IMG/VR virus record: IMGVR_UViG_3300023184_005116
Coordinates: 38,758-102,757 of that record
From: a virus
DNA: 64,000 nucleotides
Direction: 5' to 3' (one strand)
Shown: positions 1-64,000 of the stretch, piece by piece
How the letters are laid out: every line of letters begins with the position of its first letter
Numbering within the stretch: the stretch's first letter is position 1
Position numbers and translations under genes: made by a program
The notes under the pieces: generated by a model
Seen by the model: the letters and a program-made list of their open reading frames with translations, nothing else
Told to the model about the DNA's origin: nothing
The model's database searches: none

Positions 1-73
1 AGCTATACTAAGACATCGCTTGTATCTCCTGCTTATTCCCAAACTGTAATAACCACTAAGAAATAATTGAAAA

Positions 74-3000
74 TTGGCAAGAAAGATAATTAAACAGACG
101 GCATCGTTTGGAGTACTCAGAGCGAATCCTAGAATATCAGGTAATGTTAAACTTACCATTGATGCTAATAAGGATATCTGGTTAAACTCCATTGACTCTA
201 ATGCCGAGATGTCAAACCAGGCTTATAAGGGATTTAGAATTTCGCCCGAATCTTCTTTTGATAGGGATTTGTATACTTTTTTTAACGAAGGTAAAACGCC
301 TCCTCAGTTTGTTTTTGGATTAGCAGGGGAAGGAGAGCCAGTACAAAACCAGATTAATAATTTAGCAAATTCCTACAACTTTATTTACAGTTCGGGGGTA
401 ACCCCTCTAGTATCTGATAAGTATTCTGAAGATTTTTCTTATCTTGCACCTTTGTGGATGGGAGAGGATATACCTGACTATTTTGTAATATTTAGGGTAA
501 ATGATCCTATAGATTACCCATACCAAGTTCCTGTTACTTCTATATCTAACGGAGCTAGTTATAAAGTTCTAGAAGACCCTAATGTAGACAAAAATGCTAC
601 TGGGTATTTACCATTTATTGTATCGTATAACGCATCCAATTACACAGACGGGAATATCTTTAGCGGAGGAGCTTTAGTCTCGTTTACCGTTGTTCAAGGA
701 AGTGGTACAGTGATTCTTTTAGATCCTTTGTATCATCAAAGTGATGTCGAAAATACTTCTTCTCATTTTTATAATAAGATTTTACCAAAAGCTACTGCAG
801 TATCAACATTTGATCTCACTGAAAAATCAAAAATAGGAAAATATCTAAGAAAAATTAAAACGACTACTGGATACACAGATAGTCTTATTGATGTTAGATT
901 TGAAGAGAATCAATTAACCAATTACAACGGTGTTAATTATACTAGAGGCGTATTTGACAAAAAAGGAGATTTTCTTTTAGATTATTTTGAAACCCCAACT
1001 TCACAAATAGGGTTTGAAGATTATATGACCGATGGTTTTAGAAGAAATGGATTAATTAGCTATAAGCTTCTTAATTTAGAATTTCTTTTTAATGACGGTG
1101 AATCTAAAAATTATACAATAAATAGATATTTTGGTCTATATGTAAATGCTGCAGAAGTATCTTCATTAAAGCTAGACGGAAATGCTTTGTATTACGATGG
1201 CGGCGCATCGGGAAATACCCCAGTACCTCAAAGAAATGATAAAGGATATTATTATCAGGAAGGAGCATATTATCAATACAACGATAATGGAGTAAGGCTA
1301 TTTATAGACCCTATTCAAATAAAAGGGGTAATTCCAACTTCAGATGATGTAAATGAATATGAGCGAACAAAACTTTTCTGGATAAAAGATAAAGTTGGTA
1401 GTTTTTATTCTTTAAAAAAAGACGAAAACTATCTTACTGCAATAGAGATATTACCTACATCTTTATACGGATTACCTGGTACTGAAAATCAATTAGTATT
1501 GCAAAATACTGTTGTTAATCTTTCCAATTTTACTGGATCTGATGTAAACACCAAAAAACAATATTATGGTAAATCAACAGGAGAAAAAGGAAGAGCATAT
1601 TCTGTTATAAAAATAGGGGGACAACTTACAAACACAAGCGAGGATTCATTTGTATTCTATCATCCTTTAGGAACTTATGGAGTACCTGGAGCTAAGTATG
1701 ACATTTTAAGAAGCTCTGATATGTCATCTGTAATTGATGAATGGGGTCCAGGAAGTTATTACTCACAAGACAATGCTTATTATTTTCACCCTTTTGGAAC
1801 TCCTGAACAAATTGCTACTGCAATAGCTGGACTTTTTAATAGCTTTAATTATAATTCTTTTGAAGCTTTTGTCTCTGGTGATGAAGTAGTAATAAGAACA
1901 AGAGCAGCAGGTTCACAAGAAAATACAAAATACTATATAGATTTCTATCAGGACTTTTCATTACTTGTAAGAATGCCTGATTTGAGAAGAGGCACTATTC
2001 TAATTAACGAAAAAGATGCTTGTGATATAAATCAGAAGCAGTCGTTTGTCGGAGGGTCTAACTATTCTACAAATAGAGTTAAGGTTAAGAAGGAGGATGC
2101 TAATAAAATTATAGTAGGCGAAACCTTTATTGAAACAGTTAAAAATACTGCAACTGATTCTTTTAGTGGAATACCCGAATATTCACACAAAAGTTCTTCT
2201 GTAGTTGTTGGGAAATATAGATTCGTAGATGAATATGCTAAGGACCTTGGCGGGGAAATAATAGGATTAAAAGATTTTGAAAATTATGCAACCTTAGAAG
2301 TTGCAAACCATACAGAAAAAATATCAATCGGATCTGTAAATAAAATATCTGCTTTTGATACCTACGATGTACCATTGGGAATATTTTCTTTTTATGGATT
2401 AAGAGAAATCGATATGGATTTCTGGTATAGTAATTATGGATATACCCCTACAGAAGAATACTATAAATATTTAGACGTTCAGCCGGACGGAAATACTAAA
2501 ATAATTCCAAACAGAACTTATTTTGTTTCTTCAGGAAGCGAAATAATATACAATTCTAATAATGTTACGGGACCAGATTTTTTCGTTGGTAATCTTGGTG
2601 TAGAATCCTATACATTAGTTACAGCATCTACTGGTGCAGAGGCTAATGTTTATCCCACTATATTTTCGAGAGGAAACCAGACAGGAACAGTAAATACAAT
2701 AAATTTTGATACTGCATTTTACCCGGATCTTGATGCCTTCCCTGGATTTTATGGAATACAGGATCTTAAATTTTTTAACGAGCAGACAGGATTAGATACT
2801 AAATATTCTAATTTGAATTTTGGTAAACTTTCATCTGAATATGATTATACAAAAGATAACTATAATACGGATTTTGCAATAAATAGTAGAGTAAGTCCTT
2901 ATATAACTAAATGGGTTTATAAAGGAGGAACTGATGTAAGAGGAAATGGATATAGATTAAATAATAATCTTGCATTTAGCCCGCTTAATTTTTCTCCTAG

Positions 3001-5683
3001 CTTTTTTAGAAATTCTCAGGATCCGCAATATTTTACTCACGAGTGGTATCAATTGCAGACACCTCCATATTCTCTTCCTGAGCATAATATACACAAAGAT
3101 AAAAGTTATCTTCATGGGGATTTAAACGAGTCGTCAATAAGTGATGCAAATCCTGCTAATAGAGATTATTTCTTAGATTATTTTTCAGTAGAAGGAGAAG
3201 ATTTATATCCATATTTTTCTAATAGCAGTACTATCTTTAATGTGAATCTAACTGAACGATATTCGGTTTTTGGTTTTAATCAAGGAAGTGGATTATCTGA
3301 AACACTTTTTAGAGGGGCAAAGGTTAAAATAAAAAGAAATTTTACAGACTACACTCAAAATGAATCTGTAAAGTATTTAAGTGATGATAGATTCTACGAA
3401 GATTATAAATTTTCATGCGTCATTGTCCCTGTTTATAATAAAGAATCTATAATACAGGCTCCGATAAAAATAAAAATCTGGGAGAATAGACAATTCAAAA
3501 ACATCACGTTTATACTTGAGGTTTTAATGGATGATATGAGAGCAGCTGACTATGAATTGCCTCTTAATCAACAAGGTATAGATCTTGACTATTTTTTACT
3601 TTATTCGTTAAAGGATAAATTAACAAAACAAACTGCAACTGCCCCTGTAACTTCTTCTTTACCTAGCGGAATTATTGGATTGCCTGCAGTTGGTGACATA
3701 AAACTATCTTCTGCTCTAAACATATCTCCTGTCCCTACTTCATCTGGAGTATATTCAGTAGTTAATGGTGGAACAATTGGACAGGAGGGTGAAATTTATA
3801 TAGTGCCAAACCCAGACTATGAAACGGATTTAAGGGAGGAAGTACATTTTACATATCTTCCTACAACAACTCCCGGAGCTACTAGCTCTACTGGACCTGG
3901 ATCATTTTACGGAGTTATTGGATCAACTGGCGGTGGACCTGCAGGAGCTTACACATTGCCTTTCCCTACTGGTGTTGGACAATCCCTTATAAATTTTACA
4001 AACACTCAAACTAATTACATTTTTGATTTTGGAGATATAGGATTACCTGGACCTCAAATTATACCTTCTTCTGCTAGTTACGGTACTGTAAAAAACATTC
4101 CTATATTTCAAAGAGAAGGCGGAATTGGATATTGGGGAAGTATTTTGGAAAAAATATCTTTTGCTAATCTTTCACTTCTAGTTAATACTGGTCATCCTTA
4201 CATAGAATATAAAACGTTTGTATGGAACGAAACAACACGAACAACTGATGTTTTAGATAATCAATTCACAATAGAGTTTATTAAGCCTTCTGCATTAGAA
4301 CAAAATTCAATTTTAATAACTCAGGAAGATACTGATAAATCTGCTGAACTATCCCTATTTAATATTGGATATACCTTAAATGAAGCACCAGGTGAAACTG
4401 AGCTTTACAGATATAGCGGGGAATACGTTCCTAGCTTTAGAGAGGTATTAAAATTTGAGAATGTAAAATACGATATGCCAGGATGGATACTTCCTGATGA
4501 TTATATTATTACCACTATAGTTGAAAAGGATATTTCGTCTAATGATTATGAAATTGGATCTAATTATTGTATATCCTTATATGGCGAACCTCAAAAAGAA
4601 ATAACTCTATTAAGGGGATTAAATTACAAATTTGATGTTAGCGATCCAAGCAATACTGGATATCAATTATATTTCTCTACTAATAATATTGGGAACAATT
4701 ATCCAAATGATGCAATAACTTATAATTATGGCACCTCTGGTACACCTGGAACTCCTGGAGCTTTAATAACAATAGAAATTACTCAAGATTTTCCTGATAC
4801 TGTCTATTATGTAGCTCAGGGAGGAAAATATATGGGGCAAAAAATTAGAATAATTGATCCTATAGAATATGCTTATTGCAGCTTCGGACCTGATAAAGAC
4901 GATTTCGGATCTGTTAAGAATGTTAATTTTTATAAATATGCTAATGAGTGGATTTTTAGAATAAGTAAAGATTCACCTTATAATCCAGTATATAATTTAA
5001 TTGGAGAAACTCCAGTTGATAAAAGAGATTTATCTCTATTTGAAAGCTCTTGGGATCCTGGATTTTATAGACAATACAGTGGACCAACAGGATACGTTAG
5101 CTTACCTGGTACAAGAAGCATGCAGGAAGTTAAATCATTCTTTGGTAGTAAAATTATGCAAACTCCCGATTTGGTAACAATTCAAAAACAAATAGTTTAT
5201 CCTACATCTCTTTCAAATGTGATTGATCTAAATTATGATAATTATCCAAACTATGAAATTCTTTGGGAAAACACCTTAACTGAGATTAGAGGTGTGATAT
5301 TAATGGACAGAATGCTTAATAGATATTTTCTTGAGGATGGAGCTAAGCAAACTTTCCAACAATTTATTGTTCCTGAATTTGGATTTGGCTCTCTTAGTGA
5401 TATTAATGACGACTTTAATGAGTATATGAAATTAAATGTAATTCCTATATTTCAGTCTAAAAATAATGGATCATATCTTAAAAAAATACCGGTTACAAAC
5501 CCAGCATCTTTAACTACTATAGTTGGAGATTTAGCTGATTACGAAAAAACAATAAATGGATATTATCAATCCCCCGAAATTAGATTCACTAAAGTTAATG
5601 AATTAAGATATGAATTTAAGATAGCAAAAGATCCTTCTTTTAATTATTCTCTTGCTTTCTCTATACAGATTGGAAAAATTTAA
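74..5683 (+). CDS. Large virion structural protein (baseplate/tail-associated, putative)
   Basis: 1869 aa, TTG start; G/T/S/N/Y-rich; segment ITLLRGLNYKFDVSDPSN...PDTVYYV resembles beta-sandwich modules of myovirus baseplate/tail proteins; lies in structural cluster. Confidence 0.55.
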   Translation: MARKIIKQTASFGVLRANPRISGNVKLTIDANKDIWLNSIDSNAEMSNQAYKGFRISPESSFDRDLYTFFNEGKTPPQFVFGLAGEGEPVQNQINNLANSYNFIYSSGVTPLVSDKYSEDFSYLAPLWMGEDIPDYFVIFRVNDPIDYPYQVPVTSISNGASYKVLEDPNVDKNATGYLPFIVSYNASNYTDGNIFSGGALVSFTVVQGSGTVILLDPLYHQSDVENTSSHFYNKILPKATAVSTFDLTEKSKIGKYLRKIKTTTGYTDSLIDVRFEENQLTNYNGVNYTRGVFDKKGDFLLDYFETPTSQIGFEDYMTDGFRRNGLISYKLLNLEFLFNDGESKNYTINRYFGLYVNAAEVSSLKLDGNALYYDGGASGNTPVPQRNDKGYYYQEGAYYQYNDNGVRLFIDPIQIKGVIPTSDDVNEYERTKLFWIKDKVGSFYSLKKDENYLTAIEILPTSLYGLPGTENQLVLQNTVVNLSNFTGSDVNTKKQYYGKSTGEKGRAYSVIKIGGQLTNTSEDSFVFYHPLGTYGVPGAKYDILRSSDMSSVIDEWGPGSYYSQDNAYYFHPFGTPEQIATAIAGLFNSFNYNSFEAFVSGDEVVIRTRAAGSQENTKYYIDFYQDFSLLVRMPDLRRGTILINEKDACDINQKQSFVGGSNYSTNRVKVKKEDANKIIVGETFIETVKNTATDSFSGIPEYSHKSSSVVVGKYRFVDEYAKDLGGEIIGLKDFENYATLEVANHTEKISIGSVNKISAFDTYDVPLGIFSFYGLREIDMDFWYSNYGYTPTEEYYKYLDVQPDGNTKIIPNRTYFVSSGSEIIYNSNNVTGPDFFVGNLGVESYTLVTASTGAEANVYPTIFSRGNQTGTVNTINFDTAFYPDLDAFPGFYGIQDLKFFNEQTGLDTKYSNLNFGKLSSEYDYTKDNYNTDFAINSRVSPYITKWVYKGGTDVRGNGYRLNNNLAFSPLNFSPSFFRNSQDPQYFTHEWYQLQTPPYSLPEHNIHKDKSYLHGDLNESSISDANPANRDYFLDYFSVEGEDLYPYFSNSSTIFNVNLTERYSVFGFNQGSGLSETLFRGAKVKIKRNFTDYTQNESVKYLSDDRFYEDYKFSCVIVPVYNKESIIQAPIKIKIWENRQFKNITFILEVLMDDMRAADYELPLNQQGIDLDYFLLYSLKDKLTKQTATAPVTSSLPSGIIGLPAVGDIKLSSALNISPVPTSSGVYSVVNGGTIGQEGEIYIVPNPDYETDLREEVHFTYLPTTTPGATSSTGPGSFYGVIGSTGGGPAGAYTLPFPTGVGQSLINFTNTQTNYIFDFGDIGLPGPQIIPSSASYGTVKNIPIFQREGGIGYWGSILEKISFANLSLLVNTGHPYIEYKTFVWNETTRTTDVLDNQFTIEFIKPSALEQNSILITQEDTDKSAELSLFNIGYTLNEAPGETELYRYSGEYVPSFREVLKFENVKYDMPGWILPDDYIITTIVEKDISSNDYEIGSNYCISLYGEPQKEITLLRGLNYKFDVSDPSNTGYQLYFSTNNIGNNYPNDAITYNYGTSGTPGTPGALITIEITQDFPDTVYYVAQGGKYMGQKIRIIDPIEYAYCSFGPDKDDFGSVKNVNFYKYANEWIFRISKDSPYNPVYNLIGETPVDKRDLSLFESSWDPGFYRQYSGPTGYVSLPGTRSMQEVKSFFGSKIMQTPDLVTIQKQIVYPTSLSNVIDLNYDNYPNYEILWENTLTEIRGVILMDRMLNRYFLEDGAKQTFQQFIVPEFGFGSLSDINDDFNEYMKLNVIPIFQSKNNGSYLKKIPVTNPASLTTIVGDLADYEKTINGYYQSPEIRFTKVNELRYEFKIAKDPSFNYSLAFSIQIGKI

Positions 5684-5725
5684 GGAAAGGTGAATTTTTG
5701 ATATATATTAGAACTATAAGTAGAG

Positions 5726-8506
5726 ATGCCACAGATTAACATATTAAACGTACTCCAAGGAGATAACCAGTCAACTATAGTTGACAAGCTAAATTATAAC
5801 TTCGATCAGATTTTAAGTGCTGGTGGAGGACCTCAAGGTCAACAAGGATTTATTGGTCCAACTGGTCCAATAGGTCCACAAGGACCTCAAGGTGTACAAG
5901 GTATACAAGGACCTTCGGGGACTAAATGGTTTGTACAAGATACCTCTCCTGCTTCTGGAGCAATAACAGGAAGCAGCCCGTGGAATTATCCTGCAATTGG
6001 TGACTATTGGTTAGATCCGGATTCAGCAAATCAAGAGATCTATGTATTTACGGCAACAGGTTGGGTAGACAGCGGATATGGATTAGCAGCGGGAGATATA
6101 TTTCAAAGATTTACCCCTATTTCTCTAAATGGAGGAGCTACAGGAAAAGGTATATTTATAGCAGGAACTGCTTCTGATAATAGCGTTATATTATCAGATG
6201 CTTCTATTGCAGATTATACTCCAGGAGCTAGTGCTATAGGTAATACTAACTATGAAAATTCCAAACTTAAAATTGCTACAGATTTAACAAGACAAAAGCT
6301 TATAAGCTTTGGTAGATCTAATTACGATACAACATCAGAAACTGGATCTGCTAGTAGTTTAAAAAATCCTTCAATTCAATGGACTTCTGTTGCTCCTTCA
6401 GGTACAGGAGATTATGATATTACATTTACTAACCCTGCAGGAAGTATTAATATTTCTTCTAATATGGGTGGTGGATCTGGAGGTATTAATATGTATTCTC
6501 AAGAAGAAATTACCGCAGAATCTGCTACTCAAAATATTCAATTAAAAACTGCTTCAGTTGGTAAAGGTGTTTTTACAGATGTTGCTACTGGTGGTGCTGG
6601 ATTCTTTGAAGTATCAAATTTAGGCGGTAGCACAGTTAATCAAAACTACCCCCATTTCTATAGCGATAGTGTAGGTGCAGGTATCGGTGTAGGTACTGGA
6701 CAATTTAAAAGTACAGGAAATGATGCAAGAAAGCTTTCGGTTTTAGGTAACGTAAGTATATCAAAAACAGTAGGAAAGCATACAGGAACTTTATTTACAG
6801 GGAGTTCTTTACTTCCTGCTAATAATAATAAAGGTAGTTTATACGTAGAAGGATTTGTTGGGATAGGAACTACTGATCCTACTGCATATAACGGTTCAAC
6901 AATACCTCTTAACACTACAGGACCAGCAGAAGCTCAAGGAGCTTTTCCTCAGCTTTGGGTTAGTTCTCCTAACTACGGTCCTGGATTACAAGTTAAAACA
7001 AGACCTTCGTCATCAACGGGAGCACTTTCGCCTCCTAATGTAGCATCTATAGGAAGAACAGTTATTGGGGATGGGGTATTTGATGCTGCTGCAGTTTCTA
7101 GTTCTTTTGATAAAATAAGCGGAACTGGTCCTGATTTTTCTCAGGAACTTTTCTTAAATTCTGGGTATCTATTTGGAGCAAGAGCAGCTTTAATTAGCTA
7201 TCAACAAAAGATTTCAAATTCTTTAAATACAACAGGAAATGCTCCAGTATTTGCAATAACTACTTATAGTCCAACTAGTGTTGGGCCATACTCTCCTGGT
7301 ATAACATCGGGACTAGTTACAACAATACAAGTTAGAAATTCCAATAACCAGTTAGATATAATGTCTAACGGAACTGGAAGTGCTTCACTTAACAATGTTA
7401 ATATTGGAGCTAGAAATAGTTATTTGTTAAACGTAAAAGCAGGAACTACTACTGATCCTGGATATGGTAATATTAAAATAGGAAATAATGCAGGGACAAA
7501 TAATGGAGTCGTTGGTTCATTGCCAGGAAATATTAATTTTTACTCTCCAGGAAGCGATGGACCATACAGAAATCATAGTTTAACTGTTTCAGGAATACAA
7601 ACAATAGGTACTGAGGATCCTTTGTCTAGCTTTTCAGTTTCGAGCAGTTCCACAGGAGCAGGCGTTTCGAATTATACAAACTTAAAGATTCACAGAAATC
7701 TTTATAGTGGAGTCCATTATGCTGCTGGAGGACATCCTGATCCGTTTAGTTATTTTACAGGACCGAAGGTAAATAATTATCCGAACGGAATAGAAATAAC
7801 ATCAGACATAGGAGATGACTCTGGTACTTCCTTTATTAAGGGATTAAACAGGTCTGTTGCTATAGCAGTTTCTGCTAGGAATTTGTTCGAGTCTCGGCCT
7901 ATTCCTTTTGGTAAAGGTACTGCATTAGCTGCTCCTACTAATGGATTCTTTGTCAGCGATACTGGACATAACGTTTCTATTGGTGGATTACCACTATATG
8001 GAGGTGCAGCATTAGATGTTAGTGCATCTCCAGGAGGTAATGCTGTTGCAATAAATACTCAAGGTGATTTATCAGTTGTAGGTAATACTGACATTTTGGG
8101 AAATCTTGGGGTTACAGGAGACGTATCTATTCTTAATGGAGGATTAATTATTCTTAGAAATAGCGTACAGTTTCCACACCCTTTTGTCCCTTTAACTTCT
8201 TCCACTGATTGGTTCTTAAGTCCAACAAACGAGCAAAGTGCTCCTTATGATTGGCCTGCTGTAAATTACGATAGGTATATTACTGTACAAGCAGGTAGCT
8301 CTGGTTCAGGGAATGCTAGATATGAATGCTATGCTGAAAATAATATAGGATCAGGATCCTATTATCTCCCTGAAAGAAGGGTTATGGATGCTTATAGCTC
8401 TGTGTCATTTTTAGTAGCAGCTGGATGTAGATTTAGGGTTGTAATAGCAAATACAAGTGGTTTTCAATCGTATATAAGTATTATATCTAAAAAATTCGGT
8501 AGATAA
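5726..8506 (+). CDS. Tail fibre-like protein with short collagen repeat
   Basis: GPQGQQG...GPSG collagen triplets near the N-terminus, VGIGTTDP-type motifs, Gly/Ser/Thr-rich; GATATATA motif upstream. Confidence 0.65.
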   Translation: MPQINILNVLQGDNQSTIVDKLNYNFDQILSAGGGPQGQQGFIGPTGPIGPQGPQGVQGIQGPSGTKWFVQDTSPASGAITGSSPWNYPAIGDYWLDPDSANQEIYVFTATGWVDSGYGLAAGDIFQRFTPISLNGGATGKGIFIAGTASDNSVILSDASIADYTPGASAIGNTNYENSKLKIATDLTRQKLISFGRSNYDTTSETGSASSLKNPSIQWTSVAPSGTGDYDITFTNPAGSINISSNMGGGSGGINMYSQEEITAESATQNIQLKTASVGKGVFTDVATGGAGFFEVSNLGGSTVNQNYPHFYSDSVGAGIGVGTGQFKSTGNDARKLSVLGNVSISKTVGKHTGTLFTGSSLLPANNNKGSLYVEGFVGIGTTDPTAYNGSTIPLNTTGPAEAQGAFPQLWVSSPNYGPGLQVKTRPSSSTGALSPPNVASIGRTVIGDGVFDAAAVSSSFDKISGTGPDFSQELFLNSGYLFGARAALISYQQKISNSLNTTGNAPVFAITTYSPTSVGPYSPGITSGLVTTIQVRNSNNQLDIMSNGTGSASLNNVNIGARNSYLLNVKAGTTTDPGYGNIKIGNNAGTNNGVVGSLPGNINFYSPGSDGPYRNHSLTVSGIQTIGTEDPLSSFSVSSSSTGAGVSNYTNLKIHRNLYSGVHYAAGGHPDPFSYFTGPKVNNYPNGIEITSDIGDDSGTSFIKGLNRSVAIAVSARNLFESRPIPFGKGTALAAPTNGFFVSDTGHNVSIGGLPLYGGAALDVSASPGGNAVAINTQGDLSVVGNTDILGNLGVTGDVSILNGGLIILRNSVQFPHPFVPLTSSTDWFLSPTNEQSAPYDWPAVNYDRYITVQAGSSGSGNARYECYAENNIGSGSYYLPERRVMDAYSSVSFLVAAGCRFRVVIANTSGFQSYISIISKKFGR

Positions 8507-8712
8507 TGACTAAAGAATGGTTTATACAAAAATATGGGGAAACCCACGATAATCTTTCTAGATTAGAAAAAGAAATAGAAGGGCATCAAAATAATAAAGA
8601 TCTTATCTCTAATGATCCTGTAATATTGGAAAATTTAAAAAAAGAGACTCTATTAGAAATACAAAAATTAAATAATCTTCGAGAATATGAACGAAAAATT
8701 TTCAATTACTAA
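8506..8712 (+). CDS. Hypothetical coiled-coil protein
   Basis: 68 aa, translationally coupled (TAATG) to the upstream gene. Confidence 0.5.
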   Translation: MTKEWFIQKYGETHDNLSRLEKEIEGHQNNKDLISNDPVILENLKKETLLEIQKLNNLREYERKIFNY

Positions 8713-9484
8713 TATCCTAAAAAGAAAGGATATTCTCCTTCTTGTTGTAGTTGGTATACTTTGCATGTTGCTATTTAGACAGTGCTCTAGCACGTCAAAT
8801 CTTCAAGCCCAATTAGAGATACAGAATCTTAATTTGGATGCTTTAAATGACACTGTACGAGTTCAAAAGAACAAGGCTGGTGAGGACATGTTTGTTAAAA
8901 AGACATTACTTGCAGATAAAGAAAGTCTAGAGAAATTAAATTCAGATTTAGCTGTTGAATTGAAAAAAGTAAAAGGGCAAGTAATTGCTTTACAAAAAGT
9001 TAAAGCAGAAACTAAAACCGAAATTCAATATGTGCCTACATATGTTACTAAATACAACGACGGGAAATATAGTTTAGATTGGAAATTAGACACAACATAT
9101 TCGGAAGGAAATTATAGAAAGCTTTCTGCTAATAGCTATTTTGAGATTGATACATTAACGCATATTATAAAACCTGGTAAAACTAAAATAGGAGAAGACG
9201 TTTTAGGATTTTCGTTTGTTACCGGACTTAGGGAAAAAGATAATGCACTAGAGATCTTTGTAACTCCAAAATATCCTGGTATGACTATTACTAGCATGGA
9301 AGGAGCAATAATTGATCCTCAAAAATCAGATGTGTTAAAGAAAATGTTTCCTCAGAAAAAATGGTCAATTGGTCCTTTTGTAGGAGTGGGAATTGGAGCG
9401 GGAGTTAACTTTATAGGAAAGCCTATAGCTGGACCTGTATTTGTATTAGGGCTTGGTATTCAATATTCCATAATTAAATTCTAA
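8687..9484 (+). CDS. Membrane-anchored coiled-coil protein (possibly spanin-like)
   Basis: N-terminal hydrophobic helix ILLLVVVGILCMLLF, coiled coil, C-terminal beta-strand-like GVGIGAG...GIQYSIIKF. Confidence 0.45.
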   Translation: MNEKFSITNILKRKDILLLVVVGILCMLLFRQCSSTSNLQAQLEIQNLNLDALNDTVRVQKNKAGEDMFVKKTLLADKESLEKLNSDLAVELKKVKGQVIALQKVKAETKTEIQYVPTYVTKYNDGKYSLDWKLDTTYSEGNYRKLSANSYFEIDTLTHIIKPGKTKIGEDVLGFSFVTGLREKDNALEIFVTPKYPGMTITSMEGAIIDPQKSDVLKKMFPQKKWSIGPFVGVGIGAGVNFIGKPIAGPVFVLGLGIQYSIIKF

Positions 9485-9511
9485 GGAGAAATTAAAAGGA
9501 ATATATAACTC

Positions 9512-11857
9512 ATGCCTAATTACACATCAACACAGAGATTTGTTAAGCTTACTGATTATTTGCTGCTAGAATATGATTATACTACAGCACCAAATCCGGA
9601 GGAGTACTTTGTAAACACAGGTCTTCCCGCAGTAGGATTTGAAAAAATTGTAAATGGATATTTTGACAATTCAGTACAGATCTTAAATAAGCCTGCAGAT
9701 CAGGCTACCACTACCAATGTAAGGGATCTTAGTGTTGTTCAAACGGCAAAAAATAGATTCGTTACGTTAGATATGGATTATCTAACTCAGTATCTAGATT
9801 ATGATCCAAAATTAACACCCGTTAGTGGTCTTCCTATAGTATTCCCTTCTAATATTGGAGTTTATTATGACACTATAAAATTTCATATAGTATCAGGATA
9901 CAATTTTGATAATATTGATGGTGTAATTTTACAGATAAGATTTCAAGAAAGAACTGGAAAGAAAGCAACAATATTACAACTTCTTGTTACAAAATCTGAT
10001 GTAGCTCTTCCTATTCTAAATCCTAATCCTATTTATTTAGGTGGAGCTTTATATGATCATTATGTGGAAGTTAAGATACCTGCTTATGCAAATATGATTG
10101 CTCAATTTGAGATTTTAAATGGGCAACCTGCACAAACATATACATTAGGTGCTAAAATTTCATCAGATGGAAATGGATTTTTAAAAGATGCTCCTGTTGA
10201 ATTTACTTTATACGAGATAACACAAACTGTTCTTAAAGACGGATATCAAAACTACATAGCTCAGGTTAGAGCTCAATTAGGTGTTTTTCCTAGAGACAAT
10301 TATTCTAATCTAGCCGCAGTAATCCAGCAGAATTCTTTTTATAACTATCTTGAATATTATCCAACATGGGAAGGTAACTTCTTAGAAGATTTTATAAATG
10401 CAGAAGGTACAGTTGGTGTTTCTTATTATGTTATACACGAATTAGAAGTTAAAGAACAAGTTGGTCTAAGCTATATAACAACATATAATTTTTCAACGAC
10501 ACAAACTCAAGATTATAACTCTCCCTATATTTTTAGACCCGTTTTAGTTAACCCTTTAACTACATCTTTCATAGTAAACTATACTATGAGATTAGTTAAT
10601 AAAACTAATCAGAATCAGATTATAAGAAGATCGTCATTTAGTTCTTTAGATGTAACTAAATACGGAAGAGAGGTTAACAAGATAAATTTAACTACAGGAG
10701 CTTATTCTCAGAAGGTATACAATAAAGTTATACAAGCTGCTAATATATTATCACCTGTTGGTGTAAGTCCTACTCTTGGTGCTCCTATAGAGAAAAAAAT
10801 ACCGGTTTTCTATAAAGATAATAGTATTTCCGTCACGCAAGAAAATATCGTTATTGGTAAAGATGGGAATTTAGTTTCTGAAACATCAAGTCCAACTGCA
10901 AATACTGCTTATGGTCAAGGAAAAGCTAAAATTCTTGTCGATCCATTTGATAACTTTTACAAGTTTACAGTTTATAATCTTAAAGGAACTACAACTCCTG
11001 AGATTATGGATCTAGGCACTTCACTAACTTATTATATTGTTTTCTTAGATAAAACTGGACAAAGCGTAAGAGTTGAAAATATTAAAAATAAAACTTCAAT
11101 ATCAAATCCTTCTACTGGACAGGTAGCTTTTAAAGTTGTTGATACTAACTCAAAAAAAATCTTAGGGTTTACTTCTAGAGAATTTTATATAATTTCTAGA
11201 ACACCAGATGCGGTAGAAACTAAACTTTATTCAGGAACTTGGCAAAATCAATCCGAATTTACTGCTGGTCTTTCTTCTCAAGCTTCTTCGACAGGACCAA
11301 CAAAAGGTGTTACCGGAACTGCAACCACAACTACAACAACAGTTTCTACAACAGCATCAGAAGGAGCAACGAGAGCTTTAACAACAGCTGGAAATCAGAT
11401 TGTAAATGAAGTTCCACAAACAACAGTAACAAAACCTAGTAGACCTTATGTTTTAGGAAGTAGCTCAGTACTTAGTGTTAAGCCTACTTCTCTTTTAAAT
11501 ACAACCGGGGGATTTTCTACTGGTAAAACATCAGCAACTAAGGTTCCTTTACAAAGTTCAGTACAAGCAAATCTTATAAATATAAACGCATTAGCTGATT
11601 CTATAGCAGGAAAAGAATCACAAGGATCTAATCCTCAAAGTGTTATTAATTATTATTTTACACCTGGATCACCTGGTGCTACTCTATTTAAAGGAATAAA
11701 ACCAAGTCAGTTCTTAACTGCTGCTTACCAGATACATCCTAAAACGTCTAATGGTAACTATGATCCTAAGTATATACAATATTGTAATGCTTTAGATTTT
11801 CCAGTAACTAGCGATCCTGAAGGAGCTACAAAAAAAGGATCTACAAATAAAAAATAA
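9512..11857 (+). CDS. Virion structural protein (putative)
   Basis: 781 aa with a Thr/Ser-rich linker; GAATATATA motif upstream; structural cluster. Confidence 0.5.
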   Translation: MPNYTSTQRFVKLTDYLLLEYDYTTAPNPEEYFVNTGLPAVGFEKIVNGYFDNSVQILNKPADQATTTNVRDLSVVQTAKNRFVTLDMDYLTQYLDYDPKLTPVSGLPIVFPSNIGVYYDTIKFHIVSGYNFDNIDGVILQIRFQERTGKKATILQLLVTKSDVALPILNPNPIYLGGALYDHYVEVKIPAYANMIAQFEILNGQPAQTYTLGAKISSDGNGFLKDAPVEFTLYEITQTVLKDGYQNYIAQVRAQLGVFPRDNYSNLAAVIQQNSFYNYLEYYPTWEGNFLEDFINAEGTVGVSYYVIHELEVKEQVGLSYITTYNFSTTQTQDYNSPYIFRPVLVNPLTTSFIVNYTMRLVNKTNQNQIIRRSSFSSLDVTKYGREVNKINLTTGAYSQKVYNKVIQAANILSPVGVSPTLGAPIEKKIPVFYKDNSISVTQENIVIGKDGNLVSETSSPTANTAYGQGKAKILVDPFDNFYKFTVYNLKGTTTPEIMDLGTSLTYYIVFLDKTGQSVRVENIKNKTSISNPSTGQVAFKVVDTNSKKILGFTSREFYIISRTPDAVETKLYSGTWQNQSEFTAGLSSQASSTGPTKGVTGTATTTTTTVSTTASEGATRALTTAGNQIVNEVPQTTVTKPSRPYVLGSSSVLSVKPTSLLNTTGGFSTGKTSATKVPLQSSVQANLININALADSIAGKESQGSNPQSVINYYFTPGSPGATLFKGIKPSQFLTAAYQIHPKTSNGNYDPKYIQYCNALDFPVTSDPEGATKKGSTNKK

Positions 11858-11860
11858 TAG

Positions 11861-12412
11861 ATGATTTTAAACGCCAGGCAAAATGGTTTTATATTTAATT
11901 TTCCTAAGGGGTTTATTGTAGATGCTGTTGTTGAAAAATACCAGGGGTACATTAAAAGAATGCCTATTCCTTATGATACTGTTAATGATTTTATAAACGC
12001 AACTATACAATCTGTAAACTTCCCAACGCTTAGAGCTGTTGATAACGTAGAACAGATTAGACCAGGCGGATTCAAACAATCTTACAAAAGTGCAACCACT
12101 TTGCAAAATTTGGTTCAAAGAGAATTTACTGTTACATTTAAACTTGGAGAAGGATTTATTAATTATTGGGTAATTTACGAGAACATTATTAAGTTTTTGG
12201 ATTTTAATAATCCAGAGCAATATCTTCCAGACTTTAGACTTTTATTATTGGATAATGATGGTATTATTATGGCCAGCATTCTTCTTCAACAACCTATTGT
12301 GACGTCACTTTCCGAAATACAGTTGAACTACTCTTCAACTACCCCGCAGTTTAGCACTTTCTCTGTTGGGTTCAAATGTAATTACGTAGATGTCAAATTG
12401 GAAATCGGATAA
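11861..12412 (+). CDS. Tail tube/tail-completion family protein (T4 gp3/gp19-like)
   Basis: IQSVNFP...FTVTFKLGEGFINYW...LSEIQLNY...FSVGF pattern typical of the tail-tube fold. Confidence 0.55.
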   Translation: MILNARQNGFIFNFPKGFIVDAVVEKYQGYIKRMPIPYDTVNDFINATIQSVNFPTLRAVDNVEQIRPGGFKQSYKSATTLQNLVQREFTVTFKLGEGFINYWVIYENIIKFLDFNNPEQYLPDFRLLLLDNDGIIMASILLQQPIVTSLSEIQLNYSSTTPQFSTFSVGFKCNYVDVKLEIG

Positions 12413-13088
12413 AAAAATAATTGGTATAGACTTTAGCTTAAACTCTCCAGGGTTTGCAATCCTAACTCAATATAATTGTAAATGGATAAGTCTCCACAGA
12501 ACCACTAACAACATACCAAAGATGCTAGAAAAGGACGGATCACCGTTCAAAGTATTTAATGGTATCTCTGAATTCTCTATTAATATAGTTGAGAAAAAAG
12601 AATTTAAAGGGGAATACCACGAAAAGGAAAGAGAAAAAATCCTTAATGCAATTTATTTCTCAGAAAAAGTTTTGGAATTACTAGAACCTTATCTTGATGG
12701 GGGAACCTCCGTAGCAATGGAAGGGCTTTCGTTTGGATCTAGTGGAAATTCTTTAATTGATATTTCTATGACTACTGCTTTAGTTAGAGCAGGCGTTGTT
12801 AAAAAAATCGATCCTAATAATTTCTTTGTAATATCTCCAACAACTTTAAAGAAATTTGCAGTAAAGGGAAATGCAAAAAAAGACGAGCTCTACCATACAA
12901 TATTAGAAAAGAAAAGATTTGATGTTAGACTTAAACCATTAATGGATGTATTAGAAAAAAATAAAGGTACTTGGATTAAAGGAGTTGGAAAAGTAGAAAA
13001 TCCTTGTTCTGATATAATTGATGCTACTTGGTTAGCTTTATTTATTGAAGAAAATGAAGAGAAACTTTTGAAAGGCTCCACTGTATAA
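12390..13088 (+). CDS. RuvC-like Holliday junction resolvase
   Basis: IIGIDFSLNSPG, MEGLSFGS, SPTTLKKF..GNAKKD and DIIDA acidic motifs. Confidence 0.8.
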   Translation: MSNWKSDKKIIGIDFSLNSPGFAILTQYNCKWISLHRTTNNIPKMLEKDGSPFKVFNGISEFSINIVEKKEFKGEYHEKEREKILNAIYFSEKVLELLEPYLDGGTSVAMEGLSFGSSGNSLIDISMTTALVRAGVVKKIDPNNFFVISPTTLKKFAVKGNAKKDELYHTILEKKRFDVRLKPLMDVLEKNKGTWIKGVGKVENPCSDIIDATWLALFIEENEEKLLKGSTV

Positions 13089-13137
13089 ATAAAGATTAAG
13101 TTCATTAAAAAAACAATTAAAAAAAATTTGAAAAATT

Positions 13138-14094
13138 ATGGAAGACAATTTTGACATTTTCAACCTGGACAATGAGGCATTTGTAAAACAGGAAGTTAAG
13201 AGAGATGAGGACGAGTTTATCTACAAACCGTATCCTGAATTAGGAAAAGACGGTGTGTATAAATCTTTAATCCGATTCTTACCTAACATCACAAACCCTA
13301 AAAAATCTAAAATCCACCAATACTACGTGTGGTTAAAAGATCCTGTAGACGGAGCAAACTTTAAAGCTCTTTGTCCTTCTACAGTAGGAAAAAAATCAAT
13401 TTTAAAAGACATTTACTGGAAGCTTAAAAATTCTGCTTCTGCTAAAGATCAAGAGATTTCTAAAGCTTTCTCAAGAAAAGAAGATTTCTATTCTTTGATT
13501 CAAGTAGTAAAAGATCCAAACAAGCCAGAGCTTGAAGGTAAAATCATGATCTTGAAATTCGGTAGAAAAGTAAACGATCTTATCGAGCAACAAATTAAAC
13601 CTGAATTTGGTAATCCGTCAAATCCTTATGATTTATTCGAAGGTAAAAGTTTTGGATTACAGGTAAGAAAGGTTGGTGAATGGAACAACTACGATCTTTG
13701 TCAATTCGTTGGAGATAAAGGACCGGTTATGGTTAATGGATCTGCAGTTGAAAAAACAGAGGAAAGCAGAGACGCAATCACTAAATATTTAAAATCCGGT
13801 CCATTGGATCTTGATAAATATGATTACAAAGATTGGACAGAAGACGAAACTGAGAAGATCATGAAGATCATTAGAAACACTATTCCTGACGGAAGAATGA
13901 TTTCTGAAATCGTTTCAGGAAACTCTGATTCTAAATCTGCTACATCAGCACCTTCAAACAATGTTGATAGTTTCTTCGAGGATGCTAATTCTCGTACTAC
14001 AACACAATCTGAAGAGCCAGATCAGGAATCAAAACCAGCTAAGTCAAGTGGTAAAGCCGCTCCTTCTCTAGACGATTTATATAACGATTTATAA
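13138..14094 (+). CDS. Single-stranded DNA-binding protein (T4 gp32-like)
   Basis: IRFLP motif, VVKDPNKPELEGKIMILKFGRK, NPYDLFEG, acidic C-terminal tail LDDLYNDL. Confidence 0.9.
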   Translation: MEDNFDIFNLDNEAFVKQEVKRDEDEFIYKPYPELGKDGVYKSLIRFLPNITNPKKSKIHQYYVWLKDPVDGANFKALCPSTVGKKSILKDIYWKLKNSASAKDQEISKAFSRKEDFYSLIQVVKDPNKPELEGKIMILKFGRKVNDLIEQQIKPEFGNPSNPYDLFEGKSFGLQVRKVGEWNNYDLCQFVGDKGPVMVNGSAVEKTEESRDAITKYLKSGPLDLDKYDYKDWTEDETEKIMKIIRNTIPDGRMISEIVSGNSDSKSATSAPSNNVDSFFEDANSRTTTQSEEPDQESKPAKSSGKAAPSLDDLYNDL

Positions 14095-14114
14095 TAATCT
14101 AAATATGGATCGTA

Positions 14115-15185
14115 ATGGAAACAAAGGAAGCAAGTGGTCTTACAGTAGACCGAGTTAAAGGGATAGTACAAGCATCTCTTCTTAAATTCTTCGGAAACGA
14201 TCCGCATCGTCTTAAGATATACCAAGGGGGCAACAGATTAAATTTCTGTTGCCCCTATTGTGGTGATTCTAGGGATCCTAAAAAGAAAAGAGGGAATCTA
14301 TACTTAGATACACTAACTTATAAATGTTATAACGGAGGTTGCGGGGTATTTAAGAATCTGAACCAATTAACAAGGGATTTCGATATACAGACAATGCTTA
14401 GTTCTGATGAGATCTCGGAAATAACTGAATTATCAAGAAGCTCTGTAGCAAGAAAGAAAATCCGTAATTCTATTGATTATTTCTTTTCCGAAAATTACAA
14501 AGACATTCTAATACCTAGAGATGAGCTAAAAGCTAAACTAGGACTTTGGGAGGTTAAAGGAACTTTTGCAGAAAAATGGATTCTTGATAGAAACCATACA
14601 CCTGATAGTAAATTTTTATGGGATCCAAAAAGAAGAAATCTATATCTTTTAAATCTTTCAGGAGACGAGACTAAGGTTATTGGTTTACAAATGAGGCCAA
14701 TAGTTAAAAAGGGACATAGCAAATATTTTACATATAAGCTTAGCGGTATTTATAAAAATCTTATGGGAATAAAAGATCCTGAGATTATTTTAAAAGCCGA
14801 AGAGGTTGATCCAATATCTAGTGTATTTGGATTTGCAACTGTGGACTTAGATGCTATGATTACAACTTTTGAAGGACCATTGGATGCTTGGCTTTGTCCA
14901 AATTCAATTGCACTTTGTTCTATTAATAACCCTTTCCCTTTTGATGTATTAAATAAGAGGTGGTTCTTAGACGGAGATAAACCAGGAAGAGATAAATCAA
15001 GAAATCTTTTAGAAGATGGTGAAAATGTATTTCTTTGGGGAAAATTTTTAAAAGAAAATGATTTTCCTGATAGGGAAAAATGGGATCTTAATGATGTTGT
15101 AAATTATCTTAGATCAACAGGAAAAAAAATCAAAAGGCTCGATAATTATTTTTCCACTGATAAATGGGATATTATAGATATATGA
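14115..15185 (+). CDS. DNA primase (T4 gp61-like)
   Basis: NFCCPYCGDS...KRG...YKCYNGGC zinc finger; TOPRIM motifs FEGPLD, LDGD, WDLND. Confidence 0.9.
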   Translation: METKEASGLTVDRVKGIVQASLLKFFGNDPHRLKIYQGGNRLNFCCPYCGDSRDPKKKRGNLYLDTLTYKCYNGGCGVFKNLNQLTRDFDIQTMLSSDEISEITELSRSSVARKKIRNSIDYFFSENYKDILIPRDELKAKLGLWEVKGTFAEKWILDRNHTPDSKFLWDPKRRNLYLLNLSGDETKVIGLQMRPIVKKGHSKYFTYKLSGIYKNLMGIKDPEIILKAEEVDPISSVFGFATVDLDAMITTFEGPLDAWLCPNSIALCSINNPFPFDVLNKRWFLDGDKPGRDKSRNLLEDGENVFLWGKFLKENDFPDREKWDLNDVVNYLRSTGKKIKRLDNYFSTDKWDIIDI

Positions 15186-15382
15186 AAAAATCTAGAGCTA
15201 AAAATAATAATGGTAAATATAAGTTTCCTGTAGATATAAAAGGGGACTTTGAATTACCTGATTTTGATCTGTCTTCTAATTATGAGAACAGCAAGGTAAA
15301 GAATAAAATAAGCTCTGAAATAAAAGAGGTTATTACAGTAAAAAATAAAAAGAAAAAATGTCAGAGCAACAAGCTAATATAG
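15182..15382 (+). CDS. Hypothetical basic protein
   Basis: Short Lys-rich ORF between primase and UvsY; ATG at 15182 overlaps the primase stop. Confidence 0.4.
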   Translation: MKKSRAKNNNGKYKFPVDIKGDFELPDFDLSSNYENSKVKNKISSEIKEVITVKNKKKKCQSNKLI

Positions 15383-15828
15383 AGGGTAAAATAGATTTTG
15401 ATAAAAAATTTGGCGAAGAAAGATCTGAGTGGACTGAAAAAATTAGATCACTTGCTATTCGTATGAAAAACATTAGAGAGCTTGCTGAAGTACAGGTCGA
15501 TTTATATTCAAATAGACAGATCATATTAGAATATAATGCTAAACTTGGACAAGTTATGACTAAGCTTAATGCTAAATTCAGAAAAGATAAAGCAGATCGT
15601 TTAAAGTATTACTCTGAAAATAGCCAGGTGAAATACGGAGCAAATGAAAAGAATCCATTGATAGAGGGGGATCTTAGTGAGTTAAAAGAAAGAATGGAAA
15701 TAGTAGAAACACAGATTTCTTTTCTAAATGAAACTATGAAAACTGTAGACCACATGCTTTATGGGGTCCGTTCAAGAATATCTCTTGAAGAGTATATGAG
15801 ATCGGGAGCGGTCAAAAATAATTATTAA
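15358..15828 (+). CDS. uvsY: Recombination mediator UvsY-like
   Basis: Helical 156 aa protein directly upstream of UvsW; YYS...IEGD...ISFLNETMK pattern. Confidence 0.65.
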   Translation: MSEQQANIEGKIDFDKKFGEERSEWTEKIRSLAIRMKNIRELAEVQVDLYSNRQIILEYNAKLGQVMTKLNAKFRKDKADRLKYYSENSQVKYGANEKNPLIEGDLSELKERMEIVETQISFLNETMKTVDHMLYGVRSRISLEEYMRSGAVKNNY

Positions 15829-15831
15829 TTA

Positions 15832-17358
15832 ATGCTAAAATTCGTAGTAAGTGAAGATAGGAATTGGTTAAGTTTAGTTGATTATGACGAAGAATTTGAA
15901 AGAAAACAAATTGAAATATCATTAACTAAAAAAATACATAACCACTTTTTTCACCCCCTTGTTAAAAAGAAACATTGGGATGGAGCTATATGTTTTGTAG
16001 ATAAGAGATTGCCTATTTGGAGAGTTCCAGTTGGACTTTGGTCTGAACTTTATCAGATAGGACAAAAATATAAAATAGAGGTGAGAATAGATGGTCTTGA
16101 GAACATCATAGACAGTTCTTTAACTCTTGAAAAATTTACTTCGTGGTGTAACGATTTTTTTGAAGGTAAATCTTTTCAGCCTAGAGATTATCAAATAGAA
16201 ACAGCATGGAAGATCGTAAGATTTAAACTTTCCGTATCTGAGGTTGCAACTAGTTCTGGAAAAACTCTCATTGCATTTATGGTTCTTGCATATCTTAAGA
16301 AAGTACATAACGTTCAGAAATTCTTAATGGTAGTACCAAATAGTAACCTTGTAATACAAGGATCTGAGGACTTTGAAGAGTATGGATTAGAAGAATTAGA
16401 CAATTGTGAGCTTCAGCAAATACACGGATCTAATAAAAAGAAAATATCAAGTGGGCTTATGATTGGTACTTATCAATCATTGGTTAAAATGGAGCCTGAA
16501 TTTTTTGATGGAGTTGAAGCTGTTTTTGTTGACGAATGTCATCAAGCCCAAAGTGCATCGATTAAAAAGGTAGTTGCCTTGTGTAGGGATTCTAAATGGA
16601 GATTTGGATTATCTGGTACTCTAGCTAATAAAGCTACTGCTGAGTATCTGACAATACAACAATTTCTAGGACCATTAATTATGGAGATATCCCCTAAGTT
16701 TTTGTTTGATAACAAATATGCTACTCCAGTATCAATTAAAATTGTTAAAATGGATTGGCTAGATGATAGTGTAAAAGAAAAACTTGGTACGCTAAAAGAA
16801 ACAAAAACTGAAATAGAGGGGAATGAAATATTTAATATTGAAAGAAAGCTTGTTGTAAATTCAGACAAAAGGCTGGATTATGTTCTAAACTTTATACTCA
16901 AGACTTCTAAAAATTCATTGGTTCTTTTTCAATCTGTAGGCGAGGGATACGGTAAAAGACTATACGACGGAATTAGAGAAAAAACTAATGAACGTGAGGT
17001 TTATTATATAGACGGAGATACGGATCCTCAGAAAAGAGAAATCTTTTTGAATAGAATGGAAGAAGGTATTAATAAAATATTGGTAGCATCTTTTGGTACT
17101 CTTTCTACAGGAATCAGCGTAAAAAATATCCACAATATATTCCTTACTGAATCATATAAATCTGAGGTTTTAATCAAGCAAAGCTTAGGAAGGGGAATGA
17201 GATTATTTGAAGGGAAAGATAAAGTAAATATTATAGACTTTGTAGACAACTTTTCTTGGAACGGTAAAGACAATTACCTTATGAAACATTCAAAAGAAAG
17301 AATAGAAATATACAAAAAAGAGCATTTTGAATATAAGGTCTACGAGATCAAAATTTAA
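15832..17358 (+). CDS. uvsW: SF2 DNA helicase UvsW
   Basis: PRDYQ, ATSSGKT, DECH, GLSGT, STGISVKN and QSLGRGMR helicase motifs. Confidence 0.9.
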   Translation: MLKFVVSEDRNWLSLVDYDEEFERKQIEISLTKKIHNHFFHPLVKKKHWDGAICFVDKRLPIWRVPVGLWSELYQIGQKYKIEVRIDGLENIIDSSLTLEKFTSWCNDFFEGKSFQPRDYQIETAWKIVRFKLSVSEVATSSGKTLIAFMVLAYLKKVHNVQKFLMVVPNSNLVIQGSEDFEEYGLEELDNCELQQIHGSNKKKISSGLMIGTYQSLVKMEPEFFDGVEAVFVDECHQAQSASIKKVVALCRDSKWRFGLSGTLANKATAEYLTIQQFLGPLIMEISPKFLFDNKYATPVSIKIVKMDWLDDSVKEKLGTLKETKTEIEGNEIFNIERKLVVNSDKRLDYVLNFILKTSKNSLVLFQSVGEGYGKRLYDGIREKTNEREVYYIDGDTDPQKREIFLNRMEEGINKILVASFGTLSTGISVKNIHNIFLTESYKSEVLIKQSLGRGMRLFEGKDKVNIIDFVDNFSWNGKDNYLMKHSKERIEIYKKEHFEYKVYEIKI

Positions 17359-17393
17359 TATTTGGATATATAAGAAGAAAGAAAAGAATCTAA

Positions 17394-17984
17394 ATGAAAA
17401 ATATCCAATTATACGAGCATTTTTGTATTAACGAGGCTGAAAATGTATTCTTTACTAGACACAATCAACCTGGTAAATACAAAGATAGAGCATCAAAAAC
17501 ATACGGATTAACAGAAAATCCTACGGTATTACAAAAAGCTCACAACTTCTTTAGCAAAATGGAAGACCGAATAAACAGCATGGCTGGAATCGGTAGTTCT
17601 TTGCAAAAATCAAGAAGATCTGAAAGAGGCGGAGGCCCTGATACTGGTGTAGAGGTACTTTTTGGCTTACCTTCTGTTATACCTAACGTACTTAAAAGAG
17701 TATTTGGTCCTAGTAAATTTGAGCTTGCTAAAAAAGCACCTGCTAGCGACGATAACGTAGATTTGGAATTCATGAGACATACTAATGAAGACTTTGCTAA
17801 AAATGATCTTCCTAGTATAAGAACTGAAAAACAGCTGGAGGATAATATTGCAGATCTTTATCAAAAAGGTAATGTTGCAAAAGGACAGGTTCCTGTTCTA
17901 GATGATATAGCAAGAAATAGAGCTACTATGTATTATACTAGAGAGTTCAACCCAGCCCAACCGGTATTACAAACAAATAACTAA
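17394..17984 (+). CDS. Hypothetical protein, putative head-packaged
   Basis: N-terminus MKNIQLYEHFCINE; GATATATA upstream. Confidence 0.5.
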   Translation: MKNIQLYEHFCINEAENVFFTRHNQPGKYKDRASKTYGLTENPTVLQKAHNFFSKMEDRINSMAGIGSSLQKSRRSERGGGPDTGVEVLFGLPSVIPNVLKRVFGPSKFELAKKAPASDDNVDLEFMRHTNEDFAKNDLPSIRTEKQLEDNIADLYQKGNVAKGQVPVLDDIARNRATMYYTREFNPAQPVLQTNN

Positions 17985-17990
17985 TCAAAA

Positions 17991-18713
17991 ATGAAAAAAT
18001 TCTCTTTAGTAGTAGAAAAGAAAAAACAAGAATTACAAGAAAACGAATTGGTAAACGAAAGAAATCTTTACCTAGATTTTTCTAAAAAATATAACAAGGA
18101 ACATGGTGTTTCTGGTCCTTTTGATAAAAAGTTCAAAGGAGACGAAAAAGCTCAAGAGGAGTATATGGGAGGCCTTTCTAAAGCTTGGGCAGAGCACAAA
18201 AAGAAAAAAGGAATCAAAAATAAATCTGAAAAGAATTTTGATTTCAAGAAAAAAATGAACGAGTCCAAAGCATTAGATATGGCTAAAGAAATGATCGGCG
18301 ACGGTGGAGAACCTAACTATCATTTTGTTACTATGTGTGATGATTATCTTTTTGAAAAAGAAGGTGAAATGATAAAATACAGTAAGGACATTTCTTCAGC
18401 TCCTCTTAAAATTAAAACTACTCCTGATATGGGAGCTTACACATTTGGCCCTTTCATGAATATCGAAGAGTCTAAAATGTTTGCAGAAAGTATTGAACTT
18501 GATGAAATCAATGGACCTAGAATGGTAGTTATAGAGGACAGAAAAGAAGGAGAAGTTTTTTCTAAATATCTTAGCTGTAAGCTTCAACCGGTTTGGGACG
18601 AAAACATTAGTGACAGTAGCGCATCTGATGAGGATATGGACGACGAAGATGAATTTGAAGATCCTAATTCGGAATATACATACGGTGACGAAACTGAAGA
18701 CGAAGAAGAATAA
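17991..18713 (+). CDS. Hypothetical protein with acidic tail
   Basis: 240 aa ORF, D/E-rich C-terminus. Confidence 0.5.
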   Translation: MKKFSLVVEKKKQELQENELVNERNLYLDFSKKYNKEHGVSGPFDKKFKGDEKAQEEYMGGLSKAWAEHKKKKGIKNKSEKNFDFKKKMNESKALDMAKEMIGDGGEPNYHFVTMCDDYLFEKEGEMIKYSKDISSAPLKIKTTPDMGAYTFGPFMNIEESKMFAESIELDEINGPRMVVIEDRKEGEVFSKYLSCKLQPVWDENISDSSASDEDMDDEDEFEDPNSEYTYGDETEDEEE

Positions 18714-18715
18714 GA

Positions 18716-19159
18716 ATGCTAACACTATCACAAAATCTAGCTCTTTATCCGCTTTTACAGCACTATATAGGGAGTCAAGTAACCTCTATTATACCAAATC
18801 AATCTTATCTCTCTTTTAATACCTTATTAGGTGAAAGGGGAGAACTTCGTATGGAAGATAATGGCGATTGGAGAATAATAATAGGAAGTGAAATTATAGA
18901 TACAATAGAAAGTGATGTTTTTAAAACTCTTATAAGTCCAGATGCTAAAATAAAAATAGAGGAATATCTAGATTTACTGAAATCCTTGGGTACTCAGGAT
19001 AATATAAGCTATCGATCTAGAGTACTTGTTCAACAGATTCTAAAAGTTTTAGAAGATTATGTTATTAACTCTAATTATGTGCCTAAGAAAATAATAAAAG
19101 TTGGGCCTTTTATTGTTTTTAGCCACGAGGGAATAAAATTTATAAATTGTTTAAATTAA
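18716..19159 (+). CDS. Hypothetical protein
   Basis: 147 aa ORF tightly packed in the operon. Confidence 0.5.
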   Translation: MLTLSQNLALYPLLQHYIGSQVTSIIPNQSYLSFNTLLGERGELRMEDNGDWRIIIGSEIIDTIESDVFKTLISPDAKIKIEEYLDLLKSLGTQDNISYRSRVLVQQILKVLEDYVINSNYVPKKIIKVGPFIVFSHEGIKFINCLN

Positions 19160-19163
19160 AAAA

Positions 19164-21140
19164 ATGGCGGGAATAAAGAATCTATCTGAAATATATCAAA
19201 AGCAAGGTAAAGATTTCGTTGAAAAACTTTTTAACGACGAAATAACAGTGACTGAAAATCTAGATGGGTCCTCATTTTCATTCGAGAAAGATTTTATAGG
19301 AGATAATATTTCCTTTTATAAGAAAGACCAAGAAAATCCAATTACAAGAGTTGATAGGATATTAATGACGTATTACGAAAAGCCTATTAATTACATAGAT
19401 GCTTTACCTGATTCGGTAAAGCAGGATATACCTAAAGGATGGAGATTTGGAATGATATATTTTCCAAACTCTAAACCTGTTAGAATAGAGTATGACAGAG
19501 TTCCTAAAAATCACTTAATCCTTACACATATTATTGTAAGAGACGAGTTTGGTGATACGGTAAGAACAATACAGGATAAGAAAGAATTAGATATATGGTC
19601 AGAAAAAATAGGGGTTGAAAATGCTCCTATATTATTTCAAGGCAAGCTAAATCAAGATCAGAAGATATGGATTATGGATTTTCTTTCCACTCCACTGATG
19701 GATCTTAGAAATAGATTTAAAACAGAAAGCTTTACTAAGTATATCATATCTCTTATAAATCCAGGAATAATACAAACAACACTAGGCAGAGATCTAGAAG
19801 GACAGATTGATTCAATTATTTTTAGATTTAGTAGTAAAGAAAATGAAGAAGAGGTATTAGCCAAAATGGTTGATCCTATATTTTATGAACTTTCTAGAGA
19901 AAGAAAACCGGAAAGATCATCATATCTTCCTAATGATGTATACTCGTTATGTCTAATTGATATAATGAATTTTATATTAGAGGAAGGAATTGAAAGCTTT
20001 CCTGCTGACGGTGAAGAACCAGAAGAAAGGTATATTAACTTTGTATTCTCTGTTTTTAAAAGATTTATTACTGCTTACGGAGAAAAATATATTGGTGTAG
20101 ATTTCGATAAACCCGAATATCTTAAGTCAGAAAACTTTGGATTAAACAAAGAATTTATACAAGATGAAGAAGTACTTTCCAATCTTGAAGAGGACGAAGC
20201 TTATACTGATATTTTACAATTAATACTAAACTCATTTAGAAAGCTAAAAAGAAAACCACATGGTTTTTTTACTGAGGGACTAATTCAAGAGTTTAATCAT
20301 CTTGTTGAAGAAATAGCAGATTATATAAATGCTAAAAAGAAGGAGAAAATACAAGAAGCATTAGGAATCCCCACATTTGTTTGGTTTAAAAAAATAGGTA
20401 CTAAATTTAAGTTAACAGAGGAGGAAGATTTACAATCAGTTAATGAAAGTGATGAACATTTAGAATTAATCCTTGAATCTGAATCTAATGATAAAGAAGA
20501 AGAGGAAGAAAAAGATACTTCTGAATTTTTCTCATTTAGAGATTTTAAAAAAGTTGTTTCCACAAACAAGGAGAAAAAGAAAATTAAAATTCTAAACGAA
20601 GAAAAAGAAAAAGTTAATCTTCTTATAGGTAAATTTCAGCCATTTAATAATGGTCATCTAAAAATGTGTACACGATTAAAAAAAGAAAATGGCTTACCTG
20701 TTTTTCTATGTGTAGTTCATCCTGATGGGGAAGCATCAAAAAAATACCCATTCTCTATAGATCTAATTAAAAAATGTATTGGGGCTTTAACTTCGGAGGA
20801 TCCTAAACTATTTGCAGGGTATAAAATCATACCATCAAATCTTTTAGAGGATGCTTTGGTATCTATTTGCGAAGAACTTAATCCTGTTTCTGTTTGTGTA
20901 GGAGAGCCTGATTTCGAGAATACTATACTTCAAAGAGAATGGATTAGAAAAAAATACGATCTTAAAAACCAAGATATAGAAATATTTAAAACACCTAGAT
21001 GGTCAGATAACGAAAAGGTTAGAGAATGTATCAAAAGTGGAGATTTTCAAGGGTTTAAAGGAAGCGTGCCTAAGTCTATTGCAGTTTTATTTAATGAGTT
21101 TGTTAAACAATCCAGTGATGATGAAAGCGAAGATATATAA
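19164..21140 (+). CDS. RNA-ligase-like nucleotidyltransferase domain fused to a C-terminal cytidylyltransferase-like (HIGH) domain
   Basis: VTENLDGSS (ligase motif I-like, Lys replaced by Asn), APILFQG, LAKMVD; C-terminal GKFQPFNNGH. Confidence 0.55.
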   Translation: MAGIKNLSEIYQKQGKDFVEKLFNDEITVTENLDGSSFSFEKDFIGDNISFYKKDQENPITRVDRILMTYYEKPINYIDALPDSVKQDIPKGWRFGMIYFPNSKPVRIEYDRVPKNHLILTHIIVRDEFGDTVRTIQDKKELDIWSEKIGVENAPILFQGKLNQDQKIWIMDFLSTPLMDLRNRFKTESFTKYIISLINPGIIQTTLGRDLEGQIDSIIFRFSSKENEEEVLAKMVDPIFYELSRERKPERSSYLPNDVYSLCLIDIMNFILEEGIESFPADGEEPEERYINFVFSVFKRFITAYGEKYIGVDFDKPEYLKSENFGLNKEFIQDEEVLSNLEEDEAYTDILQLILNSFRKLKRKPHGFFTEGLIQEFNHLVEEIADYINAKKKEKIQEALGIPTFVWFKKIGTKFKLTEEEDLQSVNESDEHLELILESESNDKEEEEEKDTSEFFSFRDFKKVVSTNKEKKKIKILNEEKEKVNLLIGKFQPFNNGHLKMCTRLKKENGLPVFLCVVHPDGEASKKYPFSIDLIKKCIGALTSEDPKLFAGYKIIPSNLLEDALVSICEELNPVSVCVGEPDFENTILQREWIRKKYDLKNQDIEIFKTPRWSDNEKVRECIKSGDFQGFKGSVPKSIAVLFNEFVKQSSDDESEDI

Positions 21141-21153
21141 ATAAAAAATTAAG

Positions 21154-21843
21154 ATGAGAAGAATTCTTGGTTGGAATGATTTCAAACTATTCGAGCAAGT
21201 TTATCTAGATAAGGATGATCCGAAAGGAAATCAAATATCAGAGCAAGCTTTTAAAAAAATGAGGCTTTGTTGCTTCGATATTATGGGTAAATACCCGTTC
21301 TTTAGAAAGCTTCTTTCTGATTTAGTTATTAGAGAAAACAGAAATCTAAAATATAGAACAATGGCAACCGATGGTGTTAGTATACACTACGATCCAGGGT
21401 TTGTTTTAGCAAAAACTGAGGGAGAAATTATATTTGTAATATGTCACGAAATAATGCACAACGTATTATTTCACTTTGCTAGAAAAATGCCAGACCCAGA
21501 TTTATGGAATGCTGCAGCAGACTACGCATTAAATCAATTACTTGAAGGTGTTGGCGAAATGCCTAAAGAAGGTTTATATCCTGGATGCGGATGGCACCCA
21601 GATGATAAAAAATTCGTAAATCTTTCTGCAGAGCAAATATACGAATGGCTAGTTAAATCTGGATCTAAATCCCCAGAAAAACCGGAGCCAGGAGAAGGTG
21701 AGCCAGATTCAGAACTTAAAATAGGTGACATAATTAGAGATACTAAAACTAATACCTATGGTGTTGTTAAATCGATAGATGTAGCATCAGGGGAAATAGA
21801 TTTTGATCCTATTCCAGAATCAGATGTTTCAAAATATTTATAA
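21154..21843 (+). CDS. Putative metallopeptidase (DUF2201 N-terminal type)
   Basis: TMATDG, HEIMH (HEXXH), WNAAADYALN, LSAEQIY. Confidence 0.8.
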   Translation: MRRILGWNDFKLFEQVYLDKDDPKGNQISEQAFKKMRLCCFDIMGKYPFFRKLLSDLVIRENRNLKYRTMATDGVSIHYDPGFVLAKTEGEIIFVICHEIMHNVLFHFARKMPDPDLWNAAADYALNQLLEGVGEMPKEGLYPGCGWHPDDKKFVNLSAEQIYEWLVKSGSKSPEKPEPGEGEPDSELKIGDIIRDTKTNTYGVVKSIDVASGEIDFDPIPESDVSKYL

Positions 21844-21846
21844 AAA

Positions 21847-22959
21847 ATGAAAGCTAAAATTACAGACGTTAAGAAAATAGTTAAACCCCAAAATGGCGGA
21901 GGTGGGGGTGAATCCCCTAAACCACCTAAAAATACTGAAGCTTGGGACGAGGATGATGAGGATATGCCAGATGATGATCAAGAAGACGGACCAGATGGTG
22001 ACGATCAAGGAGATCAAGGAGATCAAGGTGACCAAGGCGATCAAGGTGACCAAGGAGAAGATGGTAAAGAAAAACCAGGTAAGCCTGGAAAACCAGGAAA
22101 AGGCGGGGGAGAAGGAAGGGACTTTGAAGAAATAGATCCAACTGAACCTGGTGCAACATACGAGGTTACACCTTGGCAAAAACCTTCAGGGCATACTGTA
22201 GTAGGTGAAGTACTTCCTACTGGTACATTAGGCGACGCAGAAGATGCAAGTGATAAAGATGCAGAAGCTAAAAAAGACCAATGGAAAGCTGCTACAACTG
22301 CAGCAGAATCTCAATCGAGAGGTAATATCCCAGGAGGTGTTAGAGATGCCTTAAAAAGAATGAGAACATCTATTGTTGACTGGAGAAAAGAATTAGAAGT
22401 ATTTATTGATGATGCTATTTCAAAAAGCAAATATACTTTACCTTCTAGAAGATTCTTAGGATCAGGAAAAGCTCAATATGGATATAAAAAATACAAAGAG
22501 GATTTTGAATGCGTTGTAGTTGCTATCGATACTTCTGGATCTATTTCAGATAAAATGGTAGCTCAATTCTTAGCCGAAGTTAAATCAATAGTTGATACTT
22601 ATTCTCCACAAGATCTTTATATTATATTCTGTCACACAAGTATTTATAGAGTAGATCATATACAACCTGGAGATCCTATTGAAGTTGGACAATTAAGAAG
22701 CGGCGGTACTGAATTTTATCCTCCTTTTAAATGGACGGAAGAAAACCTAATGACAAAAGGAATTATGCCTTCTGTATTTATGTACTTTACTGACGGTGAA
22801 GCGACATTCCCTAAACCTTCCGAATATGGAATTGGTGAATACGAAGATAAGTGTATTTGGGTATTACTAACATGGAATGGACAACCATTCCCTAATGAGA
22901 TTCCTTTTGGGAATAGAATAGATATTACACTTCCCAACAAGGAAGTTGGATCTATATAA
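21847..22959 (+). CDS. vWA domain protein (DUF2201 C-terminal type)
   Basis: VDWRKEL, PSRR, VVAIDTSGSIS (MIDAS), GGTEF, YFTDG. Confidence 0.8.
   Translation: MKAKITDVKKIVKPQNGGGGGESPKPPKNTEAWDEDDEDMPDDDQEDGPDGDDQGDQGDQGDQGDQGDQGEDGKEKPGKPGKPGKGGGEGRDFEEIDPTEPGATYEVTPWQKPSGHTVVGEVLPTGTLGDAEDASDKDAEAKKDQWKAATTAAESQSRGNIPGGVRDALKRMRTSIVDWRKELEVFIDDAISKSKYTLPSRRFLGSGKAQYGYKKYKEDFECVVVAIDTSGSISDKMVAQFLAEVKSIVDTYSPQDLYIIFCHTSIYRVDHIQPGDPIEVGQLRSGGTEFYPPFKWTEENLMTKGIMPSVFMYFTDGEATFPKPSEYGIGEYEDKCIWVLLTWNGQPFPNEIPFGNRIDITLPNKEVGSI
22003..22056 (+). repeat. Coding 9-bp tandem repeat, (DQG)x6
   Basis: gatcaagga/gaccaaggc units. Confidence 0.85.
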
Positions 22960-22990
22960 TGATATATACAATAGAAAATAAAAATAATCA

Positions 22991-24517
22991 ATGAAACGCA
23001 TTTACAACTTTAACGAATTTGTCAACGAGGGGTATCTCGATAAAATAGGATCCACTGTAACTGGATGGATAAAATCTATGAAAGATGCTATTAAATCTGG
23101 ATTAGTAAAATTAATACCTTCCGGTGCTAAAGCAGGTAAGCCAATGGCAACTGCATTTGACCCTGATAAAGGATCAATAGAAGCTCAGCTTTTAGATTTC
23201 TTTAAAGGAACACCTTATGCTGAAATGACATCAGAAACAAATGAAGCTCAAGTTCCTTTAGCTTATCCAAAATCTGAAGACGTTTTAGACGTAAAAGAAC
23301 CAGAGCTTAAAAAAATGATTAAAACTCGCCTTAAAGCAGTTTTAAAAGCTGGGGACGAAGATAATATTCAAGGAGTATTAGATGTTAAACCTATTTTTAT
23401 CTTTGGAGCTCCTGGTATTGGTAAAACACAAATCGTTGCTCAAGTATGTGATGAATTAGGAAGAGAACTTTACGGTAAGCCTTTAAACTTGGCTTTTGTA
23501 GATGGTGAGTTTGCAGAACCAGTAGACTTTGCTGGTGTACCTTCAGTAGTAGACGTTGAAAATCCTAGTGATGAAAGTCCTTACGGAAAAGGTATTACTA
23601 GATCTAACGTATCTGTTAACCTTTTACCTAATGATAACGGTAGAGATAATATGGGTGGTATTCTTTTCATTGATGAGTTAAACCGTATGCCACAAGAGGT
23701 TGTTAAAGTTTTTATGAAGCTTGCACAAAGCAGAAGACTTGGACAAACTTATAATATTCCTAATAAATGGTATATTGTAGCTGCTGGTAATAGAGCAGAA
23801 GATGATCCAAGAGAAGTTAAGCAAATGGGTACAGCTCTTAGAGATCGTTTCTCAGTTGTTAACTTTTTACCTACAGTTGCTGGTCTAAGAAAATATATTG
23901 AAGGTGGAAGATTAAAAGATGTTGTTATTCCTGAATTATTAGACTTTTTAGAATTCCAACAAGAATATTTCCACAACCTTGATCCTGCTAAACAAATGAT
24001 TAAATATCCAACTCCTAGAGCTTGGACTGATGCTGCAATTGGATTAAAAAGAGTTATGGACGAACTTTCTTCTGAAGGTGTAACTGAATTATCCGATAAA
24101 GATATTATTAGTGCATTTCAAGTAGAAGTAGGATATGAAGCTGCTGCTGCATTCCTAGATTTCTATAAAATTGCTAAAGAAATTCCAGTTAAAGATTTAA
24201 TGCTTCCGTTCACTAACCCTGATAAAGCACCTCTTCCTGATGATAAGAAAGATCCTAAGTCTGGAAGACCTAGAGCTGATTATGCACACGCATTACTTTC
24301 TGCTATTATCAGAAAAAGTAAAGATACTACACTTACGGATAAAGAAGTATGTAACTTTGCTTCTTATCTACAAAGAGTTAACTCTCCAGAATGGGGTAAC
24401 GCTGCTATTGCAAACCTATTCAAAGAGCATACTTACTTAAGAAAAGACGCTAAAGCAATTCAATGTATCGCTCCACTAGCTGGTAAATGGGGTGCAGAAC
24501 TTGGAACGGAATTATAA
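22991..24517 (+). CDS. MoxR-like AAA+ ATPase
   Basis: GAPGIGKT Walker A, ILFIDELNR Walker B, AAGN, ALRDRF, PTPRAW. Confidence 0.85.
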   Translation: MKRIYNFNEFVNEGYLDKIGSTVTGWIKSMKDAIKSGLVKLIPSGAKAGKPMATAFDPDKGSIEAQLLDFFKGTPYAEMTSETNEAQVPLAYPKSEDVLDVKEPELKKMIKTRLKAVLKAGDEDNIQGVLDVKPIFIFGAPGIGKTQIVAQVCDELGRELYGKPLNLAFVDGEFAEPVDFAGVPSVVDVENPSDESPYGKGITRSNVSVNLLPNDNGRDNMGGILFIDELNRMPQEVVKVFMKLAQSRRLGQTYNIPNKWYIVAAGNRAEDDPREVKQMGTALRDRFSVVNFLPTVAGLRKYIEGGRLKDVVIPELLDFLEFQQEYFHNLDPAKQMIKYPTPRAWTDAAIGLKRVMDELSSEGVTELSDKDIISAFQVEVGYEAAAAFLDFYKIAKEIPVKDLMLPFTNPDKAPLPDDKKDPKSGRPRADYAHALLSAIIRKSKDTTLTDKEVCNFASYLQRVNSPEWGNAAIANLFKEHTYLRKDAKAIQCIAPLAGKWGAELGTEL

Positions 24518-24522
24518 TTTGA

Positions 24523-24795
24523 ATGAAGAAGTTCAGTAAAATACTGGAAGGTCATACCAAAAAGTATGACCTTTCTAATAGTAAGAGACTTCTAGAAGAG
24601 GCAAGAGATAGGATTGATTCGGTAAGAAAAGAATTCTCTTCCTTTGAAGATGCAGATACAACTGAACTAGAGGAAGCTTGGAATCTTATAGATAAATATC
24701 ATGGTAATGTAGTTAGAGGAGAGATATTTAAGAGAAGAAAAAAAGATCAATATATCCCTAATACATCAGCTATAGTACCAAATAAAGGAAACTAA
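24523..24795 (+). CDS. Hypothetical protein
   Basis: 90 aa ORF, N-terminus MKKFSKILE. Confidence 0.5.
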   Translation: MKKFSKILEGHTKKYDLSNSKRLLEEARDRIDSVRKEFSSFEDADTTELEEAWNLIDKYHGNVVRGEIFKRRKKDQYIPNTSAIVPNKGN

Positions 24796-24799
24796 AAAT

Positions 24800-25333
24800 A
24801 TGAAACATATAAAATTATTCGAACATTTCTTAAATGAAGATGGATATGGAAGAGATTTTTTCGTAAAGGAAAAAGCAGGTAAACTGATGCAATACTTCTT
24901 CAAAATAGAAGGTGAGGAAGATGATCTAGGATTTGTAGTTTCTCTTGGTAAGCTATCAAGAAATACTAATATAGAATCTGCTGAAAATAGTTATGCAGTT
25001 CTTTCCGTAGAGCCAATTAAAGAAGCTGTAATGGACGATTATCTCGTTAAAGACTCTGATTTTAAGTCAAGAGAAGATGATGTGTTTACGCTTACTAAAT
25101 CGGAGTTTATGCGCTTTTATAAGATAGCTGGAGAGTGTATAAAAGACTATTTACAAAGCAATCCTAAGGTAACTTTTATATACGACGAAATGCCATTAAA
25201 TATAGATATGGATTTTGATGATTATAAATCAAATGTTAAGAGTTTAATGGATTCTTGGAGCTATAATAAATGGAGCTTACAAGAGGGTTCAGTAAATAAG
25301 ACTTTGGTTTATTCAAGAAGAGATCATGACTAA
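24800..25333 (+). CDS. Hypothetical protein, putative head-packaged
   Basis: N-terminus MKHIKLFEHFLNE. Confidence 0.5.
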   Translation: MKHIKLFEHFLNEDGYGRDFFVKEKAGKLMQYFFKIEGEEDDLGFVVSLGKLSRNTNIESAENSYAVLSVEPIKEAVMDDYLVKDSDFKSREDDVFTLTKSEFMRFYKIAGECIKDYLQSNPKVTFIYDEMPLNIDMDFDDYKSNVKSLMDSWSYNKWSLQEGSVNKTLVYSRRDHD

Positions 25334-25667
25334 TATATTAAAATTTGACGAGTTTATAAACGAATCAAGAATTCCTATTGCTTGGGCTAAGCCTTCGCAG
25401 TTAACCACAAAGATACTTTCTTTTATTGATGAAAAACAAAAGGTGTCTAAAAAAGAATTAATTGAATTCTTGGAAAGCGTACCTGAAGATGCTTCTGGGA
25501 AAAAACCTAATATATCTTGGGTTCGAAACCATAAGAAGTATGTGAAGTATAAGATACAAGAAGAGGATGCAAATTATTATTCTTTGACCCCCTTAGGAAA
25601 AAGAGTACTTAAATCTTCAAAAATTAATGAAACAACTGAGGGAAATCAAACTAAAATTATAAAATAA
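25326..25667 (+). CDS. Winged-helix-like protein, putative head-packaged
   Basis: N-terminus MTNILKFDEFINE; YYSLTPLGKRVL is a typical winged-helix end motif. Confidence 0.45.
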   Translation: MTNILKFDEFINESRIPIAWAKPSQLTTKILSFIDEKQKVSKKELIEFLESVPEDASGKKPNISWVRNHKKYVKYKIQEEDANYYSLTPLGKRVLKSSKINETTEGNQTKIIK

Positions 25668-25673
25668 CAAAAA

Positions 25674-25853
25674 ATGGAAAATTACACAAAAATTCAGGAA
25701 TTGGTAGAAAGCATGAGCAAAGACATTGAGGCGTTCTACGTAAAAGGTAACAAATCTGCTGGTACACGAGTTCGTACTGCTTGCCAAGATCTTAAAAAAT
25801 TAGCTCAAGAATTAAGAGTAAATGTACAAGAAACTAAAAACACTAAATCTTAA
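25674..25853 (+). CDS. Histone H1-like (Hc1 family) DNA-binding protein; not in ORF track
   Basis: Manual translation, 59 aa: MENYTKIQELVESMSKDIEAFYVKGNKSAGTRVRTACQDLKKLAQELRVNVQETKNTKS; KGNKSAGTRVR signature. Confidence 0.8.
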   Translation: MENYTKIQELVESMSKDIEAFYVKGNKSAGTRVRTACQDLKKLAQELRVNVQETKNTKS

Positions 25854-25858
25854 TTATA

Positions 25859-26089
25859 ATGGGATACTACATTTGTAAAGTTAGTTTTTTTTCTGGTGAG
25901 GTTTCTAAATCTACCGGAAAAGCAAAAGCTTCGAAATCGGAAATTTTAGTAGAAGCAGAAAGTGTAACAGAAGCAGAGGCAAACTTAAATAAGCATTTGT
26001 CTGGCGAAGTTTCAACAGCACATCTTGACTTTGAAGTAACTTCAGTAGCTCAATCTAAAATTGAGTCTGTAGTTCACTTAAAGGCATAA
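25859..26089 (+). CDS. DUF4494-like protein
   Basis: YICKV...ILVEAESVTEAEA...FEVTSV pattern recalled from Bacteroidota DUF4494. Confidence 0.65.
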   Translation: MGYYICKVSFFSGEVSKSTGKAKASKSEILVEAESVTEAEANLNKHLSGEVSTAHLDFEVTSVAQSKIESVVHLKA

Positions 26090-26109
26090 GATCAAAATCA
26101 TTTAAGAAG

Positions 26110-26146
26110 TCCCAGTAAGATATATAATATATTACTGGGATTTTTT
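26110..26146 (+). terminator. Intrinsic terminator with GATATATA motif in the loop
   Basis: tcccagtaa...ttactggga stem followed by tttttt. Confidence 0.7.
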
Positions 26147-26169
26147 GTATCCCATGAATTATAATTTGT

Positions 26170-26340
26170 ATGACAAAAAAAAGAAAATCAGCGGAAACTA
26201 GTTCTTATGAACCACCTGTTTCCCCAGTAAAAATCCCAAAAGGAGATACTGGATTTAATACAGTTAAGAAAGGATACAGAAGATTTATCTGGTCATGGAA
26301 AGAATATATAGGTAAGAAGCCAAAATTTACAGATAGCTAA
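26170..26340 (+). CDS. Small hypothetical protein; not in ORF track
   Basis: Manual translation, 56 aa MTKKRKSAETSSYEPP...WSWKEYIGKKPKFTDS; fills the gap before 26344. Confidence 0.5.
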   Translation: MTKKRKSAETSSYEPPVSPVKIPKGDTGFNTVKKGYRRFIWSWKEYIGKKPKFTDS

Positions 26341-26343
26341 GAT

Positions 26344-26547
26344 ATGTCAACAGTTTCAAAAACAAAACACAAAGAATTACCAGAAGTTAAAGAAGGAGCT
26401 GAAACACCTTCGGGAAATTCTGGACCAGTTCCTACCGTGTATCCATATCTAAATCCAGAATCGAATAAACCAAAAAAGAAATCACAATCTGCTAAAATGC
26501 AAAATCTTGCAGATTATAGAGAATTCATATCAAAAATAAAAAAATAA
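26344..26547 (+). CDS. Hypothetical protein
   Basis: 67 aa; C-terminal LADYREFISK. Confidence 0.5.
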   Translation: MSTVSKTKHKELPEVKEGAETPSGNSGPVPTVYPYLNPESNKPKKKSQSAKMQNLADYREFISKIKK

Positions 26548-26548
26548 A

Positions 26549-27055
26549 ATGGAAGAATTAAACGAAGACTGTGGATGTGGATCCACTACAGATAACATCA
26601 GAAGTTATACAGGAAGTAGTACTCCTAAATACTCTCAAGATCCTTTAGTTGGTAAAAGAGTTTCTTTAACTGACGGAAGAAGCGGTCTAGTTGATGATTC
26701 AATCAGAAATAATACTGGGGAAGTTATTGGATATGTTATTGAAGGCGATAGAGGAGCTTATAGAGTTTTTAAAAATAAAATCACTGGTATCATGGACGAA
26801 AGCGGTGGAGCTTTTGCTTCTTTAGCGGGAACCCCCGGAATGGGAAATGTGGTACCTCCAACACCGGATCACGAAGGATCGGGGGATCAATTCCCAAGTC
26901 TTACTGTGGGAACACCTGCAGCTAAAGGTAAGAAGAAAAAGAAAACACCAGTTGTGACAGAGACTACCTCAGTAAAAACGCCAAACCCACTTTCCACTTC
27001 ATTGATGGATTTTAAAACATTTTTGGACAACAGCAAAAAGAATCAGAATAAATAA
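26549..27055 (+). CDS. Hypothetical protein
   Basis: 168 aa; C-terminal LMDFKTFLDN. Confidence 0.5.
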   Translation: MEELNEDCGCGSTTDNIRSYTGSSTPKYSQDPLVGKRVSLTDGRSGLVDDSIRNNTGEVIGYVIEGDRGAYRVFKNKITGIMDESGGAFASLAGTPGMGNVVPPTPDHEGSGDQFPSLTVGTPAAKGKKKKKTPVVTETTSVKTPNPLSTSLMDFKTFLDNSKKNQNK

Positions 27056-27076
27056 GAAAAATTGACATATAAAATT

Positions 27077-27108
27077 AAATCCAAGTGACAAAATTGCTTG
27101 GATTTTTT
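27077..27108 (+). terminator. Probable intrinsic terminator
   Basis: aaatccaag...cttggattt stem followed by a T-run. Confidence 0.55.
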
Positions 27109-27162
27109 GTTTTGTATCATTTGGTATTTAATTTGTAATAATAACTATAAAAAATAAAAGAT

Positions 27163-27495
27163 ATGTTTATAGAATTTGAAAAAGAGATCCCTTTCTTTTT
27201 AAAGACCTTAAGAAATACGATCAATGGCCACAAAATAAAAAATGGTACAATCGTAATTGAAGTACCAGGTTTTACGAAATCTGATCTAAAGATTACTTTA
27301 GAAGGATACGTAATGAGCGTTACCGGTAAAAAAGAGATATTAGGAGAAGCCTATGAGATTGATCAAAAAATAGTTTTACCTGCAGGATCTTTAAATTCTG
27401 ACGATCCAATTACAGCTAAGGTTGAAGATGGTTTACTTTATATTAGTCTTAAAAAATCTGAAAGAAGTAAACAAACAACAGTAGACATTTCTTAA
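27163..27495 (+). CDS. Small heat-shock protein (Hsp20 family)
   Basis: IEVPGFTKSDLKITLEG...ITAKVEDGLLYISLKK alpha-crystallin motifs. Confidence 0.85.
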   Translation: MFIEFEKEIPFFLKTLRNTINGHKIKNGTIVIEVPGFTKSDLKITLEGYVMSVTGKKEILGEAYEIDQKIVLPAGSLNSDDPITAKVEDGLLYISLKKSERSKQTTVDIS

Positions 27496-27554
27496 TATCC
27501 CTATAAAGGCTAGAGCGATTAAACTATATTTTCTGTTCTTGTAATATATACACT

Positions 27555-28151
27555 ATGGAACATTTAATAGAATTTAATCGCTTTAGGTCTATAAACGAAA
27601 GTGTAGTTGCAGTTACATCTAATTGGTTTTTAATACACGACGAAGGATCTTTCCAAAAGAAAGAAGAAGGCGGTTATTTAGTATTTAACCAAAAGGGTAA
27701 TTTTACAATTGTTTATAAAAAGAAAAATTCGGAGGAAGAGGAATCTAGACTTGAATTTTTTGTTTCTAAAGAAGCATCCCCTGATAAAAAAAGCTTGTGT
27801 CAATGTACCATAATTTCTAAGGATGGTAAAACAACAGCAAAGAAAGTATTTGATAATATTGATGCAGTATCCGTATGGGAAATATTAGCCATATTTTTCG
27901 ATTATTCTGATATTGAAAAGGAAAACAAGGAAGAAGCTAATAGATTCATTCTAGGTATGTCTAAATCATTAAAAGCATTGGTAAAATCTGAATATGCAGA
28001 TCAACTTCCTGCATCATTTAAAGCATTAGTAAAATATACAAAAGAAGGTTCTGAAAAGTCTAATCCTAATATTAAAATAAATTCTGAAAGTGATAAGTTT
28101 AAATTTGAAGAATTAATTACCAGATTTATAGAATTCTTTAAGAAATCTTAA
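27555..28151 (+). CDS. Hypothetical protein, putative head-packaged
   Basis: N-terminus MEHLIEFNRFRSINE; AATATATA upstream. Confidence 0.5.
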   Translation: MEHLIEFNRFRSINESVVAVTSNWFLIHDEGSFQKKEEGGYLVFNQKGNFTIVYKKKNSEEEESRLEFFVSKEASPDKKSLCQCTIISKDGKTTAKKVFDNIDAVSVWEILAIFFDYSDIEKENKEEANRFILGMSKSLKALVKSEYADQLPASFKALVKYTKEGSEKSNPNIKINSESDKFKFEELITRFIEFFKKS

Positions 28152-28459
28152 GAAACTGATATTTCCTTCTTTTTTAATTCTTCCAAGAAGTTTTTCCAAA
28201 CCTGTAGTCCGTCTTTTATTCCTGATTTTGGGAATTTATGAAATTCCGCTCTTTGCGACATAATGTAAGCTGCTATTATAGCATCTTTTACTTCTATCTC
28301 TTTCTTTTCAATCATGTCCTGTAATCTTCTTACGGATCTTAATGCCTCATCTCTGTTTACGAATCTTAGTCCTTTGGGATGTTTATTTCCCTTAGCAAAA
28401 GGATTTATGTCGTTTAGATAAACTTGCTCAAAAAGTTTGAATGGTAGAATATTTTTCAC
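28148..28459 (-). CDS. Hypothetical protein, putative head-packaged
   Basis: N-terminus MKNILPFKLFEQ; GAATATATA on the minus strand at 28464-28472. Confidence 0.55.
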   Translation of the reverse strand: MKNILPFKLFEQVYLNDINPFAKGNKHPKGLRFVNRDEALRSVRRLQDMIEKKEIEVKDAIIAAYIMSQRAEFHKFPKSGIKDGLQVWKNFLEELKKKEISVS

Positions 28460-28521
28460 ATCCTATATATTCTTTTCCGTAATAGATTGAAACCTCTACT
28501 GAAGATTGCTATAAGATAGTT

Positions 28522-29928
28522 ATGATAATAGATATTGAAACATCAGGATCTAACCTCTCTGTCTCCCATTATACCGAGGAAGGAGAGGTAAAATTTTTAA
28601 AATTACCGATCCCGAAATCTCAACAATTTGTATGGCAAAAAACTTCAGCATCAGATAAAAACAGAGATAAAGAATGGCTTTCGTGGGATGGATTACCAGT
28701 AAAAAAAGTTAGTACTTATAAACTTGACAAATATCGAGTAGTTGAAATATTAGAATCCTTTGATAAGGAAATAACTAAGCCTCTTTGGGAATATCAAACC
28801 CCTAAAAAGTACTTTGTCGATATTGAGGTTGAGATAACCGACAATCGGGCAGATTCTTTAGATACAGAAAATGCTAAAAATAGAATTCTCTCAATTGGTA
28901 TGGCTTCTTCCCACGGGAAGATACTTGTTATTGGTCTGGAGGATATAGAGCCAGAAAGAATACTTAAAATAGAAAAAAGAATTAAGGAGCATTTTAAAGG
29001 ACAGGAAGGGGATTGGTCTTTCAATTATAGAAAATTTGAAAGCGAATTTGATATGCTCTATACCTTTCTATCTAAGCTGGTTCCTAAAATGCCATTAATT
29101 ACTGGATGGAACTGGTTTGGATATGACTGGCCTTACATTGTAAACAGATGTAAAAGATTAGGTATAGAACCAAGTATATGCTCTCCAAGTGGTGTATTAA
29201 AAGGCAAGAAGCAAATGCCAATGCACATTTTAATGGTCGATTATCTAGAGATCTATAAAAAATGGGATAGGGTAATTAAAGTTAGAGAATCTAATTCGTT
29301 GGATTATGTTGCAACTCAAGCTATAGGAATTAAAAAAATTCACTACCAAGGAACTCTTAAGGATTTATACGAATCAGATTTTGAAACGTTTATTTTCTAT
29401 AACGCAGTTGACTGTGTGTTAGTACATTATATTGACAGAAGATTGGATACACTTTCTACATTCTTTAAGATTGCAGAAGTAAGTGGGGTAGAGATCGATA
29501 GAGCACTTTCACCAGTTTGGACCACAGAGGTACTAATGCTTAAAAAATTCTTGGATAGAAAACAAGTAATTATAAACGAGAGAAAAGAAGAAACACACGT
29601 AAAATTTGAAGGAGCATATGTAAAGAAGCCAGAAAAAGGTCTTTACGAATGGATTGCATGTTACGACTTTGCTTCACTATATCCCAATACGATGATGCAA
29701 TGGGGGATATCACCTGAGATTTATTTAGGTAAGAATTTACAAAATATACCAGAAGGAGCTATTAAAACTTCTTCAGGGGCAGTCTTTTATAGTAAAGACG
29801 GGAAAGAGCCAATGTTAAGAGAAATTTTACAGGGATTATACACACAAAGAAAGGCTACTAAAAAGAAGTATTTCGAATGTGAAAAGGAAATTGAAAAAAT
29901 TAAAAAAGCAATAAAATCAAAATCATAA
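28522..29928 (+). CDS. Family B DNA polymerase, N-terminal part (3'-5' exonuclease plus motif A)
   Basis: DIEVE (ExoI), GWNWFGYDWPY (ExoII), YNAVD (ExoIII), FEGAYV, YDFASLYP; ends in a fingers helix. Confidence 0.9.
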   Translation: MIIDIETSGSNLSVSHYTEEGEVKFLKLPIPKSQQFVWQKTSASDKNRDKEWLSWDGLPVKKVSTYKLDKYRVVEILESFDKEITKPLWEYQTPKKYFVDIEVEITDNRADSLDTENAKNRILSIGMASSHGKILVIGLEDIEPERILKIEKRIKEHFKGQEGDWSFNYRKFESEFDMLYTFLSKLVPKMPLITGWNWFGYDWPYIVNRCKRLGIEPSICSPSGVLKGKKQMPMHILMVDYLEIYKKWDRVIKVRESNSLDYVATQAIGIKKIHYQGTLKDLYESDFETFIFYNAVDCVLVHYIDRRLDTLSTFFKIAEVSGVEIDRALSPVWTTEVLMLKKFLDRKQVIINERKEETHVKFEGAYVKKPEKGLYEWIACYDFASLYPNTMMQWGISPEIYLGKNLQNIPEGAIKTSSGAVFYSKDGKEPMLREILQGLYTQRKATKKKYFECEKEIEKIKKAIKSKS

Positions 29929-29930
29929 TT

Positions 29931-30398
29931 ATGGCAAACGTAGACAACGAATGTAAAGACTTAGAAATCAAGGATTTTTATGAGGAATCAACCTCACACC
30001 TTTCTGATATTATGGAACATCAGAAAAGAATGCAAGAAGAAACTTATGGAATTAAGTTTGAAGAAATGTCAATTAAGGACATTATGAATTTCTGGCATGT
30101 TAACACTCATGCAGTGATTGACGAGATCCACGAAATGACTGATGCTCTAGGAGGTATTAAGGATGGGAGTGGTAACGCAGTATGGAAATATTGGAAAAAA
30201 GATCATAAGAAATATGAGACCATGAAAATTTCAGATCTTTCTGAAAATGACAAGAAAGAACTCTTCATGGAGTGGATAGATATCTTACACTTTTTTATAA
30301 ACTATGCGGCTTCTATAGGACTAGATGCTAAAACCGTTTACAATTATTATTTCGCAAAAGCCGAGGAAAACAAACAAAGACAAAAAAGGGGATACTAA
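29931..30398 (+). CDS. Dimeric all-alpha dUTPase/dCTPase
   Basis: [34 protein letters not shown]. Confidence 0.85.
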
Positions 30399-30402
30399 AA
30401 AC

Positions 30403-31383
30403 ATGGAAGACATATTAAAACCAAATCCGAAAAGATTTTCGTTATTACCAGTACAACACCAGGATATCTGGAAAATGTACAAGACAGCAGAAGCTTCATT
30501 CTGGACTGCTGAAGAAATTGATTTAGCACAAGATATTACTCACTGGAGAGATAAGCTAAACGATAATGAGAGATATTTCATAAAGCACGTATTAGCCTTT
30601 TTTAACAACTCTGATGGCATAGTCAATGAAAACCTTGCCGCTAACTTTTTTAATCAGGTACAGTATCCAGAAGCACGTTGTTTCTATGGATTTCAATTGA
30701 TGATGGAGAACATCCACGGGGAGACATACTCTCTTTTAATAGATTCTTACATTTCCGATGAGGAAGAAAAAACACATTTATTTAATGCAATAGAAACTGT
30801 TCCCTCTGTTAAAAGAAAAGCTGATTGGGCTTTTAAATGGGTAGAGAATGGGACTTTTGCAGAAAAGCTAATTGCTTTTGCAGCCGTGGAGGGAATATTC
30901 TTTTCCGGATCGTTCTGTTCTATCTTTTGGTTAAAGAAAAGAGGATTAATGCCTGGTCTTTCCTTCTCTAATGAATTAATCTCTAGAGACGAAGGTTTAC
31001 ATTGCGATTTTGCTTGTTTACTTTACACTAACTACATTGAAGAGAAAATCCCAGAAGAAACTATTAAACAAGTAATTGGTGAAGCTGTAGAGATTGAAAA
31101 GGAGTTTGTTACTGCATCATTGCCTGTTAGATTAATTGGTATGAACTCAGATTTAATGTGCGAGTACATTGAATTTGTTGCAGACAGATTATTATTTTCA
31201 TTAGGTTGTTCTAAGATGTATGGTACTAAATGTCCTTTTGATTTCATGACAAATATTGCTCTTGAAAACAAAGGAAATTTCTTTGAAGGAAGAGTGGGAT
31301 CATACCAAAAATCTGGAGTTATGGATAGTGCAAAAGAAGGAAATAACAATACTAAATCGTTCACTATGGATGCGGATTTCTAA
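30403..31383 (+). CDS. nrdB: Ribonucleotide reductase class Ia beta subunit
   Basis: [43 protein letters not shown]; ATG 30403 preferred as start. Confidence 0.95.
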
Positions 31384-31430
31384 TTTCTATTAGAATAATC
31401 TATCCTGATATATAAAATAAAATATTAAAA

Positions 31431-32033
31431 GTGTCTCAAAAAACCAGAACCCAGCTCAAGTCAATCTTTACCCAAGGTACTATACCTAGTCAACAAGATT
31501 TTGAAGATTTTATAGATAGTATATGGAACTTAAGCGATGACGGATCAATTGCAGGAGCAACTGGTCCGGCTGGAGCTATCGGAGCTACCGGTCCTTTCTT
31601 AGGTGGAGATTTTGGAGAATTATATTCTAATGGTTCAACAGGATCTTTTAGTACTGGTTTATTATCTGGTGCTTCTTGGATATGGGATACAGGAATAGTT
31701 GGAGAAACATACGGAACAACAGGAACAAACGGAGTAAGTGGTACTACTAATGCCTCTTTACAAATTTCAAATACCGGTGTTTATAGTGTTTCTGTTTCTT
31801 CAAATCTTGTAGTTTCTGGATTAACTGTAGATCCTATCACTATACAAGTTTTAGTCAATACTGCTACAAACCCAAAATTAACATTTGATGTATCATATGA
31901 AAAAGCATCATGGTCAGCTTTTTATTCTTTCACATCGGGAGATGTAATTACTCTTAAGATAAAAAACCCGTCATTGTCTAATGCAGTTGTTTCAACGGGG
32001 ACCTTGTTTATGAACATCATACAGATTAAATAA
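31431..32033 (+). CDS. Virion fibre/decoration-like protein
   Basis: TQLKSIFTQGTIPSQQDFEDFIDS N-terminal motif, GATGPAG repeats, BclA/C1q-like C-terminus; own GATATATA motif. Confidence 0.5.
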   Translation: MSQKTRTQLKSIFTQGTIPSQQDFEDFIDSIWNLSDDGSIAGATGPAGAIGATGPFLGGDFGELYSNGSTGSFSTGLLSGASWIWDTGIVGETYGTTGTNGVSGTTNASLQISNTGVYSVSVSSNLVVSGLTVDPITIQVLVNTATNPKLTFDVSYEKASWSAFYSFTSGDVITLKIKNPSLSNAVVSTGTLFMNIIQIK

Positions 32034-32111
32034 TTTAATAATTTAATTTTTTTAAAAAAGTAGAAACTGTGGGGAATAAAGTCCCTAAAATAAAAAAAAA
32101 CAACAAGTAAA

Positions 32112-34481
32112 ATGGAAGTAATAAAAAGAGATGGATCAAAAGAAAGGGTAAAATTAGATAAGATCCTAAATCGTGTTAAAAAACAATGTTATGGCTTAAA
32201 TATGGATTACATCGAGCCAATGGAAATTGCAAAAAAAGTAATTCATGGTTTATATGATGGTATTTCTTCCGTTGAGTTAGATACGTTAGCAGCTGAAACT
32301 GCTGCAGCTTTAACCCCGACACATCCGGATTATTCAATACTTGCCGCAAGAATTTCAATTACTTCTTTACATAAAACAACTCCTAAAAGTTTTTCACAGG
32401 TTATAGAGCAACTATATAGCTATGTTGATCCTAATACTGGGCAAAAAGCTCCTATGATTGCTGATGATGTTTATCAGATCATTATGGATAACTCAAAAGA
32501 TATAGATTCTCAGATAATTACTGATAGAGATTTGGACTATGATTATTTTGGGTATAAAACTTTAGAAAAATCATATCTTTTAAAAATCAATGGTAGCCCA
32601 GCAGAAAGACCACAGCAAATGATTATGCGTGTTGCTATTGGTATACATAAAACGGATCTAGCTTCTGCTTATAAAACATATGATTTAATGAGCCAAGGAT
32701 TCTTTACTCACGCAACACCTACTCTATTTAATTCAGGGACAAGAAGGCCACAATTATCTTCTTGTTTTTTAGTTTCAATGCAAGATGATTCAATTCAAGG
32801 TATTTATAAAACCTTGGCTGATGTAGCACAAATATCGAAAAATGCAGGAGGTATTGGTTTACATATCCATAATATTAGAGGTACAGGTTCATATATTAAA
32901 GGAACAAATGGTAATTCTAATGGGATCATTCCTATGTTAAAAGTATTTAACGAAACTGCTAGATATGTTGATCAAGGCGGTGGTAGAAGAAAAGGATCTT
33001 TTGCAGTTTATTTAGAGCCTTGGCACTGTGACGTAGAAGACTTTTTAAATCTTAGAAAAAATCACGGTAAAGAGGAAATGAGGGCTAGAGATCTTTTCTT
33101 AGCTTTATGGACTCCTGATTTATTCATGGAAAGGGTTAAAGAAAATGGGGATTGGACATTATTTTCACCTGATGAAGCACCAGGTTTAGCAGATGCTTGT
33201 GGTGATGAATTTAAAAAACTTTATACAAAATACGAATCACAGAATAAAGGAAGAAAGACTATAAAAGCTCAAGATCTTTGGTACAAAATAATTGAAGCTC
33301 AAATAGAAACTGGAGTTCCTTATATTCTTTATAAAGACGCTGCTAACCAAAAATCGAATCAAAAGAATTTAGGTACTATTAAATCTTCTAATCTTTGTAC
33401 AGAAATTATTGAATATTCTGATTCTAAAGAAACTGCAGTTTGTAATTTAGCTTCTATTGCTCTCCCTAAATTTATTATCCCTGGGAAAAAACCTAAGTAT
33501 GATTTTGCAGCACTAAAAGATATTGCTTATGTCTGTACTTTTAATTTGAATTGTGTAATTGATGTAAATTACTATCCAACAAAAGAAACAAAAACATCTA
33601 ATATGAAACATCGTCCTATCGGGATAGGTGTTCAAGGATTAGCAGACACTTTTGCTATTTTAAAAATAGCATTTGATTCAGAAGAAGCTAAACAATTAGA
33701 TCGAGAAATATTTGAAACAATCTATTATGGAGCTATGGAAGCTTCAGTAGATCTAGCAGAAAAAGATGGTGCTTACGAATCATTTGAGGGATCACCTTTG
33801 TCTAAAGGATTATTTCAATTTGATCTATGGAACGAAACCCCTTCAGATCGTTGGGATTGGGAAACATTAAGAGCTAGGGTGGTTAAGTCAGGTTCTAGAA
33901 ACTCTTTATTACTTGCACCTATGCCTACAGCATCAACAAGTCAGATCTTAGGTAATAATGAATGCTTTGAACCATTTACATCTAACATCTATATTAGAAA
34001 GACATTATCTGGGGAATTCCCAGTAGTTAATAAGCATCTTGTTAAGGATCTTGTTAAATTAAATCTTTGGAGCGAATCATTAAGAGATAAGATCATTATC
34101 AATAATGGATCAGTACAGGAAATTGATGCCATTCCTAATGATCTAAAAGCTATTTATAAAACAGCTTGGGAAATGAGTCAAAAAATAATTATTGATCATG
34201 CTGCAGCTAGAGGACCATTTATATGTCAAAGTCAAAGTATGAACTTGTTTGTTCAGGAGGCTAATTTTGCAAAGCTATCATCCGCTCATTTTTATTCATG
34301 GAGCAAAGGATTAAAAACAGGAAGTTACTATATTAGAACTAAAGCTGCTGCAACAGCAATTAAAGGTTTAGGAATTGATATGAATAAATCCGATGTTATA
34401 ATAAAAAACGAGGATGAAAACTATAGCGATTTAACATGTAGCATTGACAATCCGGAAGATTGTGAAGCTTGTGGATCATAA
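32112..34481 (+). CDS. nrdA: Ribonucleotide reductase class Ia alpha subunit
   Basis: ATP cone [38 protein letters not shown]-terminal CEAC. Confidence 0.97.
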
Positions 34482-34493
34482 ATAATTTTTAAT

Positions 34494-35087
34494 ATGAGAA
34501 TTAAAAACTTTGGAGATTTTGGTTCTAAAGAAACCGCTTGTATAATCTTTGTAGGTCCTCCTGGATGTGGAAAGGGTACTCAGTCTAAAATATTAGCAGA
34601 AAAAACGGGATATGATCACATTTCGACTGGCGATATACTTAGAAAATCTGAAGACCCGGAGGTTAAAGAAATGATGGGGACAGGTAAGCTTCTTCCTGAT
34701 GAATTAGTTGGGAAGGAACTTCAAAAGTATCTTAAAGAAAATAAGGATTCAAAGGGGTTTATATTTGACGGATATCCAAGAAATTTAAAACAGAAAGGAT
34801 TGCTGGATACAATTCTAACCAGGAATAATTTATCAATAAATAATATTTTTTATCTAAATGTTCCCGATAAAATTCTAAAAGAAAGGATAAAGGAAAGAGG
34901 TAAAACATCGGGAAGAAAAGATGATGAGGATCCAGAGGTATTTAAAATCAGAATGAATGAATATAACGACCAAACACTCCCAATGATTAAGAGTATGAAG
35001 AAACTAAAAGTCTTTAAAGAAATTGATGGAGAAAAAGAACTTGAAGAAATAACTGATGATATTTTGGCAAGTTTAGATGAAATTTAA
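34494..35087 (+). CDS. adk: Adenylate kinase
   Basis: GPPGCGKGTQ, HISTGDILR, FDGYPRN, RKDDED. Confidence 0.9.
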   Translation: MRIKNFGDFGSKETACIIFVGPPGCGKGTQSKILAEKTGYDHISTGDILRKSEDPEVKEMMGTGKLLPDELVGKELQKYLKENKDSKGFIFDGYPRNLKQKGLLDTILTRNNLSINNIFYLNVPDKILKERIKERGKTSGRKDDEDPEVFKIRMNEYNDQTLPMIKSMKKLKVFKEIDGEKELEEITDDILASLDEI

Positions 35088-35124
35088 TACAACCAATAAT
35101 CTATAAAAATTAAAATAAAAAATT

Positions 35125-36339
35125 ATGTCTAAAACAAAAAAGGAAGAAATAGCTAACCAAGAGGCTAACACAAACCCATCAGTATGTCTCGTAATGATTG
35201 TTAAGAATGAAACAAACGTTATTAGAAGATGTATCGATTCTGTTAAAAATTATATCAATTATTGGGTTATCGTAGATACAGGATCTACTGATGGCACACA
35301 GGATATGATTAAGGATATAATGGAAGAATACAAAATCCCCGGTGAACTACACGAAAGACCTTGGGTAGACTTTGGATATAATAGAACAGAAAGTCTTGAA
35401 TATTCTAAAGGAAAAGCAGACTATAGATTAGTTATAGATGCTGACGATGTTCTTGTTGTAGAGGAAGGAAAAAATCCTTTTGAAGACTTAACGGAAGATT
35501 CTTATAAAGTTAAGATCAGATTAAACTCTTTAGCATATTACAGAACTCAAGTGGTAAGAGGAAATCAAGATTGGAAATATGTAGGGGTTTTACATGAATA
35601 TATTGCAGGACCAGAAGGGGTTGCTTTAACTGAGGATTTTCTTGAAGGCGTAGAAATGCACGCAGGAGTTTCTGGACATACTAGAGACATTAAAGGAAAA
35701 GACAAATATCATAATGACGCATTAACTTTTGAAAGAGCTCTTATCACAACTCCAAGAGAAGAAATGCCTATTGATTTGGAAAGAAGATATGTTTTCTATA
35801 TGGCTCAAAGCTATAGAGATGCTAATATGCTTGACAGATCTATAGATGCTTATCAAAGAAGAGTAGATCTGGGAGGATGGGAAGAAGAGGTTTATATCTC
35901 TAAATATTGGATTGCAAAACAAAAGCAAGCTCAAAATAAACCAGACTCCGAAATTATAGATGCTTATTTAGCCGCATGGGAATATCGCCCTAATAGATTG
36001 GAGTCTTTATACCACCTTATTAAATTCTTAGGATCTAGAAAAAGATATGCTTTGGCATTTGCACTTTCAACTATCGGAATGAAAACTGGACCTTGTTCTG
36101 ATATTCTTTTCGTAGAAGATGATATTTGGAAATGGAGAATGCCTGATGAATATTCTGTATTGGCTTACTATAATGGTAATGCAGAAGAAGCTGCTAAGAC
36201 TACACAAATTATTATAAATTCACCTATTTACCAATCTTTACCAGGATTTGAAAAGGAAAGAATTTCTAAAAATATGGAGTATTACACTAGCAGTTTAACA
36301 CCACAGGAGCAAAAAATAGAAGAACCGATAGAGTCATGA
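35125..36339 (+). CDS. Family 2 glycosyltransferase with TPR-like C-terminus
   Basis: CLVMIVKNE, VDTGSTDGT, IDADD, GVLHE, RYVFYMAQSYRD. Confidence 0.85.
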   Translation: MSKTKKEEIANQEANTNPSVCLVMIVKNETNVIRRCIDSVKNYINYWVIVDTGSTDGTQDMIKDIMEEYKIPGELHERPWVDFGYNRTESLEYSKGKADYRLVIDADDVLVVEEGKNPFEDLTEDSYKVKIRLNSLAYYRTQVVRGNQDWKYVGVLHEYIAGPEGVALTEDFLEGVEMHAGVSGHTRDIKGKDKYHNDALTFERALITTPREEMPIDLERRYVFYMAQSYRDANMLDRSIDAYQRRVDLGGWEEEVYISKYWIAKQKQAQNKPDSEIIDAYLAAWEYRPNRLESLYHLIKFLGSRKRYALAFALSTIGMKTGPCSDILFVEDDIWKWRMPDEYSVLAYYNGNAEEAAKTTQIIINSPIYQSLPGFEKERISKNMEYYTSSLTPQEQKIEEPIES

Positions 36340-36364
36340 GATATATAGAATAAAAATCTATATC

Positions 36365-36889
36365 ATGAATATTTTAAGATTTGCCCAATTTGTTAATGAA
36401 TCAAATTCTTCTTTAAACGAATCAGGTATACCTTTATACAGAGGAACAAGCTTTAATCCAGAAAGAACATTAAAAAGAAATAAACTTCTTGGAGAACTTC
36501 AAGATCTTTTAGGTCAAGTAATGACAGGATCTATTTCAGAACTTACAGTTCTTGCCGATATACCATCTCAAGGAAAAAATGCTCCTCAGTATGTAAAAGA
36601 TATGTATGCAGAAATGGGAATTAGCGGATATGAAAAAGCTAAGGAAGAAGGAGATGAGATTGAAGGTGAAGAAGAAGATGATACTTACGATCCAGAAACA
36701 GGTACTTACACTAAAGCTAAGTATAGCGTAGAAGAACCTGAAAGAAATATCTTTGTAGATTCTGAGTTTATTGTTAAGGACATAGATATGACAAAAGGTG
36801 TAATCCTAGGTATTCCATACTCTTTAAAGAGAAAAAATATAGTTGTAGAACTTGATCCTGAGGCAATTGACGAAGTTTTTATTAAGTAA
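36365..36889 (+). CDS. Hypothetical protein, putative head-packaged
   Basis: N-terminus MNILRFAQFVNE; GATATATA upstream. Confidence 0.5.
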   Translation: MNILRFAQFVNESNSSLNESGIPLYRGTSFNPERTLKRNKLLGELQDLLGQVMTGSISELTVLADIPSQGKNAPQYVKDMYAEMGISGYEKAKEEGDEIEGEEEDDTYDPETGTYTKAKYSVEEPERNIFVDSEFIVKDIDMTKGVILGIPYSLKRKNIVVELDPEAIDEVFIK

Positions 36890-37266
36890 TGAATTATTTG
36901 GAAGATAACGATTGTTTAGATTTCCACTTAGTAAAGATAGGTAATAATACATTTGTTTTAGAGGAGTGTAAAAACTTCCCTGAAGGACTTTCAAAAAGAG
37001 AGCATCTCCACGAAAATGAAGGGATGCTCTTTTCTTTTGATTCAACAGGACATAAATCATTTCACATGAAAGATTGTCTTATTCCATTAGATATCCTATT
37101 TTTAGAAAACGGAAAGGTAAAAAAAATATTTCATAGCTGTAATCCTTGTGAAAGCGATGATTGTATGAAATTCGAATGCGAATCGGCAGACACAGTAGTA
37201 GAGCTCCTAGGAGGTACCTGTAAAAAGAATAATATCAGCGAAGGGCTAATCTATAGGCACTTTTAA
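36889..37266 (+). CDS. DUF192 family protein
   Basis: GLSKR...GMLF...FHMKDCLIPLDILF...VVELLGG. Confidence 0.8.
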   Translation: MNYLEDNDCLDFHLVKIGNNTFVLEECKNFPEGLSKREHLHENEGMLFSFDSTGHKSFHMKDCLIPLDILFLENGKVKKIFHSCNPCESDDCMKFECESADTVVELLGGTCKKNNISEGLIYRHF

Positions 37267-37299
37267 GAAACTTTTCCCTATTTTCACTCTTAAATTTTT

Positions 37300-37461
37300 A
37301 TGACCAGAAAGGCAAAGGTAAGATTTCCTAATGAATCCTATTGGGAAGAGCTATCAGTTGATACCGATCTATTCCTAGCACGTAAAGAATTTGAATATGA
37401 AGTTTTTGGATGGTATAAAGGAATATATGTTTCAATTTTAAAAGAATCGTTGAATGGCTAA
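37300..37461 (+). CDS. Small hypothetical protein; not in ORF track
   Basis: Manual translation, 53 aa MTRKAKVRFPNESYWEE...; follows a GAAAC-N18 motif and overlaps the topoisomerase start. Confidence 0.5.
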   Translation: MTRKAKVRFPNESYWEELSVDTDLFLARKEFEYEVFGWYKGIYVSILKESLNG

Positions 37462-39247
37462 GCAAGCAAATAAAGAAATTAAGGTACTTTCAGAAAGGGA
37501 TCATATCCTTTTAAGACCTACTGTTTATGTAGGTAGTGTTAAACCAACAGACGAAAAATTACCTATTGTAAGGGATAAAAAATTATTCGTAGAGCAAAGA
37601 ACCATATCAGTAGGTATGTACAAACTGTTTGATGAAGTTTTTTCAAATTCATTAGACGAGGCTAAAAGGATGGGTGGTAAAATGCAAAAAATTACCATTA
37701 ACATAGACTCATCAAAAAATTCGGTTTCAATAAAGGATACTGGTAATGGATTCTACAAAGGAACTGAAATAAATTCAACAAGTGGAAAAAGTAATATTGA
37801 AACAGCGGTTTCACAGCTAAGGGCAGGATCAAATTTTGATAATGACGATATTGAGGAATCACTAGTTGGAACAAATGGAATGGGTGTTAGCTTAGTTAAC
37901 GTTCTTTCTGAATACTTCAGTATAGAAACTATAAATGATAAATTTTACTATTTTCAAGATTGGAAAAATTACGAAGCTAATAATCCTCAAAAATCTAGTA
38001 AAACACCAGGAATGAAAGCAGGAACGGCTGTTTCCTTTATACCTTTATCTGAAGTTTTCGGACATTCTAAATGGGATAAAGAGGTTTTATCCTCAATCTT
38101 AATATTAAAGTATGACTTGATTAAAAGAGATCCTGTATTAGGAAAGCTTGAGATAGAACTAAATTGGGACGGAAGAGGTATAGATCTTAATGTAGATTTT
38201 GTAACGGAAGACTCTTTTAAAATCAATACTGAAATTGGACAAATTACTATATGGGAAAAATATGAGGGATCCGGTTCTTTAAGTTTTGTAAACTCCGCCC
38301 TTTGTACAGGAATACACCAAAAAATAGTAAACGATTTTATCAATGAAAAACTTGATGATACTTTAGGACACCATTTTTATGATTCACTTATAGTTTTAAA
38401 CTTACCCCCTAAATATGTCAAATTTGGCGATCAAAACAAGACTAGGTTTGTTACCACAAGAGAAGAGATCGAAAGTGTCTTAACGAGCAAGTTTGGATCC
38501 AAATTACAGACATTTTTTAAGACTGAACTGTATGAGAATATTTTAAAAAAGGTAGAAGAGCGTAAGAACGATGGGTATGTTAAGAAACTTAGATCTGAAA
38601 AGAAAAAGGTTAATCTTAAGCATTCTCATAAATATTTCCCAGCACAAAAATCAGTAGCAGAAAATCTATTTATAGTGGAGGGTCTTTCTGCAATGGGATC
38701 TATCCTACAGAAAAGAAACCCAAAGGAAGATGGTGTTTATGCACTAAAGGGTAAAATAAAAAACTGTAAGAACATTGGGGATCTTTCTGACAACAAAGAA
38801 ATATTAGAACTAATGCACATTCTTGGATTAGACCCAACTGCAAGAAATTCTGAAATTGTAGGTTATAAAAGAATAGTAATCGCTACCGATCCTGACCCTG
38901 ACGGCTCACACATTACATCTTTAATAATCAATTTATTCTATAAATGGTTTCCCACAGTAGTTAGAAATAAAAGATTAGGCTCATTAAAAATCCCACTGGT
39001 ATCTGTTGGGGATGGCAAAAAAAGGAAATACTATTGGGACTTAGAGGAATTTAAAAATGCTAAGCCCTCTGGTAATGTTAGGTATTTAAAAGGCCTAGGA
39101 TCTTTAGCTCTTGATGACTGGGATTGGGTAATGAAAGATAAATCGCTTTTAATTATAGAGGATAGTCAAGATAGTAAGGAAAAGCTAGAAATGGCTTTTG
39201 GAGATTCTTCAGAAGCAAGAAAAAGGTGGCTTTCGAATCAAAAGTAG
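37454..39247 (+). CDS. Type II DNA topoisomerase, ATPase/TOPRIM subunit (gp39+gp60-like)
   Basis: HILLRPTVYVGS, EVFSNSLDE, DTGNG, GTNGMG, VEGLSA, LKGK, TDPDPDGSHI, YLKGLGS. Confidence 0.92.
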   Translation: MAKQANKEIKVLSERDHILLRPTVYVGSVKPTDEKLPIVRDKKLFVEQRTISVGMYKLFDEVFSNSLDEAKRMGGKMQKITINIDSSKNSVSIKDTGNGFYKGTEINSTSGKSNIETAVSQLRAGSNFDNDDIEESLVGTNGMGVSLVNVLSEYFSIETINDKFYYFQDWKNYEANNPQKSSKTPGMKAGTAVSFIPLSEVFGHSKWDKEVLSSILILKYDLIKRDPVLGKLEIELNWDGRGIDLNVDFVTEDSFKINTEIGQITIWEKYEGSGSLSFVNSALCTGIHQKIVNDFINEKLDDTLGHHFYDSLIVLNLPPKYVKFGDQNKTRFVTTREEIESVLTSKFGSKLQTFFKTELYENILKKVEERKNDGYVKKLRSEKKKVNLKHSHKYFPAQKSVAENLFIVEGLSAMGSILQKRNPKEDGVYALKGKIKNCKNIGDLSDNKEILELMHILGLDPTARNSEIVGYKRIVIATDPDPDGSHITSLIINLFYKWFPTVVRNKRLGSLKIPLVSVGDGKKRKYYWDLEEFKNAKPSGNVRYLKGLGSLALDDWDWVMKDKSLLIIEDSQDSKEKLEMAFGDSSEARKRWLSNQK

Positions 39248-39265
39248 AAAAAGATATATACTCTA

Positions 39266-40012
39266 ATGATTTTACGTCTAACACAATTCGTTGTAGAGCA
39301 GGAAGGAAATTCTGCTGAGGGGCAAGAAATAAAGCCCAAAGAAATTCCTGCGGGGAAATTAAAAATCAATTGGGTAAAACCAGACCTTGCAGAAGATATT
39401 GAGCATTATGATGATAAAGCAAAATTAGAGTTTTATCAGCATAACATTACTATAGGTAATAAGGATATAGGAAAGGTAGCTCCAAGGTCTACTAAATTCT
39501 ATAAATATATTTCATCTCCTTTTAAAAACGGAAACTTTGCAACAGTTCCTTTGTTTTCTGATGATGAATTTAATATAAACAGAATCCAGAACTTAATGGC
39601 TTATGAATTTGACAATATCACTTCTGGAGCATATGGTAAAGCATATGGAGATGTACTTGTTAAATTAGCAGATGATCTAAAACAATCGGGAAGCCTTACA
39701 CTGCCAGCTCCTATATTAATTCGTTTCATAAACTTTGGCGAAACTAGAACATCCTCTGAATCAAGTTATTATTTATTTTCTGGAAATAGGTTAGTAAATC
39801 TTGCACTTCAATATAACATTCCAGTTAAAGCCTGGGTAATTGATTTGGTACCTTCTAGAAGAGACGTAAGAGAATTTGCAACACAAGCGGGGGTAACATC
39901 AGATCCTGTACAATTCAAAAAGATCATAAGAAGGTCAACTGGTAAGGAAACCCTTGACGAACTTACTGCGAGGGAAAGATTCAAAATTATACAGTCTCTT
40001 AAAAACTTTTAA
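39266..40012 (+). CDS. Hypothetical protein, possible ParB/Srx-like domain
   Basis: PAPILI...YYLFSGNRL...IPVKAWV; N-terminus MILRLTQFVVE; GATATATA upstream. Confidence 0.4.
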   Translation: MILRLTQFVVEQEGNSAEGQEIKPKEIPAGKLKINWVKPDLAEDIEHYDDKAKLEFYQHNITIGNKDIGKVAPRSTKFYKYISSPFKNGNFATVPLFSDDEFNINRIQNLMAYEFDNITSGAYGKAYGDVLVKLADDLKQSGSLTLPAPILIRFINFGETRTSSESSYYLFSGNRLVNLALQYNIPVKAWVIDLVPSRRDVREFATQAGVTSDPVQFKKIIRRSTGKETLDELTARERFKIIQSLKNF

Positions 40013-40025
40013 TTACATTTGTAGA

Positions 40026-40940
40026 ATGATCTACAAAAACAGAATGGGGTATTGTTGTATATGTCTTTCGCTAGAAGGTATCACAACAAATAGGGGAATG
40101 GTTAATAGAACCTTCCTAGAAAAAGGATTGGACTATGCTTCGGAGTTAGCTCTAAAGAACGTAACAGATCTAGTTAAGATAATAGAATTCAACGGTAAAT
40201 CCGGGATTGAAATGTATCGTATGAGCTCTGATATGTTTCCCTGGTTCTCAGAATATGAAATAGAAGATTTACCAGATTTTAAAGAGATACACGAGAAATT
40301 AAAAGAAGCTGGGGATTTAGCAAAATCGCTAAAACAAAGGCTGAGCTTTCATCCATCTCATTATTGTGTTATTGCTTCTGAAAGATCAGACGTAGTTCAA
40401 AAATCAGTAAAGGAATTAAATCAACATGCACAGATTATGGATTTAATGGGATTAGAAAGAAGCCACAATTACCCTATAAATATACACATCAATACTACAA
40501 AGCCATCTAAGGAAGAAGCTGCTAATAGATTTATAGACTCGTACAATCTATTAAATGAGTCAGTTAAATCTAGACTTGTTGTAGAGAACGACGATAAAAA
40601 AAGTCAATTTACACCTACAGATTTATACGAACTTCTTTACAAAAAAACCGGAACCCCTATTACATACGATTTTTTACATCATAAATGTAATCCTGATTTA
40701 TTAACTGAATTAGAAGCATTAGATCTTTGTATATCTACGTGGCCAGATGGTATTTCTGCCTTAACACATTTCTCAGATTCTAGAAAAATATTTGAAGATT
40801 CCAATGCTAAGGAGGTAGCACATTCCGATTGGATCTGGTCAAAGATAGAAACTTATGACAGAATTTTCGATATAGAATTAGAGGTAAAGATGAAGGATCT
40901 TGCCTTATTAAAATATATTGAGACATGGAAGAAGGCCTAG
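40026..40940 (+). CDS. uvsE: UV damage endonuclease
   Basis: MGYCC, YRMSSDMFP, RLSFHP, RLVVENDD, YDFLHH, HFSD, AHSD, EVKMKD; ATG 40026 preferred as start. Confidence 0.9.
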   Translation: MIYKNRMGYCCICLSLEGITTNRGMVNRTFLEKGLDYASELALKNVTDLVKIIEFNGKSGIEMYRMSSDMFPWFSEYEIEDLPDFKEIHEKLKEAGDLAKSLKQRLSFHPSHYCVIASERSDVVQKSVKELNQHAQIMDLMGLERSHNYPINIHINTTKPSKEEAANRFIDSYNLLNESVKSRLVVENDDKKSQFTPTDLYELLYKKTGTPITYDFLHHKCNPDLLTELEALDLCISTWPDGISALTHFSDSRKIFEDSNAKEVAHSDWIWSKIETYDRIFDIELEVKMKDLALLKYIETWKKA

Positions 40941-41143
40941 ATTTAACAAAAGCAAATTGGAGTTTAGATAGCGGAATCTATTTACATTCAATAAAAGAAT
41001 CAATAGAAGAAAATTATCCTGAATCAGAAATGAAAAAGGAATTAGATCTAATGGGATACGTTCTTGAAGATCTTTTAGATAACGAGAAGCTTCAAAAGTT
41101 TCTTAAAGTATTAGAAGAAAAATATCCGGATAATGTGGTTTAG
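40925..41143 (+). CDS. Hypothetical protein
   Basis: 72 aa acidic ORF. Confidence 0.5.
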   Translation: MEEGLDLTKANWSLDSGIYLHSIKESIEENYPESEMKKELDLMGYVLEDLLDNEKLQKFLKVLEEKYPDNVV

Positions 41144-41282
41144 AAAAGTAATAAAGTATTTAGCTTTTAGCGTTGGGATTTTTGTATTAGGTTTTTTAAT
41201 TTTTGGTGCTGTAGCATTCTTAGAAATTAATAAAATGCTTGGTGCATTAGTTTCCTATATAAGAAAAAAAATATCTAAGTGA
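41133..41282 (+). CDS. Small membrane protein; not in ORF track
   Basis: Manual translation, 49 aa MWFRKVIKYLAFSVGIFVLGFLIFGAVAFLEINK...; overlaps both neighbours. Confidence 0.5.
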   Translation: MWFRKVIKYLAFSVGIFVLGFLIFGAVAFLEINKMLGALVSYIRKKISK

Positions 41283-42337
41283 TAGACTATTATAAAATAT
41301 TAGGCATTCAAGATAATGCTGACGATGATACTATAAAAAAAGCTTATAGGGTAAATGCTAAAAAGTATCACCCAGATAGGAACAAAGAAGAAGGTTCTGA
41401 GGAAAAATTTAAACAAATAGCTGAAGCCTATGAGGTTTTAAGTAATCCCGAAAAGAAAAGAAAATATGACATCACTAAGGGGATGGGTGGGAATGGAGGA
41501 TTTGATGATATCTTTAATAGATTTAATCAAAAATGGCAAAACCAACAAGATCCTTTTGCGTCCCATTATAACCCATTTGGCCAAACACACCAAAGTAATG
41601 TAAAAGGATCATCATTAAATATCACTTTACAAATTACACTTGATGACATTTTAAAAGGTGTTGACAAAAGAATTAAACTTAAAAGAAATAAGAAATGTTC
41701 TTCCTGTGATGGTACTGGTGCAGATGGAGGAACGTCTTTTCAAACGTGTGGAAATTGTAATGGATCAGGATTCTTTACCGTTAACCAAAACAGGGGATAC
41801 GTACAGATAAACAGTGTTCAAGAATGCGGTTCTTGTAAAGGAACTGGCAAAGTAGTTTTAGAAAACTGTATAACTTGTTTTGGTGGAGGTGTTAAAAGTA
41901 TTGAAGATGTTGTTGATATAAAAATTCCTGCTGGTGCTTCTGACGGAATGCAATTCGTAGTGGAAGGAAAAGGAAACGATCCTAGAGGTCCCGGTAAAGC
42001 AGGAGATCTATTTATAAAGATCCGAGAAATACAAGACCCAGAATTCATAAGAAGAGGTATAGATTTAATCACATCCAAGGAGATAAGTTTTATTGATGCT
42101 ATATTAGGTACTAACGTCGATGTAGATATGCCTACCGGGGAATCTGTTAAGGCTGTTGTCGATCCGGGAACGGTATCTGGTACCGTTCTTAAATTTAGTA
42201 ACAAAGGAGTACCAAATATAGGATATGGAAACAAGGGAGATTTTTTAGTAGAACTTCATATAAAGGTACCAAAGGATCTTAACGAGGAGGAAAAAGAGTT
42301 TTGTGAGTCCCTTAAAAATCTAGATATTTTCAAATAA
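41279..42337 (+). CDS. dnaJ: DnaJ chaperone
   Basis: J domain with HPD, four CxxCxGxG repeats, C-terminal domain. Confidence 0.93.
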   Translation: MIDYYKILGIQDNADDDTIKKAYRVNAKKYHPDRNKEEGSEEKFKQIAEAYEVLSNPEKKRKYDITKGMGGNGGFDDIFNRFNQKWQNQQDPFASHYNPFGQTHQSNVKGSSLNITLQITLDDILKGVDKRIKLKRNKKCSSCDGTGADGGTSFQTCGNCNGSGFFTVNQNRGYVQINSVQECGSCKGTGKVVLENCITCFGGGVKSIEDVVDIKIPAGASDGMQFVVEGKGNDPRGPGKAGDLFIKIREIQDPEFIRRGIDLITSKEISFIDAILGTNVDVDMPTGESVKAVVDPGTVSGTVLKFSNKGVPNIGYGNKGDFLVELHIKVPKDLNEEEKEFCESLKNLDIFK

Positions 42338-42663
42338 TGATAACAGCTTTTATTTTTTATATAATGTGTGTATGGGGATTTACCCATATACTAGTTTCTT
42401 CTAAAATTCTAATCTCTTTTAGAGATTGGGTTACTATTAAATCTAGTTTTTTTGGAGAAATGTTGGGGTGTTATCAATGCACTTCTTTTTGGACCTCAAT
42501 TATATTGTACTTTGTATTCAATGATCTACAATTAAATACAATTAGAAAAAATATCTTTGGACTTGACCTAAGTCTAGATTTTTTATTATGGGGTTTTATC
42601 GGTTCTGGATTAGTTTCTTTTATATCCGTATTTTTGTCCCTTATAATAAAAAAGGGTAAATAG
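42337..42663 (+). CDS. Membrane protein (DUF1360-like)
   Basis: Three hydrophobic segments, CYQCTSFW. Confidence 0.55.
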   Translation: MITAFIFYIMCVWGFTHILVSSKILISFRDWVTIKSSFFGEMLGCYQCTSFWTSIILYFVFNDLQLNTIRKNIFGLDLSLDFLLWGFIGSGLVSFISVFLSLIIKKGK

Positions 42664-42677
42664 GGATATATAGATTT

Positions 42678-43985
42678 ATGAGAAAGCCATTATTATCCTT
42701 TCAGGAATACATATTAGAACAGGAAACAGTTACCCCCGCTACTACCATTTCTACAACAGGTACGGATGGACCAAAAGCTCCTGAAACTGAAAGGGAGGCT
42801 AAATCTAGAATTGCTGCAGGACTGGTTAAAGATCTTTTTGGAGATATTTCAGGAGTTACTGGATCTATAGATGGAGAAATTGCTTTAACTCAAGAGGTTA
42901 AAGATTCCGTCCCATACAGAGGATGTGGAGCTTCTGAACCTTTTAAGTTAGAAAAAACACCTATACCAGCAGGGGCATTTAAAGCAATACTTAACTACCT
43001 ACAAGAAAAAGGAGTTGGCGATTATAAAAGAGCTATTCAAGAAATAGATGAGAAAAGAGCGGTAATAATAGGGGTTAGAAATTTTATTGATGTAAAAAAA
43101 GAAACTGCAAATCAAGATAGGTTTACAGATTCAATTTATTTTATTCCTGGTAATATTACAACAGGAGCTACCGGATCAACTGGTACTGTTGCTGCAAAAG
43201 AATCCAATATAATTTCTTTTGATAAATTCTCTAATGTAAACGAGGAGGACGATTTATTTAAAAAGATGAAAGATGCAAGAGAAAAAATTGCATCTGGAGG
43301 TAAAACACCTTCTGCAGCCACTGCTGCAGCTACCGGCTCTACAGGATCTACAGGAGCAATAGCAGTAAATCTAGGACCAAATATAACCCCGTATCAAATT
43401 ACAACAGTTCCTAGCTTAGCATATTACGGTAAAGATCCTCTTAATCCTAAAGGTACTGGTATAAAAATGCCAGGAGACACACTATACTTCCTTAAAGAAC
43501 ATAAATTAGGTCACGGAACATATAAGATGATGGTCGAGGGTGAAAAAATTAAGGTTGGGAGATATCCAGTAGGAGTTACTAAATTTGAAACATATAAACC
43601 AGCAGATGTTACTACCGAAGACTGCGGTATGGAAATACACAGATCATCAACTAAAGGTGTAGGTATATGTGTAGGACCTTGGTCAGCGGGATGTCAAGTA
43701 TTCTCTGATTATAGTGAATTCCAAGAATTTATATCAAAAGCAGAAAAAGAACAAATGAATAACGGCAAATTTGTTTATGCTTTAATTCAATTGGACGATA
43801 TAGGTAAAGAAAATATGGATAAAGCCATAAGAGGTGAATCCCTTTCTGGATCTGCATTAGCCGCTACCACTGCACCATCAGCTACTGGAACTACAGGAAC
43901 TACTGGAACTACAGGAACTACTGGAACTACAGGAGCTACATCTACCCAAGCAGGCAAATTAAGTAAATTAGGAAGGATAACCTAA
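42678..43985 (+). CDS. Putative peptidoglycan-active (YkuD-like His/Cys) virion protein
   Basis: IIGVRN, TTVP, GMEIHR...WSAGCQV; N-terminus MRKPLLSFQEYILE. Confidence 0.55.
   Translation: MRKPLLSFQEYILEQETVTPATTISTTGTDGPKAPETEREAKSRIAAGLVKDLFGDISGVTGSIDGEIALTQEVKDSVPYRGCGASEPFKLEKTPIPAGAFKAILNYLQEKGVGDYKRAIQEIDEKRAVIIGVRNFIDVKKETANQDRFTDSIYFIPGNITTGATGSTGTVAAKESNIISFDKFSNVNEEDDLFKKMKDAREKIASGGKTPSAATAAATGSTGSTGAIAVNLGPNITPYQITTVPSLAYYGKDPLNPKGTGIKMPGDTLYFLKEHKLGHGTYKMMVEGEKIKVGRYPVGVTKFETYKPADVTTEDCGMEIHRSSTKGVGICVGPWSAGCQVFSDYSEFQEFISKAEKEQMNNGKFVYALIQLDDIGKENMDKAIRGESLSGSALAATTAPSATGTTGTTGTTGTTGTTGATSTQAGKLSKLGRIT
43884..43934 (+). repeat. Coding 18-bp tandem repeat (TGTTGT)
   Basis: actggaactacaggaact about 3 copies. 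Confidence 0.85.
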
Positions 43986-44031
43986 GAAACTTTCTTTTAT
44001 TAGCTCCCTAGAAAAAGTAAATACAATTCTA

Positions 44032-45441
44032 GTGGAGAAAAGAATAACGATTTCAGATCAAATTAATAATGACTATAGGAAATATGCCCTATATGTCATA
44101 CAGAGCAGAGGAATACCAAATTTCTACGATGCTCTTACTCCTGTACAAAGATTAATCCTACAGAATTCTCCAAGTTCTTTTAAAAAGACTGTGGGTGTTA
44201 TAGGCGAAGTTTTTAGTACTGGACTTTATCACCACGGCGACTCTTCAATGTCTCAAGCAATATCTAAGCTAGCAAGGCCATTCTCCTGCGCAGACCAAAT
44301 ACTTCTAGGAGACGGATTTTTCGGGACACCTGTTAATCCTTCGCCTTCCGCCCCTAGGTATACTCAAGTAAAAATTGCTCAGAAATATAAAGACCTTATT
44401 GAAAAGTATAAGGATCTAAATGTTGCCAATGAGGAGGGAGGATTTGATTGGATCCATGTTGATTACCCAGTTGGTTTATCTACACATATTGTTGGTATTG
44501 CCGTTGGATACAAGTCAAACATCTTACCAAGAAAGCCTGAAGATATTGTTGCATTCCTTGAAGGTAATAGATCAAAAAAAATTAAACCTTATTTTAAGGG
44601 ATTTAGTGGTAAGGTTACAAGAATGGATTCTTTAAGATCCGCATGGTTGATTGAGGGTGAAACTGAAATAGATCCTATAGCAAGAACATTTAAGATTAAT
44701 TCCATATCTCCTTTACAAAGATATGAGTCATTTTTTACAAGATTAAATATTGCTTTAGAGAAAAGTGGATTCAATTATAAAATGGACAACTACTCAACAG
44801 AGGAAGTAAAGATCAGCATAAAATTTAGATGCACAGACCAGGAGTTTAAAACTATATGCGATTCATTAGCAAAAGAGACTAAACAGATAGTTACTGAAAA
44901 TATTGTATTTGTAAAAGATGGTAATGTTTTAGAATATGACGAGATTGATGATTATCTGGAGGATTTTATTGTACACCGAGAAAATACAATTTTAAAAAGA
45001 TATGAAAGAGATCTTGTTTATTTAACTGACGAACTTGAATTCCTTGAAGCCAAGCTTAAGTTTCTAACTTTTATGTCAGATAAAAAAAGATCTGCAGATG
45101 ATGTACTAGATTTTCTTTCTCCCTACAGGAAAGAAATATCAAGAAGATTGGAATCAATTCCTCTTACCAAGCTAACAAAAGAAGAAATTAATAAGACAAA
45201 AGAAGAAATTAATTCTTGTAAATCAAGTATAAAGATTAAGACTCAGGAAATTAAAGACCAGAAGGTTAAATCAAAAGCAGCAGAGAAAGCCAACTCTTCT
45301 GTTTCTAGAAAAACATCAAGAACAACATCTCTAATGGGAGATACAAAGGATGAATTTCATAACGGAATAAGAATTTTTAATCCAGAGGACGAACAAGAAG
45401 AAACATTAGAAACATTAGAAACAAATATAGAAAATGAGTAA
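44032..45441 (+). CDS. Type II DNA topoisomerase, breakage-reunion subunit (gp52-like)
   Basis: RGIP..DALTPVQR, YHHGDSS, SAPRYT catalytic Tyr, GIAVGY. Confidence 0.9.
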   Translation: MEKRITISDQINNDYRKYALYVIQSRGIPNFYDALTPVQRLILQNSPSSFKKTVGVIGEVFSTGLYHHGDSSMSQAISKLARPFSCADQILLGDGFFGTPVNPSPSAPRYTQVKIAQKYKDLIEKYKDLNVANEEGGFDWIHVDYPVGLSTHIVGIAVGYKSNILPRKPEDIVAFLEGNRSKKIKPYFKGFSGKVTRMDSLRSAWLIEGETEIDPIARTFKINSISPLQRYESFFTRLNIALEKSGFNYKMDNYSTEEVKISIKFRCTDQEFKTICDSLAKETKQIVTENIVFVKDGNVLEYDEIDDYLEDFIVHRENTILKRYERDLVYLTDELEFLEAKLKFLTFMSDKKRSADDVLDFLSPYRKEISRRLESIPLTKLTKEEINKTKEEINSCKSSIKIKTQEIKDQKVKSKAAEKANSSVSRKTSRTTSLMGDTKDEFHNGIRIFNPEDEQEETLETLETNIENE

Positions 45442-46201
45442 AAAAACACAAACTTGGAATTTTAAAATAGCTAACTCCTCTAACTTTATGGCTTTTCTTA
45501 AGAAGCTTAAATTAGTTGATAAGAGTGTTCCGTTAGAATTAGAAGGAAATAATTTATTTGGTAAAGTTAGAACACCTGACAAATCTGTAATCAAATATGT
45601 TAATGTAGATCTTAACGATATTCTGGAAGGCGATCTTCCACCAAATAGATTAAAGGTTGGCCTTCTTGAGATAGGTAAATTAGTTGATGTGTTCAAATAT
45701 TTTGGACCAGAAGAATCAATAAGTTTAATTATTGAATCTCAGCCATACGAGGGTGACTTAATAGCAACAAGTATTAAATTCTCATCTTCATCACTTAACA
45801 TCTTTATAAAATGTGCAGATATTAGTTTGCTTGCTTATGTAGATGATAATATTCAAAGAAGCATACATTCAACTGAAGGATCTGAGGTTAGCTTTGAGAT
45901 CTCAAGAGAAAGCTTTCAAAAAATATCTTCTTTAACTGGAATTGAATCCAATTCAGAAGAGCTACTTCATTTTGATGTACATTCAGAAGGAGTTACTGTA
46001 AGAGGTAATTCTTTCCATTATATGATAATCAAAGGCAAAACTGCCACCGGATTTACCGATCCTAAAGTCTATACAATTTATAAAAATCAATTCTCTTACA
46101 TAGATCAAGAAAATTCGGAAATACATTTTCACGAAAATAGAGTTCTTGTAAAGTCAACAGAGTCGGATTCAATGATTGCAATAGGTTTAGTAGAGGTATA
46201 A
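45434..46201 (+). CDS. DNA polymerase sliding clamp (gp45-like, putative)
   Basis: 255 aa alpha/beta protein directly upstream of the polymerase C-terminal part; size and context. Confidence 0.55.
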   Translation: MSKKTQTWNFKIANSSNFMAFLKKLKLVDKSVPLELEGNNLFGKVRTPDKSVIKYVNVDLNDILEGDLPPNRLKVGLLEIGKLVDVFKYFGPEESISLIIESQPYEGDLIATSIKFSSSSLNIFIKCADISLLAYVDDNIQRSIHSTEGSEVSFEISRESFQKISSLTGIESNSEELLHFDVHSEGVTVRGNSFHYMIIKGKTATGFTDPKVYTIYKNQFSYIDQENSEIHFHENRVLVKSTESDSMIAIGLVEV

Positions 46202-46202
46202 T

Positions 46203-47372
46203 ATGGAAGAAATAGATTACATGTCAATGAATCTCGATGAGCTTAAACAAAAGCTTGTCGAGATGCAAAAGAAGTCGTCTGACTTCTATAATACAGAGCA
46301 GGGGATTAAGTTAACACTTAACAGTATCTACGGAGCGACGGGTAATCAATACTTTGCTTTGTTTAATCCTGACGTAGCAGAAAGCGTAACTCTTCAGGGC
46401 CAAGATATCTGGAAGTTTGCAGAAAAAATCATTAATAGATATTTTAATGATATGTGGCATTTAGATACTGAGCTACATGAAAAAATGGGGGTTAGTAATG
46501 TAAGAAAGCTTAACCTAGATTTTATTATCTATGGAGATACCGACTCTAACTATATCAATCTTGGTGCTGTAATGGATTCTTGCGAATTTAACTATGACCA
46601 TTTTGAATTTGTAAAAAGACTTAATGAGCACAGACTAAAAGAATACATTAAAAAGTGCTATGACATTTATGCAGAGAAATGGAATACAGATAACTATCAG
46701 GATTTTGAGCTTGAAAGCCTTTCTTATGCAGGTGTCTTCTTAGGTAAGAAAAAATACGTATTGCACATTGCATGGCAAGATCCCAACAAAGATCTCTTTC
46801 CTAGACTTTCTAAAATTAAATCTACTGGTATTGAATTAGCTCAAGGTGGTACTGCACCGTTTGCTAGAGAGAAGCTTACGTTCCTTTTAAGACACATTTT
46901 CGAGAAAGGTAAGACTTTCGATATACGTGAGTTCGTAAAGATCTTAAAGGACATTAAAAACGAGTTTAAGATACAGAATCCAGACCAGATCTCAATAGGT
47001 ACATCAGTAAACAACATTGAAAAGTTTATTGTAAACGATACTACTAAATTTGAGGTTGCTAAAGGATGTCCAATGCACGTAAGAGCAGCAGGATATCACA
47101 ACTACGTTTTGAACAACTCTAAATACAAAGTTAAATACAGTTTAATCAGATCATCAGAGAAGATTAAGTTTTATTATGTTAAAACAAAGAACGAAGCTGA
47201 AAATAATGTATTTGGATATCTTAATGGGTCTTATCCTTATGAATATGCTCCTCCTGTAGATTTTGATGAGCAATTCAATAGAGTAATTCTAGATCCGATC
47301 AACAGATTTATAGAAGCAATGGGGTATGCACCTCTTTCACCAAACCTACTTCTAGTTAGGGCTTTATTCTAG
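46203..47372 (+). CDS. Family B DNA polymerase, C-terminal part (motifs B, C and thumb)
   Basis: KLTLNSIYGATGN, VTLQGQ, YGDTDS, KKKY, KSTGIE, PMHVRAA. Confidence 0.9.
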   Translation: MEEIDYMSMNLDELKQKLVEMQKKSSDFYNTEQGIKLTLNSIYGATGNQYFALFNPDVAESVTLQGQDIWKFAEKIINRYFNDMWHLDTELHEKMGVSNVRKLNLDFIIYGDTDSNYINLGAVMDSCEFNYDHFEFVKRLNEHRLKEYIKKCYDIYAEKWNTDNYQDFELESLSYAGVFLGKKKYVLHIAWQDPNKDLFPRLSKIKSTGIELAQGGTAPFAREKLTFLLRHIFEKGKTFDIREFVKILKDIKNEFKIQNPDQISIGTSVNNIEKFIVNDTTKFEVAKGCPMHVRAAGYHNYVLNNSKYKVKYSLIRSSEKIKFYYVKTKNEAENNVFGYLNGSYPYEYAPPVDFDEQFNRVILDPINRFIEAMGYAPLSPNLLLVRALF

Positions 47373-47414
47373 ATTATATTTTGGGATATATAAAATACCC
47401 AAATAATATTTAGA

Positions 47415-47837
47415 ATGACATTTGAAGAATTTAAAAAAACCGATACACCAGTACAATCTAATGACCCAATCCTATCTGAAAAATCGATAGATGATCATTT
47501 TGTTAATTTGCTTTTATTTCAAGCACAGCTAAAAATAATGCACTGGGGTACAGAATCATATGCACAACATAATGCTTATGGAATGACCTATTCATCCATT
47601 GACGAAGGTCTTGATACTTTGGTTGAATCATACCAGGGATATCACGGAAGAATAAATTTTGGTTCATCATGTGAATTTATAAACTTCTCTAGCGTGGATA
47701 ATAATTCTTGGTTAGCTTCAATGTTAGAATGTCTTATAACATTAAGAGGGTATTTTAAAGAATCTGATCTTCAGAATATGACTGACGAGCTAATTGGTAG
47801 TGTTTCTAAACTTAAATATCTTCTATCTTTAAAATGA
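47415..47837 (+). CDS. Ferritin-like DUF5856-type protein
   Basis: HWGTESYAQHNA...DTLVESYQG...KLKYLLSLK. Confidence 0.7.
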   Translation: MTFEEFKKTDTPVQSNDPILSEKSIDDHFVNLLLFQAQLKIMHWGTESYAQHNAYGMTYSSIDEGLDTLVESYQGYHGRINFGSSCEFINFSSVDNNSWLASMLECLITLRGYFKESDLQNMTDELIGSVSKLKYLLSLK

Positions 47838-48772
47838 GAAATATACTTAAGTTTTCCCAATTTTTAAATGAAGCATTAAAATATCCTGATGGTGTAGAGC
47901 TAACTAAGGATCAGCTTAAATACATTGTTCCAAAAATTGCATCTCAAGGAAAGTTTTCTTCATTTGTTTCTGATAACAACTTTGAAAGAATTTATGTCAA
48001 TCCACAAGGGTTTATTGTAATTAGATGGGCTGGAAAAGATATAAGGATTCCTGGATTAATGGCAGGATTAAGTTCAACAATCCCTTTTAATGCTTTAAAT
48101 GTAGATGAATATGTTTGGCTAAAATTATTCAGCGATCTTAGAGACAATGGCATTTTATTATTGCCTGATTATTATAACAATGGTGGAATTGATAGGGACG
48201 GAAAAAATATATTAGCAATAATTATTGACGGATTAGTACAAGCATCTAGGAAAAATTCTAAATTTTTAAATCCATTTGATACTAATTTTACAGATCTTCC
48301 AGTTTGGAAGTCCCTTGAAAGGATGGGGACTAAAATAGTTTCTAAGGATATTCAAAAGAAAAGGGGAACATTAGTTCTGTCTAATGATTTTTTTGACCAA
48401 GCTAATGTTGCAATATTTACCAATGGATACATCAGAAGAATAGCTTCATATTCTGATAGGCCTGCTCAAATGACAAGAAACCCAGAACTTGTTAGACCAA
48501 TTTATACGTTAGAAGATTTAATAATAAAACTTGAGTACATAAGATTCCATCTTATTAAGAAAATTATATTATCTGTAGGTTATTCACAAGCGGAAGCAAA
48601 TAATCTGATTAAATCAATCAAGGATAAATCTTCCGGATATGATGATTTAGTTAAAGAATTAGTAAACAAGGACCCAAGACTAGTAACTGTTTTACCACCG
48701 CCAGAAGAAGGCTTTGATAAGGATCTAGAAGCAGGAGCAAAATTGCTAGACAGATTCGGAGGTCTTTTTTGA
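47834..48772 (+). CDS. Hypothetical protein, putative head-packaged; paralogue of 57396-57992
   Basis: N-terminus MRNILKFSQFLNE; C-terminal GAKLLDRFGG. Confidence 0.5.
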   Translation: MRNILKFSQFLNEALKYPDGVELTKDQLKYIVPKIASQGKFSSFVSDNNFERIYVNPQGFIVIRWAGKDIRIPGLMAGLSSTIPFNALNVDEYVWLKLFSDLRDNGILLLPDYYNNGGIDRDGKNILAIIIDGLVQASRKNSKFLNPFDTNFTDLPVWKSLERMGTKIVSKDIQKKRGTLVLSNDFFDQANVAIFTNGYIRRIASYSDRPAQMTRNPELVRPIYTLEDLIIKLEYIRFHLIKKIILSVGYSQAEANNLIKSIKDKSSGYDDLVKELVNKDPRLVTVLPPPEEGFDKDLEAGAKLLDRFGGLF

Positions 48773-48825
48773 TACGAAACTAAATTTTAAGCTTGTCCTA
48801 TAATTTAAGGATAAGTTTATTAGAT

Positions 48826-49191
48826 ATGTCGTTTCACAAAAGATGGTACAATAAAGATCAGATAATTGATCGCTCCAAAACAAATGATTTTGGAGATTTT
48901 AAAAGATGGATATTAAATCCAGATGCTCATATTACTTCTGATGAGCTATCCCGAAATTTTATTAATTGCTTTTTTGAGCTTGAAGACGAGGGAAGATCTC
49001 TTTTAAAAGAAAGTCTTTCTGAAAGCGAAGAATTTGTTATGGATCTTTTAAAGTGCATAAAGGTATCCAACAATACAAAAAACAGAGGGGATCATAATAA
49101 TAGCATAAAAACTTACGTGTCTCTTTTCACTAATAAGTGGAATTCACCACACTATGAAAAATATAAAAAAATAATAGACCAGAATGGATAA
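48826..49191 (+). CDS. Hypothetical protein
   Basis: ATG 48826 follows GAAAC-N18-TATAAT. Confidence 0.5.
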   Translation: MSFHKRWYNKDQIIDRSKTNDFGDFKRWILNPDAHITSDELSRNFINCFFELEDEGRSLLKESLSESEEFVMDLLKCIKVSNNTKNRGDHNNSIKTYVSLFTNKWNSPHYEKYKKIIDQNG

Positions 49192-49468
49192 TCAATCATT
49201 AAAACTAGATCTTTCACAAGAACCATGGATAAAATGCGAGGCAGGGAATCTTCTTTGGGAATCTTCAATGCTTTTCAAAAGACTTTCCCCTTTAGTTAGT
49301 CCTTCGGGGCAAGAAGAGCTTCTTCCTGCTGAAATAATTATTTGTAAAACTTGTGGTAAGGTACCTAAATTCTTCTGGGAAAAAGCTAAGAGCATTCCTG
49401 AGGATCTTAAATCTAACTGCGGTAATAAAGAAGAATCTAAAATCATTATTACTAAGGACTCTGAATAA
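49184..49468 (+). CDS. Small protein with possible Zn-binding Cys residues
   Basis: KCEAG...LSPLVSPSGQE...CKTCG. Confidence 0.55.
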   Translation: MDNQSLKLDLSQEPWIKCEAGNLLWESSMLFKRLSPLVSPSGQEELLPAEIIICKTCGKVPKFFWEKAKSIPEDLKSNCGNKEESKIIITKDSE

Positions 49469-49540
49469 AAATTTAGGAAAACATTTTTTTCCTATAGAAT
49501 TTTCTATTATCTTTGCCTCATAACTATAAATTGAACAAAG

Positions 49541-49861
49541 ATGGAAAAGCAACAAATTATCTCAAAGTTGACCGAGCTTACTAAAAAAGCTGGAAGAATC
49601 CTTTTATTTAGTATTGCAGTAGTTCTTGGCTATGCTGTTTGTGAGATTTATCATTTTACAAAAGCACCAAAGACAGTTACAACTGCAAAGGAGACTAAAT
49701 CTATTCAAGAAACATCGGTAGCTATTAATGAAAGAGGTGAACTGATGGTCATTGATAGAAAAAGTGGGGATTATACGATCTACCAGGATTCAGTAGGAAG
49801 ATCTATATTTAATCTTTACGCTAATAGTATTCAGTCTAGATATGTACAACCATTAAAATAA
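49541..49861 (+). CDS. Membrane-anchored hypothetical protein
   Basis: One transmembrane segment; upstream of the transglycosylase. Confidence 0.5.
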   Translation: MEKQQIISKLTELTKKAGRILLFSIAVVLGYAVCEIYHFTKAPKTVTTAKETKSIQETSVAINERGELMVIDRKSGDYTIYQDSVGRSIFNLYANSIQSRYVQPLK

Positions 49862-49867
49862 AAATCC

Positions 49868-50392
49868 ATGAAGTATAGGAATCTTCTTTTCTTTTTTGCA
49901 ATCTTGGGTATCATAAGTGTTCCGATAAGACATTATGTTTCCACAGAGATAGAAAAAAATCAGGGGTTATCTAATTCCTGTATTTTTCAGCAAAGCTCAC
50001 CAGCATGTGTTGCTATGTTTTCTTCAATAGAAAAACACGCAAAAGCTTATAATGTTCCTCTTAGATATGCCTTAGGTGTTGCCTATATAGAAACTAGGTA
50101 CACTGGTCCTTTTGATTGGAAGTATAATCCCGAGAGGGTATCTGTTGCAGGAGCACTTGGTCCAATGCAGATTATGCCAGGTACCGCAGAGATGATGTGG
50201 AAAAAAAAGATACCCAAAGAAAGAATACTTTGCGATATAGATTTTAATGTGGAAACCTCAATGAAATTACTAAGACATCTATACGACAAATATGGTAACT
50301 GGAAAACTGTATTTGGGTGCTACAATACCGGTAGACCCTGTGTAAATGGATATGCAGAAAAAGTTTATAATTTTAATCCCAAAACAAAATGA
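49868..50392 (+). CDS. Lytic transglycosylase (SLT family)
   Basis: IET catalytic Glu, GALGPMQIMP, YNTG; N-terminal hydrophobic anchor. Confidence 0.85.
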   Translation: MKYRNLLFFFAILGIISVPIRHYVSTEIEKNQGLSNSCIFQQSSPACVAMFSSIEKHAKAYNVPLRYALGVAYIETRYTGPFDWKYNPERVSVAGALGPMQIMPGTAEMMWKKKIPKERILCDIDFNVETSMKLLRHLYDKYGNWKTVFGCYNTGRPCVNGYAEKVYNFNPKTK

Positions 50393-51084
50393 AGTACGTA
50401 TCAATTGACCTAGAAACAACTGGTTTAAATTCGGAGAAATACCAGATCCTGACATTCTCAGCAATCCTAGAAGACACAACAACAAAATTGCCGTTCGAGG
50501 AATGTCCAAAGCTAAACATCTATATCCTAAGAGACGAAATCCTTGGTAGCCCATTTGCTATTAATATGAACTCTAGGATTATTGCAGCAATCTCCAGATA
50601 TCAAACTCTTAAGACTGTAGAGGATAAAGAAGGATTAAGACATTCGTTAAATTGCGTATTCTTATACCCTTCTGCAATTCCTACATATTTCTATCTTTGG
50701 AATTTAGTATATCATGAAGGGAAAAAAGAGCATATCTCATTGTTAGAACAAATTAATTGGATGGATCAAAAGTCAACTGAGAATTCAATTAAGCAAGTAT
50801 CATCATTAAGAGAATCTAATGGCCCAATAACTATTAATGCTGCGGGTAAAAACTTTGCAACATTTGATAAGAAGTTTATTGATCATATTGAAAAGTTTTA
50901 TCATTACACAAGAATCCGTCAAAGAGTATTAGACCCTAGTCCTCTTTTTGCTGATTGGGACAATGATACAGCTTTACCTGATTTAACAGTTTGTAAAGAA
51001 AGAGCGGGACTAGATCCATTTGTGAGCCACGACTCATTAGAAGATTCATGGGACGTAATTGAATTATTTAGAAAGGTTTATTAA
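50389..51084 (+). CDS. DEDDh 3'-5' exonuclease
   Basis: IDLETTGL, GKNFATFD, HDSLED. Confidence 0.85.
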   Translation: MKYVSIDLETTGLNSEKYQILTFSAILEDTTTKLPFEECPKLNIYILRDEILGSPFAINMNSRIIAAISRYQTLKTVEDKEGLRHSLNCVFLYPSAIPTYFYLWNLVYHEGKKEHISLLEQINWMDQKSTENSIKQVSSLRESNGPITINAAGKNFATFDKKFIDHIEKFYHYTRIRQRVLDPSPLFADWDNDTALPDLTVCKERAGLDPFVSHDSLEDSWDVIELFRKVY

Positions 51085-51085
51085 T

Positions 51086-51301
51086 ATGGCACTTAGTGAT
51101 TGTATAGAATGCTGGTCCACCCCTTGTGAATGTGGGCACGAGTTTAAAAATAGGTCAAAAGAATATAAGGAAAAAATGACCAAGTCTGTAAATGGATTCA
51201 GTATTGGAGAATTATTTATTTGGCTTTCTTCTAAGGATTATTTAACTGATGATCAAGAAGTAATAAAAAATGAAATGTTTAACGAATTAGGAATGAAATA
51301 A
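51086..51301 (+). CDS. Hypothetical Cys-rich protein
   Basis: MALSDCIECWSTPCECGH. Confidence 0.5.
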   Translation: MALSDCIECWSTPCECGHEFKNRSKEYKEKMTKSVNGFSIGELFIWLSSKDYLTDDQEVIKNEMFNELGMK

Positions 51302-51337
51302 AATTGAATAACCTAGATAAGATATAAAAAAGATCAT

Positions 51338-51718
51338 ATGAATAAATTTTTATTTTTAATTTTTCTTCTTTGCAGTTTTAAATCATTCTCAAAAGAAAAT
51401 CCATCTGAAAAAATACAACTGTTAGTAAAATGGCAGGAGCCATCGGATACATTATTTCTTACTAGGCTAAGAAAGGATCATTCTTTATGCTGCAAATTCG
51501 AATTCAAAACACAGAAGTCAGATTCTACAGTTACTGAGATTATATCACCAAGTGGTATATCTTTAGGAAATGTTTGGGGTCCATTAACTCCATCTTTCTT
51601 AAATAAGATCCTACCAATGATTGAAGAATTATCACAGGATTTAGAAAGAAGAAAAATGTATCCGCTAGAGTATCCAACTTATGCAGGACCTTATTATTAC
51701 ACAGAAATTAAAGAATAA
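51338..51718 (+). CDS. Hypothetical protein with signal peptide
   Basis: MNKFLFLIFLLCSFKSFS N-terminus. Confidence 0.5.
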   Translation: MNKFLFLIFLLCSFKSFSKENPSEKIQLLVKWQEPSDTLFLTRLRKDHSLCCKFEFKTQKSDSTVTEIISPSGISLGNVWGPLTPSFLNKILPMIEELSQDLERRKMYPLEYPTYAGPYYYTEIKE

Positions 51719-52108
51719 GTGGAAAGAAAACTTTATATAGTTAGAGGCTTACCAGGAAGCGGTAAATCAACATTTGCTAGATCCTTAGGCGGTGTTCACT
51801 ATGAAGCTGATATGTTCTTCATGGACGAAAATAGCGAATATAAATTTGATCCTTCCAAATTAAAAGATGCTCACAATTGGTGTAGACATAAAGTAATGGA
51901 TGCTATGAAGAATGATGAACCAGTCGTAGTAGTATCTAATACCTTTACTCAAGAATGGGAAATGGAATCTTATAAACTTCTTGGCGAAGAATTAGGATAC
52001 ACTATCTTTACCTTAATTGTAGAAAACAGACACGGAGGTAAAAACACTCACGGAGTACCTGATGATAAAATCCAAGCAATGAAAGATCGCTTTGAATTTT
52101 CACTTTAA
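51719..52108 (+). CDS. P-loop kinase (AAA_33/polynucleotide kinase-like)
   Basis: RGLPGSGKST, EAD, AHNWC, VSNTF, HGVP. Confidence 0.8.
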   Translation: MERKLYIVRGLPGSGKSTFARSLGGVHYEADMFFMDENSEYKFDPSKLKDAHNWCRHKVMDAMKNDEPVVVVSNTFTQEWEMESYKLLGEELGYTIFTLIVENRHGGKNTHGVPDDKIQAMKDRFEFSL

Positions 52109-52147
52109 GTGGAAACATCCTTCTCCCTTTAATGTATAATATAGGTA

Positions 52148-52879
52148 ATGGCAAAAAAACTCCGCGATAACGATTTTGTACTTACCTGGTTTGAACATAA
52201 CCTTGATTTAGATACTAGAACTATCTATATGGGAAGTATGGGATATAACTACGAAGGGGGAGAGACTGGAGTAGATCACATCATGACTGAATATTTTATT
52301 AAGGCTATGCACTTATTAGAGTCAAGAGGTCCGGATAGGGAAATCTTTATTGTTATGAATAATCCAGGGGGTGACTGGTATCACGGAATGGCTATTTATG
52401 ATGCTATTAGAAATTCAAATTGCCATTGTACTATTAAGGTGTACGGACATGCTATGAGTATGGGAAGTATTATCTTACAATCTGCAGATCGTAGAATAAT
52501 GATGCCTAACAGTAAGTTCATGATCCATTATGGATATAATGGAAATTCTGGACATACAAAGATATTTGAAAAATGGTCTGATGAGGGTAAAAGGATTAAT
52601 TATGATATGGAGAACATCTATCTTGATATCATGATGGAGAAAGACGAAGAAGAGGGTAATGGGTATATGGCTAAGGTTTTGAGTTCAATTATGAACAGAC
52701 AGAAATCTTTAGAACACCCAAAACCTGCAGAGATTAATTACAAATTTTCTAGAAGCATATCTTCTAGGAGAGAAGAGATTAGAGCAGTTCTAAAAGAGAT
52801 GCTTAATTTTGATACGATATTAACTGCTGAAGAAACTGTTATGCTAGGATTAGCTGATGAGGTTTTTTTAAGTAAGTAA
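52148..52879 (+). CDS. clpP: ClpP-like protease
   Basis: NPGG...GMAIYD, AMSMGS (Ser), FMIH (His), DTILTAEE...GLAD (Asp); insertion of roughly 45 aa. Confidence 0.85.
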   Translation: MAKKLRDNDFVLTWFEHNLDLDTRTIYMGSMGYNYEGGETGVDHIMTEYFIKAMHLLESRGPDREIFIVMNNPGGDWYHGMAIYDAIRNSNCHCTIKVYGHAMSMGSIILQSADRRIMMPNSKFMIHYGYNGNSGHTKIFEKWSDEGKRINYDMENIYLDIMMEKDEEEGNGYMAKVLSSIMNRQKSLEHPKPAEINYKFSRSISSRREEIRAVLKEMLNFDTILTAEETVMLGLADEVFLSK

Positions 52880-52892
52880 ATATATATAATAA

Positions 52893-53364
52893 GGGTCCGA
52901 TCGGAATTGATTGGCAATGAAAGTTCTTTGACGTGATACAGGCAGTGTTAGATGGAAACACTTTAATTACCTATCAAAACAACAAACGGCAACGTTTATA
53001 ATATCCTTGATGTGATGAACATCATGGAGTCTGGGATCTCTAACGAGGTTTCAGATGAAGTTGAGATGCTATTAGCAGCTTAACCATCGGGTCTCAATTA
53101 CCTAGGAACAGAAATTTGAAAACCGGGGAAAAAGGGGCTATATTACCCACAATCGAAAAACACCAGAGCCCCTGAGTCGAAAGGCAACAGTCCACGGAGA
53201 AATCCAAGGAGCGCTGATAGTGTAGGTTCGCTGGCTGAGGCTAAAGCCAGTTCAAAAAAGATAGTTAAACAGTTTGACCGGAGTCTGATAAACCGGATCT
53301 AAGCCTGTGAATGAACGCAATTAGCTTATTGAACAAGACAGGGGTTCGAATCCCCTCGGATCCA
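52893..53364 (+). ncRNA. ssrA: tmRNA
   Basis: Acceptor stem GGGTCCG/CGGATCC with G3.U70 and discriminator A; T-arm GGGG-TTCGAAT-CCCC; internal ORF 52988-53083 ending LLAA-stop; CCA not fully encoded. Confidence 0.9.
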
Positions 53365-53377
53365 CAGCCCCCATTTC

Positions 53378-53416
53378 GTACCTTTATTTAGATATATAGT
53401 CTAAATAAAGGTTACG
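53378..53416 (+). promoter_or_regulatory. Hairpin over the endonuclease translation-initiation region, with GATATATA at the loop
   Basis: cctttatttaga / tctaaataaagg stem ending just before ATG 53420. Confidence 0.7.
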
Positions 53417-53419
53417 ATT

Positions 53420-54073
53420 ATGGCAAGAAAAGAAAGAAAGTATCATTATATTTATAAGATAACATGTCTTAAGAATAATCGATACTACATTGGAATGCAC
53501 TCTACTGATAACTTAGATGATGGTTATTTTGGAGGGGGAAAAAGAATTAAAAATTCCGTAAAGAAATACGGAAAAGGCATTCACAAAAAAGAAATCTTAG
53601 AATTTCTAAAATCAAGGGACTTATTAAAAAACAGGGAAAAAGAAATCGTAAATGAGGATCTTTTAAATGATCCTATGTGTATGAATCTACAGATAGGGGG
53701 AGGGGGTGGATTTATAAATGAACAACATGCTAAAGATTTTCTAATAGCAGGTAATAAGGAATTTAAAGAAAGATTAAAGAACGAAAATTATAAAAAAGAA
53801 TTCATAGAAAAAACAAAAAAAAGTAGAGAGAAAGCTAGAAAGAGAGCTAAAGAACTTTATGAAGCTGGTGCATTTAGACTTGATACGTTTAAAGGAAAAA
53901 AACATAAAGAAGAGTCATTAGAAAAAATGAGAAATGTAGATAGGACAGGGAATAAGAATTCGCAATTTGGAACCTTCTGGGTTTGTCATCCACAATTTTC
54001 TACAAGAAAGATTAAAAAAGATGAATTATTCTTTTATGAATCTCAAGGATGGAAAAGAGGCAGAACATTCTAA
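53420..54073 (+). CDS. Free-standing GIY-YIG (Seg-like) homing endonuclease
   Basis: YIYKIT...YYIGMH, YFGGG, REKE, MNLQIGG; NUMOD3-like GKKHKEESLEKM. Confidence 0.88.
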   Translation: MARKERKYHYIYKITCLKNNRYYIGMHSTDNLDDGYFGGGKRIKNSVKKYGKGIHKKEILEFLKSRDLLKNREKEIVNEDLLNDPMCMNLQIGGGGGFINEQHAKDFLIAGNKEFKERLKNENYKKEFIEKTKKSREKARKRAKELYEAGAFRLDTFKGKKHKEESLEKMRNVDRTGNKNSQFGTFWVCHPQFSTRKIKKDELFFYESQGWKRGRTF

Positions 54074-54087
54074 GTATATAATAAGAA

Positions 54088-54528
54088 ATGGGAAATATAT
54101 TTACACACATCGATTTATGGCATGCAGTATTAACATCTGCTTTTTGTGCTTTTATTATCGGGGTTGAAAGGGAGTTAAAAAGAAAACCAGCAGGTATTAG
54201 GTCTATGATTCTTATATCAGTTGGATGTTCCGTTTTAACCTGGGTATCAAAGGAATCTGCTATCCATATTATAGGAGTTGATCCTACTAGAATAATAGGA
54301 CAGATAATAACCGGTATAGGATTTTTAGGCGGAGGAACGATATTAAAGAACGACGATAAGATTCAAGGAATAACAACAGCAGCTTTTGTGTGGGTTGCAA
54401 GCTCAATGGGAATTATGGCAGGATTAGGCTATATAGCAGAACCTATTGTTTTAACTATAGGATTAGTTGCTGTTTCCATTTTTCTAGAAAAGTTTGAAAA
54501 ATTTATAGCTGGAAAAAAGAAGGAATGA
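54088..54528 (+). CDS. mgtC: MgtC/SapB family membrane protein
   Basis: IGVERE...PAGIRS, DPTRIIGQIITGIGFLGGG, GITTAA. Confidence 0.88.
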   Translation: MGNIFTHIDLWHAVLTSAFCAFIIGVERELKRKPAGIRSMILISVGCSVLTWVSKESAIHIIGVDPTRIIGQIITGIGFLGGGTILKNDDKIQGITTAAFVWVASSMGIMAGLGYIAEPIVLTIGLVAVSIFLEKFEKFIAGKKKE

Positions 54529-54564
54529 TTTTTTTCTTCCGTAGAATTTTCTTACTCTTGCTCT

Positions 54565-54750
54565 GTGAAAGAAAAAATAATTGAAGTACCAGAAGCCAAT
54601 GGAATGCCTCTAGAAAGATGGACTGCTTACATGTATTGTGAAGCAAACTCGTTAATGCTTGAGTATGGAACATTCTCAATAGGTACGGTAAAAGGTATGA
54701 GTATAATCAGAGTTCAACCATGGAGGAGTTTGAAAGAAAAGACGGAATAA
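54565..54750 (+). CDS. Hypothetical protein
   Basis: GTG start just after an early-type promoter motif. Confidence 0.45.
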   Translation: MKEKIIEVPEANGMPLERWTAYMYCEANSLMLEYGTFSIGTVKGMSIIRVQPWRSLKEKTE

Positions 54751-55079
54751 CATACGTTGTGCATTTTAGAAAGTACAATCACGATGTTTATATTGGACGA
54801 CCATCTAAATGGGCTAATCCATTTACGCACAAGGATCTGGATAAGACTCAAGCAGAATTTCAGGTAGGTTCTAGAAAAGAGGCTATTGATAATTTTGATA
54901 GGTATTTACATACCTCAGGATTAATTAATGATATAGATGAGCTAAAGGGTAAAGTCCTTGGATGTTGGTGCTGTAATAAGCCTGCAGACGGCTCTGAGAA
55001 GAATTTCCTTTGTCATGGTCAAGTAATAGCAAAATATCTCAATAGTGAGCTTAAAAACAAACAAAAAATATTAATATAA
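54720..55079 (+). CDS. DUF4326 family protein
   Basis: DVYIGRPSKWANPF...LKGKVLGCWC...CHG. Confidence 0.85.
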   Translation: MEEFERKDGITYVVHFRKYNHDVYIGRPSKWANPFTHKDLDKTQAEFQVGSRKEAIDNFDRYLHTSGLINDIDELKGKVLGCWCCNKPADGSEKNFLCHGQVIAKYLNSELKNKQKILI

Positions 55080-55654
55080 TGAACGGATTAGAACCAAGGC
55101 ACGATTTGGAGTTTTTTATAGATAAGAAAGATCCTGAGATACTCAACCTATGGATGGCATGGGACAAAGGAGATTGCTCAGTAGTTGGATTATTAGAAAT
55201 ACTTCTACACCAGGAGATTAAGAAGCACAAAAAAGAAAACGGGGATTACTATGACCGGGATTATGACAAAATCGCATTAAAATATGGTCAATCTATACCT
55301 GCTAAGATGACTCACGAAGAAATTCACGATCTAGATAAAAATTACGGGATTGATGCAGTAGAGGAGATATCAAAGATTTTACGTAACGAAATTGCTTCTA
55401 ATTTCATAATAAGTGAGGAGACATTAAAAAAATCAGGATGGGTAGAATGGAAAAACCCATACACCAATAAAAATACATGGGCAACTCATCGGATAGTTGA
55501 TGGTGTTTTTGGTACTTTCCCTAGTTATCTTTTTGAGTATGATCTTGAAACGAACACTTTTAGATATAACGGAGGTGAGTTCAGTACAATTATAAAAAAT
55601 GGATTTACAGGAAACATTATAGATCTTAATATTATAGTAAAATTATTATCATGA
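55079..55654 (+). CDS. Hypothetical protein
   Basis: 191 aa, translationally coupled ORF. Confidence 0.5.
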   Translation: MNGLEPRHDLEFFIDKKDPEILNLWMAWDKGDCSVVGLLEILLHQEIKKHKKENGDYYDRDYDKIALKYGQSIPAKMTHEEIHDLDKNYGIDAVEEISKILRNEIASNFIISEETLKKSGWVEWKNPYTNKNTWATHRIVDGVFGTFPSYLFEYDLETNTFRYNGGEFSTIIKNGFTGNIIDLNIIVKLLS

Positions 55655-56043
55655 CATCAGCAAACGTTATAGAATATACAATATTCAAAGGAGAAGAAGA
55701 AGTAGGAAGACACCGACAAAACATTATGTGTAAAAGATGCAATGATGGTCTAGAAAAATTCCAACCCTCAAATGAATTTACTATCCAAGCTTGGGGATAT
55801 GACGAAGAAGAGGAATTATGGGAGAATGATAAAAGGGAGAATCTAGATGGGTGGTTAAAAAAGAATACTGCTGAAATCACCTTTAGAAAATTTGAGGAAG
55901 GTGAAGCAGTAAAACTAACAAAGAAAAGAGGGTCTGCGATTATACTTGAATCAAGGAAGGGTAATTTTTTTCCTGAGTACAAGGTACAAGTTATAGGAGG
56001 AGAAATACTAGATTCAGTCCAACAAGGAGAAATAATACCATGA
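55651..56043 (+). CDS. Hypothetical protein
   Basis: 130 aa, ATGA overlap. Confidence 0.5.
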   Translation: MTSANVIEYTIFKGEEEVGRHRQNIMCKRCNDGLEKFQPSNEFTIQAWGYDEEEELWENDKRENLDGWLKKNTAEITFRKFEEGEAVKLTKKRGSAIILESRKGNFFPEYKVQVIGGEILDSVQQGEIIP

Positions 56044-56513
56044 ATATAAAAGAAAATTTAAAATTAGCAACTGACATTACCACAGTAACATTAGTCGGAT
56101 TTCTTGGGGATTATCCAAGAGAAAGAGGAAATTGTTTTTCCGTATCTGTAGAAGGTGAAAGAGATTACAGGATAATCAATTTTAATTATGAAAATCTAGA
56201 AAAGCTTATAGAGGATAATGTGGTTTCTTTTCCTTTAAAGATCTCTAAGTTATCTGATAGAATTGCCATCGTTGCGGATGAAAGAATCCCAGATGAGTGG
56301 TATTCTAAAAGATTTTGTGAAACATGTACTCCTTCGGATCTTTTACCTATACCGCAAAGGCTTAAGCACTTATTGGACATCGAAAGAGGTATAAGGGAAG
56401 AAAGAGAAATTGAAATCGACGGGAAAAAAATGAAAATGGTTTCTATAAAAGTAGAACCTAAAATAATTCATGTCCCATGGACAATAGAAACTAATCAACC
56501 AGAAAATGAATAA
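56040..56513 (+). CDS. Hypothetical protein
   Basis: 157 aa, ATGA overlap. Confidence 0.5.
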   Translation: MNIKENLKLATDITTVTLVGFLGDYPRERGNCFSVSVEGERDYRIINFNYENLEKLIEDNVVSFPLKISKLSDRIAIVADERIPDEWYSKRFCETCTPSDLLPIPQRLKHLLDIERGIREEREIEIDGKKMKMVSIKVEPKIIHVPWTIETNQPENE

Positions 56514-56515
56514 TA

Positions 56516-56758
56516 ATGAGTAGGTATGTAGTAAAGCTCGAAGAGCAAAAAGAATTTGTTTATGGATGGGATCATGCACTAGGATATTTCTACGAAGTGT
56601 GGGATAACTCATTAGGTGACGAAGAAGCAGATTGTATAGTTGAAGATAAGAATTCCCTATTCAATAAAATGTCCAAAGGACAAATGGTAGAGGCTATGGG
56701 GAAGTATGGGGCTAAAGTAGAGCACATAAAAAAGGCAGCTTTAGATCTGCCATTTTAA
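56516..56758 (+). CDS. Hypothetical protein
   Basis: 80 aa ORF. Confidence 0.5.
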   Translation: MSRYVVKLEEQKEFVYGWDHALGYFYEVWDNSLGDEEADCIVEDKNSLFNKMSKGQMVEAMGKYGAKVEHIKKAALDLPF

Positions 56759-56774
56759 TTCTTTTCCCTTTAAA

Positions 56775-57377
56775 TTACTTAACTAAATAGCCGGAAATAT
56801 TAGATACTAGGTTTACAACCTCTTCTTCTAATTCTTTGGTTATTTTAATTTTGTGCTTTACTGTATGTAATTGTATAAATCCTGTTAATTGTCCAGATAA
56901 GGTCCTAACTGGTGCAGATATAACTTGTAAGATACCTTCGTCTGTTACTTTACCCCTAATATAATCTAACACTGGATCTTCTGCATTAACATAGAAAAAT
57001 TCTCTCTCACTTAGATGTTTAATTAAAGATGGGTGTTCAGTAACAAAAACACTTTGGTTGTGTTCCTTCGATTTTGAAACACCGTGTGAAACTGATTCAA
57101 AAGTCTGTGAGTATTTCTTCATAGGTACACCATGAAAAAATTTACCACCATTATGAAACTGAAAAATGCCTATCCTATCTAAATTCCACTTTTCTCTAAA
57201 GCAATCTATAAAATTTTGTATTTCGAGCATTGTATCAACATCTTTCTGTGATATGCTTTCATACTTATCATCGTCAGAAGCTTTCTTTTTGACATCTAAT
57301 GAATGCTTTAACCAGACAGATCCTAATGCAACAGCAAGTGAAAAAATTCCAGTTATAATTATTTGTAACAGTTCCAA
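56775..57377 (-). CDS. Single-TM protein with GAF-like domain (T4 holin T-like architecture, putative)
   Basis: N-terminal TM, FQFHNGG...TFE, ISAPVRTLSGQLTGFIQL. Confidence 0.55.
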   Translation of the reverse strand: MELLQIIITGIFSLAVALGSVWLKHSLDVKKKASDDDKYESISQKDVDTMLEIQNFIDCFREKWNLDRIGIFQFHNGGKFFHGVPMKKYSQTFESVSHGVSKSKEHNQSVFVTEHPSLIKHLSEREFFYVNAEDPVLDYIRGKVTDEGILQVISAPVRTLSGQLTGFIQLHTVKHKIKITKELEEEVVNLVSNISGYLVK

Positions 57378-57395
57378 TTTAGTATTTTATTTTAA

Positions 57396-57992
57396 TTAGT
57401 CCTCAAATCCTCCAAATCTCTTAAGTAGACTTGCACCTTGACCAAGCTCCTCTTTCTTCAAGCTAGGAGGTAATTCAATTTTTTGAATTGATGAAGGATC
57501 TTCCTCCATTTTTCTTCTAATAAGCTCTTTATAAGACTCGTTGTTGTAAAGATCGTTGTCGGTAACTGGAAATCCTTGACGTTGGATCAAATACTTAACT
57601 AAAAAACTCATTTTATATAAGTAATCTTCTACTGTCATACAAGCTCTTCTAAGATCTGTATTTAATCTTGCAAATTCTGATGATTTAGAAGTACCTGACC
57701 ATATCTTAATACTTCCATTGTGCATGATATTATAATAAGGGAAGTTCTTTTTACTTCCTGCTAAAGCTGGATGGAAGAAAGCGATATTACCCAATCTATC
57801 TTTAAAGTATCTTTGTTCCTCTGTTCCTACAACTTCAATTCCTTCTGGGTTATCTGCTAATCTCTCAACAAATCCCATTGCAATCATATCTTTATAAATT
57901 TCAGATTCTCTTATAGGTTTAAAATTAGTAACCGGGCATTTTTTTGGTCTCCTAACCTCTTGGATCTTTCTAAACGCTTGATATTTTTCCAT
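57396..57992 (-). CDS. Hypothetical protein; paralogue of 47834-48772
   Basis: C-terminal GASLLKRFGG; GAATATATA on the minus strand at 58012-58020. Confidence 0.55.
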   Translation of the reverse strand: MEKYQAFRKIQEVRRPKKCPVTNFKPIRESEIYKDMIAMGFVERLADNPEGIEVVGTEEQRYFKDRLGNIAFFHPALAGSKKNFPYYNIMHNGSIKIWSGTSKSSEFARLNTDLRRACMTVEDYLYKMSFLVKYLIQRQGFPVTDNDLYNNESYKELIRRKMEEDPSSIQKIELPPSLKKEELGQGASLLKRFGGFED

Positions 57993-58146
57993 ATCGTTTT
58001 TTTGTTTTCTTTATATATTCATTCTACTCGCGAACTCCGAGAATTTTTCAAAGAACATTGAAATTTTTTATGTTTATGTCAGTATATTATACATCTCCAG
58101 CAGTTTAAGGGCTTAAAAATCCTTTTTCTTGCTTCTCCATATACCG

Positions 58147-58181
58147 AAAAGCCCGATTCTTTTTTTAGAATCGGGTTTTTT
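58147..58181. terminator. Intrinsic terminator-like hairpin, possibly bidirectional
   Basis: aaaag-cccgattct-N6-agaatcggg-tttttt. Confidence 0.7.
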
Positions 58182-58210
58182 ATTCGGGAATTTTCTATTA
58201 TAATTGCGGT

Positions 58211-58750
58211 ATGAAGTTTATGACATTTTTAGAGCTATTGCAAAATACAAATCCTCCACACTCTGTTATGTTTCGTTTAGAAGCATTAAAGGGGTTAAGA
58301 GAAAGACCTGATTTCCATCCAGAGGAAAGCGCTTTCGAGCATATTAAGATTGTGACTGAAAGACTTATGCAGACTAATGATCCTGATCTTATTTTAGCTG
58401 GATGTTTGCACGATCTATTTAAACACGATACAGTAAAGATTAATCCTAAGAACGGATTTCCAACCTGTCCTGGGCATGATACCGAAGTAGCAAAATTTAT
58501 TTGGTCTAATGAAGAAGTGCAAGAATGGATTAAAGGGTTAGGGGCGGACGTTGATACTGTTGCAAATCTTTGTAAAGATCATATGAGATTTCATCAGTTT
58601 GATCAGATGAGAAGGGTTAAACAACAAGAGTTTATGAGTAGACCTCATTGGGGTAAACTAGAATTTCTTGGAGCAGCAGATAATATGCTAGAAGAATTTG
58701 ATATTGATAATTTAGAAAAATCCTGGAAATGGAAAAGAAGTACGATTTAA
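58211..58750 (+). CDS. HD-domain phosphohydrolase
   Basis: FHPE...EH, LHDLFK, GHD, HMR, AD. Confidence 0.8.
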   Translation: MKFMTFLELLQNTNPPHSVMFRLEALKGLRERPDFHPEESAFEHIKIVTERLMQTNDPDLILAGCLHDLFKHDTVKINPKNGFPTCPGHDTEVAKFIWSNEEVQEWIKGLGADVDTVANLCKDHMRFHQFDQMRRVKQQEFMSRPHWGKLEFLGAADNMLEEFDIDNLEKSWKWKRSTI

Positions 58751-59814
58751 ACATACTTAAGGAATATATTGATGCCGGATTGGTCGAAAAAAACGACCAT
58801 CCAGTTTATCCTATTTCTATTTACAACTACAGTAGGGATTGTCAGTTTGAAAAAAAGTGGGATAATATTACCTTAAATATGAGAGGTACTATTCTCGATA
58901 CGCAAGGAAATCTGATAGCAAGAACATTTCCTAAATTCTTTAATATGGAAGAAATGGAAACAATTCCCAATGAAGAATTTGATGTGTTTGAAAAAATGGA
59001 CGGATCTTTGGGGATACTTTTCTATTATGAAAATGAATGGATATTATCTACAAAAGGTTCTTTTTCTTCCGATCAAGCAGTAAAAGGATTTGAAATGCTT
59101 AGTTCTTATGATTACCAAAAGTTACATAAGGATTATACCTACCTCTTTGAGATTATCTATAATGAAAACCGTATAGTTTGTCAATATGATTTTGAGGATC
59201 TTGTTTTACTTGGGATGATAGAAAACAAAACGGGGTATGAGGTAGATCTTTACGAAGATGGTAATGATATAAGATTAAAAAATCTAATAAACAATATTGG
59301 ATTTAAAATAGTCAAAAAATACTATGGAATAGAGGACTACAGGAAGCTAAAAACATTAATTGAAAATAATCATGAAGGATTTGTTCTTAGGTTTAAATCT
59401 AAATTAAGGATGAAAATAAAAGGTGAGGAGTATGTAAGATTGCACAGACTCCTTACAAATTTCTCCAATGTCGATATTTGGGAAAGCCTTATGCTGGGTA
59501 AAGATCTTAGTCTTATGCTAGAAAAAGTCCCTGATGAATTTGATAGCTGGGTTAGAAATGTCATCTATGATCTTAAAATAAAGTTTAAGGTTAGAGAAGA
59601 ACGTGCAAAAGAGATTATGTATAATCTGATAACTAACAAGGGTTTATCAAGAAAGGAGATAGCTGAAATACTTAATTTTGAAACATCCATGAATAGGACT
59701 ATAATATTCTGTATGTTGGACGGAAAAGATTACTCAAGCATTATCTGGAAAAACATTAGGCCAGTTTATCAAAAGCCTTTTTGGTATAAAGAAGATGAAA
59801 ATTATACAAATTAA
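58729..59814 (+). CDS. RNA ligase 1 (T4 Rnl1-like)
   Basis: FPKFFN, EKMDGSLG, TKGSF, LFEII, EGFV, KIKGEEY. Confidence 0.88.
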   Translation: MEKKYDLNILKEYIDAGLVEKNDHPVYPISIYNYSRDCQFEKKWDNITLNMRGTILDTQGNLIARTFPKFFNMEEMETIPNEEFDVFEKMDGSLGILFYYENEWILSTKGSFSSDQAVKGFEMLSSYDYQKLHKDYTYLFEIIYNENRIVCQYDFEDLVLLGMIENKTGYEVDLYEDGNDIRLKNLINNIGFKIVKKYYGIEDYRKLKTLIENNHEGFVLRFKSKLRMKIKGEEYVRLHRLLTNFSNVDIWESLMLGKDLSLMLEKVPDEFDSWVRNVIYDLKIKFKVREERAKEIMYNLITNKGLSRKEIAEILNFETSMNRTIIFCMLDGKDYSSIIWKNIRPVYQKPFWYKEDENYTN

Positions 59815-59872
59815 TAATTATAAATATGACTGAACCATTAACAAAAGGTTATGTAAACAAAAATATTACTTA

Positions 59873-59997
59873 TAACGATACTCAGATATATTCAGTTGTT
59901 TATTAAATAATAAAAAATATGATTACAGAAGAAAAATACTTAAAAGCATTACAGGTTGTTAAAGACTATGAAAAACAATTGAATATATCTGTTGTTA
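59873..59997 (-). repeat. attC-like site, long class (125 bp)
   Basis: TAAC gatact CAGATATATTCAGTTGTTT ... AAACAATTGAATATATCTG tt GTTA. Confidence 0.8.
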
Positions 59998-60098
59998 GAT
60001 GTAGTTGCGAACCAGTAAAAACTAAAGATGAAAATGGTAATGGATTATTTGTGAGTCCTTGGTGTTGGAAGTGCAACACTTGGTGCAATTACATCTAA
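59919..60098 (+). CDS. Cassette protein, Cys-rich; not in ORF track
   Basis: Manual translation, 59 aa MITEEKYLKALQVVKDYEKQLNISVVRCSCEPVKTKDENGNGLFVSPWCWKCNTWCNYI; stop is the TAA of the next TAAC. Confidence 0.65.
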   Translation: MITEEKYLKALQVVKDYEKQLNISVVRCSCEPVKTKDENGNGLFVSPWCWKCNTWCNYI

Positions 60099-60217
60099 CG
60101 TATAGATGCAAAAGCAGTTTAATTTTAATTATATGACAAAGAAACAAAAAGTAGAAGAAGCTATCAAAGAAGCAGAAAAGGAATTAGAACGCCTTAAATT
60201 GCTTTTACATAGTGTTA
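60096..60217 (-). repeat. attC-like site, long class (122 bp)
   Basis: TAAC gtatag ATGCAAAAGCAGTTTAA ... TTAAATTGCTTTTACAT agt GTTA. Confidence 0.8.
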
Positions 60218-60306
60218 GTGGCAGTGCTTTAGAAGTATGCCCCTATTGTAAAACTAAAAATAGACATTGGTATGCAAAAGATTATTGGTGCTGTTCGTTT
60301 TGTTAG
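60133..60306 (+). CDS. Cassette protein with Zn-ribbon-like C-terminus
   Basis: MTKKQKVEE...HSVSGSALEVCPYC...CCSFC; starts inside the attC loop. Confidence 0.6.
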   Translation: MTKKQKVEEAIKEAEKELERLKLLLHSVSGSALEVCPYCKTKNRHWYAKDYWCCSFC

Positions 60307-60315
60307 CATTGCCAC

Positions 60316-60432
60316 TAACGGTTGGGTGTATATGTAGTGATTTACACTGAACTTTATTAGAAGAAATGAATATAATTATTAACAGACAAGGTTGATTAGA
60401 TGTAGTAAAATCATTACATATACACCCTGTTA
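60316..60432 (-). repeat. attC-like site (117 bp)
   Basis: TAAC ggtt GGGTGTATATGTAGTGATTT ... AAATCATTACATATACACCC t GTTA. Confidence 0.85.
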
Positions 60433-60464
60433 TAAGTAGTAAAACAAAAATAAACTAAACAGAT

Positions 60465-60758
60465 ATGGAAACCTTTAGAGAAAAACAAGAAAAATTTGAT
60501 AAATTAATTTCAGAACTTAATTCTGATTTTATTTGTGGTGCAGCAGTTGGAACAAAAGTAAAAGATAGTTCTTTGTATATAGCGGAAGAGTCAACAAAAA
60601 TTTATGGTACTGAAAAATACAAAATAGGAACATTTAACCAAAAAAGTGTAATTATTGACCCACATATTAAATGGGGAGATATGAGAATTTTTGATGAATC
60701 TGGAACGGAATTAATTAATTTATCAAATTTTGGATTTGATATAATGGATATGATTTAA
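60465..60758 (+). CDS. Cassette hypothetical protein
   Basis: 97 aa ORF filling one cassette. Confidence 0.6.
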   Translation: METFREKQEKFDKLISELNSDFICGAAVGTKVKDSSLYIAEESTKIYGTEKYKIGTFNQKSVIIDPHIKWGDMRIFDESGTELINLSNFGFDIMDMI

Positions 60759-60829
60759 TTTTTGTTTTATTTCATTTATACTTTGTTATGTTTAACGAAG
60801 TGTAGTTGTGAGGAACGAACAATTAAACA

Positions 60830-60877
60830 TAACGGATGAGTGTAAAAAATCGTTTTAATGTTTTTTACACTTTGTTA
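60830..60877 (-). repeat. attC-like site, short class (48 bp)
   Basis: TAAC ggatg AGTGTAAAAAA tcgttttaatg TTTTTTACACT tt GTTA. Confidence 0.85.
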
Positions 60878-60905
60878 TAAGTATGTAAAACAAAAATTAT
60901 ACAAT

Positions 60906-61067
60906 ATGAAAGTAAAAATAATAAAAGAACACAATGGAATACCAGAGGGTTCAGTGATACATGTGGAAAAAGAATTGAAAAACGATTACAAAGGAATTTG
61001 GTCAAGTATGATGGGTTCTTATACAGTTAAGGTAAAGAAGAAATATTGTGAAATTAAAAACTCATAA
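60906..61067 (+). CDS. Cassette hypothetical protein
   Basis: 53 aa from ATG 60906. Confidence 0.55.
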   Translation: MKVKIIKEHNGIPEGSVIHVEKELKNDYKGIWSSMMGSYTVKVKKKYCEIKNS

Positions 61068-61085
61068 TTTTTGTTTTATTACTTA

Positions 61086-61211
61086 TAACGTATGGCAGCT
61101 AAACGCTGTTGGAGATTTGAAACACTAAATTATAAACTTAAAATAAAATTAATATGAAAAACAAAACTTCAAACTTAGACAAAACCGCCAATAGCGATTT
61201 AGGTGTTGTTA
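61086..61211 (-). repeat. attC-like site, long class (126 bp)
   Basis: TAACG...CTAAACGCTGTTGG ... CCAATAGCGATTTAG...TGTTA. Confidence 0.75.
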
Positions 61212-61384
61212 GCGGTAGTTTAACTCATATTCCACTATTTCAGTATATTGCTGCGGTGGAAGCACATAAGAACACGTTAGATTTACTTGCAATAGTACAA
61301 AATGACAAAAAGGAATTGAAATTAGATTTAGAAGCAGCATATAAAGAAATTGACCGATTGAACGTCAAACTAAATTACCGCTAA
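61154..61384 (+). CDS. Cassette coiled-coil protein
   Basis: Starts inside the attC loop and reads GVVSGS across the core; stop is the TAA of TAAC. Confidence 0.6.
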   Translation: MKNKTSNLDKTANSDLGVVSGSLTHIPLFQYIAAVEAHKNTLDLLAIVQNDKKELKLDLEAAYKEIDRLNVKLNYR

Positions 61385-61429
61385 CGTCCCATGATAAACA
61401 ATCGTTTTAATGTTGTTTATCATTTGTTA
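61382..61429 (-). repeat. attC-like site, short class (48 bp)
   Basis: TAAC gtccc ATGATAAACAA tcgttttaatg TTGTTTATCAT tt GTTA. Confidence 0.85.
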
Positions 61430-61472
61430 GGTTTTGTCATTAATTTGTTTTACCTTTGTAAAAATTAAAAAT

Positions 61473-61691
61473 ATGGAAAATAAAAACACAAACGAAGAAC
61501 TTGAGTATTTTCAAAATAAACTCAAGGAAACTATGGGTAAAGGATTACCTAAAAAATATCTTGAAACAACTGACTTGGGTGAAGTCGATAAGGAATATAA
61601 ACATAGATTCAAAGAACGAATTGAAAAACACTTAACAGAAGTTGATAGAATTAAAAATATGATAGGCGATTCAAAACAAATTAATGATTGA
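61473..61691 (+). CDS. Cassette hypothetical protein
   Basis: 72 aa from ATG 61473; TACCTTTG at 61451 matches the Bacteroidota -7 element. Confidence 0.55.
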   Translation: MENKNTNEELEYFQNKLKETMGKGLPKKYLETTDLGEVDKEYKHRFKERIEKHLTEVDRIKNMIGDSKQIND

Positions 61692-61694
61692 ACC

Positions 61695-61781
61695 TAACGG
61701 TTGGGTATATACGAAGTACCCATATCACGAACTTTAAATTTAGTACAAACCTTAATGGGGTATTTCGTATATACCTTGTTA
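61695..61781 (-). repeat. attC-like site, medium class (87 bp)
   Basis: TAAC ggttg GGTATATACGAAGTACC ... GGTATTTCGTATATACC tt GTTA. Confidence 0.85.
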
Positions 61782-61796
61782 TAAACTGTAAAAATT

Positions 61797-61985
61797 ATGG
61801 ATTTAACACACGAACAAAAATTAGAAAAGAAACAAATAGTTAGAGATGAACTGAAAGGGAAGATAAAACATCTTTATATGTCATTTCTAAGTGAAATGGA
61901 AACACAATATCCACCTTGGTTAAATAAAGATGATGTTATTAATGTTTTGTCTTCCCTGATATTAGATGAGACGAAACTTAAATAA
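61797..61985 (+). CDS. Cassette hypothetical protein
   Basis: 62 aa ORF filling one cassette. Confidence 0.55.
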   Translation: MDLTHEQKLEKKQIVRDELKGKIKHLYMSFLSEMETQYPPWLNKDDVINVLSSLILDETKLK

Positions 61986-61998
61986 TTTTTATTGTTTA

Positions 61999-62046
61999 TA
62001 ACGATTGCAAATAAAACATCGTTTTAATGTGTTTTATTTGTTGTTA
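61999..62046 (-). repeat. attC-like site, short class (48 bp)
   Basis: TAAC gattg CAAATAAAACA tcgttttaatg TGTTTTATTTG tt GTTA. Confidence 0.85.
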
Positions 62047-62083
62047 TGTTTTAGTTTTAAAAATTTTATACAAATAAAAAAAT

Positions 62084-62329
62084 ATGAAATACGAAAGAGA
62101 ATACCAAGTGTTTGCAAAAGAAATAACCGATAAGTTTATATCAATGGTTACTGGTGAATTACCAACGCAATGTTTTTGTGGAGAAATGTCTGATGGGCCA
62201 AGTAGAATACCAACAGAAGAAGAGCAACGAGAATTTTTTAAAGAAAATAACAAATATGCGTTGGAGTGGTTGAACAAAAATATGGTGACTTATGACGAGT
62301 GGATTGCGAAGCATAAAACAAATTCATAA
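62084..62329 (+). CDS. Cassette hypothetical protein
   Basis: 81 aa ORF filling one cassette. Confidence 0.6.
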   Translation: MKYEREYQVFAKEITDKFISMVTGELPTQCFCGEMSDGPSRIPTEEEQREFFKENNKYALEWLNKNMVTYDEWIAKHKTNS

Positions 62330-62347
62330 AATTTTTAAAATTAAACA

Positions 62348-62434
62348 TAACGGTTGGGTATTGGCGAAGTGCCACCAGTACAAACTTAAATTCAAGGCAC
62401 AAACTATCTGTGGCATTTTGCCAATACTGTGTTA
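62348..62434 (-). repeat. attC-like site, medium class (87 bp)
   Basis: TAAC ggttgg GTATTGGCGAAGTGCCAC ... GTGGCATTTTGCCAATAC tgt GTTA. Confidence 0.85.
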
Positions 62435-62480
62435 TAGGTAGTTGTTTTAAAAATTAGCGTTGGCATTAAATGGTTTAAAT

Positions 62481-62762
62481 ATGAAAATTCCAAATACAAC
62501 AGACGAAAAACCTTATATTGAATTTAGAATTGATAAAAAAGGTAAAATTAAATTATCAGCTACATCAAATTGGTGGGGAGGAAAAAATGCTGGTTTCTCA
62601 TCTTCTGATGGAACGGAAGGTAATACTTGCGAACCAAAGCATTTAAAAGCATACATTAAAGCATTTAAAGAGAAAAAGATTAAGAATATTGAGAAAGAAA
62701 TTTTAGCATTACAAAAGCAATTAGAAGTTGTTGAATCTGAAACCGAGCGTTGGGATTTTTAA
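62481..62762 (+). CDS. Cassette hypothetical protein
   Basis: 93 aa from ATG 62481 (alternative GTG 62460). Confidence 0.6.
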   Translation: MKIPNTTDEKPYIEFRIDKKGKIKLSATSNWWGGKNAGFSSSDGTEGNTCEPKHLKAYIKAFKEKKIKNIEKEILALQKQLEVVESETERWDF

Positions 62763-62774
62763 AACAATTACCTA

Positions 62775-62900
62775 TAACGTTTTGCGGCTAACAGAAGTTG
62801 GCGATTACGAAGCACAAATTTTCAATTATAAAAAAAATTAAATACAAAGCAATGAACTACAATAAACCACAAAGCCGCCAATTTTTGTTAGGTGCTGTTA
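62775..62900 (-). repeat. attC-like site, long class (126 bp)
   Basis: TAACG...CTAACAGAAGTTGGCG ... CGCCAATTTTTGTTAG...TGTTA. Confidence 0.8.
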
Positions 62901-63091
62901 TAGGTAGTATTTTGAGGTTGGGTTTCAAGATTATTAATTGCAATCACTTTAAAATGAAAGCACATAACGGTAAACCTTATTATAAAAGTATTGTAAAAAT
63001 TAAGGGATTTAGAACTGCTGTCGTTGACAGATATGATGGAAATAGAAGTACAAATAGGTTTTATTGGCGTGTCGGCAAATATTACCTATAA
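62852..63091 (+). CDS. Cassette basic protein
   Basis: MNYNKPQSRQFLLGAVIGS...; starts inside the attC loop; stop is the TAA of TAAC. Confidence 0.6.
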   Translation: MNYNKPQSRQFLLGAVIGSILRLGFKIINCNHFKMKAHNGKPYYKSIVKIKGFRTAVVDRYDGNRSTNRFYWRVGKYYL

Positions 63092-63136
63092 CGGTTGATG
63101 ATAAACAATCGTTTTAATGTTGTTTATCATTTGTTA
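63089..63136 (-). repeat. attC-like site, short class (48 bp)
   Basis: TAAC ggttg ATGATAAACAA tcgttttaatg TTGTTTATCAT tt GTTA. Confidence 0.85.
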
Positions 63137-63179
63137 TAAGTATGTATTATTTTTGTTTTACCTATTAAAAAATTAAATT

Positions 63180-63395
63180 ATGACACAAGAAAAACTAATT
63201 GAAATTTGGGACACTATACCAAATAAACATAAAAATTATAGTGGGGTTGAGGTAGTTGGTGAAATTGAAATTATGGGATATTTCACGAGAAAAGAATTAG
63301 ATGTTGCTGAGAAAAAAGGTTGGTTGTATAATAATCATGCTGAGTATGATATGGGAGAACCATCTTATAATTTAATAAACTCAAAACAAAAATAA
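63180..63395 (+). CDS. Cassette hypothetical protein
   Basis: 71 aa ORF filling one cassette. Confidence 0.6.
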   Translation: MTQEKLIEIWDTIPNKHKNYSGVEVVGEIEIMGYFTRKELDVAEKKGWLYNNHAEYDMGEPSYNLINSKQK

Positions 63396-63404
63396 TATTA
63401 CTTA

Positions 63405-63491
63405 TAACGGCTGGGTATATGTGAAGTACCTTACCACAGAACTTAATAATTTAGTAGAAACATTATAAGGTATTTCACATATACCTTGTTA
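63405..63491 (-). repeat. attC-like site, medium class (87 bp)
   Basis: TAAC ggctg GGTATATGTGAAGTACCTTA ... TAAGGTATTTCACATATACC tt GTTA. Confidence 0.85.
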
Positions 63492-63507
63492 TAAAACGTT
63501 TTATTTT

Positions 63508-63723
63508 ATGGAAAATAATATTGAAAAATGGATGAAAGAGTGGGTTGATAGAACATCAAAAGTTAAATATGAAAACTCTTTCAATGAGAAGAGTGATGAA
63601 TGGATTGAGATTGAAGGTATTGGTAGATTTAAAGGACTTGAGATTGTCTCAGAAGAACATCAAGATATAAATGAGATAACAATCAATCTCAAATATGATG
63701 TGTGGGATAAAAATGTTTTATAA
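63508..63723 (+). CDS. Cassette hypothetical protein (integrase-proximal cassette)
   Basis: 71 aa; stop is the TAA of the terminal TAAC. Confidence 0.6.
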   Translation: MENNIEKWMKEWVDRTSKVKYENSFNEKSDEWIEIEGIGRFKGLEIVSEEHQDINEITINLKYDVWDKNVL

Positions 63724-63745
63724 CTATATTATATATGCAACTCTA
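63718..63745 (-). other. Candidate attI-like site
   Basis: The last TAAC is followed by T rather than G and by no hairpin; minus strand reads GAGTTGCATATATAATATAG|TTATAA; lies between array and integrase. Confidence 0.55.
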
Positions 63746-63776
63746 GTTAATTGATTCATTATTAATACTTTAGAAC

Positions 63777-64000
63777 ATGAAAAAGACCGACTATTACAAG
63801 ATTTGCGAACAAAAATTGAAGTACTTGAATTATTCGGACAGAACGGTTGAGTGTTATCTTTCCTATATAAATCAGTTTTTGGATAGAATAGAAATTCCAC
63901 CTACTCGGCTAGGTTCACAAGACTTTCAATCCTATTTGGACAACTATAAATTCACTTCGGTTTCTCAACAGAATCAAGTAATATATGCAATCAGATTTCT
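63777..64000 (+). CDS. intI: Integron-integrase-like tyrosine recombinase, N-terminal SAM-like domain (truncated by window end; not in ORF track)
   Basis: Manual translation MKKTDYYKICEQKLKYLNYSDRTVECYLSYINQFLDRIEIPPTRLGSQDFQSYLDNYKFTSVSQQNQVIYAIRF matches the IntI/Xer N-terminal pattern YSxRTxxxY..P..L....S.SxxNQ...A..F; catalytic domain not visible. Confidence 0.75.
   Translation, partial: MKKTDYYKICEQKLKYLNYSDRTVECYLSYINQFLDRIEIPPTRLGSQDFQSYLDNYKFTSVSQQNQVIYAIRF

Follow-up and report, generated by a model that had tools for sequence, protein, structure and literature searches.

The window analysed here, a stretch of 64,000 nucleotides ending where its contig of 102,757 bases ends, belongs to a large T4-like phage from lake water, in which a cassette array and the phage's own recombinase gene lie side by side. 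The contig is estimated to make up 34% of a genome of roughly 300 kb, and the window also encodes a split family-B DNA polymerase, topoisomerase II subunits, a helicase and RNR. The left flank of the array is an RNA ligase gene (58729-59814, + strand; Pfam PF09511 RNA_lig_T4_1, E 2.9e-17), which lies outside the system and serves as context only. An independent Logan contig from run X1, which may be the source sample of the phage contig, covers positions 58123-60395 (2273 nt, 0 differences). Because it spans the RNA ligase gene into cassette 3, the left junction is no assembly seam, and the continuity at about 59.8 kb, raised as a check in a preliminary description of this DNA, is confirmed.

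Twelve units, a docking site and a recombinase gene

Twelve sites of the form TAAC-hairpin-GTTA were read in the sequence, and all hairpin starts given in the preliminary description, from 59873 to 63405, proved right. A scanner alone recovered 11 of the 12; the one missed (61086-61211) has an indel in its stem and is supported by a computed fold. The sites fall into three size classes (48 nt, 87 nt and 117-126 nt) and are confined to a 3.6-kb stretch of the contig, with none elsewhere on the + strand and about 0.6 per contig expected from shuffled sequence. One doubtful site match lies on the opposite strand of the contig, outside the array. Behind every site stands a single short + strand ORF of 53-97 aa, in the alternation described before, and four of these ORFs begin inside the hairpin loop. 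A unit begins with the C of a TAAC and ends with the TAA of the following one, with the structured site first and one gene behind it.

All units, hairpins and ORFs listed below are on the + strand. Cassette 1 (59873-60095; score of the bracketing inverted repeat, 10) comprises a hairpin of 125 nt (59873-59997) and a Cys-rich ORF of 59 aa (59919-60098), which opens within the hairpin loop and ends in the following TAAC. Cassette 2 (60096-60315; bracket score 10) carries another Cys-rich ORF (60106-60306, 66 aa) and a hairpin of 122 nt (60096-60217), whose 17-bp stem, with one mismatch and one G.T, is a long-range stem not chosen by the MFE fold. For cassette 3 (60316-60829; hairpin 60316-60432, 117 nt; ORF 60465-60758, 97 aa) the bracket score is only 1 when measured against the next intact TAAC, and its tail (about 60760-60829) looks from its letters like a degenerate site remnant, with TATAC for TAAC and then GTTATG..TTAACG. 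The earlier estimate of about 13 cassettes therefore becomes 12 intact units plus this short apparent remnant. Cassette 4 (60830-61085; hairpin 60830-60877, 48 nt; ORF 60906-61067, 53 aa) has a bracket repeat of 25 nt, read from the sequence at 60874-60899 and 61066-61090. Cassette 5 (61086-61381) has the imperfect hairpin of 126 nt that the scanner missed (dG -12.4 on the + strand, -8.5 on the - strand) and an ORF of 76 aa (61154-61384) starting in the loop and stopping in the next TAAC; this unit (61083-61386) also occurs in run X2, with different flanks. Position 61382, the edge of cassette 6 (61382-61694; hairpin 61382-61429, 48 nt; ORF 61473-61691, 72 aa; bracket score 17.5), is the exact starting point of nine blastn alignments to other phage loci.

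Cassette 7 (61695-61998; hairpin 61695-61781, 87 nt; ORF 61797-61985, 62 aa; bracket score 13.5) is followed by cassette 8 (61999-62347; hairpin 61999-62046, 48 nt; ORF 62084-62329, 81 aa; bracket score 10), whose hairpin and leader (61998-62081) are 98.8% identical to positions 407-490 of related locus L008, the ORFs being unlike. The entire unit of cassette 9 (62348-62774; hairpin 62348-62434, 87 nt; ORF 62481-62762, 93 aa; bracket score 19) is held by a contig from X4 (62347-62785) with a different left flank. Cassette 10 (62775-63088; bracket score 11) has a hairpin of 126 nt (62775-62900; dG -14.8 on the + strand, -7.0 on the - strand) and an ORF of 79 aa (62852-63091) whose start again lies in the loop and whose stop falls in the following TAAC. 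Cassette 11 (63089-63404; hairpin 63089-63136, 48 nt; ORF 63180-63395, 71 aa) precedes cassette 12 (63405-63720; hairpin 63405-63491, 87 nt), which adjoins the docking site, its bracket repeat pairing with sequence just 5' of the TAAC at 63721 (score 10) and its ORF (63508-63723, 71 aa) stopping within the TAA of that hairpin-less TAAC (63721-63724). None of the ten window cassette ORFs tested had a significant Pfam or PHROG match; the anti-defence role proposed for the cassettes finds no support in the window, and any function given to these genes would be a presumed one.

The attI-like docking site (63721-63776, + strand) consists of this TAAC followed by TATATTATATATG and the recombinase gene leader, and has TAAC alone in common with the hairpins. 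The recombinase ORF opens 56 nt from the start of the TAAC; both had been reported and were found again. The window holds the 5' part (74 codons) of this tyrosine recombinase gene (63777-64000, + strand; Pfam PF13495, E 2.3e-10), which is cut by the contig end, so that the system, called apparently complete before, is truncated in this contig. The gene shares its strand with the cassette ORFs and, contrary to what had been assumed, is not divergent from the array.

Anatomy of the sites

The 142 distinct sites collected from relatives also form three length classes, each site consisting of an R box (TAAC/GTTA), a bulge on the 5' arm, a covarying stem and a variable loop. The spacers measure 5 nt on the 5' side and 1-2 nt on the 3' side in 116 of the 142, the 5' spacer is longer in all, and the bulge of 3-4 nt is constantly on the same (5') arm. 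In the 48-nt class, 99.7% of cells are paired and compensatory double changes occur in 9 of the 11 stem pairs, a level of covariation matched by none of 500 shuffles. Stem mismatches are G.T (160), T.G (19) and A.C/C.A (10). The + strand gives the more stable fold at 131 of 141 sites (p 7e-23) and at 11 of the 12 window sites, a bias that could be explained by a G.U-tolerant RNA structure, the folding strand being the sense strand too. Moreover, the sequence behind the GTTA of one site pairs, across the ORF, with the sequence before the TAAC of the next (mean 8.1 bp; at least 8 bp in 55%; n = 188), compared with means of 1.4 for local extension and 1.6 for non-adjacent sites; such own-end pairing would be expected of units that are each able to form a circle. 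In 146 of 155 units the + strand carries the longest ORF.

The recombinase and unit-precise variation in related phages

Fifty viral relatives of the window recombinase were found, with full-length orthologues of 266 aa. R132, K157, H216, R219, H242 and Y251 are invariant across 17 full-length orthologues, bearing out the expected catalytic residues. The orthologues lack about 48 aa of the IntI-specific segment, the part that touches the extrahelical bases of attC, and reach 146-158 bits with TIGR02249 (IntI), below its cutoff of 265, which rules out an identification as IntI; of the proposed IntI/Xer assignment, the N-terminal match to PF13495 stands and the IntI part does not. The nearest solved folds are VchIntIA (2a3v) and XerA.

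The array lies directly upstream of the recombinase gene, on the same strand, in about 40 of the 50 viral loci, with almost no sites downstream, and the TAAC-TAtnaTATAT motif about 56 nt 5' of the gene is kept in most of them. Some relatives with broken recombinase ORFs (L018, L046/47, L052, L054-57) still hold arrays. Nineteen pairs of loci are at least 93% identical over the 200 nt to the right of the docking TAAC; in 13 of these pairs the 60 nt on its left side show no relationship (25-55% identity), the identical run there being 0-2 nt only. Homology between near-identical loci stops at the 5' edge of the docking TAAC. The cultured Polaribacter phages Freya_1 to Freya_10, which are 99.4-100% identical in the stretches compared and carry an integrase of 38.5% identity, range from 0 cassette ORFs to more than 10 small ORFs upstream of this gene. 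Their indels are whole units, every one bounded by AAC: a 304-bp unit adjoining the docking site is present in Freya_10 and absent from Freya_9, and in Freya_1 the backbone is joined straight to the docking site without any hairpin. Related phages therefore gain and lose one-gene units exactly at the site adjoining the recombinase gene, and the comparison suggested in the preliminary description yields cassette-precise differences at the AAC core. No window cassette recurs among the 50 related loci, so mobility has been demonstrated for the relatives and not for these 12 units.

PeSLs are promoter-terminator modules of T4-type phages (PMC2839356, PMC4122927), and like the window sites they are conserved stem-loops that flank small variable orphan genes in plastic T4-like regions and mediate shuffling. 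The hairpins could accordingly be regulatory modules of this kind (terminator, RNA-processing or promoter) between small early genes, with the genes shuffled by homologous recombination between modules and the adjoining recombinase otherwise employed. PeSLs act so in T4-type phages (PMC2839356, PMC4122927), the window phage is T4-like, every intergenic gap holds one site, the best fold is on the sense strand with G.T (G.U) pairs, and hairpin and leader are up to 98.8% identical between unrelated units, which would also allow homologous recombination of the PeSL kind. We nevertheless consider this explanation unlikely. Homology ends exactly at the docking site in the 13 locus pairs, although only TAAC is common to it and the hairpins, and the Freya_1 joint has no hairpin. 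The bracket repeat that each ORF has of its own would be needless for a local regulatory hairpin, the sites adjoin the recombinase gene in about 40 of the 50 loci and occur nowhere else in the genome, and neither intrinsic terminators (1 vs 1.2 expected) nor sigma-70 promoters (26 vs 27.4 expected, in a scan that left Bacteroidota-type promoters outside) are enriched. PeSLs rely on homologous recombination with no dedicated recombinase or docking site, in contrast to the invariant AAC/GTT core, own-end repeats and core junctions without flanking homology of the window array.

An ordinary lysogeny integrase, with TAAC as attP and with adjoining variable DNA left by aberrant excision or other illegitimate events, is a very improbable alternative. 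Temperate phages typically show variable DNA beside attP and int, the gene is annotated and so read in Freya, Danklef, Leef and Ingeline, and Bartlau et al. interpreted the Freya integrase as pointing to a temperate lifestyle (PMC8776804). However, the variable DNA here consists of tandem one-gene units with the same structured site and their own end repeats, and the indels are whole units with the core at both borders. Lysogeny would, in addition, be unusual for a phage of about 300 kb with T4-like replication genes.

A classical integron or CALIN of bacterial origin, acquired through host capture or chimeric assembly, is hardly credible despite the AAC/GTT cores, the IntI-like N-terminal domain and the host-derived integrons that temperate phages do hold (PMC9892861), given that the enzyme lacks the IntI segment and scores under the IntI cutoff, the site design is unlike the canonical attC beside a canonical IntI in a Nitrospirota genome (G002), the same module lies within viral contigs of 256-362 kb, one contig links the RNA ligase gene and the array, and the 48-nt site class, present in at least 120 viral stretches, was absent from all 401 Flavobacteriales genomes searched.

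Proposed mechanism and comparison with known systems

We therefore favour, with a probability of about 0.78, an integron-like cassette platform that the phage carries and that a short tyrosine recombinase related to Xer and IntI operates. Good support for the cassette reading comes from the observed site anatomy, polarity, covariation, own-end pairing, linkage to the recombinase and unit-precise differences among related phages. The system is not a classical integron, being integron-like in build with a shorter and different enzyme; the integron reading of the preliminary description is thus partly supported, for a cassette platform, in a large T4-like phage, that combines attC-like folded sites, a docking site like attI and an adjoining tyrosine recombinase, and fails for IntI. 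On the model of attC x attI recombination, and of XerCD acting on the folded CTX-phage hairpin, the + strand of a site would fold, and the recombinase would bind the R box and the first stem turns and cut at TAA|C. The cut strand would be exchanged with TAA|C at the docking site, which lies 56 nt 5' of the recombinase's own gene, inserting circular units beside that gene, and units may be excised via hairpin-by-hairpin recombination. We infer that the phage enzyme catalyses this exchange and that the substrate is single-stranded. Since all cassette genes point towards the recombinase gene, they are not expressed from an integron-style common promoter directed outward from the docking site.

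As in classical integrons (IntI, attI and attC cassettes; for example class 1 IntI1 and Vibrio cholerae IntIA, PDB 2a3v), the 5' end of the recombinase gene faces the docking site, behind which units of mostly one gene stand in tandem, each with an imperfect, AAC/GTT-closed hairpin at the end distant from the docking site. The crossover is AA|C, both ends of a unit pair, the cassette genes are extremely diverse and mostly orphans, and new units turn up beside the docking site. Unlike classical integrons, the phage has an enzyme of 266 aa without the IntI-specific region, and spacers of 5 nt vs 1-2 nt that create the bulge of 3-4 nt on the crossover arm, whereas canonical attC has a symmetric unpaired spacer and extrahelical bases on the other arm; the sites resemble attC in their AAC/GTT-closed folding and not in this spacer. 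Nor does the canonical layout claimed earlier hold, as every ORF is turned round with respect to canonical cassettes and reads the same way as the recombinase gene. Four of the ORFs begin inside the loop, and the array is carried by a large phage of lytic type.

Short XerA-like recombinases (NCBIfam NF040815, 'site-specific tyrosine recombinase/integron integrase') adjoin attC-like arrays in bacterial MAGs. These cellular enzymes (e.g. L068, Nitrospirota) belong to one protein family with the phage enzyme, being 40-52% identical to it, equal in length and likewise without the IntI insertion, and the L068-type sites share the design TAAC-5 nt-stem..stem-1 nt-GTTA. In L068, by contrast, the recombinase gene reads into the array and the ORFs, which by our reading include a toxin-antitoxin-like pair, are in canonical orientation; the cellular proteins pass the NF040815 cutoff of 220 bits (224-250), whereas the phage proteins fail it (184-195). 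Xer-type enzymes without the IntI insertion can use a folded hairpin that mimics a core site, as in CTX-phage integration at dif, and Xer sites can bracket movable gene modules, as in the pdif modules of Acinetobacter plasmids. Both systems use host XerC/XerD and dif-like 28-bp sites; the window enzyme, in contrast, is phage-encoded and its sites are long bulged hairpins in a tandem array.

The preliminary description listed cellular chromosomes, plasmids and transposons as carriers of integrons, but integron parts in phages were already published: Qi et al. (2023) surveyed 10,705 isolate genomes with IntegronFinder/HattCI and reported 17 CALINs, read as integron components without an integrase, together with 3 complete integrons of host origin in temperate phages (PMC9892861). 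That study described no phage-encoded short recombinase, docking site or lineage-wide conservation, and made no link between such sites and a short recombinase of phage origin (PMC9892861). Like the window array, its CALINs include attC-like sites carried by virulent phages, for instance Polaribacter phage P12002L; in an attC x attI1 assay, IntI1 recombined one site of this phage (PMC9892861). In our own scan, the hairpins of P12002L are of the same site type as those of the window array.

An array of 12 hairpin-ORF units in a large phage

The array lies at the 3' end of an IMG/VR virus record of 102,757 bases, estimated to be 34% complete, of which the window represents the final 64 kb, so position 64000 is the end of the contig. 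The + strand of the window encodes a family-B DNA polymerase (in two parts), two subunits of topoisomerase II, a helicase and a ribonucleotide reductase, and the array is carried by a large T4-like phage. In run X1, a lake-water metagenome, 88% of the sampled words of the window are present.

Every hairpin listed in the preliminary description was borne out on reading positions 59000-64000. A purpose-written scan required a stem of at least 9 and its return arm, separated by a loop and set off by short spacers from TAAC at the start and GTTA at the end. It found 11 sites at 59873-63491; the rest of the + strand, in the window and in the entire contig, contained no others, and shuffled sequence gave approximately 0.6 sites per contig. 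A twelfth site (61086-61211), outside the 11 scanned, has an indel in its stem, yet folds. Behind each site lies one + strand ORF of 53-97 aa, the final one ending at the TAA of a TAAC (63721) that lacks a hairpin. The earlier estimate of about 13 cassettes is accordingly lowered to 12 units, with a degenerate remnant in addition at about 60760-60829. There, after the ORF of cassette 3 and before the next intact site, a cassette-end-like repeat has TATAC in place of TAAC, followed by GTTATG and TTAACG, and may be what is left of a unit that decayed or was empty. An Rfam search of 59000-64000 returned chance miRNA-like matches only (E ≥ 4.7). The array is real and highly non-random, and it belongs to a conserved phage module.

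When 10 cassette ORFs were scanned against Pfam and PHROG, none had a significant match, so no function, including the anti-defence role raised earlier, can be assigned to them. The two leftmost cassettes encode Cys-rich mini-proteins with the pattern C..C...C..C (ORFs 59919-60098 and 60106-60306). These two cassettes have a 220-bp period, each with a hairpin of approximately 120 nt that holds the start codon in its loop. None of the window ORFs upstream of the recombinase gene recurs in 50 related viral loci, save for one partial N-terminal match; the hairpin-encoded N-terminal 22-30 residues are 76-100% identical to those of otherwise different ORFs in other phages.

Site anatomy, probable crossover point and docking site

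The anatomy of the sites was analyzed in 142 distinct sites from related loci, whose lengths cluster at approximately 48, 87-90 and 124-128 nt. TAAC is followed by a 5-nt spacer with the consensus GGTTG; the spacer on the GTTA side measures 1-2 nt in 116 of the 142 sites and is never longer than the 5' one. When folded with DNA parameters, the sites show an R box, then a 3-nt bulge on the 5' arm, which is the arm carrying the crossover, and then an uninterrupted stem. These are imperfect hairpins closed by AAC...GTT cores and, as attC sites are, defined by their structure and not by sequence. Stem mismatches on the + strand are G.T in 179 of 210 cases versus A.C in 10, and the + strand fold is the more stable one at 131 of 141 sites.

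Sites of the 48-nt class have an 11-nt loop, TCGTTTTAATG, that hardly varies: nine of its 11 positions are the same in 21 of 21 sequences. TAAC and GTTA are likewise nearly invariant. The stems of this class carry compensatory double changes at 9 of 11 pairs, with 99.7% of cells pairing, a level reached by none of 500 shuffles. In the window this loop occurs at 60853-60863, 61405-61415, 62022-62032 and 63112-63122, with covarying stems. The 48-nt pattern was detected in at least 120 viral stretches and was not found in the 401 Flavobacteriales genomes searched, a result that falls short of proving absence and points to no host. In four lake metagenomes, the bins holding hairpins (60744-63551) have summed contig depths of 100-2700, versus approximately 8-12 for the phage-unique parts, indicating that the site modules are extremely abundant in lake water.

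Comparison of the units places the putative crossover at the left TAAC, as TAA|C on the + strand. Hairpins and ORFs tile 12 times and are followed by a bare TAAC, the start codons of four ORFs fall within the loop of the preceding hairpin, and many blastn alignments to other loci start exactly at TAAC. Moreover, 19 locus pairs share 93-100% identity over 200 nt on the right side of the docking TAAC; in 13 of these, the 60 nt on its left side are unrelated, the identity extending just 0-2 nt leftwards. With the crossover at this position, the + strand would be the 'bottom' strand in integron terms, and the site would lie at the unit end distal to the docking site, as in integrons. The docking site itself is attI-like, with a motif, TAAC-TAtnaTATAT, conserved approximately 56 nt upstream of the recombinase gene.

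A unit may circularise and rebuild a site from its own two ends, in which case pairing between these ends is expected. Such pairing is found across the ORFs, between the sequence after GTTA and the sequence before the next TAAC, with a mean of 8.1 bp and 55% of cases at 8 bp or more, compared with 1.4 for local and 1.6 for non-adjacent controls.

The nearest phage precedent is the PeSL modules of T4-type phages (PMC2839356, PMC4122927), in which a terminator-like stem-loop is coupled to an early promoter of sigma-70 type. A scan limited to promoters of that type and to terminator-like sites showed no enrichment of either here; the likely host uses promoters of other types.

A short recombinase related to Xer and IntI

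The recombinase ORF opens 56 nt past the docking TAAC and ends at the contig edge after 74 codons, within which the SAM-like N-terminal domain PF13495 is recognized (E = 2.3e-10). Relatives of the 74-aa fragment are encoded in 50 viral contigs, the full-length proteins having 266 aa. Since the window gene is cut by the contig end, the presence of the IntI-specific segment was assessed on these orthologues. A full-length orthologue matches PF00589 (E = 2.2e-36) and has a tyrosine recombinase fold. The catalytic residues, a point raised in the preliminary description, are in place in the orthologues, the R-K-H-R-H-Y set (R132, K157, H216, R219, H242 and Y251) being invariant in 17 of 17 diverse ones.

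The identification of the enzyme as an IntI, by contrast, was not upheld. Aligned to VchIntIA (2a3v), orthologue residues 18-172 correspond to 17-175 and residues 214-262 to 265-313, so that IntI residues 176-264 (89 aa) are skipped where the phage protein has 41 aa. By this alignment, the orthologues lack the segment specific to IntI, which in that enzyme separates the KGxKxR hairpin from the HxLRH box. They score 146-158 bits on the IntI profile TIGR02249, matched in two stretches (cutoff 265), and 93-100 bits on NF011946 (cutoff 435). The best profile is the XerA-like NF040815, on which two phage orthologues reach 184.2 and 195.2 bits; they have the fold and catalytic set of this family but remain under its cutoff of 220. 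In an AlphaFold model (pLDDT 80), VchIntIA and archaeal XerA come out almost level as the closest solved folds, the top Foldseek matches being 2a3v, 5hxy and 4a8e; the predicted fold fails to tell IntI from XerA as the nearest neighbour. Metagenomes contain very many members of the family, named XerD in their source annotations.

In L018, L046/L047, L052 and L054-L057, all related viral loci, the recombinase frame stops early, at 152, 137, 75, 41, 27 and 32 aa. Arrays still lie upstream of most of these shortened genes, with none found in L054. The early-stopped ORFs may represent genes that have decayed or been interrupted.

Proteins with 40-52% identity are found in metagenome-assembled genomes (MAGs) of Bacteroidota, Nitrospirota and other phyla. 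These cellular relatives score 224-250 bits on NF040815 (cutoff 220), and several of them adjoin hairpins in which 5 nt follow TAAC and 1 nt precedes GTTA (5/1 type). In a Nitrospirota MAG (G002), a short recombinase with 250 bits on NF040815 reads into a 5/1-type array whose ORFs have the canonical orientation, and a true IntI (412 bits on TIGR02249) lies elsewhere beside a canonical attC with 5/6-nt spacers, indicating that the two site types go with two enzyme types. Across loci L147 and L068, this one genome holds a canonical IntI with a canonical attC and two short recombinases, one of which adjoins 5/1-type sites and a toxin-antitoxin-like cassette. A TIGR02249 search of 14 control genomes detected no IntI over the cutoff, a single canonical IntI having been obtained in all.

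Related loci and relation to integrons

In approximately 40 of the 50 viral loci, the recombinase gene is immediately preceded, on its own strand, by an array. Contigs of 256-362 kb, in which phage genes continue on both flanks, are among these loci. A PHROG scan of the flanks of one locus (L009) returned nothing informative. Only the hairpin and leader are conserved between loci, and ORFs are almost never common to them. L020 and L021 are 95.5% identical from -58 through the recombinase gene, and the units adjoining their docking sites differ.

The cultured Polaribacter phages Freya_1 to Freya_10 carry a 38.5% identical integrase, which was taken by the authors of the genomes as a sign of a temperate lifestyle (PMC8776804). 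It emerged with a full-length orthologue as query; the 74-aa fragment gave no tblastn match in isolate phages. In the stretches compared, these phages are 99.4-100% identical to each other. The backbone of Freya_1 is joined straight to the docking site, Freya_10 carries approximately 4.9 kb of small ORFs there, Freya_9 is without exactly the 304-bp unit adjoining the docking site, Freya_5 is without 3.2 kb, and Freya_6 has a different unit. Every junction in the series falls at an AAC core. Cassette-precise change, looked for by the preliminary description as gain, loss or reordering in related phages, is thus documented for relatives, namely the Freya series and the viral loci. Single window units do occur within other flanks in other lake runs. 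Contigs from four lake runs cover the array piecemeal, with joints mostly from the massively repeated hairpins, and no circles or deletions of this phage were seen among them.

The integron is generally seen as a device of cells, reliant on IntI and the special domain of that enzyme. The present array shares with them the AAC/GTT cores, the structure-defined sites, the docking site and, in its relatives, unit-precise change, but it differs in the enzyme, the inner architecture of the sites and gene orientation. Canonical attC sites have a roughly symmetric unpaired spacer and extrahelical bases on the R''/L'' half, whereas the phage sites have 5 nt versus 1-2 nt. The canonical layout proposed at first does not hold either: all 12 window ORFs, and 146 of 155 units in relatives, point toward the docking site, whereas a common promoter would need them to run away from attI. 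By enzyme, inner site architecture and gene orientation, the array is not a classical IntI/attI/attC integron.

The best reading, to which we assign a probability of roughly 0.78, is that a short recombinase related to Xer and IntI drives an integron-like platform of cassettes. More broadly, the window is probably one instance of a separate integron-like lineage, in which a short Xer-like recombinase captures and excises one-gene units via bulged single-strand hairpins, and which is widespread in large lytic phages of lakes and seas and has a relative in bacterial genomes. Such an enzyme would work without the segment thought necessary for integron chemistry. If so, phages would gain a site-specific way of trading accessory genes. 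Confirmation would show folded-hairpin cassette recombination to be independent of the IntI insertion, and would offer both a mechanism behind the regions of orphan genes in large phages and a route for gene exchange between phages, possibly with hosts too. Searches based on IntI miss such a platform. Because the cultured Freya phages and their Polaribacter host are available and already differ by whole units, this reading can be tested at the bench.

In the literature found, phage integron reports concern only host-derived integrons and integrase-less attC clusters, and no paper ties the present sites to a phage-encoded short recombinase. A screen of 10,705 phage genomes by Qi et al. (2023) identified 17 attC clusters lacking an integrase, one of them in Polaribacter phage P12002L, and, in temperate phages, three integrons derived from hosts; one P12002L site was recombined by IntI1 (PMC9892861). 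A paper describing a new lineage of large phages from aquatic habitats names no integrase or integron (PMC12619734). In our scan, sites of the present type were seen in P12002L beside methyltransferase genes; no relative of the short recombinase was found in this phage among the best 30 of 243 tblastn records. Its hairpins of the present design (32224-32280, 38036-38089, 38880-38935 and 39126-39244) flank DNA methyltransferase and Mom-like genes.

In the window, an RNA ligase gene (58729-59814) lies directly upstream of the array. In four related loci, L015 (approximately 953-1444), L017 (1337-1653), L050 (11311-11684) and L037 (2224-2330), the recombinase gene is directly followed by a homologue with 68-76% DNA identity, indicating that the array-plus-recombinase module sits on either side of the ligase gene in different phages.

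Follow-up and report, generated by a model that had tools for sequence, protein, structure and literature searches.

The window, i.e. the whole stretch of 64,000 nucleotides of viral DNA analysed here, contains between positions 59873 and 63724 a row of 12 TAAC-hairpin-GTTA sites, 12 small genes on the + strand and one hairpin-less TAAC, followed by the beginning of a tyrosine recombinase gene. This organization is probably that of a cassette platform of integron-like build, carried by the phage and operated by a short tyrosine recombinase of the Xer type. The fuller proposal, that an Xer-like lineage without the IntI domain runs true single-strand, hairpin-based cassette capture in large Bacteroidota phages, with the coding strand flipped to become the recombined one, could equally well prove right or wrong.

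The sites start at 59873, 60096, 60316, 60830, 61086, 61382, 61695, 61999, 62348, 62775, 63089 and 63405; a full hairpin opens the distal end of the array. As imperfect inverted repeats in which AAC...GTT is conserved, the centre has an unpaired spacer and the terminal loop varies, they satisfy what is required of integron cassette sites. Cassette 1 (59876-60098, on the + strand like all the others) has its site at 59873-59997, with a loop of about 70 nt containing an ATG, and an ORF at 59919-60098 whose stop codon is the TAA of the next TAAC. In cassette 2 (60099-60318; site 60096-60217) the ORF (60133-60306) starts inside the loop, while in cassette 3 (60319-60832; site 60316-60432; ORF 60465-60758) the ORF is followed on its 3' side by a collapsed site that has lost its hairpin (60772-60789) and by a mini-cassette without ORF (60785-60833). 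Cassette 4 (60833-61088; ORF 60906-61067) has a 48-nt site (60830-60877) with the conserved loop TCGTTTTAATG; sites of 48 nt are also found in cassettes 6 (61385-61697; site 61382-61429; ORF 61473-61691), 8 (62002-62350; site 61999-62046; ORF 62084-62329) and 11 (63092-63407; site 63089-63136; ORF 63180-63395). Cassettes 5 (61089-61384; site 61086-61211; ORF 61154-61384) and 10 (62778-63091; site 62775-62900; ORF 62852-63091) have an ATG in the loop and a stop codon formed by the TAA of TAAC. Cassettes 7 (61698-62001; site 61695-61781; ORF 61797-61985) and 9 (62351-62777; site 62348-62434; ORF 62481-62762) precede 8 and 10, respectively, and cassette 12 (63408-63723; site 63405-63491; ORF 63508-63723), which adjoins the docking site, ends on the TAA of the terminal TAAC. 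The loop motif GAAACAC...AACTTAAAT was considered as a phage promoter and rejected, not being enriched elsewhere in the window.

A first-pass annotation, made from the sequence without database searches, had placed all 12 genes on the + strand, as is indeed the case, and had described five of them as ending at or right beside TAAC; the TAA is the stop codon in four (cassettes 1, 5, 10 and 12), and six further ORFs (cassettes 2, 6, 7, 8, 9 and 11) stop 4-19 nt before TAAC. Coding on the + strand extends to the related arrays, where the longest ORF lies on this strand in 154 of 157 units. In three window genes shared with other loci, substitutions fall mostly at third codon positions.

Comparison of related loci places the boundaries of the units at TAAC. 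A cassette that is terminal in L015 and internal in L026 (pair A3) is 97.5% identical over a segment that opens with TAAC, takes in the upstream hairpin and the gene and closes at the following TAAC, without any similarity beyond it; L027 and L049 (pair A4) match in the same way, with nothing outside, L003 and L153 are 100% identical across 508 nt from TAAC to TAAC, and identity between cassette 3 of the window and L159 (pair A8) begins at TAAC 60316. In each of the eight pairs aligned, similarity on the right of the gene goes no further than TAAC, and the hairpins that follow are different; among HSPs of at least 170 nt, 10 pairs have their right end at TAAC, and no right end coincides with the far boundary of the downstream hairpin. 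The ORF of cassette 8 has a copy with 99% amino acid identity in L136, where the common segment runs from GTTA to TAAC, and that of cassette 9 a 94% copy in L134, the common segment again ending at TAAC. When three window cassettes were searched in viral contigs, close copies were retrieved for two, and none for the third among the contigs searched. A strain comparison of this kind had been indicated in the first pass as able to refute the reading given there; its outcome favours that reading, in that the upstream hairpin travels with the gene.

The left ends are less uniform: in several pairs they lie at GTTA (A7), at ATG (A2, A6) or inside the ORF (A1), and therefore other exchange processes also act, which could blur the unit boundaries. 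Moreover, the same hairpin families are met repeatedly, both inside one array and in different arrays, and L136 has a chimeric hairpin joined in its conserved loop (pair A7); this points to homologous exchange between hairpins. On the alignments available, the crossover is not resolvable more finely than within (TA)TAAC(G).

The docking site is found at the opposite end of the array. This attI-like element (63721-63745, + strand) consists of a hairpin-less TAAC followed by TATATTATATAT, and its TAAC lies 56 nt before the tyrosine recombinase gene, of which the 5' end (74 codons, 63777-64000, + strand) is present before the contig is cut. The hairpin-less end site and the recombinase previously noticed on the right side thus correspond to TAAC 63721-63724 and to a gene starting at 63777. 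Each related array likewise ends at a hairpin-less TAAC next to a recombinase; across the family the docking sites follow the consensus TAAC-TA-t-n-a-TATAT and precede the recombinase ATG by about 55 nt, and in at least 50 viral loci it is always the same flank of the recombinase gene that the array adjoins. When similar lengths of DNA are compared, up to 14 sites per locus are found upstream of the recombinase and 0-2 downstream. L014 and L015 have identical docking sites, and their sequences differ only to the left, up to TAAC; the attI-type criterion is met, since terminal and internal copies of one cassette both break at the docking TAAC.

As only 74 codons are present in the window, the assignment of its recombinase to the Xer type is judged from relatives, which are 266 aa long when complete and 53-81% identical to this stretch. 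These proteins contain the PF13495 and PF00589 domains and the motifs GLRVSE, HQLRHS, GHS and IYTHV, and they align colinearly with P. abyssi XerA (4a8e, E 3e-40); their best profile model is the XerA-type NF040815, whose cut-off they do not reach. The Xer-type criterion, a SAM-like N-terminal domain and the catalytic R..HxxR..H..Y colinear with XerA/XerC/XerD, is met. The IntI-specific insertion is missing: query residues 173-213 face residues 176-264 of VchIntIA (2a3v), with about 48 residues absent, and TIGR02249 gives 146-164 bits against a cut-off of 265. Because the enzyme is devoid of this insertion, the system is not an integron by definition, and "attC" and "integrase" can be applied to it only as analogies; IntI is considered to need the missing domain to recombine attC sites, and its absence from the phage enzyme also counts against a cassette platform. 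The closest recombinases from cultured phages, those of Polaribacter Freya and Leef and of Cellulophaga Ingeline, are only 33-39% identical. Freya strains differ in length upstream of the integrase, a lead that was dropped, no obvious TAAC-hairpin-GTTA sites being found in the intergenic regions read there.

The sites are asymmetric. The spacer on the left, next to TAAC, had been described as longer than the one on the right, next to GTTA, and this holds for 12 of 12 sites (4-6 nt versus 1-3 nt); equally confirmed is the bias of G.T pairs towards the + strand, with about 15 wobbles versus three other stem mismatches (A.A, C.A and G.G). The folding of both strands, suggested at that stage as a check, found the + strand more stable in 11 of the 12 cassettes, each with its own flanks; summed over the circle junctions folded in this way, the energies are -230 kcal/mol for the + strand versus -186 kcal/mol for the - strand. 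Folded in their array context, the eight sites with long loops (87-126 nt) favour the + strand by 1-5 kcal/mol, and the four sites of 48 nt show about the same stability on either strand. A wider set of 179 unique sites, obtained by strand-symmetric detection from about 43 related phage loci, has a left spacer longer than the right one in 165 of 175 sites, better folding of the + strand in 143 sites versus 26 for the - strand, and 280 G.T pairs on the + strand versus 102 on the other. The flanks of the cassettes are also complementary: in 352 cassettes, positions 1-11 beyond TAAC and GTTA pair across the gene, position 7 being T.G in 248, and the median perfect pairing run is 5 for flanks of the same cassette versus 1 for flanks of the same site. 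Extrahelical (bulged) bases near L'', which set strand choice in integrons, were not regularly found in the sites examined; what these display is the 5-versus-2 spacer asymmetry, a T.G fixed in the outer duplex and, in some cases, a G.G mismatch or a single bulge.

In the mechanism proposed for the platform, each mobile unit reads C-(5-nt spacer)-hairpin-(2-nt spacer)-GTTA-flank-gene-flank'-TAA on the + strand, with the hairpin site placed ahead of the gene it belongs to. The crossover would take place in the TAAC that lies 5' of each hairpin on the + strand, and the point of entry of new units would be the hairpin-less TAAC immediately before the recombinase gene; after excision, pairing of a unit's own two flanks in the circle would extend the TAAC/GTTA duplex to about 15 bp with the conserved T.G wobble. 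The + strand is inferred to be recombined as folded single-stranded DNA, like the attC bottom strand in integrons, for which the strand-biased wobbles and the folding energies give only indirect support, no single-stranded intermediates having been shown. Accepting this limit on the use of single-stranded DNA, the reversed polarity with + as the folded strand, as interpreted in the first-pass annotation, is supported. Cleavage at TAA|C is also an inference, its position not being shown by the data, and the asymmetric 5-versus-2 internal loop may set the polarity, replacing the extrahelical bases, which IntI recognizes through a domain absent from this enzyme. Since no docking-site promoter could read these genes, transcription is presumed to come from upstream phage promoters or from inside the cassettes, expression being untested. 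If the fuller proposal of single-strand capture is true, each cassette would bring its own upstream hairpin, sometimes with the start codon inside it, and the array would be expressed within a phage transcription unit, not from a platform promoter.

An Xer-type reaction on double-stranded DNA would leave the unit and the gene orientation unchanged without requiring a folded strand: recombination would occur on the duplex left half-site (flank'-TAA | C + 5 nt + stem start), and the inverted repeat would have some other function or have arisen incidentally. This alternative is unlikely; in its favour, the enzyme is Xer-like without the IntI insertion, and the docking site has only the left half, resembling the hairpin sites in TAAC and in a nearby TATAT-like element. 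However, stems of very different sequence stay paired in the 179 sites, although a duplex site needs no pairing, nor would it need a wobble bias on one strand or the pairing of flanks across the gene with a fixed T.G.

Less credible still is that the hairpins are RNA-level elements acting in the + transcript, for stability, processing or translation control of the small genes, while shuffling proceeds by homologous recombination between repeats and the neighbouring recombinase is unrelated. The G.T bias would equally suit a hairpin in + strand RNA, where G.U pairs are tolerated, and the favoured strand is the coding one; some ORFs begin within loops, the chimeric hairpin (A7) is joined in its conserved loop and some segments start at ATG (A2, A6). 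Conversely, flank pairing across whole genes has no obvious RNA role, the breakpoints are sharp at TAAC, including the hairpin-less one (A3, A4), the array constantly adjoins the same recombinase side in those 50 or more viral loci, and in the bacterial relatives L086 and L078 the sites lie on the non-coding strand. A scan found no terminators at the sites and no excess of sigma-70-like promoters (31 versus 33.6 expected), Bacteroidota-type promoters being outside the coverage of the tool, and an Rfam scan of the array gave no match, even at E up to 1. As for classical polarity, with a unit made of a gene and its downstream hairpin and a crossover at the + strand G|TTA, the gene-TAAC-hairpin-GTTA order on the coding strand does resemble an ordinary cassette and one common segment starts at GTTA (A7), but none of the eight alignments extends into a common downstream hairpin, terminal cassettes are followed by no hairpin whatever, the loop of the upstream hairpin contains the start of several ORFs and the distal array end is a full hairpin, so that this reading, rejected on the boundary evidence from strain comparison, has hardly any chance of being correct.

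Bacterial relatives provide a reference for the platform. In L086, recombinase type and site geometry are those of the phages while the genes lie on the opposite strand; this corresponds to the classical layout and shows what "normal" polarity is for this recombinase family. In L078 the sites are mirrored and stand behind + strand genes, an arrangement that looks like the inverted-integrase type. A relaxed AAC...GTT scan of 62 bacterial loci was noisy, and only arrays afterwards read by eye were used. In integron biology two rules are linked: the extra domain of IntI reads the folded attC, and strand choice orients promoterless genes behind Pc. In hundreds of cassettes, the phage arrays appear to violate both rules simultaneously, while bacterial relatives of the same enzyme retain the classical orientation; this natural pair of systems bears on what sets polarity without a reader of extrahelical bases and on how cassettes are expressed without a platform promoter. 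The arrays also represent a large pool of small phage accessory genes, exchanged singly and of unknown function, Pfam and PHROGs searches with the cassette proteins having returned nothing meaningful.

No published description of this phage cassette family was found. Promoter-stem-loop repeats of the T4 type consist of an early promoter and a stem-loop between small genes, for which shuffling by homologous recombination has been proposed. Integration of the CTX phage by XerCD combines an Xer-type enzyme with a site made by a folded hairpin; there the whole genome integrates at dif via host enzymes, whereas here the phage enzyme would move many small cassettes. If cleavage occurs at TAA|C, the cleaved strand would have a 6-nt central stretch.

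Integrons in the sense of Cury et al. 2016 have an integrase with the IntI-specific domain, about 35 residues near patch III (PMC4889954); IntI cleaves the folded bottom strand, which has the lower folding energy, in the 5' AAC (PMC5027507). Like integrons, the sedentary chromosomal ones included, the phage arrays combine a recombinase gene and an adjacent docking site with consecutive units of one gene each, and the imperfect inverted repeats between these units have AAC/GTT cores, a central spacer that stays unpaired and a loop that varies; the unit ends are complementary, one strand is better folded, and the cassette content is highly diverse and unannotated. Unlike in integrons, it is the better-folding strand that carries the phage genes, which are directed towards the docking site and the recombinase and have the hairpin before them, so that the rule of an ORF followed by its own attC, coding opposite the recombined strand, with Pc at attI, is not met. 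Further differences are the central spacer of 5 nt versus 2 nt, the absence of evident classical extrahelical bases, the host, which is a large phage, and the 266-aa recombinase, in which the residues missing relative to VchIntIA fall in the region of the IntI-specific domain. The recombinase and the cassette genes share one strand, as in "inverted integrase" integrons (Treponema, Chlorobi type); however, in the latter the integrase is upstream and the cassettes, directed away from attI, each keep their attC behind the gene, whereas the phage array is upstream of the recombinase and its genes point toward it. Finally, Qi et al. 2023 described CALINs/attC clusters in virulent phages, including phages of Flavobacteriia, reported without integrase and assayed with IntI1 (PMC9892861); unlike those clusters, the arrays described here are always adjoined by a dedicated Xer-like recombinase and a docking site.

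The viral contig is 102.7 kb long, with a completeness estimated at about one third; the window is its final 64 kb and encodes a phage-type helicase, DNA polymerase, ribonucleotide reductase and topoisomerase II. The array (59873-63724, + strand) comprises 12 sites of the form TAAC-spacer-stem-loop-stem-spacer-GTTA and 12 small ORFs between them, all on the + strand, as the first-pass annotation had claimed; its right end also agrees with that description, a terminal hairpin-less TAAC (63721-63724, + strand) being found 56 nt upstream of the start codon of a tyrosine recombinase gene, of which 74 codons are present before the contig ends. The sites belong to three classes: four of 48 nt with the common loop TCGTTTTAATG, four of 87-117 nt with related stems, and four of 122-126 nt, which carry the start codon of the next ORF inside the loop. 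The 11-nt loop of the 48-nt sites is identical at 60830-60877, 61382-61429, 61999-62046 and 63089-63136 despite differing stems, and it is also present in many related phages, suggesting that the loop itself is recognised. At 60772-60833 the junction has collapsed (TTATAC-TTT-GTTAT) and the hairpin is lost; a 46-nt mini-cassette without ORF follows, ending at TAAC 60830, and recurs in the related loci L003 (7137-7186) and L032.

It had been proposed from the window alone that the array reads from right to left, with + as the folded strand. The asymmetries invoked are indeed present: the left spacer is the longer in all 12 sites (4-6 nt against 1-3 nt on the right), and most stem irregularities are G.T on +. 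Folding of both strands with DNA parameters found + to be the more stable wherever the loop is long, and the strands equal at the 48-nt sites; when each hairpin was folded between the flanks that circular excision of its cassette would bring together, + folded better in 11 of 12 cases (total -230 vs -186 kcal/mol). A search with the 74-residue recombinase fragment gave 50 related loci in viral contigs, several of these contigs being 250-360 kb long; a strand-symmetric detector yielded 179 unique sites, from about 43 related loci. Here the left spacer is the longer in 165/175, + is the better folding strand in 143 sites against 26, and G.T pairs number 280 on + vs 102 on -. The arrays precede the recombinase gene and share its strand; they almost never follow it. 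The spacer, folding and G.T asymmetries are properties of a family, not of the window alone.

Each site being nearly palindromic, a hairpin can be assigned to a gene only by comparison. Cassette content is very diverse across loci, but several cassettes recur at different places. The boundary comparison called for by the first-pass annotation was run between related loci; it favours a hairpin with the gene downstream. One cassette closes the array in L015 and lies inside the array in L026 (alignment A3). Its two copies, each running from the TAAC on the left over the upstream hairpin, GTTA, leader and gene up to the following TAAC, are 97.5% identical; both outer sides are unrelated, and past the right TAAC lies the attI-like docking site in L015 and another hairpin in L026. 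The pair L027/L049 (A4) has the same boundary pattern, and L003 and L153 share 508 nt at 100% identity, TAAC to TAAC. The match of window cassette 3 with L159 (A8) begins at TAAC 60316; the L159 unit ends in ...TTACTTATAAC before a new hairpin, where the window has the collapsed site. Near-identical copies of window cassettes 8 and 9 exist at other loci, with similarity stopping at TAAC (A6, A7). A downstream hairpin common to both members was found in none of the eight aligned pairs. In the closely related phages L014 and L015 docking sites are identical, and the difference reaches exactly to the terminal TAAC. Moreover, in 352 cassettes two 11-base stretches, one right after GTTA and the other right before the following TAAC, pair with each other across the gene (position 7 being T.G in 248), and the two flanks of a single site do not pair; the unit ends would form an extended duplex in the circle only. 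From the recurring boundaries and this pairing, the unit is inferred, by sequence comparison, to be a hairpin with its downstream gene.

Some shared segments begin elsewhere, at GTTA (A7), at ATG (A2, A6) or inside an ORF (A1). In addition, the hairpin upstream of the cassette 8 copy (L136:1410-1470) is a chimera that cannot fold: the conserved loop holds the junction between a left arm from one 48-nt variant and a right arm from another. Homologous exchange among the repeated hairpins, or the merging of adjacent cassettes, is probably at work too.

Leaders are short (GTTA to ATG, median 44 nt), and a scan of the array sites detected no promoter or terminator signals. Cassette proteins matched no family; three cassette ORFs with homologues stay open, with changes mainly at third codon positions.

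Full-length recombinase relatives have 266 aa, with PF13495 and PF00589. Their best profile models are XerA-type (NF040815, score below cut-off); XerC/XerD and integron integrase models rank behind, the latter far below its own cut-off. The alignment to Pyrococcus XerA (4a8e, E 3e-40) is colinear; that to VchIntIA (2a3v) falls into two blocks and leaves about 48 IntI residues unmatched around the IntI-specific domain. On this ground the phage recombinase is not an IntI by the accepted definition, under which tyrosine recombinases without that domain near attC sites are set aside as not IntI (PMC4889954). Early stop codons interrupt the recombinase gene in L012, L040 and L041 (at 143 or 131 codons), and the adjacent arrays are otherwise normal.

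Phage attC clusters without integrase are already published (PMC9892861); our literature search turned up no publication describing either a dedicated Xer-like recombinase that serves a phage cassette platform or a reversed cassette orientation. One related locus, L053, is Polaribacter phage Freya_10 (1-4150), with an integrase 39% identical; cultured Freya strains differ in the small genes immediately upstream of the integrase, by as much as about 4 kb, and no obvious TAAC-hairpin-GTTA sites were seen in those Freya intergenic regions that were read.

In classical integrons IntI cuts the folded bottom strand, which is lower in energy, in its 5' AAC (PMC5027507); for the phage arrays the cleavage point inside TAAC, the use of single-stranded DNA and a role of the 5/2 spacer are inferences only. 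Among bacterial relatives, L078 (Ignavibacteria, 7962-15800) carries its recombinase in front of the genes and in the same direction; its sites come after the genes, their spacers are mirrored (1 against 5), and the non-coding strand folds better in 3/4 sites. Its first ORF after the recombinase (8946-9545) resembles, by eye only, a mercury transport/binding protein, and a small CxxC ORF (9542-9748) lies between it and the first site. In L086 (2000-8850), a Pseudomonadales MAG contig with a 280-aa recombinase 40% identical, the sites, hairpin-less TAAC and recombinase follow the phage arrangement. Its genes, however, occupy the opposite strand and face away from the docking site, every gene with its own site behind it. 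In the phage arrays the longest ORF lies on the better-folding strand in 154/157 units; thus, these arrays are reversed with respect to both their own bacterial relatives and classical integrons. L086 itself shares the classical layout with integrons and differs from them in its insert-less recombinase, which has no IntI domain.

Follow-up and report, generated by a model that had tools for sequence, protein, structure and literature searches.

An integron cassette usually consists of an ORF that lacks a promoter and is followed by a non-coding attC site. The locus studied here raises the question of whether a recombination site can instead lie in front of a gene and encode part of it: within the window (the whole 64,000-nt stretch of viral DNA that was analysed), the first-pass annotation had described hairpin sites in whose loops genes begin, and had proposed that exchange at the core GTT of these sites would shuffle protein modules. 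Judged from its sequence, the window appears to come from a freshwater jumbo phage and to end, on the right, in an integron-like array of cassettes, with a recombinase and an attI-like site at its terminus:

63721 to 63776, + strand: last left core TAAC (63721-63724) and attI-like block, the block being conserved beside the recombinase gene
63777 to 63998, + strand: tyrosine recombinase, N-terminal 74 aa, truncated by the contig end (PF13495 match)

A conserved insertion site beside the integrase gene, as expected of attI, was found: among ~20 loci compared, the sequence around the last TAAC was variable on the left side and conserved on the right, and one lake contig (X4 record 31) broke at 63721. 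The same cassette adjoined the attI-like block in one phage and was internal in another (attI-proximal in L107 and internal in L129, 95%; attI-proximal in L095 and internal in L106, 97.5%). Across ~35 related loci, the array always lay directly upstream of a tyrosine recombinase gene, the recombinase domains being PF13495 and PF00589. A full-length relative of the window recombinase (L111:1005-1805) is a 267-aa, Xer-like protein in which the additional domain specific to IntI was absent; its alignment to VchIntIA (2a3v) split into two stretches, the gap between which was 33 residues in the phage protein cf. 81 in IntI. TIGR02249 scored 159 bits on the phage recombinase, below its cut-off of 265, and the best models were XerA-like. 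An assignment as canonical IntI was rejected for this short, Xer-like enzyme without the IntI insertion, and a search of cultured phages for the recombinase gave no match above 38% identity.

The array itself contains 12 sites, whose limits were counted by the detector from the left core TAAC to the right core GTTA, both included:

59873 to 59997, + strand: site A, 125 nt (stem score 20; spacers of 6 nt left and 2 nt right)
60096 to 60217, + strand: site B, 122 nt (detector; repeat I14, 17-nt arms, 88%)
60316 to 60432, + strand: site C, 117 nt, own-start ORF downstream
60830 to 60877, + strand: site D, 48 nt, own-start ORF downstream
61086 to 61211, + strand: site E, 126 nt (detector; DNA folding)
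61382 to 61429, + strand: site F, 48 nt, own-start ORF downstream
61695 to 61781, + strand: site G, 87 nt, own-start ORF downstream
61999 to 62046, + strand: site H, 48 nt, own-start ORF downstream
62348 to 62434, + strand: site I, 87 nt, own-start ORF downstream
62775 to 62900, + strand: site J, 126 nt (detector; z -2.8, MFE fold is the site hairpin)
63089 to 63136, + strand: site K, 48 nt, own-start ORF downstream
63405 to 63491, + strand: site L, 87 nt, own-start ORF downstream

Like attC sites, these 12 and the 245 sites of related arrays are imperfect hairpins with RYYYAAC / GTTRRRY cores. Site A, for instance, corresponds to repeat I5 with 19-nt arms that are 95% complementary, and its MFE fold is the site hairpin. 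The arms covary between site families, and the ends of cassette bodies are mutually complementary with compensatory changes (e.g. repeats I23 and I2). The sites of related arrays share one polarity, as the spacer on the TAAC arm was 3–4 nt longer in 217 of 245; this 3–4 nt bulge on the + strand TAAC arm is their sole consistent asymmetry. Single-sequence DNA folding of the four long sites gave modest z-scores of -0.7 to -2.8, non-significant in three of the four, and in three of the four the MFE fold was the site hairpin; the reality of the sites is supported by the 245 similarly built sites of related arrays rather than by folding energy. From this hairpin architecture, folded single-stranded sites are the predicted substrate of the recombinase, which would act on the + strand at TAAC.

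Four long sites (A, B, E and J) each contain a loop ATG, at 59919, 60133, 61154 and 62852, that opens an ORF running through the right arm, as the first-pass annotation had reported:

59919 to 60098, + strand: ORF A, 59 aa, N-module of 25 aa (loop and right arm) followed by a Cys-rich C-part
60133 to 60306, + strand: ORF B, 57 aa, helical N-module followed by a Cys-rich C-part
61154 to 61384, + strand: ORF E, 76 aa, C-part beginning in the right half of the R-box and ending at the following left core
62852 to 63091, + strand: ORF J, 79 aa, conserved from ~residue 24, N-terminal part variable (alignment A4)

Given these limits of its C-part, ORF E has both its ends in R-box sequence. ORF B has a further in-frame ATG at 60106. 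The 48, 87 and 117 nt sites precede genes with their own starts (ATGs at 60465, 60906, 61473, 61797, 62084, 62481, 63180 and 63508), again in agreement with the annotation. A recombination site thus lies inside an ORF at the long sites, and the pattern is not confined to the window: loop-started ORFs were found at 48 of the 83 long sites in ~35 related jumbo-phage arrays, many of them without an alternative start. Full-length homologues of ORF A were present at 65–93% identity, and 13 of the 14 database homologues of ORF B start at the loop ATG. These results support the proposal that long sites combine a recombination hairpin with a translation start and an N-module, the use of the loop ATGs as starts being probable from such comparisons.

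In all four ORFs the core GTT is an in-frame Val (59994, 60214, 61208 and 62897; offsets of 75, 81, 54 and 45), and the core-spanning peptides S-V-V-R-C-S, H-S-V-S-G-S, G-V-V-S-G-S and G-A-V-I-G-S were correctly read. The annotation had put the chance of a shared frame at about 1 in 27, a calculation that is not valid since the frame is forced by stop codons elsewhere: over a span that starts 30 nt ahead of the core and ends 21 nt past it, only the GTT frame was free of stops in a scan of the four long sites plus the 117 and 87 nt sites without a loop ORF. Any ORF that crosses the core at these sites is in the GTT frame because the other two frames hold stops, and the common frame arises because the site consensus carries stops in those frames. 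Nor would exchange at GTT always be in frame, as had been claimed, since the frame is not fixed: among 48 loop ORFs in related arrays, the GTT frame was used by 38, the xxG-TTA frame by 10 and the third frame by none, so that more than a single frame occurs at the supposed crossover.

The boundaries of the units that move were also mapped. Units were assigned from high-identity alignments, as the length classes of neighbouring sites proved ambiguous, and the lake-contig evidence refers to those stretches of the array that contigs cover. One such unit in the window is the following:

59877 to 60099, + strand: cassette A, the mobile unit comprising site A and ORF A, bounded by successive left cores

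Cassette A recurs in L132, L133/L134, L135 and L136-L139, i.e. in four array contexts with different neighbours on both sides, and a lake contig (X2 record 9) matches 59882-60099 with unlike sequence beyond both ends; another (X2 record 10) matches 61083-61386, a stretch that includes ORF E. Cassettes shared between related phages (L004/L087, 83% over 372 nt; L092/L097) are likewise bounded at the left core. HSPs extended from a cassette body into the preceding site in 43 cases vs. 3 into the following site. Lake-metagenome contigs end at left cores and include the left-core to left-core joints 61694 to 63089 and 63410 to 62005. All mappable recent cassette transfers break at the left core, with site and ORF together, and this does not bear out GTT as the cassette crossover. 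By sequence comparison, then, the mobile unit is a site plus its downstream ORF, cut at the left core TAAC, and it follows that a loop-started gene normally travels whole. The boundaries of the main pathway are upstream of the ATG and not inside the ORF, although some right-core junctions exist.

Those junctions emerged from separate searches with N-terminal and C-terminal halves, in which the predicted pattern of one module joined to different partners was found, with junctions at the V-x-x-S core; homologues with swapped N-modules were P0008-P0014 and P0016-P0049. The C-part of ORF E stands behind 12 unrelated N-module clusters. Within this family, N and C identity were uncorrelated (r 0.12), and N identity was <35% in 155 of the 196 pairs with C identity ≥80%. 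The C-part of ORF A, at ~90–100% identity, stands behind five N-modules (four besides its own), and identical N-modules were found on unrelated C-parts. Fixed pairing of N and C, which would have spoken against shuffling, was confined to the ORF B family, where both halves co-diverge (mean identity 71% and 74%) and all 14 homologues keep the same pairing; it does not hold for ORFs A and E. At the DNA level, homology begins exactly at the right core between site E of the window and L141, and also between L105 and L113, and a joint between two right cores (60878 to 62050) is present in one lake contig. Other exchanges of cargo have their junctions near the ATG and stop inside a conserved leader and trailer, or inside an ORF, pointing to homology-driven or illegitimate exchange. 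In further searches, the scan with alignment A1 found no loci in viral contigs and, in a single metagenome scan, eight, all with the N-module of the window; the scan of viral contigs with alignment A2 found L140/L141 only; and tblastn of 13 window cassette proteins against 131 loci gave only one N-module match. Taken together, the sequences indicate that sites and bodies are re-paired at the right core on a slower timescale than cassette transfer. Combinatorial shuffling at GTT is thus upheld in part, by the N-by-C pattern and the right-core junctions, while GTT as the main exchange point is not.

In the explanation that we propose, the mobile cassette is a hairpin site followed by an ORF and bounded by two left cores TAAC; because the cassette has this order, a site, read along the genes, lies upstream of its own gene or overlaps that gene's 5' end. 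Sites of the long classes (~115–150 nt) would supply the start codon and 13–45 codons from the loop, and their right arm and extended R-box would be translated. With the main crossover at the left core, the in-frame GTT would not be a junction in ordinary transfer. N-modules would be site-family sequences, with amino acids weakly constrained and arms constrained at the DNA level, and the same N-module would occur on unrelated cargo because it belongs to the site family. A slower step would bring a site's central part together with a different downstream body, the junction lying at the right core; the N-by-C swaps, the right-core homology starts and the right-core joint, which weigh against the explanation, indicate that the right core is also an exchange point and the site-plus-ORF unit divisible. 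We consider this explanation as a whole (site-plus-gene cassette, main left-core crossover and slower right-core re-pairing) probable. By analogy with canonical attC sites (PMC5027507), the arm with the unpaired bases would mark the + strand as the one that is not recombined, which counts against the left-core explanation.

It is possible, but in our judgement unlikely, that the enzyme itself also recombines the complementary-strand hairpin at the right-core GTT, as a minor reaction relative to that at the left core, carrying bodies to positions behind other sites and thereby fusing N-modules mostly in frame to new C-modules. The precise core junctions of the N-by-C combinations, DNA homology starting within ~5 nt of GTT and the right-core to right-core joint in one lake contig are all consistent with such cutting, as is the incomplete, site-dependent strand selectivity of canonical integrases (PMC5027507); the GTT frame is used by 79% of loop ORFs, so that the majority of exchanges would preserve it. 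However, 21% are in the other frame, the in-frame junctions are over-counted because database proteins are ascertained for open frames, the mapped recent transfers all keep site and ORF and break at left cores, some cargo was exchanged at points other than the core (leader/trailer or inside an ORF), and the B family never swaps.

Returning to the site-plus-gene cassette, its translation from the loop could be doubted if the ATGs were unused, the true start being downstream or the bodies non-coding, and the N-modules were AT-rich hairpin sequence that happens to be open. Most substitutions in loop codons change the amino acid, and third positions are only mildly over-represented (205/163/108 at positions 3/1/2), a weak, non-independent signal of protein-level selection that was not used as proof of coding; some members of the E family (P0042 and P0046) start just before the conserved core and have no N-module; and 48-nt sites yield spurious extensions of 5–11 codons. 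Against these observations, ORFs A and E lack an in-frame ATG downstream of the core, and ATG and frame are retained, despite indels, across the 14 B homologues and several N-module families. In addition, a lipoprotein signal peptide begins within the loop at L111:371-664 and requires the loop start, and a 96-aa loop-started ORF is retained between L004 and L087 over 83% DNA identity. We therefore regard unused loop ATGs as very improbable. Least probable of all is that the hairpins are regulatory or terminator-like repeats whose mosaicism comes from homologous recombination between repeats only, as the weak single-site folding z-scores, the ORF replacement inside a conserved leader and trailer, and a modest enrichment of the Bacteroidota-type -7 motif TAnnTTTG (25 of 178 cassettes, 14% of leaders, mainly in the 48-nt class and uninformative on long sites) might suggest, but the tyrosine recombinase that always abuts the arrays (~35 loci), breakpoints on the 4-nt core, including at the conserved attI-like block, the polarity shared by 217 of 245 sites and the complementary body ends with compensatory changes all argue otherwise.

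In the site-plus-gene cassettes, changes in the pairing of site and cargo can be traced nucleotide by nucleotide in a natural setting, which bears on how cargo becomes linked to attC sites; in lake viromes, one C-terminal body is joined to a dozen site-encoded N-termini. The short Xer-like enzyme is a candidate for structure-specific recombination. If right-core exchange is enzyme-catalysed, the array would be a natural device for shuffling protein modules, by which jumbo phages diversify small proteins, and a natural counterpart of engineered module shuffling through attC sites in ORFs. If it is not enzymatic, the locus remains a natural example of hairpin recombination sites that contain coding sequence.

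Among known systems, the promoter-stem-loop (PeSL) cassettes of T4-type phages are small ORFs behind a stem-loop and expression signals that are shuffled between genomes, a process that is attributed to homology-driven exchange and is not known to involve a dedicated recombinase or an attI. They resemble the phage array in having a stem-loop before a small mobile ORF and differ in that the array has a recombinase and attI. Overall, the system is integron-like and departs from canonical integrons in several features. As in chromosomal integrons (IntI, attI, attC; Vibrio VCR arrays), small, mostly single-ORF cassettes are arrayed and parted by imperfect hairpins with YYTAAC / GTTRRR cores, conserved site families accompany unrelated cargo, cassette ends are complementary, and one end of the array has a tyrosine recombinase and a conserved insertion site. 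Unlike in those integrons, the recombinase is a 267-aa, Xer-like protein without the IntI-specific insertion, the ORFs point toward the recombinase and attI with the site before the gene rather than the ORF before attC, R-boxes extend to 11–70 nt, cassette proteins have their start and N-terminus encoded within the long sites, and the carrier is a virulent-type jumbo phage. In canonical attC sites, the extrahelical bases and the AAC that is cleaved on the recombined strand are on opposite arms (PMC5027507), whereas the phage bulge of 3–4 nt is beside the core on the arm with the cut AAC, as the unit boundaries map to the bulged arm's own TAAC.

CALINs and integrons have been described in phage genomes, including those of virulent phages of Bacteroidota (PMC9892861), and share with the present array attC-like sites in a phage genome; the text of that report, searched for the term, does not mention jumbo phages. 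Fused cassettes of class 1 integrons have context-dependent N-termini, as rare accidents of attC loss (PMC4670013). There, as here, the protein N-terminus comes from outside the original ORF, across a remnant of a recombination site, but the phage site is intact and regularly supplies the start codon. Finally, synthetic attC sites have been placed in coding sequences, and module shuffling through such sites was proposed (Nivina et al. 2020, PMC7439510). Both systems have a structure-specific hairpin recombination site that also encodes peptide; theirs is engineered, uses IntI1 and crosses over inside the fusion protein, whereas the phage array is natural and has its main crossover outside the ORF.

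The source contig is an IMG/VR viral contig of 102,757 bp with a CheckV completeness of 34%, and the window is its final 64 kb, where dense, phage-like genes (ribonucleotide reductase, topoisomerase subunits, RNA ligase) lie almost all on the + strand. Twelve hairpin sites (A to L) span window positions 59873-63491 with small ORFs in between; in all twelve the left core ends in TAAC and the right core begins with GTTA. ORFs behind the eight shorter sites have their own starts. 3' of the last small ORF, TAAC is joined to a unique block and then to the N-terminus of a tyrosine recombinase truncated by the contig end. The main features are as follows (window numbering, strand as presented).

59873-59997, long site A, with ORF A (59919-60098) starting in its loop
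60096-60217, long site B, with ORF B (60133-60306) starting in its loop
61086-61211, long site E, with ORF E (61154-61384) starting in its loop
62775-62900, long site J, with ORF J (62852-63091) starting in its loop
63508-63723, last small ORF of the array, with no hairpin after it

Folding energies of individual window sites were unremarkable because of their large loops, and the case for the sites being real rests on comparison across loci. Fifty viral contigs, many of them 100-360 kb long, carried relatives of the recombinase N-terminus. Using a detector with simple criteria (core pair plus stem), we found 245 sites across about 35 loci, in arrays of 3-15 that lie directly upstream of the recombinase gene and on its strand. 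Site lengths clustered near 48, 79, 88, 115 and 125 nt, and the spacer after the left TAAC exceeded that before the right GTTA by 3-4 nt in 217 of 245 sites. The full-length recombinase of one related locus (L111:1005-1805; 267 residues, PF13495 and PF00589) scored best with XerA-type models and fell under the cut-off of the integron-integrase model; its alignment with VchIntIA was in two pieces, skipping the IntI-specific region. Among cultured phages, no relative exceeded 38% identity, the nearest being integrases of Cellulophaga and Polaribacter phages. Contigs of three lake runs omitted 72 nt from the loop of the 117-nt site C (window 60339-60412); thus, identical arms occur with a short loop, and loop content alone may distinguish the site size classes. 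The RNA ligase gene lies after the recombinase in L111 (1005-3054) but before the array in the window (58729-59814), so array position relative to core genes varies among relatives. The exact ORF E protein (P0015) is recorded on a 320,792-bp contig, so public data include a far more complete version of this phage, which probably carries the whole recombinase.

Complementarity between body ends fits either polarity, and we therefore sought identical cassettes in different arrays. In two locus pairs (L004/L087, 83% over 372 nt, and L092/L097), homology began at the preceding site's left core, covered that site and the ORF, ended at the next left core and collapsed outside this unit. In two others (L107/L129, 95%; L095/L106, 97.5%), one phage carried the shared site-plus-ORF unit beside the recombinase-proximal block and its partner carried it within the array, with divergence directly after TAAC. 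HSPs including body sequence reached into the preceding site in 43 cases versus 3 into the following site. The ORF A cassette occurred in four further array settings, where the breaks lay at left cores and the neighbours differed on either side. Past this cassette in L133:1834-2120 and L134:2747-2918, the left core was followed by GC-richer, unlike sequence with no hairpin, which could mark a further insertion site or result from chimeric assembly. In other lake metagenomes, contigs spanned 59882-60099, 61083-61386 and 62347-62785, each left core to left core, as were the joints 61694>63089 and 63410>62005. In about 20 loci, the last TAAC separated a variable left side from a block on its right that was conserved up to the recombinase ATG. 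Together, the shared cassettes, lake-contig boundaries and conserved block show that the mobile unit consists of a site and its downstream ORF and that it enters at an attI-like site next to the recombinase. The left core was a breakpoint in every recent comparison, and a loop-started gene does not cross the main crossover.

The first-pass annotation had proposed that the long sites serve both as recombination hairpins and as translation start plus N-terminal module, and that exchange at an in-frame core GTT yields chimeric proteins. Its description of the four long sites, their loop ATGs, GTT offsets (75, 81, 54 and 45 nt) and core-spanning peptides was accurate, and the dual role was supported by related arrays, where 48 of 83 sites of the long classes contained an ATG with an ORF continuing into the body. 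Of the 47 ORFs that belong to the 88-nt class, 43 started after the core. ORFs A and E contain no later in-frame ATG, and the loop ATG was the start in 13 of 14 database homologues of ORF B, whose N and C parts co-diverge. Loop-started genes are thus general and probably real. Amino-acid constraint at loop codons was weak, and in the arms and R-box it is DNA pairing that fixes the encoded residues. The argument that a shared frame would arise by chance in about 1 in 27 cases fails: between 30 nt upstream and 21 nt downstream of the core, only the GTT-codon frame was stop-free in all four long sites, and likewise around the core of the 117- and 87-nt window sites without a loop ORF, so any core-crossing ORF must use it. 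The fixed frame, which is explained by the site consensus, held for the window's four sites but not throughout related arrays (38 with a GTT codon, 10 with xxG TTA and 0 in the remaining frame). In L111:371-664, which uses the other frame (xxG TTA), the first 17 residues of a lipoprotein signal peptide come from the loop and right arm. A -7 promoter motif of Bacteroidota type (TAnnTTTG; expectation about 0.05 per 63-nt window in coding bodies) preceded the start by ~25 nt in 25 of 178 cassettes, most of which follow 48-nt sites (for example, the leader at window 61440-61472, with further leaders in related loci), a hint that cassettes carry their own promoters and that the host belongs to the Bacteroidota.

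The predicted pattern of varied pairings between N-modules (loop and right arm) and C-parts (after the right core) was present. Among ORF A homologues, five different N-modules preceded the Cys-rich C-part, itself conserved at about 90-100% identity, and in L111 the window's ORF A N-module is joined to a different C-part. Thirty proteins of the ORF E family had a common C-part but N-modules from 12 clusters; N and C identities were uncorrelated (r 0.12), with N identity <35% in 155 of 196 pairs with C identity >=80%. One 40-residue N-module occurred on both A-type and E-type C-parts (P0010, P0049), and a second was shared by L118 and P0024 with unrelated bodies. Among 104 loop-started ORFs, 8 N clusters joined >1 C cluster and 3 C clusters joined >1 N cluster. 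"Same N, different C" is expected in any integron from site-family conservation; "same C, different N" requires site/body re-pairing at the right core. In DNA comparisons, the sequence shared by window cassette E and L141 started no more than a few nt from the right core, L105 and L113 had a common body start behind unrelated sites, and one lake contig held a right-core-to-right-core joint (60878>62050). An ORF J homologue (P0065, alignment A4) continues, uninterrupted by a stop, into a segment resembling a right arm and another Cys-rich body, and looks like two fused cassettes.

Junctions also lay away from the core, near ATG and stop, where ORFs were replaced between a conserved leader and trailer. 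L094:8193-9148 and L095:2168-3123, from closely related phages (recombinases 98.9% identical), share an ORF at about 98% identity and differ in site, leader and first 8-11 codons; this 5' block swap had its left junction at the left core and its right junction within the ORF, and the chimeric 5' end therefore arose away from GTT. Imperfect terminal inverted repeats of about 70 nt, amounting to a very long R-box, flank cassettes L105:2880-3560, L113:8523-9065 and L101:8531-9278, where they are conserved around unrelated ORFs and paired with different site centres. Five window cassettes kept site, leader and trailer in other lake metagenomes with the start-to-stop-codon stretch replaced, so one framework holds different cargo.

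60894-61070, replaced stretch of cassette D
61461-61671, replaced stretch of cassette F
61799-61981, replaced stretch of cassette G
62081-62326, replaced stretch of cassette H
63154-63388, replaced stretch of cassette K

Exchange at GTT left clear traces at the right core but was not the main pathway, as breaks in recent comparisons fall at left cores. The site-body link outlasts recent transfers but decays over longer divergence. Left-core breaks, this decaying link and the junctions elsewhere lead us to read the array as a mosaic, in which one dominant site-specific reaction would be accompanied by slower processes. The right-core step may reflect homology-driven or template-switch exchange within the conserved core and R-box. 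Alternatively, the same enzyme could recombine the complementary-strand hairpin, as strand selectivity of canonical integrases is incomplete (PMC5027507); we consider it rather unlikely that the right-core step is enzyme-catalysed.

Reported phage integrons and CALINs are host-derived integrons or attC clusters, down to two sites per cluster (PMC9892861). Artificial attC sites within coding sequence have been built, along with a proposal that modules could be shuffled by way of them (PMC7439510), and cassette fusions that have a foreign N-terminus are on record as rare accidents (PMC4670013). We found no description in the literature of natural hairpin sites routinely supplying start codons and N-termini. 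The phage system works like an integron but departs from it in three defining features, namely the IntI insertion, the placement of unpaired bases and gene orientation: read from attI, cassette order is canonical, but the phage genes are antisense.

Follow-up and report, generated by a model that had tools for sequence, protein, structure and literature searches.

Paired arms around the gene cassettes of an integron-like phage array and their probable place in a folded recombination site

Introduction

The integron attC/IntI system, as found in class 1 and Vibrio chromosomal integrons, combines a cassette array with an adjacent tyrosine recombinase gene that points outward from it. The same arrangement is present in the phage DNA analysed here, a stretch of 64,000 nucleotides that is referred to as the window. 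The two systems also share a hairpin site that folds to end in AAC...GTT with an unpaired centre, and in both the cassette's own far end supplies the outer half of the R stem, which leaves the stem incomplete until the cassette is circular. In both, the strand that folds, or is predicted to fold, is the one that carries the sense sequence of the recombinase gene. Most integron cassettes self-pair over 9–11 nt (Bouvier et al. 2009, PMC2727003); an extended R'/R'' pairing is already published for integrons in this sense, and the value of only about 7 bp assumed for classical cassettes in the original prediction for this locus was too low. Unlike integrons, the phage system has an enzyme that, judging from its relatives, lacks the IntI-specific insertion (I2) and falls under the family cut-off, and its sites have a G·T as the 10th pair in each arm rather than fixed extrahelical bases. 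In addition, its R stem is 15 bp long, its hairpin lies 5' of the gene, its genes face the recombinase, and its carrier is a large phage.

The filamentous phage CTX possesses a folded plus-strand attP, which is a substrate of XerC/XerD at dif. As in the site proposed here, the single-stranded fold imitates an Xer core site, with two inverted 11-bp arms and a short, partly paired centre, and one strand alone is the substrate. However, CTX uses the host XerCD and inserts its whole genome into the host dif, whereas the present type of locus combines a single phage-encoded recombinase with an array of numerous small cassettes and an insertion site that is its own. No fixed wobbles are described for the CTX site. 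The Xer/dif systems (XerC/D and archaeal XerA) share with the phage site the 11-6-11 layout, which is suggested for the latter by a 25-nt wobble spacing, and the inner bases of the phage arms (TAA/TTA, ATA) are palindromic as well. Xer sites, however, are ordinary duplex DNA for chromosome dimer resolution, whereas the phage arms lie 40–140 nt apart in the duplex and would be united only by folding. In the pdif modules of Acinetobacter plasmids, genes lie between inversely oriented Xer-type sites, as is proposed for the phage array, but pdif sites are 28-bp duplex XerC/XerD sites served by host enzymes and have no hairpin cores, covarying arms or wobbles. In large myovirus-like phages, PeSLs form stem-loops between variable small genes and have been tied to gene shuffling (PMC2839356, PMC4122927). 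The hairpins of the phage array occupy the same kind of position, but PeSLs act via sequence homology, with no dedicated recombinase, fixed 4-nt exchange point or cross-gene pairing.

Results

Arms and units of the array

In total, 13 units were identified at positions 59994–63724 on the plus strand, and all 13 are flanked by a GTTA-starting arm (GTTA+N) and an arm' ending in TAAC (N'+TAAC). All sequences and coordinates quoted in the original prediction were found in the DNA. The G·T pair, noted there to recur at position 11 (or 12 after a 1-nt bulge) in 12 of the 13 units, does so: it is ungapped at position 11 in nine (starting at 59994, 60214, 60429, 61208, 61426, 61778, 62431, 62897, and 63488) and follows one additional base in the GTTA arm in three (60874, 62043, and 63133). 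Arm pairs scoring at least 12 numbered 11 in the 4-kb array versus 0 in the remaining 98,557 nt of the contig, and a shuffle control gave a mean of 0.025 and a maximum of 1 (200 shuffles); a chance origin of the arm pairs of the array is excluded. At positions 5–10, Watson–Crick pairs averaged 5.69/6 between own arms versus 2.81/6 in 156 non-own combinations in the window. Stems within the predicted range of 11–26 bp do occur, but the conserved part is 15 bp, with background-level pairing from position 16, and anything longer (up to 26 bp) is peculiar to single cassettes.

The distal end of the array is marked by an arm'-type sequence of repeat family D17 (ATTACTTATAAC; 59856–59876), presumably the left half of the original insertion site. 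It is followed by a long type C hairpin core with an AGT/ATT inner-stem wobble (59873–59997), cassette body 1 (59994–60099; arms 59994–60008/60085–60099), a second type C core (60096–60217), and body 2 (60214–60319; arms 60214–60228/60305–60319), both bodies having 15-bp arms with the G·T at 11. All type C cores of the array, including those at 61086–61211 and 62775–62900, contain an ORF start. Behind a type B core with an AGT/ATT inner-stem wobble (60316–60432) lies body 3 (60429–60781), whose tail (60755–60781) is degenerate, ends in TATAC, and is followed by no core; the perfect partner of its arm (60429–60451) is found at 61067–61089 (23 bp, G·T at 11), which it has in common with unit 60874. 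The sole unit without a G·T is a 49-nt mini-unit (60785–60833), in which 11 pairs match perfectly and a wobble is absent. This mini-unit is preceded by a remnant of the 3' half of a core, and a similar element is present at 7137–7187 of locus L002.

A short type A core of 48 nt with the loop TCGTTTTAATG (60830–60877) precedes body 5 (60874–61089), the arms of which (60874–60897/61067–61089) consist of 10 bp, an extra T, the G·T, and 12 bp. The type C core at 61086–61211 leads to body 6 (61208–61385; arms 61208–61222/61371–61385, 15 bp, G·T at 11), and a type A core (61382–61429) to body 7 (61426–61698; arms 61426–61451/61673–61698, 26 bp, position 10 being mismatched between a T·G at 9 and the G·T at 11). 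Body 8 (61778–62002; arms 61778–61798/61982–62002, 21 bp, T·T at 10, G·T at 11) follows a type B core with an inner-stem wobble 15 nt upstream of GTTA (61695–61781), and body 9 (62043–62351; arms 62043–62066/62328–62351, an extra base, G·T at 12) follows a type A core (61999–62046). Next to a type B core with two inner-stem wobbles (62348–62434) is body 10 (62431–62778; arms 62431–62454/62755–62778, 24 bp, G·T at 11), and the type C core at 62775–62900 adjoins body 11 (62897–63092; arms 62897–62912/63077–63092, 16 bp, G·T at 11). A type A core (63089–63136), body 12 (63133–63408; arms 63133–63157/63384–63408: 10 bp, extra T, G·T, 14 bp), and a type B core with an inner-stem wobble (63405–63491) complete the series up to body 13 (63488–63724; arms 63488–63502/63710–63724, 15 bp, G·T at 11), the terminal TAAC of which has no following hairpin. 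This body adjoins an attI-like insertion site (63721–63776) and the N-terminus of a tyrosine recombinase (63777–63998; 74 aa, Phage_int_SAM_4), inside which the contig ends. Other genes of the contig are T4-like, namely Rnl1 and, from weak matches below threshold, gp23 and a seg-type GIY-YIG nuclease; it also carries a series of small orphan genes.

Covariation of the arms

Forty related phage loci yielded 129 unique arm pairs, which have a 15-bp stem and contain all four Watson–Crick pair types at the variable positions. Positions 5–9 comprise 55 distinct 5-mers, and pairing is kept in >95% of cells; the outer arms of homologous cassettes covary. When partners were picked on positions 5–9 and 12–16 alone, 164 of 437 hairpin arms searching downstream scored at least 8/10, versus 15 of 422 in the upstream control. 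Of 99 ungapped pairs, 97 have the G·T at position 11, and the 28 bulged pairs without exception have it behind the extra base. The R stem contains 14 further wobbles versus 2 A·C mismatches. Arms of the same cassette pair at 9.43/10, versus 4.19/10 between the two flanks of one hairpin; the complementarity spans the cassette body, not the hairpin. The idea that each body has a repeat of its own is borne out by these own-arm values but not by unit 60429, with its degenerate tail and shared partner.

Inner hairpin and geometry of the closed site

The inner hairpin stem also contains an AGT/ATT wobble, at the mirror position: of 126 unique cores, 92 have a G opposite a T at a distance of exactly 15 nt upstream of GTTA. 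The two wobbles are 25 nt apart on the 3' strand, which fits an 11-6-11 layout, and the consensus sequences of the two half-sites are almost identical. The mirror wobble suggests that a 6-nt centre separates two inverted 11-bp half-sites (about TTATATGTAGT) in the closed site, a layout that would be Xer/dif geometry. The type A short cores (22 of 129 unique cassettes) have no inner-stem G·T but a T·G 1–2 positions earlier and an invariant loop; the two-wobble rule is therefore not universal. Inner stems are largely continuous with few unpaired positions, and no fixed-position bulge was found in them, wobbles being present instead. Excised circles had been expected to carry an extra outer stem. 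Same-cassette arms would indeed extend the stem of the closed site, but rather than lying outside a classical attC, they are predicted to be the 11-bp binding arm itself plus three further pairs of an Xer-type 11-6-11 site.

Folding and strand

The closed (circular) site was 7 kcal/mol more stable in all 142 cases (−22.2 kcal/mol versus −15.1 kcal/mol as placed in the array). Under DNA energy parameters, the fold of the plus strand was the more stable at 138 of 143 sites, by a mean of 4.3 kcal/mol. At the wobble places the duplex has G-C and A-T pairs and the folded minus strand A·C, the wobbles existing only in the folded plus strand. As the mRNA has the sequence of the plus strand, this wobble bias is equally compatible with RNA folding. 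Each TAAC has two possible GTTA partners, as had been proposed; in the single-strand DNA fold of 62330–62920 the long-range one is taken, and the arms of body 10 pair across its ORF.

Cassette boundaries and insertion site

One cassette is common to loci L014 and L025 (97% identity) in two different contexts, and the homology extends from the TAAC 5' of the core to the next TAAC. Unit boundaries are defined directly by two cassette pairs (97 and 74% identity), and BLAST matches between cassettes begin at TAAC. At the recombinase-proximal junction, variable cassette sequence ends at TAA|C, and the right side of the attI-like site (CTATATTATATATGCAAC...) is conserved among related loci. This comparison of cassettes points to the TAAC 5' of each hairpin as the exchange point, with cleavage probably at TAA|C. 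Every gene points toward the recombinase with its hairpin on the 5' side, and the cassette heads (core, arm, and leader to ATG) are 75–94% identical despite unrelated genes. In dozens of loci, the array is accompanied by a recombinase of its own and by an insertion site that is conserved.

Recombinase

Because the recombinase gene of the window is cut by the contig end, its type was assigned from relatives that share 53–81% identity over those 74 aa and are 266 aa in full length. Their top NCBIfam match is XerA_Arch, and the closest solved structure is the Pyrococcus XerA-like protein 4a8e, a further likeness to the Xer systems. Against the integron-integrase model they score 146 bits, under the cut-off of 265, and at the place of the IntI insertion they have ~54 aa fewer than a true IntI control (407 bits). 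The enzyme beside the array is thus probably Xer-like and without the IntI insertion, as its relatives are. A classical integron was rejected as a reading of the array.

Discussion

We consider it likely that the adjacent Xer-like tyrosine recombinase acts on a site in folded single-stranded DNA, and that the two arms of a cassette each supply one strand of the cleaved-side (R) binding arm of this site. On the plus strand, a cassette reads C, hairpin core, GTTA-arm, gene, and arm'-TAA. In the circle, arm'-TAA would meet C-core-GTTA-arm, and the plus strand would fold into a three-part site: the R stem of 15 bp, in which three closing pairs are added to the 11-bp binding arm (consensus TTATATGTAGT); a partly unpaired centre with 9–10 nt on the 5' strand but 6 nt on the 3' strand; and an inverted second arm (ATATATGAAGT) supplied by the hairpin core. 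The 10th pair of each arm would be a G·T, with the G on the strand that runs 5'→3' outward from the centre, and this common orientation is the symmetry that two recombinase monomers would require. In a single-stranded array the same R stem could form over each gene and provide a full binding arm for every TAA|C, for which the local hairpin (4–5 bp) would be insufficient. The wobbles may signal strand and DNA form to the enzyme, as extrahelical bases and the I2 insertion do in integrons; since the double-stranded attI-like site would be bound without a wobble, the wobble is not required for binding as such. The suggestion that the mismatch replaces the classical extrahelical bases fits the mirror wobble, the mostly continuous inner stems, and an enzyme without the IntI insertion, although such a role is one that we infer. 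No publication on such a wobble code was found.

The arms could instead be RNA stems in which the 5' and 3' ends of each gene's transcript pair, with G·U allowed, as an RNase III-type processing site, an exonuclease protection, or a translation brake, the inner hairpin alone being the recombination site. The folded strand is the sense strand, and several cassettes (e.g. those at 61778 and 63488) have the arm directly before ATG and arm' at or just past the stop, so both arms are probably transcribed; a Bacteroidota-type −7 box follows the arm in only 17 of 129 leaders, which leaves no evident promoter that would keep the arm untranscribed. Still, we regard this role as unlikely, because RNA stems need neither an invariant TAAC/GTTA nor a fixed wobble position nor a stop at 15 bp, which is short for an RNase III substrate. 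The mirror AGT/ATT wobble and the same half-site consensus are instead the signature of a dimeric DNA-binding enzyme, and unit boundaries and the attI-like junction fall exactly on the stem-closing TAAC. Decidedly improbable is a passive trace of cassette origin or common descent, whether head and tail modules are shared or terminal inverted repeats are produced by copying, the outer pairs and the mismatch being functionless today. The similarity of the heads among cassettes of unrelated genes and the recurrence of arm families (60429 and 60874 both match 61089) speak for it, but the 55 5-mers at positions 5–9 remain paired nonetheless, a copy mechanism predicts perfect repeats rather than a fixed-place G·T in 127 of 129 pairs, and the sharp end of pairing at position 15 indicates selection for a defined length.

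An ordinary integron, with the arms as the known 9–11-nt R'/R'' extension of IntI-recombined attC sites, would account for the recombinase gene directed away from the array, the attI-like junction, the AAC/GTT triplets, the unpaired centre, and the self-pairing that most cassettes show (Bouvier et al. 2009, PMC2727003). The recombinase family, however, is under the integron-integrase cut-off and lacks the insertion, inner stems have wobbles and no fixed-position bulge, the genes all face the recombinase with the hairpin 5' of each, and the 15-bp stem has its wobble at a fixed position; this reading is very improbable. We give hardly any credence to PeSL-like promoter/terminator modules of T4-type phages, in which homologous recombination shuffles genes and the arms are incidental. 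PeSLs are conserved stem-loop motifs between genes such as the T4-like and small orphan genes of the contig, but adjacent cores here are of unrelated types, so that no homology is available for exchange, the boundaries lie on a 4-nt motif, and a dedicated recombinase and conserved insertion site stand next to the array in dozens of loci. A homology-driven model also has no room for arm covariation across the gene. As strands of a folded recombinase site, the arms suggest how integron-like gene swapping in large phages may recognise folded DNA without a classical integron enzyme.

The carrier contig and its cassette array

The contig is linear (102.7 kb), the window being its final 64 kb; a circular form was rejected because a terminal overlap is absent and the recombinase gene is simply severed by the contig end. 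Almost every gene of the window lies on the plus strand. Genes for a T4-type RNA ligase and a ClpP-type protease are present, and weak, sub-threshold matches to a gp23-type capsid protein and a GIY-YIG nuclease were also obtained.

The array (59873-63724) consists of 13 short units and the 12 hairpin cores between them. Every core opens with TAAC and closes with GTTA, and three mutually unrelated types alternate along the array, namely short type A cores of 48 nt with the invariant loop TCGTTTTAATG, type B cores of 87-117 nt, and type C cores of 122-126 nt, inside which an ORF starts. The final unit is followed by a conserved stretch and then by the first 74 codons of a tyrosine recombinase gene, where the contig ends. 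The 12 ORFs of the array share the strand of this gene and are all directed toward it. Pfam and PHROGs gave no above-threshold match for any of them (53-97 aa, 59919-63723); two, rich in Cys and with CxxC pairs, may encode small zinc-binding proteins.

Four ORFs (59919-60098, 60106-60306, 61154-61384, and 62852-63091) start in the loop of a type C core, cross its GTTA, and enter the unit body. Three of these end at the TAA of the closing TAAC (60098, 61384, and 63091), and the fourth ends 10 nt short of it (60306). Over the arm, all four encode x-V-[VSI]-[RSI]-[CG]-S, with GGT or GGC followed by AGT giving Gly-Ser. The unit boundaries found here place each of these ORFs within a single cassette. 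An Rfam scan of 56000-64000 yielded a single sub-threshold RybB-like match outside the array (58118-58184; 28.8 bits against a cut-off of 40, E = 0.013), just ahead of an ORF at 58211 and probably due to chance.

Paired arms and a G·T wobble in the window

The original prediction described inverted repeats bracketing each unit, with a conserved G·T mismatch. All of the sequences it quoted were found at their coordinates, and a scan of every GTTA/TAAC combination identified bracketing arms (GTTA plus a variable sequence, and its complement plus TAAC) in all 13 units. The conserved G·T was likewise recovered, at ungapped position 11 in nine units and after one extra base of the GTTA arm in three. 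The sole unit in the window without the wobble (60785-60833, 49 nt) has 11 perfect pairs. At positions 5-10, Watson-Crick pairs number 5.69/6 between a unit's own arms and 2.81/6 in non-own combinations. The arm-pair scan detected 11 pairs in the 4-kb array and none in the remaining 98,557 nt of the contig, compared with a mean of 0.025 in shuffled sequences.

The 49-nt unit has a counterpart in the related locus L002 (7137-7187). These mini-units (49-51 nt), of the form GTTA-N7 ... GTAGTT(T)GTGAGGAAnGAAC ... N7-TAAC, have a conserved middle, are preceded by the apparent 3' half of a decayed core, and are just two in number among all loci examined. At the decayed site of the window (60755-60790), the tail of unit 3 has TATAC at its end in place of TAAC; TTT-GTTA comes next, and the hairpin core is missing. 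The arrangement looks like a deletion that fused two units.

Covariation of the arms among related loci

Fifty relatives of the recombinase N-terminus were found in IMG/VR, many on contigs of 100-360 kb, and the region upstream of the recombinase gene in these related loci carries arrays built in the same way. In these loci, hairpins were located by folding, and for each GTTA arm the best TAAC partner within 1.5 kb was scored on positions 5-9 and 12-16, position 11 being left out of the choice. A partner score of at least 8/10 was reached downstream by 164 of 437 arms, versus 15 of 422 in the upstream control. The resulting 129 unique arm pairs from 40 loci contain 55 distinct 5-mers at positions 5-9, and each of the four pair types occurs at positions 5-10 and 12-15. 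Position 11 is G·T in 97 of the 99 ungapped pairs, and each of the 28 bulged pairs has its G·T after the extra base. In a profile selected on positions 5-9 only, pairing persists through position 15 and is at background level at 16.

Of the 10 variable positions, 9.43 match between the opposite ends of a cassette and only 4.19 between the sequences flanking a single hairpin, themselves neighbours in the array. The outer arms therefore do covary, and the absence of covariation that would have counted against the original prediction is not seen. Pairing counts including the outer arms were made by script, the closed site (arm'-TAA joined to C-core-GTTA-arm, as in a circular cassette) being contiguous in no recorded sequence. 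The bulged class of paired outer arms (R arms) was not significantly associated with short type A cores (Fisher p = 0.32). The arm rule produced no false pairs in 98 kb of the contig or in 12 bacterial control loci and is thus a very specific means of delimiting cassettes in annotation.

Cassette boundaries and the insertion site

Two related loci, L014 and L025, have one cassette in common, recombinase-proximal in L014 and internal in L025, with homology extending between sharp edges from the TAAC 5' of the core to the next TAAC. The L011/L016 pair has the same boundaries, with downstream cores of different types. Movement as discrete units is seen in one clear case (L014/L025, 97% identity) and a second pair at 74%. 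Besides identical contigs, the loci offer only three informative pairs of cassettes homologous at the DNA level, and the boundaries are drawn from these few pairs and from the clustering of BLAST match starts at TAAC. Matches between window cassettes and other loci begin at TAAC and span the core, arm, and leader to the ATG, and at the recombinase-proximal junction the switch from variable to conserved sequence falls at TAA|C. The shared-cassette edges, the BLAST starts, and this junction together indicate that the cassette is C-core-GTTA-arm-gene-arm'-TAA, the core travelling with the gene downstream of it. The two arms of a cassette are adjacent solely when the circle is closed or when a single strand pairs across the gene.

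The heads of the cassettes (core, arm, and leader to the start codon; 60830-60939, 61382-61480, 61695-61800, 63087-63183, and 63405-63518) are 75-94% identical to those of related loci, though the cassette genes are unrelated. The 15-nt tails have to match these heads, which makes the entry of new genes between head and tail a puzzle. One uncultured 462-kb phage record showed 84% identity over about 10% of the array.

The right half of an attI-like site is conserved at 63725-63776 and at the same place in the related loci L001-L031. It reads CTATnATATATCAACACC in most loci and CTATATTATATATG in the window, L022, L030, and L031, so at least two variants of the attI-like site accompany recombinase subgroups.

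The recombinase

Full-length relatives of the recombinase are 266 aa long, as are nearly all of the best 120 database relatives, and have SAM-like and catalytic domains. Their top NCBIfam match is XerA_Arch, under its cut-off. The integron-integrase model TIGR02249 matched the L002 enzyme (266 aa) in two stretches with 146 bits (cut-off 265), and alignment of this enzyme with VchIntIA (2a3v) skipped about 48 residues; the true bacterial IntI of locus L066, used as a positive control, scored 407 bits and contains about 54 extra residues at exactly the insertion place. These alignments indicate that the relatives of the recombinase, whose gene in the window is severed after 74 aa, are without the IntI insertion (about 48-54 aa). 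This insertion (I2) reads the extrahelical bases, with which it is said to have co-evolved (PMC4792948; PMC2727003).

Dozens of viral loci carry the phage-encoded recombinase gene together with an adjoining insertion site of its own. Cultured phages offer nothing nearer than ordinary integrases, encoded by Cellulophaga and Polaribacter phages and only 38-39% identical. Bacterial species genomes contain few close relatives, most of them in Bacteroidota; no arm pair was found alongside the 12 nearest bacterial homologues, several of which have little upstream sequence. The arrays are carried by large uncultured phages that form a widespread family and are probably phages of Bacteroidota.

A predicted symmetric folded site on the plus strand

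A second wobble mirrors that of the R arm. It occurs in the inner stem of 92 of the 126 unique cores, where a 5'-strand G opposes a 3'-strand T exactly 15 nt ahead of the GTTA G, in the AGT/ATT context also found in the R arm. Since the R-arm wobble follows the GTTA G by 10 nt, 25 nt separate the two wobbles on the 3' strand. This spacing is that expected of the 10th pairs of two 11-bp arms flanking a 6-nt centre. Outward from the centre, the half-site consensus is TTATATGTAGT for the R arm and ATATATGAAGT for the inner arm, and in both arms the G sits on the strand running 5'->3' outward. The centre is an asymmetric internal loop, typically CGGTTG (5' strand) opposite TT-G (3' strand), with a 5' strand 3-4 nt longer (typically CGGTTGGGT versus ACCTTG). 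Judged from this geometry, the site is laid out like a Xer/dif-type core site whose centre is partly unpaired. On this reading, the outer stem of the original prediction would consist of the cleaved-side binding arm and three closing pairs and would not be an extra stem.

Type A cores depart from this pattern: the invariant loop ends their inner arm, and a T·G lies one or two positions earlier. The inner stems of the 126 unique cores are mostly continuous and contain no bulge at a fixed position, and the other irregularities of the R stem comprise 14 wobbles versus 2 A·C mismatches.

The plus strand is the sense strand for both the cassette genes and the recombinase gene, and under DNA energy parameters its closed site folds more stably than that of the minus strand in 138 of 143 cases. 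Closure lowers the folding energy of the core from -15.1 kcal/mol with its array flanks to -22.2 kcal/mol, the closed form being more stable in 142/142. When 62330-62920 was folded as a single strand, the minimum-energy and centroid structures both showed arm paired with arm' across the gene. The wobble positions are G-C and A-T in the duplex, A·C in the minus strand, and G·T only in the folded plus strand. The excess of wobbles over A·C mismatches (14 versus 2) and the greater stability of the plus strand give only indirect evidence that the recombinase may bind and cleave the folded plus strand alone. The GC skew is positive over almost the whole window and negative only near 10-12 kb and 56-58 kb; if it tracks replication direction, the plus strand would be the lagging-strand template, the one left single-stranded; it is also the strand that folds.

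Alternative explanations and comparison with known systems

The arms could instead be RNA stems, an explanation compatible with the plus-strand bias and with arms that adjoin start and stop codons. It leaves unexplained the invariant TAAC/GTTA, the single fixed wobble, its mirror in the inner stem, and the coincidence of the arms with unit boundaries. A -7 box downstream of the arm would exclude the 5' arm from the mRNA and count against RNA stems; TAnnTTTG occurs between arm and ATG in 17 of 129 leaders, a density hardly above that of gene bodies. If the arms were passively inherited, neither the fixed mismatch nor the abrupt stop of pairing at position 15 would be explained. The sequence features taken together point to arms that belong to folded single-strand sites of a tyrosine recombinase.

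Such sites resemble integron attC sites (RYYYAAC ... GTTRRRY, exchange at AAC/GTT) in their ends, in the unpaired spacer between the R and L boxes, and in the movement of cassettes as discrete units. TAAC and GTTA were imposed by the search pattern and are not independent evidence of attC-like ends; independent support comes from position 5, which is T/G (Y/R-compatible), and from the unit edges and attI-like junction inside TAAC. Unlike attC, the sites have no L-box extrahelical bases selecting the strand, the recurrent irregularity being a G·T wobble instead; unlike integrons, whose promoterless genes precede their attC on the 5' side and point away from intI, the genes face the recombinase, whose relatives lack the additional domain of the IntI family (I2 helix near patch III). 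A classical integron thus fails on the enzyme, the extrahelical bases, and gene direction. An extended R stem is not new per se, since self-pairing that reaches 9-11 nt, past the 7-nt boxes, is stated for most integron cassettes by Bouvier et al. (2009, PMC2727003).

In its inferred geometry, the site matches the CTX attP-type Xer site, with two inverted arms of about 11 bp, a 6-8-nt centre, and one folded strand, but a phage-encoded recombinase takes the place of host XerC/XerD at chromosomal dif. PeSL elements of T4-type phages exchange by homology at one repeated promoter/terminator sequence, whereas exchange here would occur at a 4-nt motif; PeSL-type homology modules also fail because adjoining cores are unrelated and a dedicated recombinase has its own insertion site. 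What Qi et al. (2023) describe in phages, namely bacterial integrons that were captured and attC clusters without an integrase, is a different system. In the literature covered, which takes in few subscription journals, there is no report of phage cassette arrays with Xer-like I2-less recombinases, or of a wobble code or a fixed wobble in either arm.

Proposed mechanism and significance

We propose that a recombinase pair would bind the folded plus strand, with one monomer per arm, and cut at TAA|C. The closed circle would present the complete site. In a single-stranded array, arm-arm' pairing across the gene would put each TAA|C in a full 15-bp arm beside the following core, and such long-range pairing would give every cleavage point a full binding arm. 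The wobbles would signal strand and DNA form, for which their confinement to the folded plus strand places them well; binding as such cannot depend on them, because the double-stranded attI-like site lacks any wobble. The main inference of the original prediction, which invoked excised circles, is retained on this model, but its framing is not, since the arms would be half of a symmetric Xer-type site.

In the integron field, recombination of folded single strands is held to have needed a new protein part, I2, co-evolved with extrahelical bases, and its origin has been called a chicken-and-egg paradox (Escudero et al. 2016, PMC4792948). The phage cassette sites appear to fold to a plain Xer-type 11-6-11 site, with two wobble pairs as the sole fixed irregularities and an I2-less enzyme. 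We see about an even chance that a short, Xer-like, I2-less recombinase recombines folded single-stranded sites, recognising them by the one G·T that each 11-bp arm has as its 10th pair. This would be either a second, independent route to selecting strand and form in hairpin recombination, or a model of the stage that preceded extrahelical bases and I2. The short rule set (a 15-bp arm with G·T at the 10th pair) could be altered freely in experiments. If the wobbles are the strand and form signal, an ordinary Xer enzyme suffices to build hairpin recombination, and the origin of integrons becomes testable.
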